Both the position numbers and the translations under genes were made by a program. A stretch of 64,000 nt of DNA from Octopus sinensis. Its lineage: Eukaryota. The stretch spans positions 29,760,001 to 29,824,000 of the forward strand of contig NC_043020.1 of NCBI RefSeq assembly GCF_006345805.1, given 5' to 3'. The notes below the pieces were generated by a model. It did not search any database and was not told the DNA's origin. It saw nothing but the letters and a program-made list of their open reading frames with translations. Each line of letters starts with the position of its first letter. The stretch's first letter is position 1. Shown here one piece after another: positions 1 through 64,000 of this stretch.

Positions 1-342
1 ACCTTGGGTAAAGGTCTTCTTCTATAGCCCCAAGCTAACCAAGGCCTTTTGAGTGGATTTAGTAGATGGAAACTGAAAGAAGCTTATTGTACAGTTTGTG
101 TCTGTAGAAGTGTGGTATTATGTGTCTCCTTGTCCTGATATCACATGATTGTTGTAAATTTGTGCCACTGTTATTCAAACCTATTCTGCTAGAACATGTC
201 TGGCAATGGGGAAATATTATCTTGCTTGGAATCAAGTGAGGGTCAGTGACAGCAAGGACATTCAGCCACAGAAGAATCTCTCTTAGTAAACTGCATCTGA
301 CCCATGCAAGCCTGGGAAAGTGGGTATTAAAATGATGATTAG
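1..342 (+). mobile_element. Composite SINE (family A), cut by the window edge
   Basis: CCTTGGG(C/T)AA CORE-like box, then gtggattt(a/g)gtagatggaaactgaaagaagc, a ggggaaatatta(t/c)cttgcttgga body and a ccatgcaagc...aaaatgatga tail. Same layout as 21179-21603 and 27960-28570. Confidence 0.7.
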
Positions 343-1060
343 ATAGATACCGTATTTCCATGCATACAAGTTGGTGTAGTTTATAGTATAAGCATCCAAA
401 CATTGTTGCATGGAATGTTTGGTCCTCCAAAGTCTTGGGGTAAAAGTCGACTCCTTTTTTTTTTCTTTTTTTTGCTGTAAATTTTGGCCTGAAAATTTGA
501 TTTCTGTCCCAGAAAGTACAGAAGATAGACATGATAAGGCTTATTTTTGACATTTGATAATCTTTGCCTTTCTGCAACTCAAAATGTAGAAGTTTCTCTC
601 TGGCTGAGAATTGCTTCCTCTGTCAGCCATAATTACCATTACACACTTCCTTATTCTCATACCTGCACTCCTTTATTCTCTCTTATTATTCTCACTGACT
701 CACAAATTTGCATTCTTTCTCCATTCTTTATTTGTAGAATCCTCCACTCCTCTTCATTGCCAATCTTTCTTTCCACTTCACACACACACACACACACGCT
801 CAGTCACCACAAGTAACTTGAATATCATACTGGACTCTCTCTCTCTCATCAGTCTATTAAGCTATCTCTTTCTCTCTCTCTCTATCTATCTATTTATCTT
901 TATAATACTTTCTTTTCCTCTTTTCCACCCCTTTCAACACAGCCATGGCCTTCTCTTTCCACATTCTCTTCTTTAACCCAAAATAGGAAGCCAGCAAAGA
1001 AAGGGACTTGTGAAATGGGGGTTCTTATATAACTGCTGAATATTTATGCATATGTGTGTG

Positions 1061-1064
<4 letters not shown>

Positions 1065-1128
<64 letters not shown>
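1065..1128. repeat. (TA)n microsatellite
   Basis: Uninterrupted TA dinucleotide run. Similar runs near 22198, 37505 and 38415. Confidence 0.95.
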
Positions 1129-1133
<5 letters not shown>

Positions 1134-1728
1134 GCACACACACACAAATTGAAGATTGGAGTCTATAATACTTTTATTTCCTGGTTGACAATACGAGGGG
1201 GGAAAATATTTGTGTTGTTCTGATCAAGACTAAACCCATTCCATGGTTTAACTCTTTTGTTTCTGCTGATCTACATTTCCAAGGTTTCAACTAATTTTGC
1301 AAATAGTGAAGAATTTATTTTAAAAAAACTGTCTGGTTACTTGTTTGCCATGGAAACCAGGTAACAGGTCCTATGAGTCAAGGCAGTAATATCCAGGGGT
1401 TGATGATGATGATAAAAGTTCAAGAAACCCAAAGGAAGCAAAAAAGGGGACTTGAACAGGAAAATATTAAGAAATTTTCCAATAAATGCTTCTGAAAATG
1501 ATATGAGAAGTATCTTCTCCATGGCCTCAATATTCTGTAGTGAAATAGATTTTTGTTATCAATGCCTCTTCTTGTTTCAAACAATGGTAGAGTTTCTTGT
1601 TACCAACATCAGAACTTATAAGAATTTCTTTTCCATAGGTTGTGTCAATTATTTAATAATGAAAATACAATTTGGTTTTTATGACTAAGTGAAACTATAT
1701 GATTTTTTTCCTTTTCATCTAATTTCAG

Positions 1729-1823
1729 AGTGCGCAATCTCGCTTGTTTATCAAGGGAGGCCGTATTGTCAACGATGATCTCTCCTTCGATGCTGACATC
1801 TACATTGAAGATGGAATTATCAA
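1729..1823 (+). CDS. DPYS: Dihydropyrimidinase/CRMP coding exon A (first exon found; start codon not in it)
   Basis: tttcag|AGT...ATCAA|gtaag. Translates [32 protein letters not shown], the N-terminal beta-domain motif of DHP/CRMP. 95 nt, phase 0 to 2. Confidence 0.93.
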
Positions 1824-2677
1824 GTAAGAAATATGTTTTGTATTTTTCAGTTCTGTACCTTATTTGATGGTATATAAGATGCACTTATTACGCCCTCCCC
1901 CCACCCTCAAAAAAGTTTTTTTTTTAAATCACCCTGGGTCCTATATAAGAAGTTGAGCCCCCATAAACTTCAATGCACTAAAAACTTCTTTTCGTATGTG
2001 CTGCTGGACTTGGGGTGCATCTTTTATGTCACCAAATATTATACTATAACAGTGACATCTTGTGGCTAAGTCAATATTTATTTCTTTATTTATCCAATTT
2101 AAACCCTTTTATTACCATATTTCTGTTGAAATGCTTAACCTTTTTGTTTCAATTAATTTTGACAAGAATGGGGAATTCAGTAAAATAATCTGATGTTTGG
2201 AACATAATAGATTAACAAAATGTCTAATGGAAGGTTTTAATGTCCACCACTTTAAAACAGGAAGTTTGTATCGTAAAATCAGTGAAGGTTTCAGGTGAGT
2301 TGGTACCAAAAGGGTGAAGCATCCATGACCAGCCAGAAAGCCATAATAGACTTAGAAAGAAAGAAAGAAAAAAGTATTTTGTTATATTTGAAAGAAGAAA
2401 GGGAAAGAGAAAAACTATTTCCTTTTAAAAGCAAAACACATAATATTAACCATTTGAAATGCTAACATGGCAAACTAATGGTTTATGAATGAAGATCAGT
2501 GCCAGGCTGAAATTAGATTGATTAAAAGACTATTGAAGGTAGTGCTCCAACATGGTCACAGTCATTTGACTGAAACCAGTAAGATAATCTTTTATCTTTT
2601 TGCTTGTTTGGCATTGGACTGTGGCCATGCTGGAGCACTGCCTTAAGAGACAAATAGACTATATTTCAAGTCTGGAA

Positions 2678-2885
2678 GGTGGCGAGCTGGGCAAAATGTT
2701 TAGCGGTATTTCATCTGTCATTATGTTCTGAGTTCAAATTCCGCCGAGGTCAACTTTGCCTTTCATCCTTTTGGGGTCGATAAATAAAGTACCAGTTTCA
2801 CACTGGTGTCGATGTAATCGACTTAATCCCTTTATCTGTCCTTGTTTGTCTCCTCTATGTTTAGCCCCTTGTGGGCAATAAAGAA
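2678..2885 (+). mobile_element. Dispersed SINE-like repeat (family C)
   Basis: ggcgagctgggc...gttcaaattccgccgaggtcaactttgcctttcatccttttggggtcg. Recurs at about 30790-30990 (-), 43750-43960, 44000-44180 and 49222-49420. Confidence 0.7.
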
Positions 2886-3239
2886 ATATATATTTCAAGT
2901 CTGGTTCTTATATTGATTTCATTTGCCAAACTGCTATGTTATAGGGACATAAACACACCAACACTGGTTGTCTGACAGTGGAGGACAAACACAGACCACC
3001 AACACACACACACACACACACATATACACTTATAGGTACTTATACAATGGCTTTCCACAGCCTCTGTGTACCAGATTCACTCAGAAGGCATTAGTCAACC
3101 TAGGGTTATAATAGAAAACAATTAACCCAAGGTGCCATGCCATGGGACAGAATCCTGAACCCAAGACCATGTGGCTGCAAAACTTTTGGTGTGAACCAAG
3201 TTTTGAAAGTGGTGATCCTGTACATTCAGTCAGTCTGCA

Positions 3240-3275
<36 letters not shown>

Positions 3276-4534
3276 ATTCACACGCACACTCACACACACA
3301 CACTGCTTATAATGCACCTCTGCTTCATTGTTAAAGATTAATTAGTCATAAATTTTTCATCAGATTATTGTGGGGAAAGGCACAATAAAGTCATGAAAAA
3401 TTTGTGACTGTGATTAATTAAGTTATTAATTAACAATTAAAGTGAACTGAACTGCAACCAGTGCATATGTTCGTTACCAGAATAAAGAATAATCCTTCCC
3501 AAATATAATTAGATTGCGAATGCAAATATAGAGGCTTCTGTATTTCTGCACTGAATAAAACCATGCTTTCACATTGGTCGATTAAAGCATTTAATTTGGT
3601 GAAGGAAAAGGAAAGGGGCGTAACTGGTAACATGTTTGTCCCGGTTACAATCCAAGGAGTTTTGTTATATATTATAATGCATTTTAAGCTGTTAATTATC
3701 TGTTGAATCATTTGTTTCAAAAATAATCATTAATAAAGATTTGTGTGTGTGTGTGTGTGTCTTAAGCTGCATACTGATTGGTTAAAATGTAGTTCATAAG
3801 ATTCAGCCTGCTGGAGTCTTTCGGAAGTTATTTATAGCACAAATTCAGTCAGTTTGCTTCAGTTATTGATTGTGAAATACAACTGTCAGTTAATACTGCT
3901 GCTACATAAACTTGAAGATTGTGGAAATCATGAAAGTACTTGTATTATCATAATACATACAAAATAAAATTATGTTGGAATTTCATTGACTTTATATATA
4001 TATTGTAGCATGAAGTTAGCCTCTCAGGTTTCATAGTCTTGCAAATTGCATGACAGCTTCACTAGTTGTGGTTTGATGATAAAAACACCCAGAACACTCT
4101 GTAAGGGGATTGTCATAAAAACCATATCAAAGCGCATCCTGGAGCACACTAGTCCTTGGGCCCATCGGATCCTACACATGGCAGCATGGAACATAGACAG
4201 TGGGTGATGTGACCCGTTGTGGATGGTAGTAGTGATTGAATTCTTGAGACATCTCTTTTGAATGTTTTGTTCATAAAATTTGCATAGGTGTTATTCTAAA
4301 CAGCAATAGTGGTAAAGTTAGAAAGGAGGTGGCAGAGAGGAAGAAGACAAAGAAGGAGAAAGAGAAGGGAGAATAAGAAGGAATGTAGGTAGTATGATAG
4401 TAGAAGTGTGTTAAATGGTCAAGTGACCTAAAAGTGACTCATTATGGATTATAGCAGTGATTGGGACTGTTTTTTAATGAATTCTTGGGAATCTCTTAAG
4501 TGTATCATTTTTAATATTTGCGTGTGTGTTTGTG

Positions 4535-5175
4535 TTATTCTAAGGCTGTGGTGGATATGTCATTTGTTGTAGACGCATTCGAAAGGGGTATGTATTTTGT
4601 AATAAAGAGAGTCTCTTTACTAATTTGTTGGCTACGGGTTGTATCGTCCCTGAATTGGTAGAGGGGGAAAATTCTGAAGCTTGGATTTTTGTTGTTGGTG
4701 CAAATGTCGATGTGTTGGCTGAAGGCTACTTTTCTGTTTTGGGGAATTTTGATCTGGGATCTGTGCAGAGCCATTCCTTTACGTAGACTGTTTTTTGTTT
4801 GGCCTATGTATTGCTCTTGACACCCAGAGCAGGTTAGTGTGTATATCAGGTTCTCTGAAGCACATGTGAAGTTGCTTTCCACTGTGAAACGTTGTCCCCA
4901 TTTGAAGGAGAACTCTGATCCCTCAAGTAACTTAACACATAGCCCACAGTTGGGTCTTCCGCATTTTTTTTACTGACGACTTCTGTGTTGTTGCTGAGCA
5001 TATTCTGGCTTGTGTTAGGAGATTTTTCATAGATTTGGGTTGTCTCTTGCTTTTTATGATGTGTGTTTGGAGGATTAAGTTCATTCTGTGGTCCTTTTTT
5101 AGCAGGGGAATGTTTTGAAGGATGGTGTGAAAGGCTTCATTGTTAAGAGGGTTGTGTGGGGCTATAGTAGATATT
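4535..5175 (-). mobile_element. Penelope-like element 3' fragment (Cys-rich linker plus GIY-YIG endonuclease), frameshifted
   Basis: Minus strand reads ...KRQPKSMKNLLTQAR...KK, then a frameshift in the T8 run at 4964-4971, then CGRPNCGLC...FTCASENLIYTLTCSGCQEQYIGQTKNSLR...KETLFITKY. This is the typical PLE IY...YIG endonuclease layout. Confidence 0.85.
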
Positions 5176-5833
5176 TGTTTTGCATTAGGACTAAACCCAA
5201 AACCACACGGTTGAGAAATGAACTTTTTAATCACTGCTCTATCTCTACCTACACACACACACACACCACACACACACACACATTTGACTGGCTTCCACAG
5301 AGTTCCTGTGTATCAAACCCAGAACCATACAGTTGAAATGGTAACATCTTAACCACTTGGCCATATTTGCACTCTTAAATGCAAGTGAGACATAGGCTGC
5401 TGCGAGGAGGATAGAACATCGATTAGCTACGACATGGAAAGACCCATGCTCAGAATATCCATTAAGAGAGCACATTTGAAATGAGATAATCCGAAAACAG
5501 AACAGAGTGGATGATGTGATTGTTGAGTACCGAAAGTACAACACAATGATGGGAAGACGATTTAGTTAAGCAGTTTGGGAAAAGATGGGAATGAATGGGG
5601 CAATGAAGACGGAATTGGAAGCGCATTGTGACCAGTGGTGTCTGACAGCATCTGATCACCCAGTTGATACAGGGGATATCATTGATTGTCCCTTTTTCAG
5701 GCTAATTTTCCATTTCATCCATTCATTGTCCTACCCCCCTCCCTCCCCCGCTTTCGAACAGTCTTTGCCCCTATTGTTTGCTGATGTCTATTGTTTCCTT
5801 TTCCTCATTACAAAATATTTCTTTATCTTTCAG

Positions 5834-5907
5834 ACAAATTGGCAACAATCTTGTCATTCCAGGTGGTTCAAGAACTATTGAAGCCAAGAACAAACTGGTC
5901 ATTCCAG
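5834..5907 (+). CDS. DPYS: DHP/CRMP coding exon B
   Basis: ctttcag|A...CCAG|gtaggt. (K)QIGNNLVIPGGSRTIEAKNKLVIP(G). 74 nt, phase 2 to 1. Confidence 0.94.
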
Positions 5908-6429
5908 GTAGGTAACATTAAACAAAGCAAAAATAAACAAATATTGAAATAAAACTAAAGTGATACCTATTAGTAAATCTGTCTGTTTGTCCTCACCTAA
6001 TTTTCTGTTTTTTCTTTAACCTAAACTATATTTTTAGCTTAGTTTTCAATATTCTGAACGTATGAGATTGACGGCTACACCATTTGCCCAGCCTTATTGA
6101 TTTAATCTGCACCATTCTCTCTGGAATGCGTACAGGGTGATAGAAAAGCTTTTAGCTTATTAATAAACTACTTTGGAGTATCAATCAATTGCATTCGTTT
6201 GTTATATTTTTTGATTACACAGCAAATTGTGGTGAAATTCAACTATTGATTTCTGCTGTTTTCAACTCTGGTTTATGTCCTGTAATCACAGGGAAATCTT
6301 AATCTACTTTAAAATAATCTCAGAAATAGCTTTCATTTTGGCCGCCCACCTGGCATACATGCATACATACATACATACATATATATATAGTATAAAATTA
6401 ATGTGGGCAGCTGGATGCAATATAAACGA

Positions 6430-6712
6430 TCATCATCGTCATTTAGCGTCTGTTTTCCATGCTGGTATGGGTTGGACAGTTTGACTGAAACTAGTAAGCC
6501 AGGGAGCTGCACCAGGTTCCAGTCTGATTTGGCATGGTTTTAACAGCTGGATGCCCTTCCTTATGCCAACCACTCCAAGAGTATAATGGGTGCTTTTACA
6601 TGCCACCAGCACAGGTGACACTTGTGACACTGGCATCGGCCACGACTACAATTCCACTTGGCCTGATGAGTCTTCTCAAGCACAGCATGTCACCAAGGGT
6701 CTCTGGGCAAAA
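6430..6712 (-). mobile_element. 5'-truncated RTE-like LINE 3' UTR copy
   Basis: Reverse complement matches 60150-60552, which directly follows the RT C-terminus, including the (GAT)n tail. Confidence 0.75.
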
Positions 6713-8795
6713 TTTAGTCATCACTAGTTGTGACTCTATGTGCTGCAAGCACATATATTGCTAGAAATAAGAGTCAAACCACTTATAGCTGCATGAAAGC
6801 ACATTTATACATACTGACAGGGGACATAAGTGCCTCATGAGCGAAGTGCAGCTAGAACACTGGATTGCAGAGTTCCGTCCTGACAGGAATTGTCAACAGT
6901 GTGCTTCCATTGCTTTCATGGAAGCACACTGTTTCACTGATTGAGCTGTGGCCATTCTAGAGCACCACCTTGAAGGATTCTAGCCAAATAGATACCCACC
7001 CTGCCCCTACTCCCATGTTTATTCTTCAAGTCTGTTAGTCTCTTTCACTGAACTGCCATGTTATGAGGATGTAAACAAACCAGCACCAGTTGCTCAACAG
7101 TGGTGGGGGACAAACTTGATACATGTGCGCTTCGGTGCACACAGACACATGATAAGCTTCCACACAGTTTTTACCAACCAAATTCGCTCACATGGCATTG
7201 GTCGACCAAGGGCTGTAGTAGAAGACACTTGCCTAGAGGGACTGAACCTGAGACCACATGGTTGGTTGCAAAACAAGCTTATATATAATTTTGCTTATAA
7301 TGGTACTGAGATTTCATCATCATATCCGTGTTTGGTTCTGTGCTGGCATGGGTTGGACAGGTCTTACATCCTCACATCACCTCTTCCCCATCCCCAAAGA
7401 TTCTCCATCATCTGGCAGTCACAGCAGCAGAGGAAACCAGCCATCTCTGTTGCTGTATTTTGTTTTTTTTATATATTTTTAGCATCTGAATGCTCTTTCT
7501 ATATAACCAACCACTTCACAGGAAATTTTCTGCCACAAGACCCAAGAATTTCCTCCATACTCTATTTACCATTTTTCTTACGACCCAAGAATTTGTTTCA
7601 GTTGATTTCACGAGATTGAAAGGAACAGCTCAATAGATTTCATTATTGGTGGAACAAACATAAGCACAGACCAGACAATATAAGTCAGAGGGTTCTATGC
7701 CAAAGACCATTCCTTGTTACTTTTAAGAAAGAAATGTCGACTGTCGTTATGTTAATTTTTAGGAGGAAATGTAGGCCATCGTTATGTCATTCTTAAGTAA
7801 GACATGTCGACCGATGCGTCATCTTAAGTAGCAATGTAGGACTTCATTATATCGTTCTTTTGTGGGGTGGGGGGTGGGGTGTCAAGTAGGAATTAAATGC
7901 ATGAGAAATCTGTGATCACCCAACCTGTCTTGGAGGACAGTAATTCCAAATAAGAACTGACTCTGACTGTAATGACATCCAACCATGCAAGCATTGGAAG
8001 TCGGTGAAGAATGATGATGATTAATAAGCATTTCTAAAGAACATTTTTATGTCTTTTAAACCCAATTGAAAACCCACAAATGTATTTTTTTTAAGGGGGA
8101 GACACTTGCACCTGGTCTTCTGCTGTCTTTTGAAGAGTTCATTCTGTTGCAAACATTGGTGCCAAATCAACAATCTGAAAAATACTTCCACCTCTTTCTC
8201 CTGTTAGTCTCAGGGGCTGTGAAAATGGTCAAGGAATCTTATTTAACCCTCTCTGCTCTGACTTTAGTCTTATAAAAGAGAAAACTATATTAGGTTCTTT
8301 ATCCTTTAATTTTCCAAAACAATTTTGCCTCCATTTTCTGAATTGTCTTTAGATTATTCTCCTCAGCTGAGTGGGATTTTACCGTTTCTTCTTTCCTGTC
8401 TTGCAAGGTACTCAGCAACCCTATTAGTGTTGGTGGCACAGAAATAACACCCAGTACATGCTGTGAAGTGGTTGACATTAGGAAGGGCATCTAGCTGTAG
8501 AAACCATGCCAAAGCTAACATTAACATAGAGCACAATGCAGCCTTATAGCTCCCTGGATTTTATCAAACAGACATTAAATGATTATTATTATTATTATTA
8601 TCCATTTAACTTCTCATATCTATGTCCCTGTTGCATCTCTGCTCCATCCCACAGTTTAGAGACGCAACACTTTCCTCAACACACAAACTGTTCCAAGTGT
8701 TGCTGCCAACTGAATACTTCCTATGAAGTTTGGTATTTGCAGCTGTTGATGCTAGAGTATTGCTCTCTTTGAAATGGTCCCAGGTGCACCAATCA

Positions 8796-8826
<31 letters not shown>

Positions 8827-9626
8827 AAAGCTTTTAGAAACTATAAAAAACTAAAGACTTACATTTGAGTTTATCAAAACCAAACAATAGTTTTTTTGTT
8901 TTGTTTTTTGTGTAAAATATGTTACAAAAGATGTTAAGAGTCCTTAAGCTAGAAGTTCAAGTGATGGAGGATAGTAGTTTGTGTCTGAAGATGATGAGGA
9001 GTGGCATGGCCTCAATTGGTGATGTAAACCAATCCTTGACGCCACAAAGCTTTTCTTTCTGCCTGCACTTGTAGTTTTAAAGTGAGTCAGCTGATGCCAT
9101 CTGATCCCATTCTTTAGATTTGGTGGTCTGACCACAGTGGCTCAATGGGCCAAGACAGCTGTGGTGACCAGCAAGCTGTAAATTTCACATTGCTTGACTA
9201 AAGGCGGTGCTCCAGCATGGCCGCAGTCAAATGACTGAAACAAGTAAAAGAGTAAAATCCTTAAAGGTGGTGCTCCAGTATTTTCAACCCTTCTGGTAAC
9301 TTTTGGCCACCAGTCTAATAATGGTCGGCTGTTGAGGCATTCTGCAATTCAAGTGAAATGCAATATCCAGTTCACACAAAACGGTCTTTCGGTGTATTTG
9401 CTTGATTCCGTTTAATCGTTTTCAGTAGACACAATGCTCTATTTATCTAAGATTTTCTTTCGTTCACAATATTGTGGCTGATGTAATGAACCACCGTTCC
9501 TGACACATCACAGTTGAATATGAAAATCTCCCTGACTTTTAAATGTTTAAACAGATAAATATATAGCAAGTGTGTGTGTGTATGGCAAGTGTGTGTCTGT
9601 ATGTGTGAAGTAAAATATATGAACTT

Positions 9627-9778
9627 ATCATCATCATCATTTAATGTCCGTTTTCCATGCTAGCATGGGTTGGATAGTTCGACTGGGGTCTGGGAAGCCA
9701 GGAGGCTGCACCAGGCTCCAATCTGATCTGGCAGTGTTTCTACACCTGGATGCCCTTCCTAATGCCAACCACTCCGTG
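9627..9778 (-). mobile_element. RTE-like LINE 3' end copy
   Basis: catcatcatcatttaatgtccgttttccatgctagcatgggttgg...ctggatgcccttcctaatgccaaccactcc. Confidence 0.8.
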
Positions 9779-9963
9779 TGTAATCTGCTGGACAGTTACA
9801 AAAGTGACCCAAGAGATGAGTTTTGTGTCTGGCAGTTATCTTGCATGAAACTCTCGTTCCTTCAGTCGTTTTTGCACCTTTTCTTCTGCTAATTTAAAAA
9901 ACATACCCCGTTATTGAGTTCTGTTTCTTCTGTTTGTTTCAATAAACCCATACATACTACACT

Positions 9964-10116
9964 CGCGGAGTGGTTGGCGTTAGGAAGGGCATCCAGCTGT
10001 AGAAACACTGCCAATCAGACTGGAGCCTGGAGCAGCCCCTGGCTCCCCAGACCCCGGTCGAACCGTCCAACCCGTGCTAGCGCGGAAAACGGACGTTAAA
10101 CGATGATGATGATGAT
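9964..10116 (+). mobile_element. RTE-like LINE 3' end copy (inverted relative to 9627-9778)
   Basis: ggagtggttggcgttaggaagggcatccagctgtag...ggacgttaaacgatgatgatgatgat. Confidence 0.8.
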
Positions 10117-10632
10117 ACATGCAATACCACCACCACCATTTAACAACTACTTTCCATGAGAGGTAACAGGGACTTTGAAGTTCCAGCCTGCTAGCTTCCA
10201 TCAACTTTGAAGTCTATTTTGTGTAAAAGTATTTAAAAAATGTGTACAAAAAGTACCAAGTAATTCTTCAGTTTAATGTGAAATTGTTTTTATTATTTAT
10301 AACTCAACATAAAAACCAGCATTGCTCTGTGTGTGTGTGTGTGCTTGGTAACTCTGTCAGTGCTGGTGCCATGTGAAAAATACCTGTGATGGGGGCCATA
10401 AGAAGCACCCAGTGCACTCTGTACAGATGTTGGTATTAAGGACATCCAACCATAGAACCACACCAAAACAGACAAATGGAGTCTGGTGTGGCCCCTGACC
10501 TTGTCAGCTCCTGTCAAACTGTCCAACCCATGCCAGCATGGAAAACAAACATTAATTGATGATGGTACTTATGTATTGAACCTCTTTCTTTTTGATGAAG
10601 TTATTTGCAGGATTATATTTGCCTTTATTTAA

Positions 10633-10785
<153 letters not shown>

Positions 10786-11094
10786 TAGTCCAGTAACTCA
10801 GTCTCTTCAACAACCAATATTATCTGCAGACTTTCTTCTTCTTACCGTTTTCTATCTTGCAATATCACTTGAAAATATCCTGTTTTAGAAGCAGTGGCAT
10901 AACTCTTTTAAATTCTTGGCATTTCAAGCCTGCCATTCCCCGTCGGAATGAATTGGGCAGTGTTTCTGAAACAGTATTTTATAACCGGTTGCCCTTCCTG
11001 TTGCTTCTTTCAAGACACAGGGACATGGAGTATTTATTCTAAAGCCAAGAACACAAGAGAGAGATTAATCATTTAATCCTTTTCTTATTGTGTT

Positions 11095-11337
11095 TCAGTC
11101 AAAATGCAGGGTTTGCAGAATGTCTTTGTTGAGCTCTACAGATCTTCCAGGATGAGGTTCATCTTCTGGGCTGTAGTTTCTGGCTCGGACTTTCTGGAAC
11201 CACCTTTGACACTGGCTTACACTTATTGTCTGATCCCCATATTCTGCATTAATATTCCTCGCACTTTCCATTGCATTGTTGCCTTTATTGAACTCATAAA
11301 GCAAAATATGCCAAATATGCTCCTCTATGACTTCCAT
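11095..11337 (-). mobile_element. Mariner-family transposase N-terminal HTH fragment
   Basis: HIWHILLYEFNKGNNAMESARNINAEYGDQTISVSQCQRWFQKVRARNYSPEDEPHPGRSVELN resembles the Mos1/Hsmar1 HTH region (LLYEF..G..A.E..RNIN..YG...W F.KF..G...LEDE...GRP). Truncated. Confidence 0.85.
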
Positions 11338-12424
11338 TATATCTTTGTTAATTTATAATTATTGATGATTCTTAAATATTGTTATATTGAAACATATATA
11401 TGTATGAAGAATTTCTTTTTTTTTGGGGAAATTTTTGGGTTATTTTGTTGGTTGAGGCGGTTCCTCTTATACTCTTATTGGTATGTTTTTCTATCTTTTA
11501 ATTTGCGTTAATTTTCCAATTGTAATACAATTAAAACAGACCAAGCATCGTTTTAATTTTTCTTCTCCACTTTCTTTTATTGACTTTTTAATTTTATGAG
11601 ACTGTTTATACACACACACACATACACACACACACATACACACACACACACATACACACACACACACATCTACTTAACTTTATCAGTTGCTGATCAGTCA
11701 AATACTCTGTGAGTTGGATCTGTGTGGAATCTAGGGTTCTCTGGATTACATGGAATTTGATTTCCCAGCTTGAAGGATGCTAATTGTTTCTCCTAAGAGA
11801 AATCTTGGAAATTTACTGGTCATTTTTAGAAGATTAAGGTTACATTTTGTCATAAGTCAATTTTAATCCCAGAGACAGATTTTCTACTTGGGCCCGAAAC
11901 TTACTGTGCTTTTGTACTTAAAAAGATAAAATGCAGACTTTCAGTGATCAACAGGGTTTATATGTTGCTGAGACCTTTTTTATTATATTCATCTTTTTTT
12001 GTTTCTCTCTCCAAATTTTTGCATTCAAAATTATGTGCCTTGAAGTACAGGCCGTCCTCAACACAAAAAACACAGGACACATTTTATGCATCTATTACAA
12101 GGGGAAAAGGCACAGAGATAGATAGATAGATGGGTGTGTAAGTTTGTGTTTCCTTATCTTGACATCATGTAATAGTTGAAAATGGGTGTCACTGTCATAG
12201 AAGCAGCACCATTCTTTTCTAATATTCAGCAAAATTATGTGTGACCATAGTAAAATATTACCTAGCTTGAGAGAGGGTTGGCAACAGGAAGGGCACCCAG
12301 CTGTAGAAAATCTGCTTCAATGACCTTTATCTGGCCGACGCCAGCATGACAATGGCGAACCTTTTGAATAGAATCTTCAAGAAATATCAGGCTGACCTCT
12401 AATGATTCTTTTCTTTTATTTCAG

Positions 12425-12589
12425 TGGATTTTGTGTTGGACCCTCGAGGCTGTTCACTCTTAGATGCTTATGAGAAGTGGAGAGATTGGGCTGATTCTAA
12501 AGTGTGCTGTGATTATGGTCTCCATATTGGCGTTACATGGTGGGATCCTCAAGTGGCCAAAGAAATGGATCTCTTGGTGAAAGAGAGAG
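12425..12589 (+). CDS. DPYS: DHP/CRMP coding exon D
   Basis: tttcag|TG...AGAG|gtaaat. MDFVLDPRGCSLLDAYEKWRDWADSKVCCDYGLHIGVTWWDPQVAKEMDLLVKER(G). 165 nt. Confidence 0.96.
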
Positions 12590-14247
12590 GTAAATATCTG
12601 GACAATTTCTCTTACTTTGTGCAAACTATTCTTTCATTTCTTCATTCTTTCCTCAAAAGAATATTTCCAAAATATATTTTAAAATTTAACCTTTTTGTTA
12701 CCATATTTCTGTTGAAATGCATTGTCTTTCTTTCAATTAATTTTGAAACTAACAAGGTATAATTTTCTTATATCTTTGTCATTACTAAACTGTGTTTCCA
12801 GAATGTAGATTCACTCTTTGCCTCTCCAGTCTATCACACGTGATGCACAGAACATATTTCCCGAGCATCGATGCATCACGTATGATAGACATTGCCCTTT
12901 ATTTTTTTTTTTTTCAACCAATAGAATAAATGGGGTTTTATGAAAGGAACACTTTATATTAACTCTGAACATTTGAAACAAGGGCTGTCCAAAGCCTGAA
13001 AACAAGCATGGACATTTGAAAGAAACTTCTGAAAATGCTTTGGATAAACAAAGGGTTAACATAGAATTTGGTGTGAGATTTTTTTTCATTTTGATCTCTT
13101 TAAAATGGGGGAATTTGTTTAAATCGAATTTGGTTTCAGGTGGTAGATATCAAAAGGGTTAAAAATCAAATTAATAGAATTTAGTTACTATATAAGTTAA
13201 GATTAATCCTTTCCATGCCAACCTACTTGAAAGTAGCCTTGGTTCTGTGGTACAAAAATTCCTTGTTTTAATTAAAACCTTCAATCAAAGTTTTATGTTA
13301 ATTTATGTTCCAAACATCAGATTAAATAATGACAGTTATTTAATTAAATTTTTCATTATTTTCAAAATTAATTCAAACAAAGGCAATTTATTTCAGCCAA
13401 AATATGGTAACAAAAGAACTAAACCTTTAATTTTTACGAGATATCTCTGTGTCATGAATTAAAGAGATTTCAAAAAGACGTTAACCCAAATACGAGTGAT
13501 GTCTTTTTTTGTGAACAACTGATTTTTTATAAATTGTTCTTATTGTGTGTGAAGTATTGTTGGATAACTTGTTTATTAGAGTGTGTCCATTTTCAGTGTA
13601 ACTCACCTGTGAGTTGGCTTTGTTTCTGCGTGGGAAGGGACACAATCTTGTACAAAACCTGTCATAATCCTTGCTTATCAGAACTGGTTAGACATGATTC
13701 ACAAACTGACAATAATAGATGTATGAGCTGAGAAACAATAGTGGAATTTATGTTGTCTTCACTAGTCTTAATAAGGAATTACACTAGTGTTTTGTGTAAG
13801 TCATTTGATTTTTAGAGGGAAAATTCACAGGCAAAGGTTACAAAGATGTTAGGTTTTATTAAACACATCGTTAAGATATTATGTGTGGTCAGCTATGTCA
13901 AGTGCAGTATTTAACACAATTTCACTGTGTATGTGGGTGTATTGCATTGGCATTAAGGTGTGTTTCTCCTCTTTGGCTGCTTATTCCTTTGTCCATTCTT
14001 CCTCTCCTCCCCCCTCTCTCTCATCTGGAGAAAGTGACTGACCCTGGTCTTTTGCAGGCCCTCCTGAGACTAGGGGAGATTGAAAAGGGAGTAACGTTTC
14101 ACTTAAATTGCAAATCAATAGCTACAGGAGAGAGAAAAAAAAAACATGTGCTGAGAGGGGAATTCCCAGGACTGGGAGTGGGGATGGTTTTCTGCAGGAG
14201 GAGCTTCGGATGTAGTAGTTAGTGCAGGGCCTGGTCCAGGGGTCATG

Positions 14248-14436
14248 ATCATCATCATCATCGTCATTGTTTAACATCCGCTTTCCATGCTAGCATGGGT
14301 TGGACGATTTGACTGAGGGCTGGCAAACCAGATGGCTCCAGTCTTGATCTGGCAGAGTTTCTACAGCTTGATGCCCTTCCTAACGCCAACCACTCCGAGA
14401 GTGTAGTGGGTGCTTTTTACGTGCCACTGGCACAGG
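14248..14436 (-). mobile_element. RTE-like LINE 3' end copy
   Basis: Same (CAT)n-...-gatgcccttcctaacgccaaccactcc consensus. Further copies near 15556-15730, 22253-22416 and 38833-39008. Confidence 0.78.
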
Positions 14437-14711
14437 TATGCATATTAAATGCACGATTTGCATATTAAATCACTCTGTCACTACTGAGCTTTTTTTCTTT
14501 TCCTTGTGGCCAATTGCACATAAGAGGCTCTTAGTAGCAATGAAATTGAATTGGAACAAATAACCTGTAGTCTACGAATACTTTCTCCAGTTTCTACAGC
14601 CAGAAGTGTGTGTGTGTGTGTAGCATGGACATGGGATTAAGAAGTTTACTTCTCACCCATCTGGTTTCAGGTTCAATCCCTCTGTTATAATGCCATCCTC
14701 TTAAATTTCAG

Positions 14712-14854
14712 GTGTGAATTCATTCAAGATGTTCCTTGCTTATAAAGATTCTTTCATGCTGGAAGATCATGAGTTGTATGAATCTTTTAAAGTTTGTAAA
14801 GAACTCGGTTCCTTAGCAATGGTTCATGCTGAAAATGGTAAAATTATAGCTGAG
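14712..14854 (+). CDS. DPYS: DHP/CRMP coding exon E (carboxylated Lys and VHAEN His)
   Basis: tttcag|GT...GAG|gtgcgt. [48 protein letters not shown]. 143 nt, phase 1 to 0. Confidence 0.96.
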
Positions 14855-14937
14855 GTGCGTATCATCTTCATTCCAATTACTCTCTTTCAGTTTCCAATGG
14901 CTTTTTTGTTTGTTTTGGGTTTTTTTTTACTGGGTTT

Positions 14938-14969
<32 letters not shown>

Positions 14970-17900
14970 ATGCATGTGTGTATGTATAGATATATGTATA
15001 TTATGTGTATATGTCATTTTACATCAGTAAGCTTTGTTTGTTGTGTCCACTAATTTAGCAGTTTCACCAATAGAGATGTGGAATAATGTGTCATGCTCAA
15101 GGTTACGATGTGCTGGCTGATCAAGGAATCAACCCCTGATTTAAGGTTGTGAACCCAAAACTCTTACCATATTGGACCATACACCTTCACAGAGAATGAC
15201 TTTAACTATTTCTACCTGAGAAAATATAAAACCGGTTCTGCAGACAAAGAGTGAAGAGAGTTCTTTGGACCTGTCCAATGTGTGTCTTGTAATTTCCACC
15301 ATTTGAGACAATCCCTGTTGTTGCTTTAACATCCACTTTGCCATGCCTGCATGGATCGGATGGATTTTGTTGAGGTATATTTTCTATGGCTTGAGGCCAT
15401 TTCTGCTGCCATCCATCACTTGCTTCCACGTGAGGCAATATTTCCTTATAACCAGACATTTTCATGGAAGACCAGAAACTCACATCGGTTGCAAAACGAT
15501 GACATTTGCATACAACTGTCGTGCAATGTCAAGGCAAAGAGTCAGTAACACACACCATCATCATCATCGTTAACATCCGCTTTCCATGCTGGCATGGGTT
15601 GGATAGTTTGACTGAGGACTGGCAAGGTTTCTACAGCTGGATGCCCTTATGCCAACCACTCCGAGAGTGTAGTGGGTGCTTTTATATGTGCCACTGGCAC
15701 AGTGGCCAGTCAGGTGGCACTGGCATCAGGATTCTTTCAGCATTTGTTTACCAAATCCACTCACAGGGCTTTGGTCAGCCCAGGACTATAGTAGAAATCA
15801 CTTGACCATGGTGCCATGCTGTGAAATCAAACCTGAAACCATGTTGTTGGAAAGCAAACTTCTTACCATGCAGCCACGCCTGAATAAAACAGAAAACCAA
15901 TGATGATGAGGAGGAGGAGGAAGAGGATATAAAAATGGAGTGGGGTGGGGTAAATAGATTAAAATATTTTGAACACTTAATTAGGGAAAAATGGTTTACA
16001 GAGATTCCTCATAGAAGGCAAAACGAATGATAAAGGGAAAAAGGAAAACCATTTATATATGCAGATAATGTCACAAATTGACTTAAAATCCAATCAATGT
16101 ATAAGGGTAGCATAAGGCAGAAGATGGCAATCTGTGGATTTCTAACTGTTAAGTATAGACATTACCTGGTGAAGGTAGTGGAAAAGGTGACAATGACTCT
16201 GGCAAAATGGATTGAAATAGAAAATTTCAAGTGTTCGCTTAAAGCATTGTTTATGTGTTGTTTCTGTTTCTGTGGTCTTGTCATTTAAATGAATGAATAA
16301 TAATTAAAACAATCTGGTGTATTCCATCGTTGTTCCAGGAATGATTTTAAATGTCTTAACAAAAAAATACAACATAGAATTGGTATTTTCTGCAAGTCAT
16401 GTTAGCTCAGTAAATAAGGTATGCCTCAGCAAAAAAATAATTTCAAACCTTGACATTTCTTCACAAAAGATAGATTGATATATATATAAAAACTGCTTTC
16501 TGCAGTTAAGAGCCATGAGATTTTGAGTGGATACCTCTGATTTTGGCAGAAAAAAATGGTTAGCCTAAGAATATGAGCCACAGCCACATGGCTGAAACAA
16601 GTGAAAGAGTGTGCAATATAAAATGGTTTTTGGTAAAATGTTGCCATCATATATATTCACTGGAATTTCAAAAAAAAGAAAATTACACAATGGAAAATGG
16701 AGAGAAAAATTCTTTCATAAATTGAAAACAAAATATTTAATGAAATATTTTGTTCATTAAAAATGTAATTCTATTTTCTTCGTTATTTGTTTAAGATAAA
16801 ATTGCATTTCTTTCTGTAATAAAAACATGACGGGTCTTGTATGTTGATGATTCATGCTTGGATATTCTGGGATGACTCACTCCCAACTCACTTCTTTAGG
16901 CAGCAGCAGCAGCTAGAAGCTGCTGCTGCCATTAAAAACTGCTCTGAGCGTTATTACTATCCATTAGCCGTCTCATTTGTTGTAGTGGAAGTTCCTATGA
17001 GGTTTCTAACATGAAGTCATATTAAGGAAATTACTCAACATTGCACTTTAAAATACAATCAATTTATTTGTTGGTTTTGATCAAATAGCGATGGTTTAAG
17101 TTGAGGATGGTTGGTTTAGTAATCTGTTGGTCTGTGTTTGGAAAGGAAATGAAATTATCAAATTTGATCAGGAACAAAACTGAACATATGAATTTACATG
17201 CACATGACTATATATGTGTGTGTGTGTGTATGTATGTAGAAGGTTGAAAAGGAACACACAAGTTGAAATATATGGAAAAAAAAAAGTCAAGATAGAAAAT
17301 GCTAAAATAATTTTATGAAAAACATGTCATTGAGACTTTTTCAATTCTAAGTATGGAAAATAATTAAATTTTGGAAAAATTAAAGAAAAGTTTTTAAAAG
17401 AATATTTGTAAAATTATTTTAGCATTTTCTACCTAGACTTTTTTTTTCCACATATATATATATATACACACACACACCTACATACATACATACACACATT
17501 GTTTGTTCAATATCAAATTTTATCCTTTCCTTTAAAATATTGAAATAGAATGATTTTGTCTGTGTAAATAATTTGCATTAATGATTTTTTGGGTCTTAAT
17601 TTATACAGTTTAACCTACCTCACCTTTTATCAGGGTTACAGCTTGTCATATAGTTACCATCTGCTGACTATTCATTGTCTCTTCCAAACAGCTGTTCTTT
17701 ATCTCCTTTGACCTGTCTTTTACTAGCGCTAACATATCCTTACCTTTTTTTTCTGAATACTCTGGTGATGAATAATATAACCATAATAGAAAATCGTTTC
17801 TATTCATTCTGGGAGAAATGTGAATATCTGATCTGCCAGAACATATTTAAAATGTGGTTAAGGGTAGCTTGCTCCCTAACCATATGGTCTCAGGTTCAGT

Positions 17901-18205
17901 CCCACTATGTGGTACCTTGGGCAAGTGTCTTCTCCTATGGTGCTGGACTGACCAAAGCCTTGTAAGTGAATTTGGTAAATGGAAACTAGAAAAAGCCCGT
18001 CGTGTGATGGCTCTAAATGAGCATCACCATCATACAAGCAACGTTGTTCATTTCCAGTCTCCTGTGAAAACTATGCCCAGTTAAGTGTACATGTGTCTGT
18101 GGAGTACTCAGCCACATGCATGTTAATTTCATGAGCAGGCTGTTCCATTGATCGGATCAACTGGAACCCTCATCATCATAACTGATGGAGTGGCAGTTAT
18201 ATATG

Positions 18206-18661
18206 GTCCGTGGCACATAAAAGGCACCATTCAAGTATGATCATTACCAGCATCACCTTACTGGCACTTGTGCCCCGTGCTAGTAGGGTGCTAAGAGCAC
18301 CATCCGAGCGTGATCGTTGCCAGAACGGCTAACTGGCTTCCGTGCCAGTGGCATGCAAGAGGCACCATTCGAGTGTGATCGTTACCTGTGTCACCTTACT
18401 GGCACCTGTGCCAGTGGCATGTGTAAAAAGATGCGAGTGAGGCCGTTGCCAGTACCACCTGACTGGCCCCCGTGCCAGCGGCACGTAAAAGCACCCACTA
18501 CACTCTCAGAGCGGTTGGTGTTAGGAAGGGCATCCAGCTGTAGAAACTCTGCCAGATCAAGATTGGTGCATGGTGCAGCCATCTGGTTTGCCAGCCCTCA
18601 GTCAAAATCGTCCAACCCATGACAGCATCGAAAGCAGATGTTAAAGGATGATGATGATGAT
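18206..18661 (+). mobile_element. RTE-like LINE 3' UTR copy with expanded internal subrepeats
   Basis: Several gtgccagtggcac/aaaagcacc units, then the ttaggaagggcatccagctgtag core and a (GAT)n tail. Confidence 0.8.
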
Positions 18662-20604
18662 TAACCCTTTCCTGGCCATGATTTTAATGAAATAAACAGC
18701 TTCTCTATTTCAATTTATTTTGAAAGCAGTCAAGAGTCTCTGACAGCAATTAAGAAAATAAATGACTTCTTCATATTTATTAAAATGATATTTGAAACAT
18801 CAAATTATAGGTTGTTTGAAATTTTGCCCTAAGAAAATTCGCTGCAACAAATTTAATTTTAAATGACCTCGTCACGTTTACGTAACGTTTGATGTTGAAT
18901 GCAGACTGACTTGCCTTGTTAATACTTTTAAAACACTCTGTTATTAACTGAATGAACCCTTTTAATTCAGTTAATAATAAACCACCTTAGGCGATCCTTG
19001 GCTCTATGATTCAAACTTCCTGTTTTAATGAGATCTTAATTAAAACCTTTCTTCAAAATTTTATGTTAATTTCTGTTGCAAGTCCCAGGTTAATAATGAC
19101 AGTTATTTTTACTAAACTCGTTATTTTCAAAATTAATCACCACAAAGACCATGTTTCTCATGAGAAATATGCTAACAGAAAGATTAACAGATTCCTTATT
19201 TTAGACTTGAATACTTTTACAATACATTTCTGGCAAAACATTGCTGTCGTGGCAACTAAAATTCCTGTAGAATTTGGGTGGAAAATATTAAAATTGTGTT
19301 TGAATTTATCAATTCATGAATTTTCTTTTTCTTACTTGACATTATTCTTAGTATGTCCTATTATCAGAAAAAGAGCAGCAGAAGTACTAAAAGCCATTAT
19401 CTTTGGGCACACATACATGGACTTTTTATAAGGTACACTTAGTTCAGTTGTTGTCATTCAGGCCCAGATCAACCTTGGTCAAGCAGTTACATAAACAAAA
19501 CCTCCCTTGCCATCGTTATCTTGTCTTTTCAATAGTATCTCGGACAACATTAATCTAGTATTCTCAAGCCCTATTTTTTTTTCAGACTGTAGTATATGTG
19601 TTATGAGGGAAACTTGATTGCTGTGTGACACCAGTCTCTGCCACAACTGCAATTTTACTTGTCTTGATGGGTCTTCTTCTCATGCATGACGTAATGCCAA
19701 ACGTCTTGGTCATTGCCTCCGTGAGGCCCAACACTCAAAAGGAACTCAGTCACTTTGCCTCCATGAGGCCCAATGCTCAAAATATATACACACACACATA
19801 TATATATATAGAAATATTAAAATTACTAAGTCTCTCTAAAAGCGGACAGCTTTTTTCTTATTTTTATAAGAATGCCATATTAGTATGGCGATAACTATTA
19901 TTTTTTTATATATATATATATATATATAGTAGGTAACCCTTGTCATGACTTCATGTCTTGGTTGTAAATGAGCAACACCCTGATGTTAGTTTCCAGTGTT
20001 CTGTGAAAACATGTCTGGCCTTGGGGAAATATTACATTGCTTGGAAACGGGCAAGGGTTGGCAACAGGAAGAGCATCCAGTCAGAGAAAATTTGCTTCAG
20101 CAAATTCCATCTGAGCCATGCAACAATAAATCAAGAATAAATGATGAGTGATAGGAATGTGTGTTGCAAGAGACAGAGAAGTGAGTGAGGGGCATGTAAG
20201 ATGGGGGGAAACATTGGGAAAAAGACAGATTGGTCATGACTGGAATTCCTTGGATCGTAGGTGTGCTTGTTTTGAAGTTGATCCTGAGCTAAACACCAAC
20301 AGTTCATCACCCACCGCATGGGAGTGATTATGTACATGTTCTCTTGATCAATACCAGAATCGATAATTCTGTAACAGTGATTGAAGTAATTGTAGCAAAA
20401 CTAATGCCAAAATTGAAATTAATATGGATATAGAATGAATTTTTTTTTAACAATTCTTTTCTATTTCCAATGTAACAGCTGTGTGAGTCACGTTGTAACA
20501 AACAGGGAACATTTGGTTAACTGTTTGGTGACCGAATGAAGTCAGAGTTTGACTGAACACACGGCAGCCAACGGCAGAAATGAATTAAGGGTATTCTTTT
20601 GTTC

Positions 20605-20800
20605 TTTTACTTGTTTCTCTCATTTGACTGCGGCCATGCTGGAGCACCACCTTTAGTCGAGCAAATCAATCCCACGACTTATCTTTGTAAGCGTAGTGCT
20701 TATTCTATCGGTCTCTTTTTGCCGACCCACTAAGTGATAGGAATGTAAACACCAATATAAGTTGTCAAATGATGGTGGGGAGAACAAACGCAGACACAAA
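20605..20800 (+). mobile_element. Dispersed repeat (family D)
   Basis: catttgactgcggccatgctggagcaccacctttagtcgagcaaatc...gttgtcaaatgatggtggggagaacaaac. Related pieces near 2600-3000, 9195-9260 (-) and 39750-39900. Confidence 0.65.
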
Positions 20801-20810
20801 TAACAAATAC

Positions 20811-20841
<31 letters not shown>

Positions 20842-21050
20842 TATGACAGGCTTCTTTCAGTTTCCGTCTACCAAATCCACTCGCAAGGCTTTGTTCGGTC
20901 TGAAGACACTTGCCCAAGATGCCGTGCAGTGGGACTGAACCCAGAACCATGTAGTTGAGAAGCGAGCTTCTTGCCACACACACACACACATGTAACTGCA
21001 CATGTACTGTTGGTGGTTTCTTTTCCTGTTTTATACTTATCCCTTTCTCC

Positions 21051-21108
21051 TTTCTGATGAAGAGCTATGCTTGAAACATCAAACGCTCTCTTTTCCCTGA
21101 GTGTCAAA
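21051..21108 (+). ncRNA. Minimal type I hammerhead-ribozyme-like motif (Penelope-associated type)
   Basis: ttt-CTGATGA-A-GAGC(tat)GCTT-GAAACA...TGTC-aaa: intact core, 4-bp stem II, 3-4 bp stem III, GUC cleavage triplet (21103-21105) and only 3-bp stem I. Folded by eye; activity not shown. Confidence 0.45.
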
Positions 21109-21178
21109 CTAACACCTTTCTTTGTTAATGTTACTCATTTATTTCAATTGACTACATGTGTGTGTAGAGAGAGAGAGT

Positions 21179-21603
21179 GCAGGCATGGTTGTGTTACTTC
21201 CAACCCACATGGTTTCAGGTTCAGTCCTCCTATGTGACACCTGGGCAAGTGTCCTCTGTTATAACCCTGAGCTTAAGAAAGCTTTGTGAGTGGATTTGGT
21301 AAATAGAAACTGAAAGAATCCCATCACACATGCACACATATGTATGTACGTGTGTGTGTGTTACTGTCTTCTTGCCTTGATATTGCATAGTAGTTGTAAA
21401 CAAGTGTCACCATCATACAAGTGGTGTTGTTCCTTTCCAGTCATCTGTGAAAACACTTCTGGTCATGGGGAAATATTACCTTATTTGAGAACAGGTAAGT
21501 ATTGGTGAATGGGAGGGCATCCAGCCATAGAAAATCCACCTCAATGAATTCCATCTGACCCATTCCTGCATGGAAAAGTGAACACCAAACTACTGATGAT
21601 GAG
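21179..21603 (+). mobile_element. Composite SINE (family A), near full length
   Basis: Degenerate tRNA-like head (ggttcagtcc B-box-like), CCTGGGCAAGTGTC CORE-like box, (TG)n linker, and a tail ggagggcatccagcc...gcatggaaaagtg...gatgatga shared with the RTE 3' end. Confidence 0.72.
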
Positions 21604-21723
21604 GAGTTCAGTGGTGGATGATGTTTAAAAAGAAACAGGGTCAGAATTTTTCTTAAACCAGTCAATTATTTCTTTTGTTTCAATATCTCTTAATAATCTC
21701 CCTCGTTGTGTTTGCAATTACAG

Positions 21724-21792
21724 AAATCTAAGGAATTGATCGCTATGGGTATCACAGGGCCAGAAGGACATGAAATGTGTCGACCTGAAGAG
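21724..21792 (+). CDS. DPYS: DHP/CRMP coding exon F
   Basis: ttacag|AAA...GAG|gtaagt. KSKELIAMGITGPEGHEMCRPEE. 69 nt, phase 0 to 0. Confidence 0.95.
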
Positions 21793-22214
21793 GTAAGTCA
21801 TCTATCTCCATTTTTAAATCTCTCTCTAAGTATTTTGGCAAATTTTCTTTTCTTTTCAATGAAAAATATCAAAGAACTTCAACTTGGTACCTTTCAGTTA
21901 AACTCTAAAAGCAAGGATAATAAAGTGACAAGAATGGAGAAAGAACCAGACAAAATGCTTCAGGGTATTTTGTCCTGACCATTTATGTTCTGAATCCAAA
22001 TCACATTGATATTAGTTTCGCCTTTCATCCTTCCATGTCTGGCAAAATAAAGCACTGATGATGGACGATGAGGCAGAGATGTCATTGACTATGTCCTCTC
22101 CCCAACAAAATTTGTGGCCTTGCACCTGTCTTAGAACCATTAATTATTCCCTGGAATTATAGTATTTTATGTATCATTTAAATGAATTTTTACATATAAA
22201 TAATTTCAGGTTTG

Positions 22215-22253
<39 letters not shown>

Positions 22254-23539
22254 CATCCTCATTGTTTAACGTCCGTTTTCCATGCTGGCATGGGTTGGAT
22301 GGTTCAACTGGGGTCTGGAAAGCCAGGAGGCTTCACCTGACTCCAGTCTGATCTGGCAATGTTTCTACAGCTTGGTGCCCTTCCTAACACCAACCACTCC
22401 AAGAGTGTAGTGGGTTCTCTGACATATATATATATATATACTCCCCCACCTGGACGGGGTGCTGGTCCATTGTAGGAGTATCTGTTTTTACCAGTAGAGT
22501 GGACTAGTCCAATGTCAAATGAAGTGTTTCACCCAAGAACACAACATACCGTTTGGTCCAGGAATCAAAACCACAATCTTACAGTCATGAGTCTATATTC
22601 TTTTAGGGGTAACACCCTTCTCTTGAAAGTAAGAAACCCTAGTCTCCTCAGTTTTCACTTTCTCAATCTTACTCAAAAGCTTAAACGAATTGGCTGCTGT
22701 CGTGTGTGTGTTTAGGTCTAAAAAGTCCAGGGAAACTCTCAGTTCCAAATTATGAAAATGAGGGATAGGAGGCAAAGCCCTGACAGAAGTATTCGATTAT
22801 GCTAACAGGTACTGTAGACGGCCAACTGATTAAGATGTTTGTCTTGTAATCACCAGGAGAATGCTTCAACCCCTCTGCATGACATCTTAGTAAGTTCCTT
22901 TTACCATTGCAACAGGGTACATCCAAACCCTCTGAGTAAGATCAGCTAAGTGGAAACTGTATGGAATCCCATCAGATGGATTGTAGGATTCCATTCGTAA
23001 TCCAAAAGTCCTGCCTTGTCACTCTGGCATGCCGACTCTGTCTGAAGATTACATCAAGGCTGCATGTGTCTCTGAGATAAAGACTCAGTTGATTTAAACA
23101 GCTGAAAGCTCATTATCAGAAATTCTAACAGACTCATTCATTTATATATAACCCGCATTAGTATTATTTAACGATGTCGTTAAGCTAAAATTTCTTGATA
23201 TTTTTCATCCCCAATTATTCCAAACAAGATATTTAAATATTTGATGTTAATTAATTTTTTCAATGAATTTGTCTTACAATTTACTCTACTTCTTGTAATT
23301 AATCATCTGTTACCTTTTTTTCTTGAAGTTAATTAATAATTTGTTGTCTTTTTATCTATGTTTGTATTTTTTTCTCATTGTAATTGGTAATATATTCATT
23401 TGTTACTATCATCATCATCACCATCACTACTGCATCCAAGGCTTTATAGTTTTCACGTGGTGTGCTTAATAACCTTCATGATTTTCAGGCACAAAAGCCC
23501 ATCATCAGAAGTAAACGGTCAAGAAGTGTTAGTCTAGAC

Positions 23540-23804
23540 CAATGCTTCTCAACCATTTCCTACCTATGGACCCCTTAAATCCCCAGTCTACTCAGGTGGA
23601 CCCTCATAACCATTCCACATTTAAAAACTCATATATTTTTATAATTAATTATTATTGGGAATTGTAAAAAAAAAAAAATACATTAAAATATTTTGTGTAC
23701 CGTAAAAGCGTAATCAATTAATTGCCGAAAAATATTAACAATAGGATCTTGTTTTGACCCCCTAAAGGTCATGTGGACCCCAATTGAGAACCACTGAACC
23801 ACTG
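23540..23804. mobile_element. hAT/Charlie-like MITE
   Basis: Left end caatgcttctcaacc and right end aattgagaaccactg(aaccactg), i.e. CAGTGGTTCTCAA-type TIRs. Left flank gtctagac and right flank gtccatac form an imperfect 8-bp TSD. No coding capacity. Confidence 0.65.
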
Positions 23805-23817
23805 GTCCATACTATGT

Positions 23818-23967
23818 TAGTCATGGACAACCTGTGGTCCAGGAATCTTTCTGAATGACACACCTGACCAAAAAAACGACCTTGGATTTTTGTTTAATAG
23901 TGCAGCCTTCCTGAAGATGCACCATGTCTTGTGTGGCCCAATTCTTGAAAAAGGTTGCCCATGCCTA
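23818..23967. mobile_element. hAT-like MITE
   Basis: 16-bp TIRs tagtcatggacaacct and aggttgcccatgccta (14/16 complementary). TSD not recognisable. Confidence 0.55.
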
Positions 23968-25096
23968 ATCTATACAGAACCAGTCATGCTGATTGTAGTG
24001 CAGGCAGCAACGCCTGCAGTGTCCATGTGAGTGGTGGTGGTGGTGGTGGCTGCAGTGGGCGATCATAGCAGCAGCAGCAGCAGCAGCCTTTCCCCAAACG
24101 GTGGCCACAGGTCACAGTGAGAGCAATGGTGAGTAGCTAAGCTGTTGGCTGATAGAAGTTGTGATAAAAGTAACCACCTGTATTGGGGATACTGGTGCTG
24201 ATGGTTGCCCATTGCTACTACCGTTGTAGTTGGTACTGTATAGACTAACACCTCTTGACTGCTTGCTCTTGATGATGGGCCTTTGTACTGGAAATATAAA
24301 GGTTATTAAACTTTAGACTTTTCACATTGTAAGAAGCTCTCTGCCTTCGTTATTTTGTTATTTTATTTCTTTATCACGATGCTACAACACTTTGTGGTCT
24401 TTTTGTTTTCTTCTTCTTCACCATTCTTCACTCAAAGCACTTTTGTTTCCAAATGCTTAAACGTGGCTCTTTTACCGATTGGCTGTGTGTGTGTGTGTTT
24501 CTTAGTTAGAACACTAATCTCTTGAGAATCTTTAAATCTTATCCTGTTAATGCTGAAATCCTTGAAGCTAACAAAATGGTACTATGACTAATTTTATTAT
24601 AGCTCTTCTCCCCCACCCACCCCACCCCACAGAAGCCAATACAAAAATACGATAAATAAAAACAAACAAAATACATCCTCATAGTTAGAATGTCTGGCTG
24701 GTGTAACACTCTTCGAGATTGGTATCAAGGCAGTGGAATGAGAAGACGATGTCCTGTTGCATTTAAGTTCCATCCTTCTTCACTGAGATCAAATCTCACC
24801 CAGATCATCTTTGCCTTTTGTCCCTCCAAGGGTCTATAAAATATTTATGTATATGTCATAAATCCAAGTCAGTCTTGCCAACCAGCCAGCCATGCCACCC
24901 ACCCTTTAATATGTGGTCATCTGCTATAATCTAAGAAACCAGTATTTATTAAGTACACTGATTAAAATGTGCCAGTGAATCATCATCCCCCATTATTTAG
25001 TGTCCGCATTTCCATGGTTACATGGGTCAGATGAGGTTTATTGAGGCAAACTTTCTATGGCTGGATACCCTTCACCTGTTTACAAGCAAGCTAATA

Positions 25097-25481
25097 CAGT
25101 GATACCTCATGGTACGAGTTTAATTCATTCCCTGACCGAATTCGTCTTACGATTTCCTCATTTTACAAATCAATTTTCCCCATTGAAATTAACTGGAATC
25201 TAATTAATCCGTTCCAACCCCACCAAACAACTCAAAAATAAATTTTTATGGGTTTTAAAACAGAAAAGTGTAGTTGCAAATAAAATGACAATTATGAAAA
25301 AGAGAATGCAAAAGAAATATGTAAAGTAGTTTTATTAACCGAATTACCTTAAAGATGGGACGAATTATGATTTCTGCTTTTAATGCAGGTTTCTCTTCAT
25401 ATTTCAAAACAAAAATCCAAAGTCTCAGCTCTTACAGTAAATTATCATACAATGGGGCACTCGTACTGCGAGGTTCTATAT
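25097..25481. mobile_element. Tigger/pogo-like (Tc1-mariner) MITE
   Basis: TA|CAGTGATACCTCATGGTACGAGT at the left and a partly complementary ACTCGTACTGCGAGGT at the right. Confidence 0.5.
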
Positions 25482-27684
25482 TTCTAATATTCTTGCAGAA
25501 TAATGGAAATGAATGTCACTGCTTGTATAACAGTGACACTCATTTACAACTATCATATGATGTCAAGAAAGGGAACCACACACTCACACACAGACACACA
25601 AAACTGGTTTCTTTCAGTTTCCTTCTACCAAATTCATTCGCAAGGTTTTGGTCAGCCTAAGACCATAGTAGAAGACACTTGCTCATGGTGCCATGCAGTG
25701 AGATGGAACCTGAAACCATGTGGTTGTGAAGCAAGGTTCTTACTATACAGCCACATCTGCACCTATTCTATTTTGTAAACTGCAGAAACAATTTGGATAT
25801 GGAACTGTTTAACCCTTCCATGACCAAACCCTCTGAGATGGCTTCTGGTTCTTTGATACAAAAACTGGGGTTTTAAAACTGCTTATATTCAAATAAAATG
25901 CCTCCCACCAGAATTTGCATCCAAGAATATTTTGCAATTTCCCAAACATCAGCTTAATCTCCCAATGAATGAAAAAAGTTGGTTATTTTATTAAATCCTT
26001 CTTAATTCATTATTTTAAAAGTTAAGAATTAGTGCAGAAAGAAAAAAATGATTTTTGCCAGAACTCAATACTGAATCACCAAATATTTTACCACATTCCT
26101 CATCTCCAACAATTCTTTCATCCTCATCTTCATCGCTGCCATTCTTATTGGTTTAACACTTTCCCAGTCTCAGTTGAATTCTAATCGTCTGTTTACCACA
26201 CGGCATATATTCATTTGTGTTTTGTGATCTTTAAGTTTTTAACCAAGCATGCTCCATCCACTTTTGTTGTGTTTCTATTTGTGCAGCAGATTTTAACACC
26301 TACTTTGGCCCTTTTTAAAATTTTTTATTTTTCCTCTCCAGTGCACTTGCACTCAGCATGACAAATGTCTCCAACTTCTGCTTGGAACTCATTTGTCCAA
26401 TTGACCGTCTTTGTGTGGTCGTTACAAAGCAAGATACACCAGCAACTGCCTCCATACCAATGCTGTTTAAGTATATCTCATAAGCATACCAGCTAAATTC
26501 TTTTCATAGTAAATTCTCATACCCCTCAGGAATCTGTTACCATCCCTAGTTTTAAAGCCAAGCTATTTGAGTTTTTTGACTTTGTGTTGTTGTAGACAAC
26601 ATTGAAGTGCTTCAGAGGTTCCAACTCCAAATCACTATTCAAAATATTCTACCTCAACATTGCAGTTTTTAAAATCCACCCTTGATGTTTATCAGGGTGG
26701 ATTATTGCTAGTAATATTTTCTTGCAATGCTTGAGAAGTCTCTCAAAGAATTTTAATGTTTTAAGTATTGATAAAGATGATTAACTTCCAAGAAGCAGTA
26801 TCTTTTCTTTTAACCCTCAGATAGCACTGGTATGGGTTTTAGAATCTTGGCAATTAAAAGAAAAATAATTTAGATAAAGATCTGAAAATTATGGAAGGCA
26901 ACGGGACTCCTTGTAAATTATTAAATTCAGAACATATTTGTTTCTCCATCTTTGAAATGCTGCTCACTAAAAGCTACGGTTCTGAAGAAAAGCTGCACAA
27001 GAGGATTGCAACTGAGGAATCCCAGCTTTGACCTTTGTGACGAAAGTGATAGAAAGAAGGGGGGGGTGATGGTGTTTGGGTGCTCAGTCATCAGCTCTTG
27101 TATGGCTGGTTTCATTTTGTCTCATCTGAACACAATCCCTTTATAGGAAACTCTGAGATTACACAATGGAGTTCTGTGAGTGAACAGTTGTAATCTAGTA
27201 TGGACAATGACAATCTAGTACTGGACCGTGGCAGAGTACGATTGGACAATGGTATGGGATTGACATGAAAATCTGCAATGAAACTTAAAAGCCTAAAATT
27301 TTCTTCACAAAAACTTCCTTTATTTTGAGAACTCAAAGTATTTATCTATGAATACCAATTAAATTTTATACATAGAGAAATCATGTGCAGAAAACAGGTA
27401 TGGTATTCAGAGCTTTACAGAACATACACATGTTTCAGTAAAATGCTGAAAGGATTACATAATGTGTATAGATATTATGCTGTCATGCCACACATCATCA
27501 GTTTCCCAACATACATACATACATCCAGATGCTTCCACCACCTCTGCGCACTTGTGTTTGCTGTGTTTATCACTTTATGTCACCTTTTGTTTTCCATTTT
27601 ATTTTGTTCATTGCTGAATGTTTTGTGGCTTTGTTGCACTTGCATGCCTCGTTTTTTTATTTTTGTTTTTCAATTTTCTGCAAG

Positions 27685-27805
27685 GTGGAAGTTGAAGCAA
27701 CAGACCGAGCGATTATGATTGCCGATCAGGCTAACTGCCCCCTCTATGTTGTTCATGTAATGAGCAAAACTGCTGCTGATAGTGTCGCATTGGCACGGAA
27801 GCAAG
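27685..27805 (+). CDS. DPYS: Mutually exclusive exon G1 (dihydropyrimidinase type, His retained)
   Basis: ctgcaag|GTG...CAAG|gtctgt. [40 protein letters not shown](G). 121 nt, phase 0 to 1. Confidence 0.93.
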
Positions 27806-27959
27806 GTCTGTCCTATGAATTGAGCATTTGATCACCAGAAAATTTGTTGCACCATTTTTTTTTTTTTCTCCAAACAAAATTTCAGAAAGAAAATTAATTT
27901 CACAATTTTCACCAATTCTCCCCCCCCCCACCATCTTTCCTATTTTACCATTTTATAGG

Positions 27960-28570
27960 TGCAAGCATTGCTTCCTATCTGGTCTCAGGTTTGGTCCCTC
28001 TTCATGGCACCTTGGGAAAATGTCTTCCACTATAATTCCAGGCAAACCAAAGCCTTGTGAGTGGATTTGGTCGGTGAAAACTGAAAGAAGCCCCATTATA
28101 AATAAATAGAGAGCGGAACCTTGACATATGAATTCAATTTGTTCCTGAAGGTCATTTGTCAACTGAAATGTTTGTAAACTAAAACTATTTTTCTCGTTAG
28201 GAAATTCAAGAGAAAGCCTGGCAAATTCAATCTGGAATATTCCCTGAGCAAAAGCCAAACAGCAACTGACACTCTCTTGCTGCTGATACTCCCAGCTTGT
28301 CACCAGCTGTTGTTGCCTGTGTGTGTGTTCAGAAGGCAAGGTTCCACTGTATTTGCACATGTATGTGTGTACTCTTGTCCTGATATCACATGGTGGTTGT
28401 GAATATGTTTCCCATCTTCTCTAAAGATATGTCTGGCCATGGTAAATATTACCTTGCTTGGAAATAGATGAGTGTTGGCAACAGGAAGGGCATCCAGCCA
28501 TAGAAAATTTGCCTCAACAGATTTCATCTGGGCCTTGCAAGCATGGAAAAGTGGAGATCAAATGATGATG
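27960..28570 (+). mobile_element. Composite SINE (family A) in the intron between the two mutually exclusive exons
   Basis: ggcaccttgggaaaatgtcttcc head/core, later ggtaaatattaccttgcttgga...ggaagggcatccagcc...gcatggaaaagtgg...aatgatgatg. An unrelated segment lies between them. Confidence 0.68.
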
Positions 28571-29893
28571 GAAAAGATTGATTTCAAGCCAATGAAGAAT
28601 CTACCTCAACAAATGCTGTCTAATTCATGCAAACAGGTTAAAAGTGGATGTTAAAAATTAAGGAAGTCCAAATATAGTCTTGGAAAAGATAGGGTGGGGG
28701 GGGTTAAGATACCTCCTTCAATTTTTGTTTTTAAAACCAAATAATAATTGGTGAAAATAGTGAACAGTTTTTCGGACACTTTTAATGTTTTAATTTGGTG
28801 CAAGGAATTTTCTAGTTTCAAAGTTTTTGGTGGTGGTGGCTATACTGATGATGATGATCTTTTTTACAAACCTTGACTCTAATCTCTTAACCCTGATAAC
28901 CCTGGTTATCTGTTTATTATTTTTTTTTTCAGCAATTTATGTTTATTGTACCAGCTAACAATAGTAGATATAGTAGCAAAAAATATTCTATTTTTCTTAT
29001 TAATTCAAACATGGCTTATTTGACTGTCATCTATGCTGAAATTATTATTATTAATTAATTAAAAAAAAAGAAATTGAAAATCTCAAATTAATGAATTATA
29101 ATAATTTAATTATAAAGCAAAATCTCACCTGACATAGTTCTATATATTTTTCACTCTTTGATGAACCAATCTCTACATAATTTTAAATAGATTTGATATA
29201 GATTTTCTACATTCTCTGTGCTTCAAGAAAGGCAATGAAAACCCTGTAATTATTAGACCCTTGTTAGGGTCCCTTAAACTAATTATCTACTTTGGTTGGC
29301 TTTTGCCTCCACAATCAATATAGTCTGCAATGAACTAAGATGTAGTTTGTTAATCTCATGTGGGAATGCATGCAAGACAAACCCATGAATAAGGTGACAA
29401 CTGGACCATCATTTACCTATGTTTAAGCCAGTGTCTGTTTATTAAATAGATAGATAGGTACACCTATACACATCAATACATACCTGCTCACATCAACCAT
29501 AGACTTTTTTTTTTTCCTTCTTGTGTAATTTCTGCTTATTACAATCTCAGAATTTTTCTTTTAATGACAGCCTAAAATTCAGGGCTCCACTGATATTCTA
29601 ACATTAACAAGAGATGGTTTTTTTTGTTTTGTTTTTTTTCGCTGTAATTACAACCCCAAGAAAAGCCAGTTTTCAATCGTTTAAAATTCAATCTAAACTT
29701 TTAAAATTTGATTTGAAATAATTTCTGCTACTGACTTTTTACTATTGTTTCTCTTGCAATTTACATAATTCTCTTTCTTCTTTCCTCTCTTCCTATTTGT
29801 ACACACACACACACACGCACACACACGTGTGTGTGGCTGTGTACTTTTTCTGTTCCGTATAACCTGCTTTCACCAGGGACGTTCGTATTGTAG

Positions 29894-30014
29894 GTTGAAA
29901 AAGAAGCTGTACAACGTGCACTCACCATCGCCAACCAGGCCAACTGCCCACTGTATGTGGTTAAAGTTATGAGTAAAGCATCTGCTGAAACAATAGCAGA
30001 TGCTCGCAGATCAG
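29894..30014 (+). CDS. DPYS: Mutually exclusive exon G2 (CRMP type, His to Lys)
   Basis: ttgtag|GTT...TCAG|gtaggc. [40 protein letters not shown](G). 121 nt with the same phases as G1; 25/40 aa identical to G1. Not in the supplied ORF track. Confidence 0.92.
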
Positions 30015-30986
30015 GTAGGCTTAACGATCACTTAGATGATGATGATGATGATGAGGATGCTGTTGCTGCCTGAAGACGGCAATTAAATGATGCCAGCTTC
30101 TTAGGCTCTATATATTTTGTGTGTGCATATCATATATACTTACTGTGTGTTCTGTAGTTGTTGTAATTGTTATATTATTATTGTTCTTATTAATTAATAC
30201 AGATAATGTTTGTTTGCTTTTGTTTTATTTATTTTTCTACTTAATGAACTGCAATGGTGGAGGGAGGGAGGGAGGAGGGGCTTTAGATTAAAGTTAGCCC
30301 CATCACCACCACCGCTACAGCTACACTTACACATTCACACTGACCCCAACGACCTCTTCTCTGAACCAACTAGTTGTATAGCCCCTCCACCCAGACCTTA
30401 TCTGATTCACCCTGTCCCCTCCTCCCGCTGGTTGGGCCCCTCGGATCCTACCCTATACACTTCTTCTTACCCCAGTCCTCTTCCACCCCACAACTGCAAT
30501 CTTTTCGGATCTCTTATCTGCCTATCCTTTTCCTGCACCTCTCTGGAGTTGCTTCTTGTCCCCACTACATTTTTTCCCCCTGCAATCCTTTTGGGTCTTC
30601 TCCTCTTCCCAGATGAAAAAAACTGAAACTGACCTCAGCAGGATGTGAATTTTGAGCCCTGAGGGTCCCAACAAATACTGCAAAGCAATCCCTCCGGTAT
30701 TCTCATGACTCTGTCCCCCTCACAACTGTTTCGAAAAGGAAGGAAAGCTCTGTTGCTCAATGACAGGCCCTGTTATAACAATCCTTTCTACTATACGCAC
30801 AAGGGCTGAAATTTGAGGAAAGGGGGTTAGTTGATTACAGTGACCCCAGTACTCAACTGGTACTTATTTTATGGACTCTGAAAGGATGAAAGGCAAAGTC
30901 AACCTTGGGAGAATTTCAACTCGGAATGTAAAACTGGAAGAAATGCTGCTAAGCATTTTTTCGGTTGTGCTCACAATTCTGCCAGC

Positions 30987-31022
<36 letters not shown>

Positions 31023-31177
31023 GGATGGTCAGAGTTTGAATGCTCTTGATCAAAGGTCTGGCTCAGAGCTAAACAACAATCCAGTCCTATAAAAGAGCTT
31101 CTACTCTAGTCTTTCAACCTACTGTACTCACCCTACTGTTTTAAAAGATTGTATAATTTAATCCTAGGTATAGTGAA

Positions 31178-31435
31178 GGCGCGTGGCTTAGTGGTTAGGG
31201 CATTCGGATCACGATTGTAAGGTCGTGAGTTCAATTCCCGGCCACGCGTTGTGTCCTTGAGCAAGACACTTTATTTTCATGTTGCTCCAGTCCACTCAGC
31301 TGGCAAAAACGAGTTGTCACACTCTGTGTCATGCTGGATCTCCCTGAGAACTACATTAGGGGTACATGTGTCTGTGGATTGCTCAGTCACTTGCACGTTA
31401 ATTTCACGAGCAAGCCGTTCCATTGATCAGATCCT
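31178..31435 (+). mobile_element. tRNA-derived SINE (family B)
   Basis: A-box TGGCTTAGTGG and B-box GTTCAATTCC, followed by gtgtccttgagcaagacact. No CCA or terminator; continues into SINE body. Confidence 0.8.
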
Positions 31436-32587
31436 GTCTGTATACTCTCTCAAGAAAAAGAAAAGACTGGTTAATCAGGTTCCTTCTCACATTTACTATT
31501 TTATGGTCTTTGGTCTTCCATACTTATCGTTAGGCAAGGTCAACAAGGAAACGGTGATTCCATTGCACTAACTGTGCTGCACCAACACAGATTCTGTAAT
31601 ATTTTCTTAATTCCTGAGTAATAGACATAGTATTTTAGGATTTAAGTTCTGATATTTTGGCAGTAAGCTCTCTTCAAGTGTTTGCAGTACATGATAACAC
31701 ACTGTGAGTTATGCCAAGTTATAATCCCGTTATCACGTACCATAACACTTCTCAAGTGTTCCATTTTGTGCCAACAGACTGTGTGTTCGGTTAATTCTTT
31801 TGGTAATATAATCTTTACTTGTTGAGCTCTGGTTTTTCTTCTGGCAAAGGACTTCCTTCAAGTGTTCTGCGACATAACAAATTGGCTGGAAATGGTAGCA
31901 AATGAAGATTAGATAACTCTTTTATTTAATAATAAAAAAGTCGTTGATTTTTTTTTTTTCTTTTTATCATTAATAGCAAAAATGTCTTTCTTAGGTGTAG
32001 ACTGATTTCAAGTGGAGTGAAGAGGTTAATAAAAAAAAAAATGTACATTTGAAGAAAACAAAACCAACTTTCACAATGTCTCATGGTAAACTCTCCATTG
32101 TCCCCTGCAGGGGCAAAATCAGAGCTCAGAAGTTCCAATTTCTCTTCACAAAAAAATTCATATTATATACCTAACCTCTAACAATACACTAGAATATTCT
32201 TTAAGCAATTGTGGGTGACGAATAAATATCACACACACACATAATATGTGCACAACAAGCCCACATTTGTGGTGATTGTGACATTCCGTTCAGTTTATTA
32301 GCAAAACATGACTGAATTTGGAGAATTGTACAAAACACAGCAAAATGGTTCATTCAACCATAAGGAATGCGTGAAGATCATTTTTGTTGATAAGAAGGAA
32401 AAAGAAAAAAGCCCAACATATTTCAGTGTTTGAAGGTTATTGGCTCCTCCCACTCCCTTACTAGTTCACTCTTTTATGTAGGAAGGTATTTAGTGTTTAA
32501 AAATGCAATTGGTGGTGGTGGTGGTGGTTGACCAAGTCAGGAAAATAATACTGTGAACCATTCAACCGTAGGCTAACTATAAATGAA

Positions 32588-32885
32588 ATCATCATCGTTT
32601 AACGTCCGCTTTCCATGCTAGCATGGGTTGGACGATTTTGACTGAGGACTGACGAACCAGATGGCCACACCAGGCTCCAGTCTGATCTGGCAGAGTTTCT
32701 ACAGCTGGATGCCCTTCCTAACACCAACCACTCCGACAGTGTAGTGGGTGCTTTTTACATGCCACTGGCACGGGGCCAGTCAGGCGGTACTGGCAACGAC
32801 CTCGCTCGAATCTTTTTACACATGCCACCAGCATAGGTGCCAGTGAAGCAACGTTGGTAACAATCACGCTCGAATGGTGCCCTTT
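32588..32885 (-). mobile_element. RTE-like LINE 3' UTR copy
   Basis: (CAT)n gtttaacgtccgctttccatgctagc... with internal gccactggcac subrepeats. Confidence 0.8.
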
Positions 32886-34018
32886 TATGAAATACATTGA
32901 TAAACTTGGTTTGTGCCTGTCAACTATGACAAAGTCAAACAAACCCAAGAGGTACCATACGATGACATAAATTGTTGATTCATTATAATTATCGCCACTT
33001 GTAGAGAATGTGTCATGATTACCAAATGGCAATTAAGACCAGTTCTGCTCCATGTGAGGAGGGCAGACAATCTCAGATATCAAATGTTCTCCAAAGTTGA
33101 CATGCCATTAATTGAAAAGACAAACTTGAGATAGCCTGAAGATAAGGGGGCAGTAATGGACATGTGTTTCTGTCTTAATAAACATCATCAGCTCAACAAT
33201 TGTCCTACCTTTCTCCAGTAGCCAAGCGACTTGAGACTTCTACAAAAAGTGCATAATTTAACTAAAAACGAGCCAATTACTTCATAACCCAGGGCTGTCT
33301 CAAGATCAATGAATGAAATTAGATGGAAGGAAACTGTAAAAATCCTTCTGAATGAATTCTGCCCATATTTGAAAGGGCCAGCATTGTGTTATGCACACAC
33401 TGTCACACTGATCCTGCATGGGGGTTCTGTTGAAAGAACAAGTCTTTGTGGAATATTCAGACACATTGATACTGCAATACAATAAGAAAGAAAGAAAGAT
33501 AGATAGATAGAGAGATAGAGATAGATAGATAGATCTGTTAGACAATTAGAGAATTATTGGTTCTTAGAAACCCAACAGTCAACAGATCCAGCATATTATA
33601 TATGCTAATGTAATGTGTAATATATGTTAATATAATGTGTAGATGCAAGTTTATATTTATACTATGAACTTGGTAGACTTGTGCAAATGTATAATCAGTC
33701 CACCATTTTCATTGCAGTGAGTTATTAGTATTGGTCCCCTGTGAATGACATCAAAATGTCAACCTTATGTTGCATCCTCCCCTCACCTTTTTTTTAATTT
33801 ATTTATTTGCTTACTAATTCTATTATTTATTACCAATTTTCGTTGCAATATCTTGTTTTGAAATAAATGTGTGTGTGTGTGTATATATTGAAATGTATTT
33901 GTGTGTCAGTATATTTGCATGTGTGTATAAATATGTGTAAGTGTGTTTCAATATTCCCATGTGTATTGAAATTCTATGCCAGGGTGTTTATTATGCGTGA
34001 TGGGATGTAGATGGGTGT

Positions 34019-34328
34019 GGAGGCACATAGTCTAGTGGTCAGAGCAGCGGACTCGCGGTCGAGGAATCGCGGGTTCGAATCTCAGACCGCGCGATGTGTG
34101 TGTTTATGAGCGAAACACCTGAGCTCCCCATGACTCCGGCAGAAGGTGATGGCGAAAATGCTGCTGACTCTTTCGCCACAACTTTCTCCCACTCTTTCCT
34201 CCTGCATCTTGCAGCTCACCTGCGACGGACCGGCGTCCCGTCCAGGTGGGGAACCTATATGCCAAGGGAACCGGGAAACCGGACCCTTATGAGCCAGGCA
34301 TGGCTCGAGAAGGAACAAAGATGAATGA
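34019..34328 (+). mobile_element. tRNA-derived SINE (family B variant)
   Basis: tagtctagtggtcagagcagcggactcgcgg...ggttcgaatc head. The 3' part ccttatgagccaggcatggctcgagaaggaac is shared with 46906-47150. Confidence 0.8.
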
Positions 34329-34723
34329 TGTAGATGGGTGCGGGTGTTTGTATATAATGTAGTGTGTGTTTGCATACATGTGATGTATGCGTGTGTATAC
34401 ATCATGGTCATGTGGGTGCGTTCATATATAAGTATGTGAATGCAGCTACATGACCATGTGGTAGACATTTGTATGTGTTAAGTGTGTGTATACTTGTGTT
34501 TGTATGATTGTATGTGTGTGGATGTAAAGTGTGTGTGTATATACATCTGATGTGTATTTGAATGTAACACACACATACGATATTAACTGATTTTGTAAAA
34601 AAACAAGTGAATTTTTAATTTTTCTTAACTTTAATGTATCCTTCTAAAGAATATATCATTGTAAATTAATTATGCGCATATATTATAAAATTCATAAATT
34701 AATTGCTCTCTCTCTGTCATATT

Positions 34724-34868
34724 TAATGTAAATACATCATTGAAAGGCAAATTTGCTGTGGCATTTGTCCAGAGATAAAATCTCTTCTGGGTATGCTTTG
34801 TCCATTAGAGATGTTATCTCTGGACAAATGCCACAGTGAATTTGCCTTTCAATGATGTATTTATATTA
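34724..34868. repeat. 62-bp inverted repeat with 21-nt loop
   Basis: Arms 34724-34785 and 34807-34868. On the + strand RNA: 58 Watson-Crick pairs, 3 G-U pairs and 1 A-G mismatch. Confidence 0.95.
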
Positions 34869-34999
34869 ACCAAGCTACATGGAGGGTTATTTTAACTTAG
34901 CACTGCATGGATTGAACTTAATGGATTTTCATATATTTTTTTTTCTTGTTTTGATTAAGTTTTTTGTTAATTTACTTTTTTGTCTTTTAATGTTAACAG

Positions 35000-35156
35000 G
35001 AAAAATAGTTTTTGGTGAACCAATAGCAGCCAGTTTAGGTACGGATGGAACACATTATTGGAACAAATGTTGGCGCCATGCTGCTGGTCATGTTATGAGT
35101 CCACCCCTAAGAGCAGATACATCTACCCCAGGTTATTTGATGGACCTTTTATCAAA
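35000..35156 (+). CDS. DPYS: DHP/CRMP coding exon H
   Basis: taacag|GA...TCAAA|gtaatt. [52 protein letters not shown](N). 157 nt, phase 1 to 2. Confidence 0.96.
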
Positions 35157-35463
35157 GTAATTATTGATACTTTTTTCTTTTATTGTTGTTACATGAGTTG
35201 GGGTCTTGGGTTCAGTCCCACAGCACTACACCTTAGGGTCATTATCATTTTTTATGTCCACTTTTCTATACTTGCATGAGTTTGAGGAGTCTTTGCTAGC
35301 ACTGTGAGCTCCCTATTTGTTCTGGTCCTTTGTCATCTCCATTTGTAATTTTGTTTTTCCCAAGACACATCCGTCACCCTCTTCTTATGATGCTCCTTCT
35401 CTCCACCCCACCCGCTCTTCCTTTGCCACGGTCAGTTCTAATGATTCTTCCTTTATTTTCTAG

Positions 35464-35605
35464 CAATGACCTACAATGTACAGGTACCGATAACTGTACA
35501 TTTAATGCTGAACAAAAGGCATTGGGTAAAGATGATTTTAGACGCATACCTAATGGAGTTAACGGAGTAGAAGACAGAATGTCTGTGATTTGGGAAAAGG
35601 GTGTG
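35464..35605 (+). CDS. DPYS: DHP/CRMP coding exon I (catalytic Asp, GTDNC)
   Basis: ttctag|C...GTG|gtacgt. [47 protein letters not shown]. 142 nt, phase 2 to 0. Confidence 0.96.
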
Positions 35606-35991
35606 GTACGTATTGAATCGCTTTTCTCTCTCTACAAAATCTTTCTTCATTTACACCTGCTTTGATCATACCTTCCTCAGACCACACCTGTCTGCTTTGA
35701 ACACATTGGTCTACAAATCTTTCACCTGTCCAGTTTATAGCTTTGTTTTGACCACAGTGGTCTACAAATCTGATTACATCTTTCTATGACATTTTCGCCC
35801 ATACCTGTCAATAAATATACCTTGATCACGTGGGTCTACAAATTTATCTAACATTAAAAGATTTGGCATTCTGTTCATTTAAATTTCTTTTCTTTTTTTT
35901 TTATTTGTGTAAATTTGTTTAAATGTCTGCACCATTTTACTTTATTGAGTCCTACAGTAAAATCTCTGAATATTATAAATCTGTTTTCTAG

Positions 35992-36075
35992 CAATCTGGG
36001 AAAATGGATCCATGTAGATTTGTGGCAGTAACCAGTACCAACGCAGCTAAGATATTTAATATTTATCCCCAGAAG
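35992..36075 (+). CDS. DPYS: DHP/CRMP coding exon J
   Basis: ttctag|CAA...AAG|gtaaga. [28 protein letters not shown]. 84 nt. Confidence 0.96.
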
Positions 36076-36595
36076 GTAAGAACAGTTATCTCCCTTATTT
36101 TTTTTCTTCTAATTCCAAACCTCATCTGGTTCCGTGATGCAAACATCCTGTTTTTAATGTAAAATTAAAAAGTTCCTCAGAAATTTCAATGTTAATATAT
36201 GTTCCAAACACCAGCATAAGAACAGCACTTATTTTATTAAATTCTTCCTATTTTTAAAGGTAATTGAAACAATAGAAGTGTATTTCCGTAGAAATGTAAT
36301 GGAACGGTTAATTTTCATTTCTTCAATTTGCTTTGGAAATATTAAGAATGAATTACCATATTTATTCACATATAAGCCAAACTCCTAATTTAGTGTTAAA
36401 TTCTGATATAAATTTTTTTTCCCCTTCATAGTTTTAGCTTTGCTCTTCGTAAAAGTCAGTCACGCTCTAGTTTTTTTCAGCTAAAATCAAGTATAAAAAA
36501 TATTGCAATTTATTTACAAGTAAATATGGTAATTGCTCGTTTACTCTCAGACATTGTCTTTTATTATTGTTTGTTTGTTATTTATTTGTTTTTAG

Positions 36596-36775
36596 GGGCG
36601 AATCGCCGTAGGTTCAGATGCTGATCTTGTTATTTGGGATCCAAATGCAACTCGTACAATCTCTGCTAAAACTCATCATCAGGCCTGTGATTTTAATATT
36701 TTTGAGGGTATGGTGTGCCATGGAGTACCATTGTATGTCATTATGGGAGGACATGTCGTCTTAGATGAAGGCCAG
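36596..36775 (+). CDS. DPYS: DHP/CRMP coding exon K
   Basis: ttttag|GGG...CAG|gtaaga. [60 protein letters not shown]. 180 nt. Confidence 0.96.
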
Positions 36776-37511
36776 GTAAGAAAAACCTCTCTTTCTCTCT
36801 CTCTTTCATATCTCGTCTCATTTTTTCACCCACTTATTCTTGGGAGGATCCTCAGGGCAGCCTTCTGTTGCCCCCTGTCTGAAGCAACAGTCACTACTTG
36901 ATCTGGCTGGATTGCCAAGCAAGATCAACGGAGCTTAAGGACATGTTGCTATCCAACCATCTTGCTCTTGATCTGCCCTGGGTCTCCTGCTGATTGGTTT
37001 TCCTTGTAAAAACCTGTCCATTGATTCATTCCCCGAGGCATTCTTACCCCATGTCCATGGTGTTAGAGCTGTGATCTCTTAGTTCTGACAAGTAGCAGCT
37101 CTACCTGGAATGCTGCTTCTCTGATCTCCCAGTTACACAGTCTACAAGTAATGTTATTTCACAGGAACCCCTGTTTGTATTCAGGAATCATACTCCTTCA
37201 GTCATTCCTCAAGAGACATAGCCACTCTCTCTCATACATGTGTGTGTGTGTGTGTGTGTATGTGTGTGTAAAGTTATTTATAAAAGCAATTTAGCATTAA
37301 ACTGAAGAATTATTCAATACCTTTTAACAGAATGTGTTTATTAAACTTTAACAAAAAGAAAGGTGATCTTCAAGTTTCAGTGTGCTAGCCTTTGTCAAGC
37401 TCGTGTGTGTGTATTTTTTTCCGTCCAAAAGGGTTTTGCAATATTCACATACTATTTATAGCTTTATGTGCTTTGAGATTCACTCTTCCAAAAAAAAAAA
37501 GATTTATATAT

Positions 37512-37565
<54 letters not shown>

Positions 37566-37923
37566 AGACACAATGTATGGTTTCAAGTAATCCAGCCATA
37601 CTCATAAGAAAAGCTCTTTAATGTATGATTCTACAAAACATATGGAATATATAATATAAGAGAGAAAAGGATGAGGAGAAATGAATAAAGTCATTAAATG
37701 ACTGAGAAGCAATTTGATGAAATTTTATTTAGCAATAAGAAAATTCAAACATCACAACCAATTGTTTCGTAACTTAAAGACATGTGCAAATGTGTGTAAA
37801 TGTAATCAGTTTAATTTTTTACACCAAGATTATCAAAAGATCATTTAATTTAGCTCGTTCTTGTTTATTCCCTAATTTTAATTATTTCTAATCTAATATT
37901 AAAATCCCTTTTTTTAATTTCAG

Positions 37924-38010
37924 CTTAAAGTCTCTCAAGGTCTTGGTCGTTTCATTCCTATGCCTCCCTTTGCTGAAACTGTATATGGACGTGTTGAAGG
38001 TCGCGAACGT
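37924..38010 (+). CDS. DPYS: DHP/CRMP coding exon L
   Basis: tttcag|CTT...CGT|gtaagt. LKVSQGLGRFIPMPPFAETVYGRVEGRER. 87 nt. Confidence 0.95.
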
Positions 38011-38409
38011 GTAAGTATTGGACACTTCTTTGAGGATCTTTCAATTAGAAATACAGGAAAATTTTTCAGTCATTTTTTTCCCCTGTTTGTGAATTTATTA
38101 GGGGTTTTCTGCACTCTCTTTGATCTCGTTTGCATCAAATATGTTGTTAATTTGTAAAAATGGCATTTGACAGGACATGGTGAGTGTGTCGACTGCAAAT
38201 ACATTAACAGTATATTGGGAAGTGGGTTTAACATGTTAGCAACTTTTCATAGTGGCGTCTCCAAACCTCTCTTTGCAGCCTCGTTTAGTGCAAGTGTACC
38301 AGCATCCATGCGGACACATTTCTCTCCTACATCACAATTCTCTCTCACACACTGTCTTGCAACATGAAATACCTCAAGTCTTTGGTCCTCATTGCGCAGT
38401 ACATTGGCA

Positions 38410-38449
<40 letters not shown>

Positions 38450-38451
38450 GT

Positions 38452-38757
38452 GGAGGCGCAATGGCCCAGTGGTTAGGGCAGCGGACTCGCGGTCGTAGGA
38501 TCGCGGTTTCGATTTCCAGGCCAGGCGTTGTGAGTGTTTATTGAGCGAAAACACTTAAAAGCTCCACGAGCTCCGGCAGGGGATGGTGGCGGTCCCTGCT
38601 GTACTCTTTCTCTCACTCTTTCTTCTGTTGGCCTGCTCGCTTAGCCAGTGGGATGGCGTCATTTGAAGGAAAATACAATGCGAAGCGCATTGTGACCAGC
38701 GATGTGTGGCAAGCAACATCTGATAGCCTGGTTGGTCACGGTGATCACGGTGATATA
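38452..38757 (+). mobile_element. tRNA-derived SINE (family B variant)
   Basis: tggcccagtggttagggcagcggactcgcgg...gtttcgatttcc head and gagcgaaaacac, homologous to 34019-34328. Different 3' tail ending ggtcacggtgat. Confidence 0.8.
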
Positions 38758-39221
38758 TGTACATATGTGGGTGGCTTATTAGCAATTTAATTACCTAAAA
38801 GCAAATTTGTCACTTTAGTGGTGTCTATATATTCATCATCATCATCATTTAACGTCCGTTGTCCATACTGGCATGGGTTGGATGGTTTGACCAGAGCTGG
38901 GGAGCTGCACCATGTTCTAGTGTGATTTGGTACAGTTTCTATAGCTGGATGCCCTTCCTAATGCCAACCACTTTACAGTGTGTGCTGGGTGCTTTTACAT
39001 GGCACCCCCAGAAGAATCGGTTGTAATGCTGCCACTGTGGAGAACAGGTTTTCTTGAGTGCGGCAAAGCATAAACAAAAAAAACAATTTAATTGTAACTT
39101 ACGATGCATCTTATATAGGAGATATATTTTGCATTATTGGTTTACCCAGAATTAGAGGTGCACCTTGTACATGAGTGCATATGATACAATTATACAATAA
39201 TATTCTGTTTGTGTTCTTTAG

Positions 39222-39408
39222 GCAAGGATGCCCAAAAAGGTTGATCGTGAGCCGTACACTGGAACTGTTGTTGAAATTATGGCTCCTGAGGAATTTGACA
39301 CAAGGAAGTCGGACAATCCTATTCTACAGGATCCTCAACCATTCCATGCCCGACCACTTACTCGAAGCGGTGCTCGCAACCAGCAAGACTCTAGCTTTAC
39401 ATTGAGTG
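39222..39408 (+). CDS. DPYS: DHP/CRMP coding exon M (start of C-terminal tail)
   Basis: ctttag|GCA...AGTG|gtaagt. ARMPKKVDREPYTGTVVEIMAPEEFDTRKSDNPILQDPQPFHARPLTRSGARNQQDSSFTLS(G). 187 nt, phase 0 to 1. Confidence 0.93.
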
Positions 39409-39499
39409 GTAAGTCACGCTTCAGTTATTCAACTTTCTTACAAATGTTCCTCCTTAATCTTCCCCTTGGATTCTTGCACCAGAAGAGCAGAATTTTCTT

Positions 39500-39670
39500 T
39501 CAATCCTTTAGTATTTAATCCAGCCAAATCCGGCCCCTCAAACCTTAAAAATATCATTCTAAAAATAAACAAGGACATCATTGAAACTTCAAAGCTACAA
39601 AATAAATTCAAAACAATTTGAATAAATAAGCTTTTCACTTCTCAGAGGAATCTGAATTCTAAGGGGTTAA
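39500..39670. mobile_element. piggyBac-like MITE (TTAA-CCCT...AGGG-TTAA type ends)
   Basis: caatcctttagtatttaa...ctgaattctaaggggttaa. Homologous to 50777-50892 and 55439-55664; related ttaaccctt ends at 18661 and 25809. Confidence 0.5.
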
Positions 39671-42600
39671 ACATGATATTAAAGTAATTGTTTTATGAAA
39701 GAAAGCTATTTCTTCAACAATGAAAATTTAAAACCCCTTTTTTTTTATTTATCTTTGTCTCATTGGACAGCAGCCATGCTGGAGCACCACCCTTTTCAGG
39801 TTTAGACAAACAAATCAACCCCAGTACTTTTTCTTTTTAAAGTCGGGTACTTATTTAATCAATCTATGTTGCCAAACCATCAAATATTTAATTAACGAAG
39901 TTATTAACACCATCATCATCACCCTTTAACGTTTACTGTCCTTGCTTGAATGGGGTCAGAGGGAATTTGTTGAGGCAGGTTTCCTACACCCTGATTCCTT
40001 TCCGTCACCAATCTTTACCTTGTTTTCCAAGTAAGGTAATATTTCCACAAGACCAGACCTGTTCTTGTGGAAGACTGGACGTGAACAACATCACACTTAC
40101 GACGACGATGCTCGTCTTACAAACCATCACATGGGCTTGTTTCAGTTTCTCTCTTCCAAATTCCTTTACAAGGCTTTGGCTTTGAAGAAGGCGCTCAAGG
40201 TGCCATGCAATGGAACTGAACCCAAAGCCATGTGGTTGAGAAGCAAACTTCTTCAGCACAAACCCACAAACCACACCTGTCCTGTTAATAATGGCAAGAA
40301 TATTACCTCTTTCTTTTTTTCTTTTGTAAACCATTTCTTATTGTGCTTTACAGCACATTGGTGCCTCTCCACATCTGCTAGGATCTCTGCTTTCTCTTGA
40401 CAGTTTTCTAGCATTCTTTGTGGAGATGAGGTGACAGCCTGATGCTCAACCCCCTTCAAGATACCCTGAGTGGTCCCCTTTCATCATCTCATATCACAGC
40501 TTCGTTGACTGCAACTAGAGTTTCCCCTATTTTTTTGTATCTGATCCAAATGTCTTACCATTTTGTCATTCACAAGTTTCACATCTTTTACCAATCTTTG
40601 TATTGTTTATTTTGTTTTTTTTTCTCTTTCCCTTGATCGTCAAAAAAACTAAAAAGATTTTTTCTTCTTTTTGGTACCAGTTTTTTGATTCCTTGGCTTC
40701 AAATGCTTTTCTCTCTTTTTTTTTCATTTTAATTGTATTAATTGATTTTTATCTTGATTTGCATCTGTGTGATTTATTTTTTGTTTATTTTACATGTAAA
40801 AGGAAACCTGGAATCTGGCTATATTCAAGGAAAAGACCTTTGGTTAAGCTAATCCCTTATGTAGTATAAGACCTATTCTGAGTGACTTCACAGACATACC
40901 TCAAAGGTGCATCTATAGCCACACCTCTATAGACACCTCAAATATAGCCAATACAGTATTAGCTATTACCTTTAGCGAACTATATTAAAATTTCCCTCCA
41001 CTACAATTTGATCTCAAGTTATTTGCACTTTTTCATGCAGTTAAGTTTGTGTGATACAAGATCATTATTTTTAATGTTCGTTTTTTTTTCTTGTTTTTTA
41101 TACAGTTAATTAAGTAAACGATCTGTATCGTTATCCTCATTTTACATCTGCTTTGCATGCAAACATAGACTGCACTGATCAAATGAATTTTTCTTGTTCA
41201 ATCATTCCACTTAAGGCATGATTTCAATGGTTAGGTGGCCTCCCAAAAACCAACCATCTCCCACTATGTCCTGGGGTGAATTCTATTGAGTCACTGGCAC
41301 ACAAGAGCATATCTTTGCCCAGCAAAACTTGAGTTTAGTATAATCTTAATTTGTCCCCGTTCCTTCACCATCCGTCTCGGAGGGAACTGAAAGCATTTCT
41401 TCGTAGTACCAACACTTGTGGTGTTGCTTTGTGCTCCACAAGACTAAAAGAGTCTTCATTGCTTTGAGCTGTCTCCATTCTTTAAAGGCAACATGACCAA
41501 ATGGTTAGAATTTATGGTCATAGGTGTGTGAGTTCGATTCCTGAACTGGGCAGTGCATTGTATCCTTGACTAAGACACTTCATTTCTTTCCTACAGCTAC
41601 AGTCAAATTTCTGCCTCACACTGAGGGAGTAATTATCTCCCTTTATATCAATAACCCTGCAGAGGGCACCACATGCATCTATGTAAGAGATATGCTTTTA
41701 GTTCGTTATTATTTGCTAATGAGAATTTCAGAAAATAACAGGAATGAAAAATGGTTAGTGGAACCAAATAGAGCCACTTAAATAGATGTTTTAGCCATTG
41801 TTTTCTACATGATTCATAGCTTATGGCATTTGTTGACTTTTTCTTTGTTCAAGTTAAAGGCTGAGACCATGTAAATATATTCGTTAATTCTCCAACCACT
41901 AGGCACCATACTCTCTATCAATCTATCTATCTATCTATCTCTCTCTGTCTGTCTATCTCTATCTCTCCAGTTGTAGAGTAATGTACATAAAGTACCCAAG
42001 AGGAAACCGTTATCATATTATATTAATGTCAGGACACTCATAAATTCTTCCACCAGTTCTAGACACCTCAGTCTCTCTCTTGTGGTAGGTAGGGTGATGC
42101 ACATAAATCTCTAAGTTGTCCACTTCCTGACCATCACAATCCTTCAATTCTTAGTCTAATTCTCTCAATAAAAAAATTAGAAAATAGTAATATCATTAGA
42201 ATATCATGTATGTATATATATCTACATATATATATATATGTGTATGTGTGTGTATTATACATCAGTGTGAATAACTTCTACCAATGTAATTTAAGTCAGA
42301 ATTGATGAATTACCTTGCTTTGCTCTTATTTATTTGGCTTTGCTTTTCTATAGAATTCTTCAGAAGTTCCATTGCTGCCTTCATGGAGAGATTTCTATTT
42401 AGAATTCCGTTGTGCTTCTGTGTTTTCCTTTGCTTAAGGCTCTTCCCTAAATGTTCAATTTGTTCTCTTTGACAGCAATTTTATGCTTTATTTGCTAATT
42501 TAAACCATTTCCAGAGAACACTTTTTTTTCTTCCTTATTTCTCTTTTTTCTTTTGTCATAAGCAATGGCTTTCCTGGCTTATGCGACACTAAAAAAAAAA

Positions 42601-45600
42601 TACAATAAAACAAGGCAATGCCTTGTATATTAAGCATTTTATTTTTTTTGTCTTGACTATGAAAAATAAAATGAAGACACCAATTTGCTGGTCAACAAGC
42701 AGGAAATTTTAAATGGTCGATGCTCTTTCTTGTATTTAATTTTAGCCAAACCGTTTGCTGGACCTGAAGTTTGGACTCACTGTCTGCGTTCCGCTATTTG
42801 TTGCAAAGTCTAGAACAAACTTTTATTTCACCATAAATTGCTGTCATTGACCATTAAATGCTGAAATAGGTAATAAGCTAACGATCTGAGCAATGCCACC
42901 CCCACTGTAGTTGATACTTCTAGGCTTAATTAATGGAACTATAATTAGGGACAACCTTAACGATGTGACTGTGTAAGGCAAAAACGTGTTCTTTCACTCG
43001 CTCTCTCTCTTTCTTTCTTACTTCCTGTCTCTCTCTTTCTCTATCTCTGGCAAAGGATGAAATGAACAATGAAATTCCAGCCACGTAAGATATGCCAGCA
43101 GCCGGCAGTAAATTCATTCCGTTCTAAACTAACCCTCACTAACACTTGACTCAATCAATCATGGAATATTTTTTTTCCAGTTGGCAAAGCTTTAACCTAA
43201 AAATTTTCATTTCTCAATAGAACAAGGAAATAACCAACGAAGGAGGGATTATCATTCAAACAGTGAGTAGGCCCCTTTCCAATGCACCACTCATCTTGGC
43301 TGATTTGAGCTTTCTAGCAACTCTAGAATGGACTGAGTGACTCGTCTCTCAACTGCCAAAACAAACCTTCCTGATAATTCTTCATATAAATATATCTTCA
43401 CATATCTCCTCGGTTTTTTTTTTTTTTTTTTTCAATGACTTTTCTAATAACCTTTTTGATTACATTTTTTGTATTAATTTTCACAGCTTCATATCATAAC
43501 ATGGCAGCATCTCAGTGAATGTTCTTTATTACTCACTCATTTTCTAGATTATTCTACAAGTTCTTACATCGGTAGATCCATACTGGAAAACCCCTTGGGA
43601 TGTCTCTCTCATCATAAACATCATTTTCCAATCAAATTATCATAGATTTTTGTTTTTTCATACAAATTATTCCATCCATTTGATCAGCATCTCATTTTAC
43701 TCACAAATCATCATCATTCCTTCTTCCACTATCACCATTTATTATTGCTAGGGCGGCAAACTGGAAGAATCGTTAGAACGACAGGCAAAATGCTTAGCAG
43801 CATTTCTTCCGTCTCTTCATTCTGAGTTCAAATCCTACCAAGGTCAACTTTGCCTTTCATCCTTTCGGGGTCAGTAGAATAAGTACCGGTCAAATTCTGG
43901 AGTCAGTGTAGCCCCCCTCCCTACAAATTTCAGGCCTTGTACCTGTAGCAGAAAGGACTGCAGAAATGTTTGACCCCTTCCAATAGCTTTGTGCTATTTC
44001 TTCCAACTCTTTACATTCTGGGTTCAGATTTGAATTGCATCAAGGTTGATTTTGCCTTTCATCCTTTTGGAGTTGACAAAATAATTACCTGTTATCTACT
44101 GGGGGTTGAAGTAATCGACTTCCCCCTCCTGTGCAAAAAAAAAAAAAAGGTGGCCCAGTGCCAAAATTTGAACCCATCGTCAATATTGTATTAATATATT
44201 TTTCTTTTCTATTTAATGAAAGAATTTCTCCTGTTGCAAAGTCCCTTTAAAACAGCAGATATTTAACCGTTTAAGGCCCCCCCCCCCTGATTCCTTCAGA
44301 CATCTGCTTCTGATAACACAAGTCAGGTTTTTATATTTTCATCGTTTGAGCTAAATTGAAGCCAATTAGAAATTTAGGGAAATCTTTAGAAACTAGAAAC
44401 TGCTGAATGCTGTCCCAATACAAACCCACCACTTTCCAAATGTGGGACCAGCTGATAGCCTTGAAATATTTTCTTTTAGAATCTTTTTTAGAATCACAGA
44501 TACATTTAAATGTCATACCATATACATTATGTGTATATATATTCTTTTGAAGGATTTGAGCGATTTCTTTACCCTCAAGTTGCTTTATGAAACAGCTTCC
44601 TCCTCATTTTTACATCATCTTAACTCTTCAGTGACCCCTTTTTTTCGGTTGGTAGCTTCTGAGCCCACAGCAGCCAATTTGACTTCTGAAAAAGAAAGAT
44701 TTTTTTCTTTTGGGTGTTGTAAATAGTTTTATTATTTATTTATTTATTTATTGGTTGATTGTTTTGGTGACAGGGATTTTGTTTTGGGTTTTTTTTTAAT
44801 CCTGATACTTTTCAGGGAAGTTTTATTTTCCCCCTGTTCCTGCTAAACATTTTCGTTATAGTTTTAGTATTTTAAAAAAAGGGCAATAAAGAAAAATAAC
44901 TTTTTGTGTATTTCTTGCTAATTAATGTTGGCTTATTTTGTTTTATTTTTAAAAACAATATTTTTTTTTTTCTAAATACACATTGTGGTTTTATTGTTGG
45001 TGTTTGACTACATTTTTAAAAAATATAACTAATCTAAGGTTGATTTTTTTTTTTTTTCTGTTTTTACTTCAGTGGGGGTAGGAGAAAAAAAAACATTTAA
45101 AAAAAAAAACTAGGATTTGAAATAATGAGTCTTTCTGCATGTTTTGATGAGCAATTTTCCCTCTAGAATTACTGGTAGTATTAATAAATTTGTGTTAGTA
45201 ACTCCAGCAGTTCCAGTTAAACTTTCAGCTCAACCCAATTGCTTTTTGTTCTCCGCACACACACACAAGTCTTTATATTTCTTGAGCTTCTTTATGGAAT
45301 TATTGATTTGCATGTCAACGAGTGTGGTGGTCGTGTGTAGATTTCCTGCAGTTGATGCTAGTCATGTGGACATCGGCTGTTTAGTTCAGAATGGTCAGTA
45401 TTGTGCATGCTGTATATACTAATGTGTGTGTAATGTTAGTGAAGACAACTGCTATTATTACTACTATAACTAGCACCGGTAATAATATATTTTAAACCTC
45501 ACCAGGTTTAGACTTAGACCCTTTTATTTAGACGAGTTCATTTTGAAGGTGTGTGAAATGGCTAAAGTTTGCATACATCATTACATACCTTCTCAGGTGA

Positions 45601-46905
45601 ATTTTTTAAAACAAAAACTACTCATTAGAATTCTCAGTCATAATAGAAATACTTTTGTGGTGAATGTCGTAACCAATTCCTCTCTTTGATGTTTAAGGAC
45701 ATCATTTAAACTCTGGAGTTGAGAGTGCATCGTTTGCTGTGCATAGTTCGCATGTGGCTAGGTTTTAGTGCAAATGTAGCAGTGCACAAGGTTAGTTTAA
45801 TTAAAGCTAATTAAGGTATAATTTGATTGATGTTAAGTTGAAGTATTGTATATTAGCTGTTTGAGAAAAATATGGACAAGATTATGGTTCTGGAGAAGTG
45901 TTTCATTTGTAATTTAAATAGGAATTATTTTTAGTACAAGTATGAGAGGAGACTGAACAGTGCTCCAGCATGGCTGCAGCTCTTGGGCTGGAACTAGTAA
46001 AAGAATAAATAAAATGATATATTTTGTGAGGAAGGGTAAAGAGTTTGTCAAATAGCTGAGGCTATCAGACAATAAAATGAGGCAACAGAGTTTTGGATGA
46101 GCCATTATTTGGAGAATGCTTGTTGGGTTCAGTTTTACACGTGTTGTGTGTTTGTATTTCTGTATTGTTCTGACACTCATTGTTGACAAAAATGGTTGTC
46201 TGGGCTTTTCAGACGGTTTTAGGAAAGTGTGGGGTCCATATGTGAACAAAGCTTTTATGCTGAAAGCAAAGAAGAAATACAATCTGATGTTTAAACTGCC
46301 TCTGTGTGTGTGTTTGTGTTATTAAGTGTTTAATATTTCAAAAGCAGTCATCATCATTTTAACGTCCACTTTTCTATGCCGGCATGGATCCGATGGAATT
46401 TATTGAGGCAAATCTTCTATGACCGGATGCCCATCCTGTTGCCAACCCTCACATGTTTTCACAGAATATGTGGAACGAATGGTATTCATTTACAACTATC
46501 AGGCAACACCAAATCAAAGAATCACACATACATTCATATGTTGGGCTTCTTTCAGTTTCCATCTACCAAATTCATTTACAATTCTTTGATTGACCTCTAG
46601 CTATAGCAGATGACCGCTTGCCCAAGGTGTCACACTCATGTCTGCACCTGTCACATCTGTGTGCCTCAGTAGCATGGTAGGCAGCTGGTCAGTCTCAATA
46701 TCTTCGAAAAGCAATCAAAATATAAATGTAACTTATTCAATTAAATACACTTGGTTTTTCAAGATTCCTGCTGATATCCCCCATGCGGTGTGTTTTTATT
46801 TCATTCTCCCCCCCTCCTCCATTTGTTTGCTGTGTTAAATATGTCTAATATAATGGATTATAGTGTGTTTTATTGTAGAATGTATGGTATTTATAATCAC
46901 AAAGT

Positions 46906-47150
46906 GGAGGTGCGTGGCTTAGTGGTTCAGGTGTTGAACTCATGATCGTAAGATTGTGGTTTCGATTCCTGGACTGGGTGATGCGATGTCTTCTTGAGCA
47001 AAACACTTCATTTCACGTTGCTCCAGTTCACTCAGCTGGCAAAAATGAGTAATCCTGCGACGGACCAGTGTCTCGTCCAGGTGGGGAATTTCTACGCTAC
47101 TGAAACCGAGATACCGGCCCTTATGAGCCTGGCATGGCTCGAGAAGGAAC
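46906..47150 (+). mobile_element. tRNA-derived SINE (family B)
   Basis: TGGCTTAGTGG A-box, GTTTCGATTCC B-box, ttgagcaaaacacttc core and a gctcgagaaggaac end. Confidence 0.8.
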
Positions 47151-48517
47151 ATTTTTTTTTTACAATTACAAAACCCATTCAAGTGTGTTCATTGATAAAT
47201 ATGTTTGTAAAAGTCATGCATGAAAAATATAAACATATATTTAGTCTTATTTTGAAAATAAAACCTGTAGATGAACCACAAATAGTTTAGTGGCTTGAAG
47301 TGAGGACCAGGCTAACTGGTTTTGTCTCTCATTGAAGACTCATCAGAGATTGCTTACTTTGCTTTCTGTCTCATGAAGTTTAGAAATTTACTGCTTTATG
47401 CCAAAAAATGGAAATGGATTATAATGAAATTCTCATAGCAGACACAGCATACCCGTGGTGTTCTAGGATCAATCCCACTGTGCAATGCCTTGGACAAACA
47501 CCTTATATTTAAACTTCAGGCAGACCAATACTTTGTGAATGTGATTTGGTAAATGGAAACTATGCAGAAGCCCATTATGTGTGTGTGTTTACACCAGTCT
47601 AAAAGCTGGTGTTGTCTTATATCCCTTCCTGCCCTCTAATGTAACGGTTCATCAAATAGAGCTCGACAAATCAATACACCAGACTGAAAGTTAATTCCTG
47701 AAGGCCGTGCCCCAGCGGGATCACAGTTCAATGACTGAAATCAATAATAAAATCAATACAAAAATGACAGCTGGATACCGAGTTCAAATCCTGTCAAGGC
47801 CACCTTTACCTTACATCTTTTTAGGGGATCATTGTTATCAATTTCCATTTCATCTCAAAATTGCTGGCCTTGTGCCCAAAGAATTACTATTGAAGGCAGA
47901 GAGAGTTGGTGGAATGTCCTCTCAGCTCAAATCCTGCCAAAGTCTGTTTTGCTTTTCATCCTTTTAAGTACCAGTGAAGCACTAGGAGCAACCTAATCCC
48001 TTCCTAAAGTGGTTGGCTTTGTGCCACAATTTAGACACAATTTATATGGTATGGTGGATGCTAGTTTGTCATGGTGGTTTCTTAAATAGCTTGGACAACT
48101 TTTTTCTCTGGGTAATTAGTTGGGGGTGGATGACTTTATATCAAGAAAGTACACCAAACCAGATGGTCAAACTGCATTGGCCCTTTTGATAGCAACTGCC
48201 TGAGACAGCCCCTGCTTCTACAATACAAGCTCCCAGTTTTAAAGTAATCTAACTTAAAACCACCCATCAAGATGTCATATTCCTTTCAGTTCCAAATGTC
48301 AGCCTAATTAATGACAGAGATATTGTACTAAATTCTTTGTGGTTTTTTAATTAAGCAAGGCAGCAAATATATCCACAGAAATATGGTGCCAAAAGGGTTT
48401 AAGCATGCAGTCACCTCTGCTATTTCAAACTATCATGTAGTTTATCGTTAAAGTTAACGAATCCAGTTTTATTCCTCGTTAGTTTATATGAATTCAAACA
48501 CTTTGTAACATAACAAG

Positions 48518-49020
48518 TGTTTCTTGTGTTACAATGTTCGTGTCACAATGTTTCTTGTTACTTTATAAGGTTTGTTACATTTGTTTCTTGTGTTACAATG
48601 TTCATGTCGCAATGTTTCTTGTTACTTTATAAGGTTTGTTACACTTCTGTTTCTTGTGTTACAATGTTTGTTACACCGTTTATCTTTCAATGTTTGTTGC
48701 ATTGCTATGTTACAATCTTGTTACTTGTGAGATTACAATATTTTTTTAGGCTGTGTGTTACATTATTTGTTGGCACATTACTGTTATGTTACACTCTTTA
48801 TGTTGCAATATCTTTGTTGCTATGCCACAGTGTTTGTTACAATGTTTCTTGCGTTACAGTTCGTTATGTTACAATATATTTTGTTCGGTGTCACTGCTTG
48901 TTAGACTGTTATGTTACGTTTTTTTAAGTTATAAGAATTTTTGTTACAATGTTTCTTCTATGACAAGATGTTCTTGTTCAGTCGCAACGTGTTACAATGC
49001 TTATCACTCCTACGTTACAA
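48518..49020. repeat. Degenerate TGTTAC(A)-based minisatellite
   Basis: Two to three ~65-nt units (gtttcttgtgttacaatgttc...ataaggtttgttaca) decaying into scattered tgttac/gttacaat subunits. Confidence 0.8.
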
Positions 49021-49841
49021 AATCTTTCAAAACCTGTTCATCTCCACGTGTCATATTCACTAAAGGATGGATTGTAGGTATTTTACAGTAAAGGCTGTAA
49101 AACAAGCTAAGGACTGAGCCTGTACATGGACATATAGCTTGCTAGAAATAGAAGCCATGCCACCTTTAAAGAAATGGGAGGCTATATCAAATATATTGGC
49201 AAGTCTCAGTCGTATTCTAAAGAAACAAGGCATTGAGCTGGCAGAATGGTTAGCATGCTGGGCAAAATGTTTGGCTGCATTTCATTTGTGTTCGAATTCC
49301 ACTGAGGTTGACTTTGCCTTTTGGGGTCAGTAAATGAAGTACCAGCTGAACACTGGGGTCGATGTAACTGACTTACCTCCTTCCCCAAAATTTGCTGGCC
49401 TTGTGTCAAAATGTGAAAGCAATAGCTTTGCTTTCCCTTCAGTCATCAGAAACCTGTCCCTTTGAGAAGCATCATCTTCATTGTCCCTAGTCACAAATTC
49501 GGTCATTCGTGTTGTTTGTAAAATTCAATGAACCAAACAAGACAGTGAATATTCCCTCTTAAAAGTTGTCCTCCAAAATTGTAAATGAAATTGTACTTTG
49601 AAGTACATTTTTACACCCATTTTCCCTCGCTGGAATGGGCTAGACAAATAATATATATTACTGAGGCATGGTTTTCTGTCAAATGCTCTCTCTGTTGCTA
49701 ACCCTTATCTGTTTTTCAAGTAAGGGGTGTCTTATTCCACATGTATGGGAAAATGCAGAGCTTGTAGACTGCTTGTTCAGAGATTTTCAAAGGAGCACAA
49801 ATGCCAACATACATGCATGCATGTATATGTGTGTGTGTGTC

Positions 49842-50133
49842 TCATCATCATCATCGTTTAACGTCCATTCCCCATGCTAGCATAGGTTGGACGGTTCGAC
49901 CGGGGATCTGGGAAGCCAGAAGGCTGCATCAGGCCCAGTCTGATCTGGCAGTGTTTCTACGGCTGGATGCCCTTCCTAACGCCAACCACTCCGTGAGTGT
50001 AGTGGGTGCTTTTTACGTGCCACCTGCACAGGTGCCAGGTGAGGCTGGCAACGGCCACGGTCGGATTGGTGCATTTTACGTGCCACCGGCACGGAAACCA
50101 GTCGAGGCGGCGCTGGCATCGGCCACGATTCGG
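49842..50133 (-). mobile_element. RTE-like LINE 3' UTR copy
   Basis: Nearly identical to 63649-63986, so probably a young subfamily. Confidence 0.82.
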
Positions 50134-52149
50134 CCGATGCCTATTTATGTAAATAGACAGATACATGCACATTCACACAATTGGTTTCTTTTAGTTTCCC
50201 TGTACCAAATCTACTTACAAAGCTTTGGTTGGTCCAGAGCTACAGTAAAACACACTTGCCTAAGGTGCTGCATAATGAGATTGAACTTGAAACCATGTGG
50301 TTGGGAAACTAACTCCTTAACCACGCAGCCATACCCGTATATCAAAACTGAAAGAATATTGTCAAAACCCCAACTTTTCCCATTCTGTTGTTGGCTTTTT
50401 GTTTCTGCCAGAACATTCTCTGTGTGTGTGTTCCTGTGTATGTATTTGTTGTATGTTAGTGTGGATTATGTTACTGTGTCTATGTGTAGAGTTGTCTGTA
50501 TGTGTCTTAAGAGACACTTAGCAATCCTTATAAACTCATGAGCCCTGAATTTATATCAAATCTAGTAAAGAACATTTCCTCCCACTTTATAATAATATCA
50601 CGTTAAGGATGTCCTCAGCTTTTCTAAGAGCAACCACAAATAAGTCTATCTCAAAGCCTAGATTTTTGTTTTGTATATTTAATGTAGCACATTAAATATC
50701 AAAAGAACAATCTTTCTAAATTCTAAAGAATTAAAATGTTTAAGTCATAACAACCACCATCATCATCACTACTGATTAATCCTTTAGAATTTAAACTAGC
50801 CAGATCCAGCCTTTCACACCTACTCTACAATGTCATCCTAAAAACAAATAAGCATTACGCTTGACAGAGAAATCTGAATGCTAAAGGGTTGAATCTTCAT
50901 TGTTTGAGTAACATAGAATGCTAATTAGCTCCTTGTTAATTGGTTTTCTGTCATATATTTGATCTTCAGTTGAGCCGTTTCTATTCATTTCATCCTTGTA
51001 ATTTCTAACTGTACTCGTTAGCCTGAATAAGAATTAGTTCCACCGAGCTTAGTTACTCTTGACACTCCATGAAATTTAATTAAATTAAATTAATGGTTAA
51101 CCTTGATGTTCATTTACTTCACATCCTGGCATCTGGTTTTGGTTTTAGCTGAAATTATTTGTGTTTAGCTTAATTCTAGCCCATCCTCTTCTGTAAATTG
51201 TCAGAAGGAAAATTAAAGATTATTTCATTTTCTCTTTTAACTCTTGTGTTCCTTTAACTGTTCTTAATGATAATCTCAGATGTAGATGTTCTGAGGCAAA
51301 GTGTTCGACTAATTGACTCTCAAAGTTTATATGAATTCCTTGGGTACGTCTTGATCTGTTGAATTGTTAAAACTAGAAGTAAATGATTAATTTGTTGTGA
51401 ATGAATTTCTCATATTGATGTATCTTAATGAATATTTCTTGGCTATATTAAGGTGTGTCAGTAATTCCTTTGATTCGTGGTTTGTCTGATCCAGGCTGGC
51501 ATCAACAAAATTGCCCAAGTCGTCCCCTTTTCAGACCAGTTAACTGATACAACATTCACCCAAATGCTCTGTCATCAATACGTGTGCTTATGTCATAACA
51601 TTTTCGACCAATCAACTACTGAGCCTGTGCCTACATTCATCAGCCTTTTGACCAATTAGCAACATAAGTCAGTTGCTATACTAATGTGCACTACAGGTCC
51701 CACAAGGAAAGGGGTGTCAGAGTATCATAATGGAGCTTACGAATGGAATTGTTGGCATTTGTTGTCAGGTACGCAGGGCCAGTTGATGTCTTTTAAAGCT
51801 TCACCTTCTGTCTACCAAACTACATCATTTCAATATTATGGACTTCTCTTTTGTCTATTCCTCCCATTTACTAGCATTACATAACTATTATAAATACCCC
51901 TTAGTAGCACTTTTATCGACTTCCTGTCATTTATACTCCTTCATGCATTTGTTTCAGTCTCTTTTTTTACTCATACATATACACACACACACATATATAT
52001 ATACATATACACACACACACATATATATACATACACACACACACACATATATATACATATACACACACACACGCTGTAAAAGGCTAAAAATATAATATCG
52101 CATCCAAAAATAAAAATATTCTAAAAAATCAAAAAATATCAAGATTATT

Positions 52150-52850
52150 GTTGAGAGATAACAGTTTACTGAAAGTAGCTGCCCTTAGCTGCCACCTTGG
52201 GTGACTGCAAGATGGCCCCAGAACCTGGCACTTGCATTCCTTACTGTGTCACTGGGAAAATCTTCAAACACCTCCTTGGTCTTGACCGCCAGTTGTTGGC
52301 AGGGTGGTTGGTGCCTTTCTTAACTGTGCCCCACACATAGTAATCCAGGGAGTCACAATTGGGATTGGTGAAATCGTAGAAATTCTCTAACGACCACTTC
52401 TGTCTCTTTCTGGAGGTATGGCAAGGAGCCAAATCCTGCTGCCACACAAATGGCCTTCCAACAGCAACCCTCTTGAGCCAGGGATTGATCAGTCTCTAGC
52501 AGCTTCCCATAGGTCTGAAATGAGCTCCAGGCCCTGTTCAAAGATGTGGGGATGAATTCCACCATGCAGATACAGTCAGGATGCCTTCTGTGTCCCTTCC
52601 TGTTGACCATAGCTTCTCTTGCAGTTGTCCATGTCACATCCTGCACCCTTTGCAGTATGCACAGGGCATTGAGCAACTGTCATGATGTCAGCATTTTGAC
52701 ACCTGGTGTGAATCACCATCATGCAGCTTAACTCTTGCTCCAATATTCAGATGGCTTCCAGTCCGCCATGCCAACTAAATTTTTCTCAACTACAACTTCA
52801 ATCTTTTTGCTCTCCAACAGCATTGACTGTTTACCAATACATGGAGCTGT
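52150..52850 (-). mobile_element. Tc1/mariner DDE transposase remnant
   Basis: Minus-strand fragments WQQDLAPCHTSRKRQKW..ENFYDFT.PN..LDYYVWGTV and NACARF, typical of the DDE C-terminal half. Multiple frameshifts. Confidence 0.8.
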
Positions 52851-55438
52851 CCCTTAAAAAGGGAAGACAAAAAAATCACCAAATTTAGCCCCTAACACCC
52901 TGTACATTCACATGCATATACACTTGTTTACTGTAAATCCGTAAATGTACTCCCCACCCGACATATATTTTAAAAAGATATGAAATCAACAATAAACCAA
53001 ACCTCATCTTCCATTTAGCAGCATCTATTTAAACCTTATCAAGACACAAAATATACACTAATGTAACAAGATTGTCAAGTTTCAGGGGTTTCGTATTGTT
53101 TTTTGTTGTATTTTTTCTACAGAACCTCGTGAATTTATATAATTAGAGTTAATTTTTCTACAGAATCAATGTAGAGTGTGCCATCCTAAGAAAACATTTA
53201 ACATTGTAGTTGCCAAAAAAAATTTTATTCCTTTCATAATTATATTTTTTAATTAGTAAACTGCTTATGTGTTTTAATTAAATATAATTAAATGTTGACA
53301 AAATCCTGATGATTTTGAAACAGCCATCTGTGTCATATGTAATGTCTGTACACTGTTGATAGGCCAGTTGCTGTAGTGCTTATCCCGAAAGATAATCTCT
53401 CTTGTAGACATCGAGAAAGCCAAATGCATTTTGACCCTTTTTGGACCTTAAAATGGTGCATACTCCTAGCCAGTCACATGTTCAGATGAGAATTTGTTAC
53501 CTCTGGTATGGGAAACAGTGAATAAAATGTTCACTGATGTTGTGAATAGCTGCCCTATGTATGCAATTGAAGCAGTATTAAATTAAAATTGCCATCTATG
53601 TATCATACTTAATGTATATACGCCGTCTGATATGCCAGTAACTGTGGTATTTGTGCAGGAAAGCATTAATTGGACTGCATGGATGACTGATATTGAATAA
53701 ATATATGAAAACGGTTTCTATATTGACATTTATTTGGAACAATGGTTGCAAAATGAAGGCACCAGTGCTGGACTACAAAATTCCTCACCTTAGCTGTTGC
53801 AATTATGGGTCTGTAAGCAAAAAGAATAAACATATATATATGCATCTTGTTCCTTATTCCTCAATTTTAAACATTCTTCCTGCTTGACTGGCAACAAACT
53901 CTACTCTTACTTCATAGTTGAGTGGTTTTCAGTTACACCATGTAAATATGCATGCTGTAATAAAAACCACTCCATCCATGCCAGCATGACAAATCAATGG
54001 ACAAAAGCAACAACAAAATGTCATTTTACTCCAATTCCCTAAATCTGCAATTTTATCCGAACACAATTTCCGTTCTAATCTCGTTGCCTCCGATTGAACT
54101 ACAGCCTTTCCATCTTGGGTGGTCTTGCTCCGATCTTCCTTTTTCTTATCCTCTCTCTCTCTCTCTCCTTCACCACTGTTTGTATATCCTCAGCTCGTGT
54201 CGGTCATTTTATTGTTTATCAAATGTTTTTGTGTCGGCTTTTTCTGTGTTTCACCTAATTTTGCTTTTAAGCACCAAAAAACATAAAATACGCGCTATAT
54301 ATATATATGCAAATATATGTAAATATATTCATATAAATTTGCTCGATGCAGAGAACGGGTGAGGTGGGGGGGGGAAGCTTTCTCTGGTAAATGTTGTTCG
54401 TTTCTATTTGTTTTGCTTCGTACTTGCTTAAATGTAATTCTTGGAGTCTGATTTTTTTTTTAAACTTATAGTTAATTAATTACTTAGCTTCTTATTCGTT
54501 GGAGAAGTCTTAGCAACTGTTTTATTTTGCGATAAACAGTGGAAGCATAAATAAAATAAAATTTTAAAAAAGAGGGATGACCCCCCCACCTACCATGCTT
54601 ACCCACCCACCCACCCCCGGCCGCCTAACATAAACACACAAATTAACACTTCACTGTTGTTGTTGATGTTGTTGTTACACACCGCTCCCAACTCTCAACT
54701 GAGTTCTGTATTCCCCTGCCCCCCCCCCCCCCACACACACACACTATCATGAACACCCATCCATCCCCACCCCCATTTGACCAGATCAAATCCCCCCTCC
54801 CCTGCAACAATTCTTTTTATAGGAATGATATGTAGTTGTTGTTTTTCTTTCTTTCATTTTTTTTTTCTTTTTCTTTTTTATTCTTTTGGTGTTCATTTTG
54901 TTGCTGACTGGCTTCGTTTGGTTCTCCAGTTAACCCTACACAGGTTTCTGCAATGTCTTTAGGCCTTTTAGAAAATCTGCATGCGCTTTTTCTTCCAAGT
55001 TATTTTTGTTGACTGAAAAAAAAAAAAAATTTTGTTTTGTTTTTTCCTTTTTTTCTTTCTTTCTTTCTTTCATTTATGAATTTTTTGGACCTTTTTTATG
55101 TACCAAACTGATTATTGTGACTGGAGAAATTTCACATTTGGAATTATTTTTTTACCTACCTATCAACCTTTAACCATTGTATTTAATCTGTATCAGGCTT
55201 CCGTTATTAATGTTATTGTGGTTTTACCTCTTGAGACTTGGTTTTGGGTGGGAATCAACAGCTATGAAGGCAATCTACGGTAGTTATCCTCTTGCGTCGT
55301 TCCCAACCCCCTTTTATTCTTGTGCCTTTGTCCCAGGAAGAAGGACAATGCCTCCAAGATTGTAAAAGAAAGAGAAGCCAAGATTATTGGGAATCGGGTG
55401 ACTTTAGGAATTGATTGTTTCAAGTTGATAATTAAATT

Positions 55439-55664
55439 TTAACCCTTTTAGTATTTAAACTGGCCCCCCCACATCCAGCCAAAATATTCTCCCCATTTTA
55501 TGCTAAAAGTGATGATCCAGCCTCTCACTCCTACCCTACAATGCCATTCTAAAAATAGACATTCACATTGTTGAAATCTTGAAGTTTCAAGATAATACGT
55601 GATTGGTTGAAAACAATGTGAAAAACTGAGCAAAGCATTTGATGATCTGAATGGTGAAAGGTTA
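55439..55664. mobile_element. piggyBac-like MITE
   Basis: TTAA-CCCTTTTAGTATTTAAAC...GAATGGTGAAAGG-TTAA, with TTAA at both ends. Confidence 0.55.
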
Positions 55665-56778
55665 AACCAATGTAAATGACTTTTGTAATGCAAATATTAT
55701 TTTTATGGTTTATTAGTTTAGTTCTTAACTGGAAATGTTTTCCACCATTTTGATTCTAGAGTCTTTTGCTTTTGTTGTCAATTCTTGTCTGCTTTAATAT
55801 TCTTTAGTTTTCCTATGTTAGAATAATAATTCAGGGCAGTAAACTGACCACATCAATCGAAGTTATATGGGGAAATGGTCAGATACATTCTTAATTCTAG
55901 CTCACAAGAAAAGGGAGAAAAAAAACTGTTGTAGAAACCTGAAAGGTATCGTTAACTATATTTAGAGGTAAGCTTATTTATTTGTCTTCAGGTAGACCAC
56001 CCTTGAATCCCCTCCCCCACCTGTTCAAGATTACCAACACCTAAATGTCAGCATATACTTTTGACTCCTTTGTTTTATATACGTGGCGTCCCCTAGTGGG
56101 AGATAATCATTTCTTCTACAAGGGAGATAATCATTTCTTCATAATATTTGGTAGGATTAGAAGTTTGAAATTGAGGAATAAGAAACAAGATGCAAAGCAT
56201 ATATATATATTTTATTCTTTTTGCTTATTTCAAAGGTCTTAAAATTTCTAGGTAATCATATATATATATATATATATATATATAACCATTTCATCCTTTT
56301 TTTAGAAATCATATTGTTAACTTACTGTTCATTAAGACGTAGTTGTAAATTAAACGTGTTATTCTTCAACCTGTGATCTAAATGTTTCCCCCTGTTTCAA
56401 GATTTTCCAACAGGACTCTTTATCCTAGCATCGGCATGTTCGTCTTGATCGGTACATTAGGGTCTTCTCTGCTGCTATTTTATTTTATTCATTTGCCACC
56501 TACTCCCTCCTGTTCAATTTTACAATCACTTAAGCCACTTCATTAAGCATTCTCCTCACACTATTGAGGATCTTATACCTTCCTTGCCAAAGCTTTACAA
56601 TATTTCAAATTGTCTGTAGGTCTATATATTATTTCTTGGGTCAGTTTTGTATCTTCTTTGTGACTATCTGAACTGATTCAATTTTCTTTCTTTATTTCTT
56701 CCTATTCAACACGTGTTTTCTCGTCCCCTAAATTACGCATACTCACCATTTTAGATTTTCATTTTCAACCTCTCACAT

Positions 56779-56876
56779 CACCAGTCATTAATCTCATGTA
56801 GCTACACCACCTGGCATTAATCTCATGTAGCTACACCACCAGTCATTAATCTCATGTAGCTACACCACCTGGCATT
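56779..56876. repeat. 29-nt tandem repeat, 3.4 units, alternating variants
   Basis: cac-cagt-cattaatctcatgtagctacac alternating with cac-ctgg-cattaatctcatgtagctacac (A-B-A-B partial). No spacers. Confidence 0.95.
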
Positions 56877-57368
56877 TTTGTGTAGGTTTGTCAATAAATA
56901 AAACTACTGAAGATCATTTTGGATCACACTTGAAATGTCCCGATTTAATAGGAAGTCACCAACATCTGTTTTGGATGTCAATTCTTCAATATTTTTAGTT
57001 CAGACTTTTTATTTTGCTTTCTTGGTAGGCTATGGGTTGGTTCTTCGCTTCACTACTTCTAGGTTAAACTTTTTGGTTTTTCAGTTGTAAACAAAGGTTG
57101 GTTATGTATACGAATGAGTTACACACACACACAAAATTACGATAATTTCTAATTCTGGTACAAAGCCACAGAGTGATTGTTACCAAGTAAGCCATAGATG
57201 AAGGTATCATACAGTTTGCAAGACTATGAACCCCAGGATGGGGGGTGAAGTTTGTACTAGGAGATGAGGGGCAAAAGATAAGCAAAAGTATGAGAGAAAG
57301 GGGCCAGAGACAAAACTCTAAATGTCTCAGTCTCCTACACCCCTCAGTTGTAATCAGGTTTATTAATT

Positions 57369-57434
57369 TCTAGATTTGTTTTCAGTATAATTAGATTCAA
57401 TCTAATTACTAATTATACTGAAAACAAATTTGGA
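57369..57434. repeat. 26-bp inverted repeat with 14-nt loop
   Basis: tctagatttgttttcagtataattag and ctaattatactgaaaacaaatttgga; the inner 21 bp are perfect. Confidence 0.9.
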
Positions 57435-58035
57435 AAAAGAAAGACGATGCTAATTTCGTTTCAGTTTCATCCATTCAATCCCATTTCACTCATTTCATGA
57501 GATTGCTTGTTTATGATATTGGTTGAAGCATTCCTCCTCCTTAACTTCTTATATGCCTATTAATGCTTCCGCCCCTTCTTATGCCCCTAATAATGTCCTC
57601 CCCTCTTTAATTTCTCCTTTTTACTCTTACTAATAATTAAATAATAAAATGCGTTAATTTTTACAGTAATTGTTTTCTAAATATTTAGGATAAGTAATTT
57701 AATCGTTTAGTTAATTTTAAAGCTAAAAATTGAAAATGTAAAGAATTGGAAGAGCTTAAAGAAAACACATTGACTTCTACGGGGAAATTTATTTGGAGAC
57801 GATAGAGTTAGGCTTTCATTTAAAACATTGCATCATTTCTTTTTCACTTTCCTTTTTAATTATTCCTTTACTTTTGATTTTTAGTGCCAAATTTCTCAAG
57901 CACAAGGATCAAGATGTGATTTTCTTTGTTTTCTGTTTTTTTCCATTTTTGATTTTAAATGCATTTCTTCTGGGACCAAAACCGATTCCGATTGTTGCAA
58001 CTTTGTTTGATCCCTGTCTCCAATTTCTTTTGCAG

Positions 58036-58124
58036 GTGCTCAGTATGATGACGATCGTCCCAAACGCTCGAGTACCAGAGTGAGCAGACCCCCTGGGGGC
58101 ATGTCTGACATATTCTTAGGTTAA
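58036..58124 (+). CDS. DPYS: DHP/CRMP terminal coding exon N
   Basis: tttgcag|GT GCT CAG...GGT TAA. GAQYDDDRPKRSSTRVSRPPGGMSDIFLG*, which aligns to the CRMP-family tail (SGAQIDD..P.R...R...PPGG...LG). Phase 1 matches exon M. Confidence 0.92.
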
Positions 58125-58169
58125 ACAAAAACAAACAAATCTACAATCGAGTGAGAAGAAAAAAGTACA

Positions 58170-58175
58170 AATAAA
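58170..58175 (+). promoter_or_regulatory. Candidate proximal polyadenylation signal (AATAAA); a second candidate at 59070-59075
   Basis: AATAAA hexamers in the AT-rich region 3' of the stop codon. The motif is common by chance in this composition. Confidence 0.25.
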
Positions 58176-59289
58176 AACATGACTAATGTAGATTTCTTTC
58201 TCTTTAAATATTTTTTCATCACATATTTAAAATCCCCCCTCAACAACAACAACAACAACAAGACAAAAATGCTTATTTTTCTTTTTGTATTTTGTCCTAA
58301 ATTTATGAGATAGGTATGTAAAATACTATGTATGTATATATACATATGTACACACGCATATATGTATGCATACATATACATGTGCCATACATGCACCCAT
58401 CACTTGTACGTGTATGGAAGGGTATATTTCTATATTTCTGTGGGTATGCAGGTATGTGTTGCATGGAATATATATTCTGTATTTGTGGAGTTGGGGCATC
58501 ATAAGTTATTCAAAAATGAAGATTACAAACCTTTAAAAACCAAAATTATCTCGATACTAAATTTATTTGCATTTACATTGGCTGTCTTTTGGCAGCAGTG
58601 TTTCGTTTTCAGTCGGTTCTTAAGTTACCTTACTTGAGACTTAGAAGAAATTTCTTTAATTGAATAGTCACAGCAATTATTCTAATAACAACCAATTTAA
58701 GTTAACAATTCAAATTAACAATCAGGAGGGAAAAAAAAAAACAAATTCTATTACTTGAATTAATTACCGAAACGCATTTTTTGAGTTCTAACATTAAAAT
58801 GCTTTTGAAATCGAGCGTGCGTGCATGCACGTGCCTATCATGTTCAGTGTCCAGCACCTTCATTTTGTCATGTCTCCATGCTATTATTTTATACAAATTG
58901 ATTTTCTGTGTCAAACAATTATTGTTGAATCTTCAATATTATCATATTTTTGTCTGAATTTATTGCAGTTTGTCATTTTGATATCTCTCTCTCTGCTATG
59001 CTCTCACTCTGCTCTCTGTATGCCAAAATGGAAATCTATATTGTTTAGTCAAACGTTGCCTAATTATTGAATAAACTATTCATCAAACAGATTCACGTCT
59101 CCTTCGTTTTCTTTTATTCCTTCCCTAGTTTCAGTCCTCAATTCTCAGCATCTGAACCAGCCAAAACCAACACAAGCATTCTACTTGTTTTGTGTTAAAA
59201 CTGACCAAATCCAGCCTCTCACACTTAGCCTACAATGTCCGAAAACGAACAATTACATCGACATCTCAAAGCTGCGAGATAAGTAATGA

Positions 59290-59419
59290 TTAGGAAGGGC
59301 ATCCAGCTGTAGAAACTCTGCCAGATCAAGATTGGAGCCTGGTGCAGCCATCTGATTCGCCAGCCCTCAGTCAAAATCGTCCAACCCATGCTAGCATGGA
59401 AAGCAGACGGTAAACAATG
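59290..59419 (+). mobile_element. RTE-like LINE 3' end copy
   Basis: ttaggaagggcatccagctgtagaaactctgccagatcaag...ccatgctagcatggaaagcagacg. Confidence 0.75.
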
Positions 59420-59869
59420 TGAATAAAAAAAAAGCATTATATTTGACAGAGTAATCTCGATGCCGAAGGATTAAGAATGCTAAAACTTTAAACCAGCCCA
59501 AATATTCTACATGTTTTATGTTCGAACCAACCAGATCTGGCCTCTCACACCTGCCCTACACTGTCATTCTAAATATAAAAAACCTCATTGAAATTTTGAA
59601 GCTATGAGAAAATGCAAGATTAATTCAAAACAACGTGAATAAATAAGTATTACATTTGATAAGGGAATCGAAATGTTAAACGCTTAGAAATATGATTTCC
59701 AATTTTCACATCAGCACCACTTCTTCATGCTTGTAGGAATCAAAGAGAATTTGTTGAGGCAGATTTTTCAAAGAAGTGCAGAAAGTTAACATTCACACAG
59801 ACATGCATACATCTATCACTCAAAGCGGTGTCGAATAAAAAAAGATATATTGAACAAAGTAACCACAAA

Positions 59870-60552
59870 GCTAAGCCCACACACAAGAGACATTTGCGTT
59901 GGTATGGTCATGTACTACGGATGGACGAGGAGAGATGTGTGAAGAAGTGCCACTCCCAAACAGTTGAAGGAATCTGGAGTAGAGGTAGACCCAGAAAGAC
60001 ATGGGATGAGGTGGTGAAGCATGACCTTCAAACGTTGGACCTCACAGACGCAATGATGAAAAACCAAGACCTCTGGAGATATGCTGTGACTGAGAAGACC
60101 CAGCAAATAGAGTGAGTTCATAGCTGTAGCCTACAACTAACCAGCCCACTCAAAAGTACCTTGGATCATAGGGCAACACGCTGTGCTTGAGGAGACCTAT
60201 CGAGTCAAGTACATCAAAATCAAATGGAAATTGTAGTTGTGATCCCCGTGCCGGTGGCACACAAAAAGCACCATCCAAACGTAGCCGATGCCAGCCCCGC
60301 TTTGACTTGCTTCTGTGCTGATAGCACGTAAAAAGCATCAACCAATCGTGGTCATTGCCAGCCTCCTCTGGCCCTTGTGCCAGTGGCATGTAAAATGCAC
60401 CCACTACACTCTCAGAGTGGTTGGCATTAGGAATGGCATCCAGCTGTAGAAAAAATGGAGCCTGGTGCAGCCTCCTGGCTTCCCAGACCCCAGTCGGACC
60501 GTCCAACCCATGCCAGCATGGAAAATGGACATTAAACGATCATGATGATGAT
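59870..60552 (+). mobile_element. RTE-clade LINE 3' fragment: RT C-terminus, 3' UTR and (GAT)n tail
   Basis: RHLRWYGHVLRMDEERCVKKC...GRPRKTWDEVVKHDL...DLWRYAV is the RTE-type C-terminal signature (RLRW.GHV.R...RGRP..TW). It runs straight into the abundant repeat ending ggacattaaacgatcatgatgatgat. Confidence 0.85.
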
Positions 60553-61638
60553 ATTGAACACATTTGGGATTCTCTCCACAGCAAAGGTCTTATGTCTGAA
60601 TACAGTCAGAGAAAATTCTTCACCTTGACATGTTGAAACATTGGAGGTGGGATGGGGCTGTAAATGACATCATTGGATCATAGTAGCACACATTGTGTCA
60701 TTCCACGTCATCAGCAACAAAAAAAAAATGTCATTCATTAACCCAAATAAGAAGGAAATTCTTAAAACAGTTTGCAAAATGTGTGTATAGCATGGTGAGG
60801 CTAGAACTAAATAATGTTGCACAAAGCAGCACTAAGTAAACACTATTCATGTAAAGTCATATTTAATAGATTTGAGTGTATTTGGACATGGCAGGACCTT
60901 TAGCTGCGGAGATAGACCTTAACAGAAAATTCTTCACTTAGATATTTGCCCTAAAAATATTTTTTCACACATGCCTGGGTGGAGAATTTTATCCCAGGAC
61001 TATCTCTACAGTGAAAAGTCTTATCACATCCAAATACACTCCAACATGTTAAATATGGCTTGACAAGAAAATATTGTTCTACTGGACCCAAGTCAGAAAA
61101 TTCTGGTAAAGTGCATCACTTCCAAGCATAAACAGAAAACATAGAATCAACAGGCTACGTGCAGTTTTCATCTACTGAATTCACTCAAGACATTGGTCGG
61201 CCCAGCACTTTACGAGCAGGCATTTTACTCAAGTACCTTGCATTGGAATTGAACCCAGAGTACTGTGGGTTAAGCAAGTACTTTTGAAAGGATGCTCTTA
61301 TTAAAACTATCACATCAATGTTGATACAGTTGTGTTCTATAAAATGTTGTTAGTCACACTATCATCACAGTTATGTCATCTTTCCTGAATTTCTGTGGTT
61401 ATCTAAGATGTCTGTTATCGTTAATAAATTTTTGATACGGATTCAGAAAATCTTCTCTGAGAAGACTTTCATGTGAAGTGACATTACTTCTTTTTTTTTT
61501 TCATTTAAATGATTTGCCACACTTATCCACAGTCATACAGTTTAGAGTTTGTTTCTACCGTTTGAATATGTGTGTGTGGTACAGACAAGTACCTGTGTGG
61601 GTGGCTGTATGCACAGAAAGACACGTTCATACATTCAT

Positions 61639-61727
61639 ATGTTTCTATGTTACATATATAAATGTTTCTATGTTACATATATATATATATATAAATGTTT
61701 CTATGTTACATATATATATATATATAT
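61639..61727. repeat. Three-unit minisatellite with expanding (AT)n
   Basis: atgtttctatgttacat(at)n repeated three times with growing AT runs. Confidence 0.85.
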
Positions 61728-63299
61728 AAGGGGAAAGTTTACGAAAATAAACAAAAGACGAAGGCAAGTGGAGTACAAACAAACAACTGTATTAGTATGG
61801 CGCTCAGGAATAGAAAAAGTCTTACGTTTCGAGCCTACGCTCTTCGACAGAAAGATACACAGAAAAAAAAACAGGGAGAGAAAAAAATGTGTAGGAGCTA
61901 ACGATCTATCATGGCATCCTGACTTCGGACAGTGGTCAGACGCGAGAGGGATCGTTTTAGGATTTGGTTTGCAAGATTCTTTATATGAGTTAGTGTGTTG
62001 AAGCATATTCTGTTGTGTCTGGGGAGAGTCATTTTCTTTTAGTGCCTTATTTATTTTTTTCTGCATGTAAGCATATAGATATGTAAATAAACAGATCAAT
62101 ATACAGACAGATAGGTATATAGACTATATGAACAGACACAGATGGAGACACGGATCCACACATATAAAGATACACATCCATACATACAAACATGGTAAAT
62201 AGTTACATAACACACACACACACACACATAGAAAATACACAAACACCGGACATGCAAGCACATAAATATGCAGGATACGTACATACATATGCATACACAC
62301 ATAAATGTACATGCATGCATGTATAGGCACACACACACACACACACTGACCCATACACATGCACACAAACAAACAAAAGGGAACGCAGTGTAAATAAGGG
62401 ACAGAGTCAAGACTATTGAAAAGGTTGCAACACGCAACGAAAATTTTAGGAAAATAGAAATAAGAAAAAAGTGGAAATTTTACCGGTGAATGTGTTTAAT
62501 AATAAGGCACAAAAAGAAATTGACTCTCCCCAGACACAACAGAACACATATTAAAAAGGTTGAATGCGAGTTTGTCGTTTAATTGGAGTAATTTCCAAAG
62601 ATTTCTAACATTGTTTCTTCAAACTTTACTTTTGAATTTGTGTAAATTAGTGTAGATATGAAAACTTAATGTAGATACACTCAGTACAACAAATTCATAT
62701 TTTTATGTAAATGGAGGAGATTAGATGTTAAAATGGATTCTAGTTTTTTATTATTCATGTTGCCATAGAAAAGGACAGAGATATTGATAATGGGAAATTG
62801 GAACTGTCAAATTGTACTTGTCGGTAGCTTGGGCAAAAACTACAAAAGACATAAGAAGTACATAGATTGTTTTTGTTAGTAATCATGTTGTGTTTGTTAT
62901 TGGAGTCGTGTCTATTTAGAACAAGACTCTCGCATACAGTAAGCAGATCGGGTTATAAACCAAGCCGTGTCCTCTTGAAGCACATCTGCTTTATTCCAGT
63001 TCTCCAGAATTGTATGGAGAAGTTATCTTTGTGTGAAGCAGGCATCAGATTTGGGAAATATTTTTGGCAGAGTAATTATATATCACAACAGAAGAGTTGG
63101 GAAAGAAATTGTTTTTGGTGTTGTTTATTCACCATTACACATGTTCAATTTCCCAATAGGAGGTGTAAGACGTACATGTAGAGTAAACATGTAGGACATG
63201 TATTAGAAATTCTTCTGAGAATCACGTGACTTTGATTATTTATTCACCATTATGGTGAATTAATAATACCAAAAATTTTTTTCCAATCTCCTGTTTTTT

Positions 63300-63613
63300 A
63301 GTTAGTTATTTTTTTGGCTCAAAAAGCAAGGCCATGTAGGGGGACATGGAGTTATGTACAGGGTGGTGTTCATGTAAAGAGTTCAGGCCACTTGTGGTCA
63401 AAGGAGACTTTGTACCGAGCGGTCGTCGGCATCTTCACCATCTCGTCCGGCAGCTTATTCCACGGATCCGCAACCCGGACAGAGAAAGCCCCTCTCCTTC
63501 GATTGAGATGAAATCATCGCAGATAGAGCTTTTCGGAATGACCCCGCAGCCGACGCTCTGGAGCAGGAATGAAGAACAGCTCCTTCGAGAGGTTACACTT
63601 TCCGCTTATGATG
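63300..63613 (-). mobile_element. CR1/L2-type LINE RT C-terminal fragment
   Basis: Minus strand reads IISGKCNLSKELFFIPAPERRLRGHSEKLYLR*FHLNRRRGAFSVRVADPWNKLPDEMVKMPTTARYKVSFDHKWPELFT*, the RGHS.KL...FS.RV...WN.LP motif. One in-frame stop at 63514-63516. Confidence 0.85.
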
Positions 63614-63648
63614 TTGTGATATGATGTTTTGATATGTATGTAAATATA

Positions 63649-63986
63649 TCATCATCATCATCGTTTAACGTCCGTTCTCCATGCTAGCATGGGTTGGACG
63701 GTTCGACCGGGGATCTGGGAAGCCAGAAGGCTGCACCAGGCTCCGGTCTTATCTGGCAATGTTTCTACAGCTGGATGCCCTTCCTAATGCCAACCACTCC
63801 GTGAGTGTAGTGGGTGCTTTTTATGTGCCTCCTGCACTGGTGCCAGGCGAGGCTGGCATCGGCCACGGTCGGATTGGTGCATTTTACGTGCCACCTGCAC
63901 GGAAGCCAGTCGAGGCGGCACTGGCTTCGGCCACGATTCGGTTGGTGCTTTTTACGTGCCACCGACACGGAAGCCAGTCGAGGCGA
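63649..63986 (-). mobile_element. RTE-like LINE 3' UTR copy with repeated subunits
   Basis: (CAT)n gtttaacgtccg..., then repeated ttttacgtgccacc..cacggaagccagtcgaggcgg units. Confidence 0.82.
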
Positions 63987-64000
63987 TATATATATATTTA

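Follow-up and report, generated by a model that had tools for sequence, protein, structure and literature searches.

Most of the octopus's single dihydropyrimidinase (DHPase)/CRMP gene lies in the window, that is, the whole 64,000-nt stretch of Octopus sinensis DNA analyzed in this study, and the gene carries two exons, G1 and G2, that are real alternatives and form a functional mutually exclusive pair. Each mRNA contains just one of them, and judged from the residues that the two exons encode, G1 probably yields a DHPase and G2 a non-catalytic CRMP-like protein. One gene would then supply both an enzyme of metabolism and a non-enzyme of identical structure by exchanging one 40-residue segment, which contains one metal ligand. 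The octopus CRMP is likely a splice form of the dihydropyrimidinase gene, and therefore expression studies must count exon junctions, not gene-level reads.

The Dihydropyrimidinase/CRMP Gene in the Window

Mollusc homologues were placed on the window by tblastn and the exon boundaries were set by hand, which gave a plus-strand gene with 14 coding exons within the window (one of G1 and G2 counted), in which all introns are GT-AG and all phases are consistent. The gene's first coding exon, together with its alternative first exons, is located farther upstream, outside the window. E1 (1729..1823), with which the coding part inside the window starts, was located with mollusc homologues, AG/GT sites and phases and encodes a product identical to the O. 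sinensis and O. vulgaris proteins. It is followed on the same strand by E2 (5834..5907), by E3 (10670..10780), which encodes DTHTH, the equivalents of the human metal ligands His67 and His69, and by E4 (12425..12589). Two constitutive exons come next, namely E5 (14712..14854), which encodes SFKMF, with the counterpart of carbamylated Lys159, and VHAENG, with that of His192, and F (21724..21792), which encodes KSKELIAMGITGPEGHEMCRPEE and ends in phase 0. Downstream of the G1/G2 pair, the constitutive exon H (35000..35156) is entered in phase 1 and exon I (35464..35605) encodes GTDNC, with the Asp326 equivalent; exons J (35992..36075), K (36596..36775) and L (37924..38010) follow, which, like E2 and E4, were placed by tblastn and phases. 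A CRMP-like C-terminal tail begins in exon M (39222..39408), and the last coding exon is N (58036..58124), which encodes AQYDDDRPKRSSTRVSRPPGGMSDIFLG and ends with the stop codon TAA. An optional 42-nt micro-exon of the tail (43221..43262, plus strand), encoding EQGNNQRRRDYHSN and flanked by AG and GT, is present in the O. sinensis isoforms X1, X2 and X4–X7, and missing from X3 and from a 582-aa O. vulgaris protein.

The window-encoded product of 567 residues matched human DPYS (2VR2) with E = 2e-238 over residues 2–496 and aligned over its full length, C-terminal tail included, with CRMP2 (residues 15–568); its homologues carry the domains PF01979 (Amidohydro_1) and PF07969. The Lys isoform encoded by the window matched O. 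sinensis X3 and O. vulgaris CAI9739994 at every position, and it differed from the O. bimaculoides protein at 11 positions. Rfam and tRNA scans of the window returned no matches.

G1 and G2 Are Paralogous and Conserved Exons

Exon G1 (27685..27805, plus strand), the His version, and exon G2 (29894..30014, plus strand), which has Lys for the equivalent of human His248, lie in tandem with a spacing of 2088 nt. Two paralogous 121-nt exons with the same phases, GT-AG sites and 25 of 40 identical amino acids had been claimed in a sequence-only reading of this DNA, and re-reading and translating the window bore this out: both exons are 121 nt long and run from phase 0 to phase 1, each is directly preceded by AG and directly followed by GT, phase 0 is the sole open frame in each, and identity is 25/40 at the amino acid level (62.5%) and 78/121 at the nucleotide level. 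The mismatches are mostly at third codon positions (11, 7 and 25 at positions 1, 2 and 3, respectively). A permissive tblastn search found no third copy of exon G in the window. The G1/G2 pair is far above chance expectation, because each exon aligns to mollusc dihydropyrimidinases at E of about 1e-12 to 1e-13 and fits a complete gene model.

Divergence between the two exons amounted to a dS of 1.99 and a dN of 0.31. Further, G2 was compared with the corresponding exon of an intronless 2379-nt cDNA from a related cephalopod (Logan contig L009, SRR21372852), which showed 15 synonymous and 3 non-synonymous differences. The dN/dS of 0.039 for G2 compares with 0.034 for exons E1 to L of the same two sequences, and it is not neutral, a value near 1 having been named beforehand as evidence against a functional G2. 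A dS of about 2 with a dN of 0.31, together with the low dN/dS of G2, shows an old duplication in which both copies are under purifying selection, strong in the case of G2.

Mutual Exclusivity of G1 and G2

The O. sinensis isoforms were taken from the 90% cluster around XP_014772445, in which the RefSeq XP entries are computational models. G1 is found in X2 and X6; G2 is found in X1, X3, X4, X5 and X7, and also in proteins of O. vulgaris and Argonauta. In the pairs XP_029650795/796 (X1/X2, 685 aa) and XP_029650799/800 (X5/X6, 596 aa), the difference is confined to exon G and spans its third to second-last residue, and the O. bimaculoides pair A0A0L8HI31/A0A0L8HH40 likewise differs only within exon G. 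Such G1 and G2 isoform pairs are identical except for 15 residues. Each of the 15 cephalopod proteins listed for the cluster contained exactly one version of exon G. At the transcript level, the cDNA contig joins exon F, a G2-type exon and exon H; its protein is 92% identical to that of the window and its pieces map in order onto the window exons. This single contig derives from a cephalopod other than the source species and represents the G2 form only.

Because each exon is 121 nt long, inclusion of both or of neither shifts the reading frame. With both included, a TGA arises at the G1/G2 junction, and with both skipped, a TAG arises three codons into exon H. Each of these stops lies more than 800 nt upstream of the last exon junction, and therefore nonsense-mediated decay is expected for both types of mRNA and would clear them. 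The reading frame, at minimum, thus enforces mutual exclusivity. In addition, the features that define mutually exclusive exons were all found: G1 and G2 have equal length and phase and are homologous, each listed protein contains one of them, and both are conserved across species.

Candidate regulatory signals were also searched for. Rbfox-type TGCATG sites near the exons gave no consistent signal among octopus, Capitella, Mytilus and Paralvinella: the octopus has one site 44 nt upstream of G1, Capitella has two before its His exon, Mytilus has one immediately after its His exon, and Paralvinella has none. No convincing sign of docking/selector-type RNA pairing at G1/G2 was seen in this one cephalopod sequence, as complementarity above that of shuffled controls in the octopus window came only from inverted copies of interspersed repeats.

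Zinc Ligands and the Predicted Activities of the Two Isoforms

Alignment to 2VR2 placed the G2 Lys opposite chain position 270, which is native His248 because the chain bears a 22-residue tag. The identification of the toggled residue with human DPYS His248, made in the sequence-only reading, is therefore correct. The His of HAENG corresponds to His192; it is encoded by the constitutive exon E5 and is invariant in 321 proteins. In a ligand table derived from a MAFFT alignment anchored on DPYS with human numbering, the G1 isoform has all six dimetal ligands, that is, the equivalents of His67, His69, Lys159, His192, His248 and Asp326, while the G2 isoform has five of the six, with Lys in place of the His248 equivalent. 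With a complete two-zinc center, the G1 isoform would be a pyrimidine-degrading enzyme. G2 swaps the ligand of the second zinc for Lys, as in vertebrate CRMPs, and also alters 14 other residues in the same strand-helix segment, so that the G2 isoform would fail to assemble the dimetal center and would act as a non-catalytic CRMP-like protein. The six-residue dimetal center has been called essential for DHPase activity (PMC8860565).

The vertebrate proteins offer a close parallel. Vertebrate CRMP2 was said in the sequence-only reading to have Lys at the His248 site and no DHPase activity, and both points are supported: vertebrate CRMP fragments read PLY[IV]TKVMSK (PLYITKVMSK), with Lys at the His248 equivalent, and CRMPs are reported to lack DHPase activity as well as most of the ligands (PMC4051505). 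The octopus G2 isoform therefore resembles vertebrate DPYSL (CRMP) proteins at this residue. However, CRMP-4 retains only two of the six metal ligands and has Leu for the bridging Lys (PMC4051505), whereas the octopus Lys isoform retains five of six, the loss of most ligands not being seen. The other five ligands lie in shared exons, which must serve the His isoform and cannot diverge, and their retention is thus uninformative. In contrast to vertebrate DPYS, which has no C-terminal tail, the octopus protein has a CRMP-type tail (...SGFSLSGAQ.DD...PPGG...), on both the G1 and the G2 isoform. DHP-type proteins of cnidarians and other invertebrates also have this type of tail, and therefore it is ancestral and not diagnostic of CRMP. 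A further difference is that the two functions are carried by separate genes in vertebrates (DPYS and DPYSL1–5) and by one gene in the octopus.

Genes in which the non-His form stands alone were informative on the fate of the remaining ligands. All six ligands are kept in every gene or isoform of the ligand table that has His at the exon G site, while further ligand loss was found in three of the four stand-alone non-His paralogues, namely the Tachypleus Lys gene (H67N and D326N), the Tachypleus Asn gene (H67N) and the Babylonia Pro gene (H67I and H192R); the Pomacea Pro gene has lost no additional ligand. Such a pattern would be expected if catalysis is dispensable for the non-His form and the other ligands persist solely through exons shared with the enzyme form, and this decay in separate genes is indirect support for a non-catalytic Lys isoform, with the other ligands decaying only after gene separation.

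Alternative Explanations for the Exon Pair

Some amidohydrolases function with one metal. Both octopus isoforms could be active hydrolases, the Lys version being a one-metal enzyme or one differently tuned in substrate, pH or metal, and the Lys isoform does retain the equivalents of His67, His69, Lys159, His192 and Asp326; moreover, the alternative exons of a termite, both of which encode His, indicate that exon choice can tune more than the on/off state of catalysis. We nevertheless regard this as rather unlikely, since the five retained ligands sit in shared exons that the His isoform needs, stand-alone non-His paralogues shed more ligands, vertebrate CRMPs with Lys at the same position have no DHPase activity, and a six-residue center is reported as essential (PMC8860565). 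Unlikely as well is a mainly regulatory Lys isoform, which would join the His isoform in a tetramer and lower or redirect its DHPase activity instead of acting as an independent cytoskeletal CRMP. DHPases and CRMPs are established to be tetramers and CRMPs hetero-oligomerize, as discussed in PMC4051505, and the identity of the two isoforms outside 15 residues makes mixed tetramers plausible; but the Drosophila forms are reported from separate tissues, neuronal vs. non-neuronal (PMC8652244), and such a separation would restrict mixing.

That G2, or G1, is an unused and decaying duplicate, present in gene models as an annotation artefact, is extremely improbable. The isoform evidence for G1 and G2 does consist mostly of computational models, but the dN/dS of G2 is level with that of constitutive exons, a G2-type exon occurs in the spliced cDNA contig, and orthologous Lys exons, their frames and splice sites intact, are found in molluscs, annelids, a brachiopod and hemichordates. 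As for G1, a complete catalytic site comes only with this exon, and its peptide is identical at 39 of 41 residues between O. sinensis and O. bimaculoides. A DHPase from G1 and a non-catalytic CRMP-like protein from G2 thus remains the probable reading.

Distribution and Origin of the Exon Pair

A 121-nt pair with AG/GT flanks and phases 0 to 1 was found in the genomes of Mytilus edulis and Paralvinella palmiformis, with the His exon before the Lys exon, of Capitella teleta, with the His exon before a diverged Lys exon, and of Saccoglossus kowalevskii, where the order is reversed, Lys before His. RefSeq isoform pairs of Mytilus (X3/X4), the chiton Liolophura, the brachiopod Lingula and the hemichordate Ptychodera have exon G as their sole difference. 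The search in further lineages that the sequence-only reading had proposed thus succeeded in a bivalve (Mytilus) and in annelids (Paralvinella and Capitella) and failed in Patella, where no duplicate of exon G was found; Nematostella and the DHP-type gene of amphioxus yielded none either. An intron inside G is common to the amphioxus DHP-type gene, Nematostella and a crab. Horseshoe crab and caenogastropods carry the alternatives in separate genes, whose residue at the exon G site is His, Lys, Asn or Pro.

The switch is already contained in public annotation for the octopus and for Mytilus edulis (XP_071122481/482, X3/X4), where the isoforms are named just "dihydropyrimidinase(-like) isoform X..." and no His/Lys consequence is given. 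A full-text literature search found no publication describing the switch in molluscs or other non-arthropod invertebrates. The octopus gene is a cephalopod/lophotrochozoan case of a switch known in principle from Drosophila, and one apparently undescribed in the literature searched.

With this distribution, the origin of the CRMP family can be tested directly. It is possible, although we consider it somewhat doubtful, that the His/Lys pair of 121-nt G exons was already present in the common ancestor of protostomes and deuterostomes, the separate genes of vertebrates, horseshoe crabs and caenogastropods being later duplications. In favor of such a single bilaterian origin, molluscs, annelids, a brachiopod and hemichordates share the same unit, length, phase and Lys, and genomic read-through fragments are suggestive of vertebrate CRMP genes having the same exon boundaries as G. 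Arguments to the contrary are the inverted order of the exons in Saccoglossus, the different duplicated unit in crab and termite, the other intron positions and the absence of a duplicate in cnidarian and amphioxus DHP-type genes, and the failure of the Lys exons to cluster by sequence. For the last of these, a simple comparison of identities among 28 exon-G peptides gave no grouping of Lys exons, an outcome in which an ancient origin with concerted evolution would look like convergence. This counter-evidence points to a repeated origin, or to heavy rearrangement with concerted evolution. The alternative to a single origin is that the same His-to-Lys switch evolved repeatedly by convergence, and such convergent switches, if true, would be notable in themselves.

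In many invertebrate phyla the switch is made by splicing, while in vertebrates, horseshoe crabs and some snails the two forms come from different genes, a clear example of alternative splicing and gene duplication serving as interchangeable routes to one functional split. This broader evolutionary pattern is of more interest than the octopus pair itself.

Comparison with Drosophila and Other Arthropods

Exons 9a and 9b of the Drosophila melanogaster CRMP gene (CG1411) were reportedly described by Morris et al. in Genetics in 2012 (191:1227). The sequence-only reading had stated that a single Drosophila CRMP gene makes DHP and CRMP forms through paralogous exons, in agreement with PMC8652244, in which the two forms arise from exons 9a/9b and are non-neuronal (DHPase) and neuronal (CRMP), respectively. 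The conserved zinc-binding His is restricted to the fly enzyme form, and PMC7954323 gives "residue 192" as the position at which His is changed to Gly. Similar to Drosophila CRMP, the octopus has one gene with paralogous, mutually exclusive exons and loses a conserved His in one form; however, the octopus change is His to Lys, whereas that reported for the fly is His to Gly. The His of HAENG, encoded by a constitutive exon in the octopus, is the one numbered 192 in the human protein, and the His192 of PMC7954323 may follow another numbering. By analogy with crab and termite, the fly may toggle the His248 equivalent under such a numbering, because this is the only zinc ligand within the unit swapped in those two arthropods.

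The further claim that the octopus uses the same splicing switch as Drosophila stands in principle only, crab and termite having a different, longer duplicated exon. In the genome of the crab Chionoecetes, the initial 15 codons of G form one exon with F, and a longer exon, made of G residues 16–41 and H, is duplicated, one copy having His and the other Lys (PLYICKIMSK). In the arthropods inspected (crab and termite), the unit thus spans 77–78 aa and comprises the second part of G together with H, in contrast to the 40-aa exon G of the octopus. Other decapod proteins have His, Lys or Asn at the exon G site, as seen at the protein level only. The termite isoforms exchange the same long block as the crab, with His retained in both alternative exons, and therefore, judged from the termite, the choice between such exons can matter for reasons other than the zinc ligand.

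Exon Pair and Metal Ligands in Other Animals

The 121-nt exon pair was also found in the hemichordate Saccoglossus kowalevskii (genome sequence L008, 14708-14828 and 15107-15227), in which the exon encoding Lys at the zinc-ligand site precedes that encoding His, an order opposite to that in octopus, mussel and annelids. In contrast, the duplicated unit of the crab Chionoecetes opilio, present in His and Lys versions (genome sequence L005, about 10625-10857 and 11468-11703), differs from that of octopus, as the second part of exon G is fused with the following exon H into a block of 77-78 aa. In other decapod proteins, this site is occupied by Lys or Asn, and termite isoforms swap the crab-type block, the second part of G plus exon H, while keeping His in both.

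In genes with His at the G1/G2 toggle site, all six metal ligands are retained. Of the four stand-alone genes for the non-His form (P0331, P0350, P0360 and P0168; from Tachypleus, Babylonia and Pomacea), three showed additional ligand losses (H67N, D326N, H67I, H192R).

C-Terminal Tail, Micro-Exon and N-Termini

The CRMP-type C-terminal tail (...SGF.LSG.Q.DD...PPGG...) was compared between proteins P0181, P0154 and P0352 vs. P0217, P0178, P0183 and P0198. Nematostella, amphioxus and sea urchin have this tail in their dihydropyrimidinase-type proteins, but vertebrate DPYS, sponges and Trichoplax do not; therefore, it is older than Bilateria, and its absence from vertebrate DPYS reflects a loss. 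In octopus, an optional 42-nt micro-exon (EQGNNQRRRDYHSN; window 43221-43262, + strand) with AG/GT flanks lies within the last intron (18.6 kb), and its product is inserted into the CRMP-like C-terminal tail. The micro-exon is included in the O. sinensis RefSeq isoforms X1, X2 and X4-X7, while X3 and the 582-aa O. vulgaris protein are without it.

At the other end of the protein, the O. sinensis isoforms start with one of three alternative sequences, MTSRTPVKKVPIHLQ, MTMEFKKG or a long form of 104 residues, the last being reminiscent of the vertebrate L-CRMP isoforms. All exons for them are upstream of position 1729 and outside the window, and G1 and G2 are each annotated with long as well as short N-terminal forms.

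Intron Sequences

Two interspersed repeat families, with 11 and 19 copies within the window, have members that flank G1 and G2 in inverted orientation, at 25606-25718/27980-28092, 24986-25073/28485-28572 and 28474-28521/32681-32728. In principle, putative pairing of these inverted repeats could loop out the exons. Further, an Rbfox-type motif, TGCATG, is located at 27641-27646, 44 nt ahead of the acceptor site of G1, and similar motifs are also upstream of the Capitella His exon; no consistent placement of TGCATG near the exons was found in Mytilus or Paralvinella.

Inside the intron between exons E3 and E4, an ORF fragment on the - strand (11098-11352) matched the HTH domain of the Mos1 (mariner) transposase (PF17906, E = 1.4e-17). 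The other long ORFs tested, at 4538-4969 (-), 52244-52495 (-), 59696-60112 (+) and 62-622 (-), had no match in Pfam.
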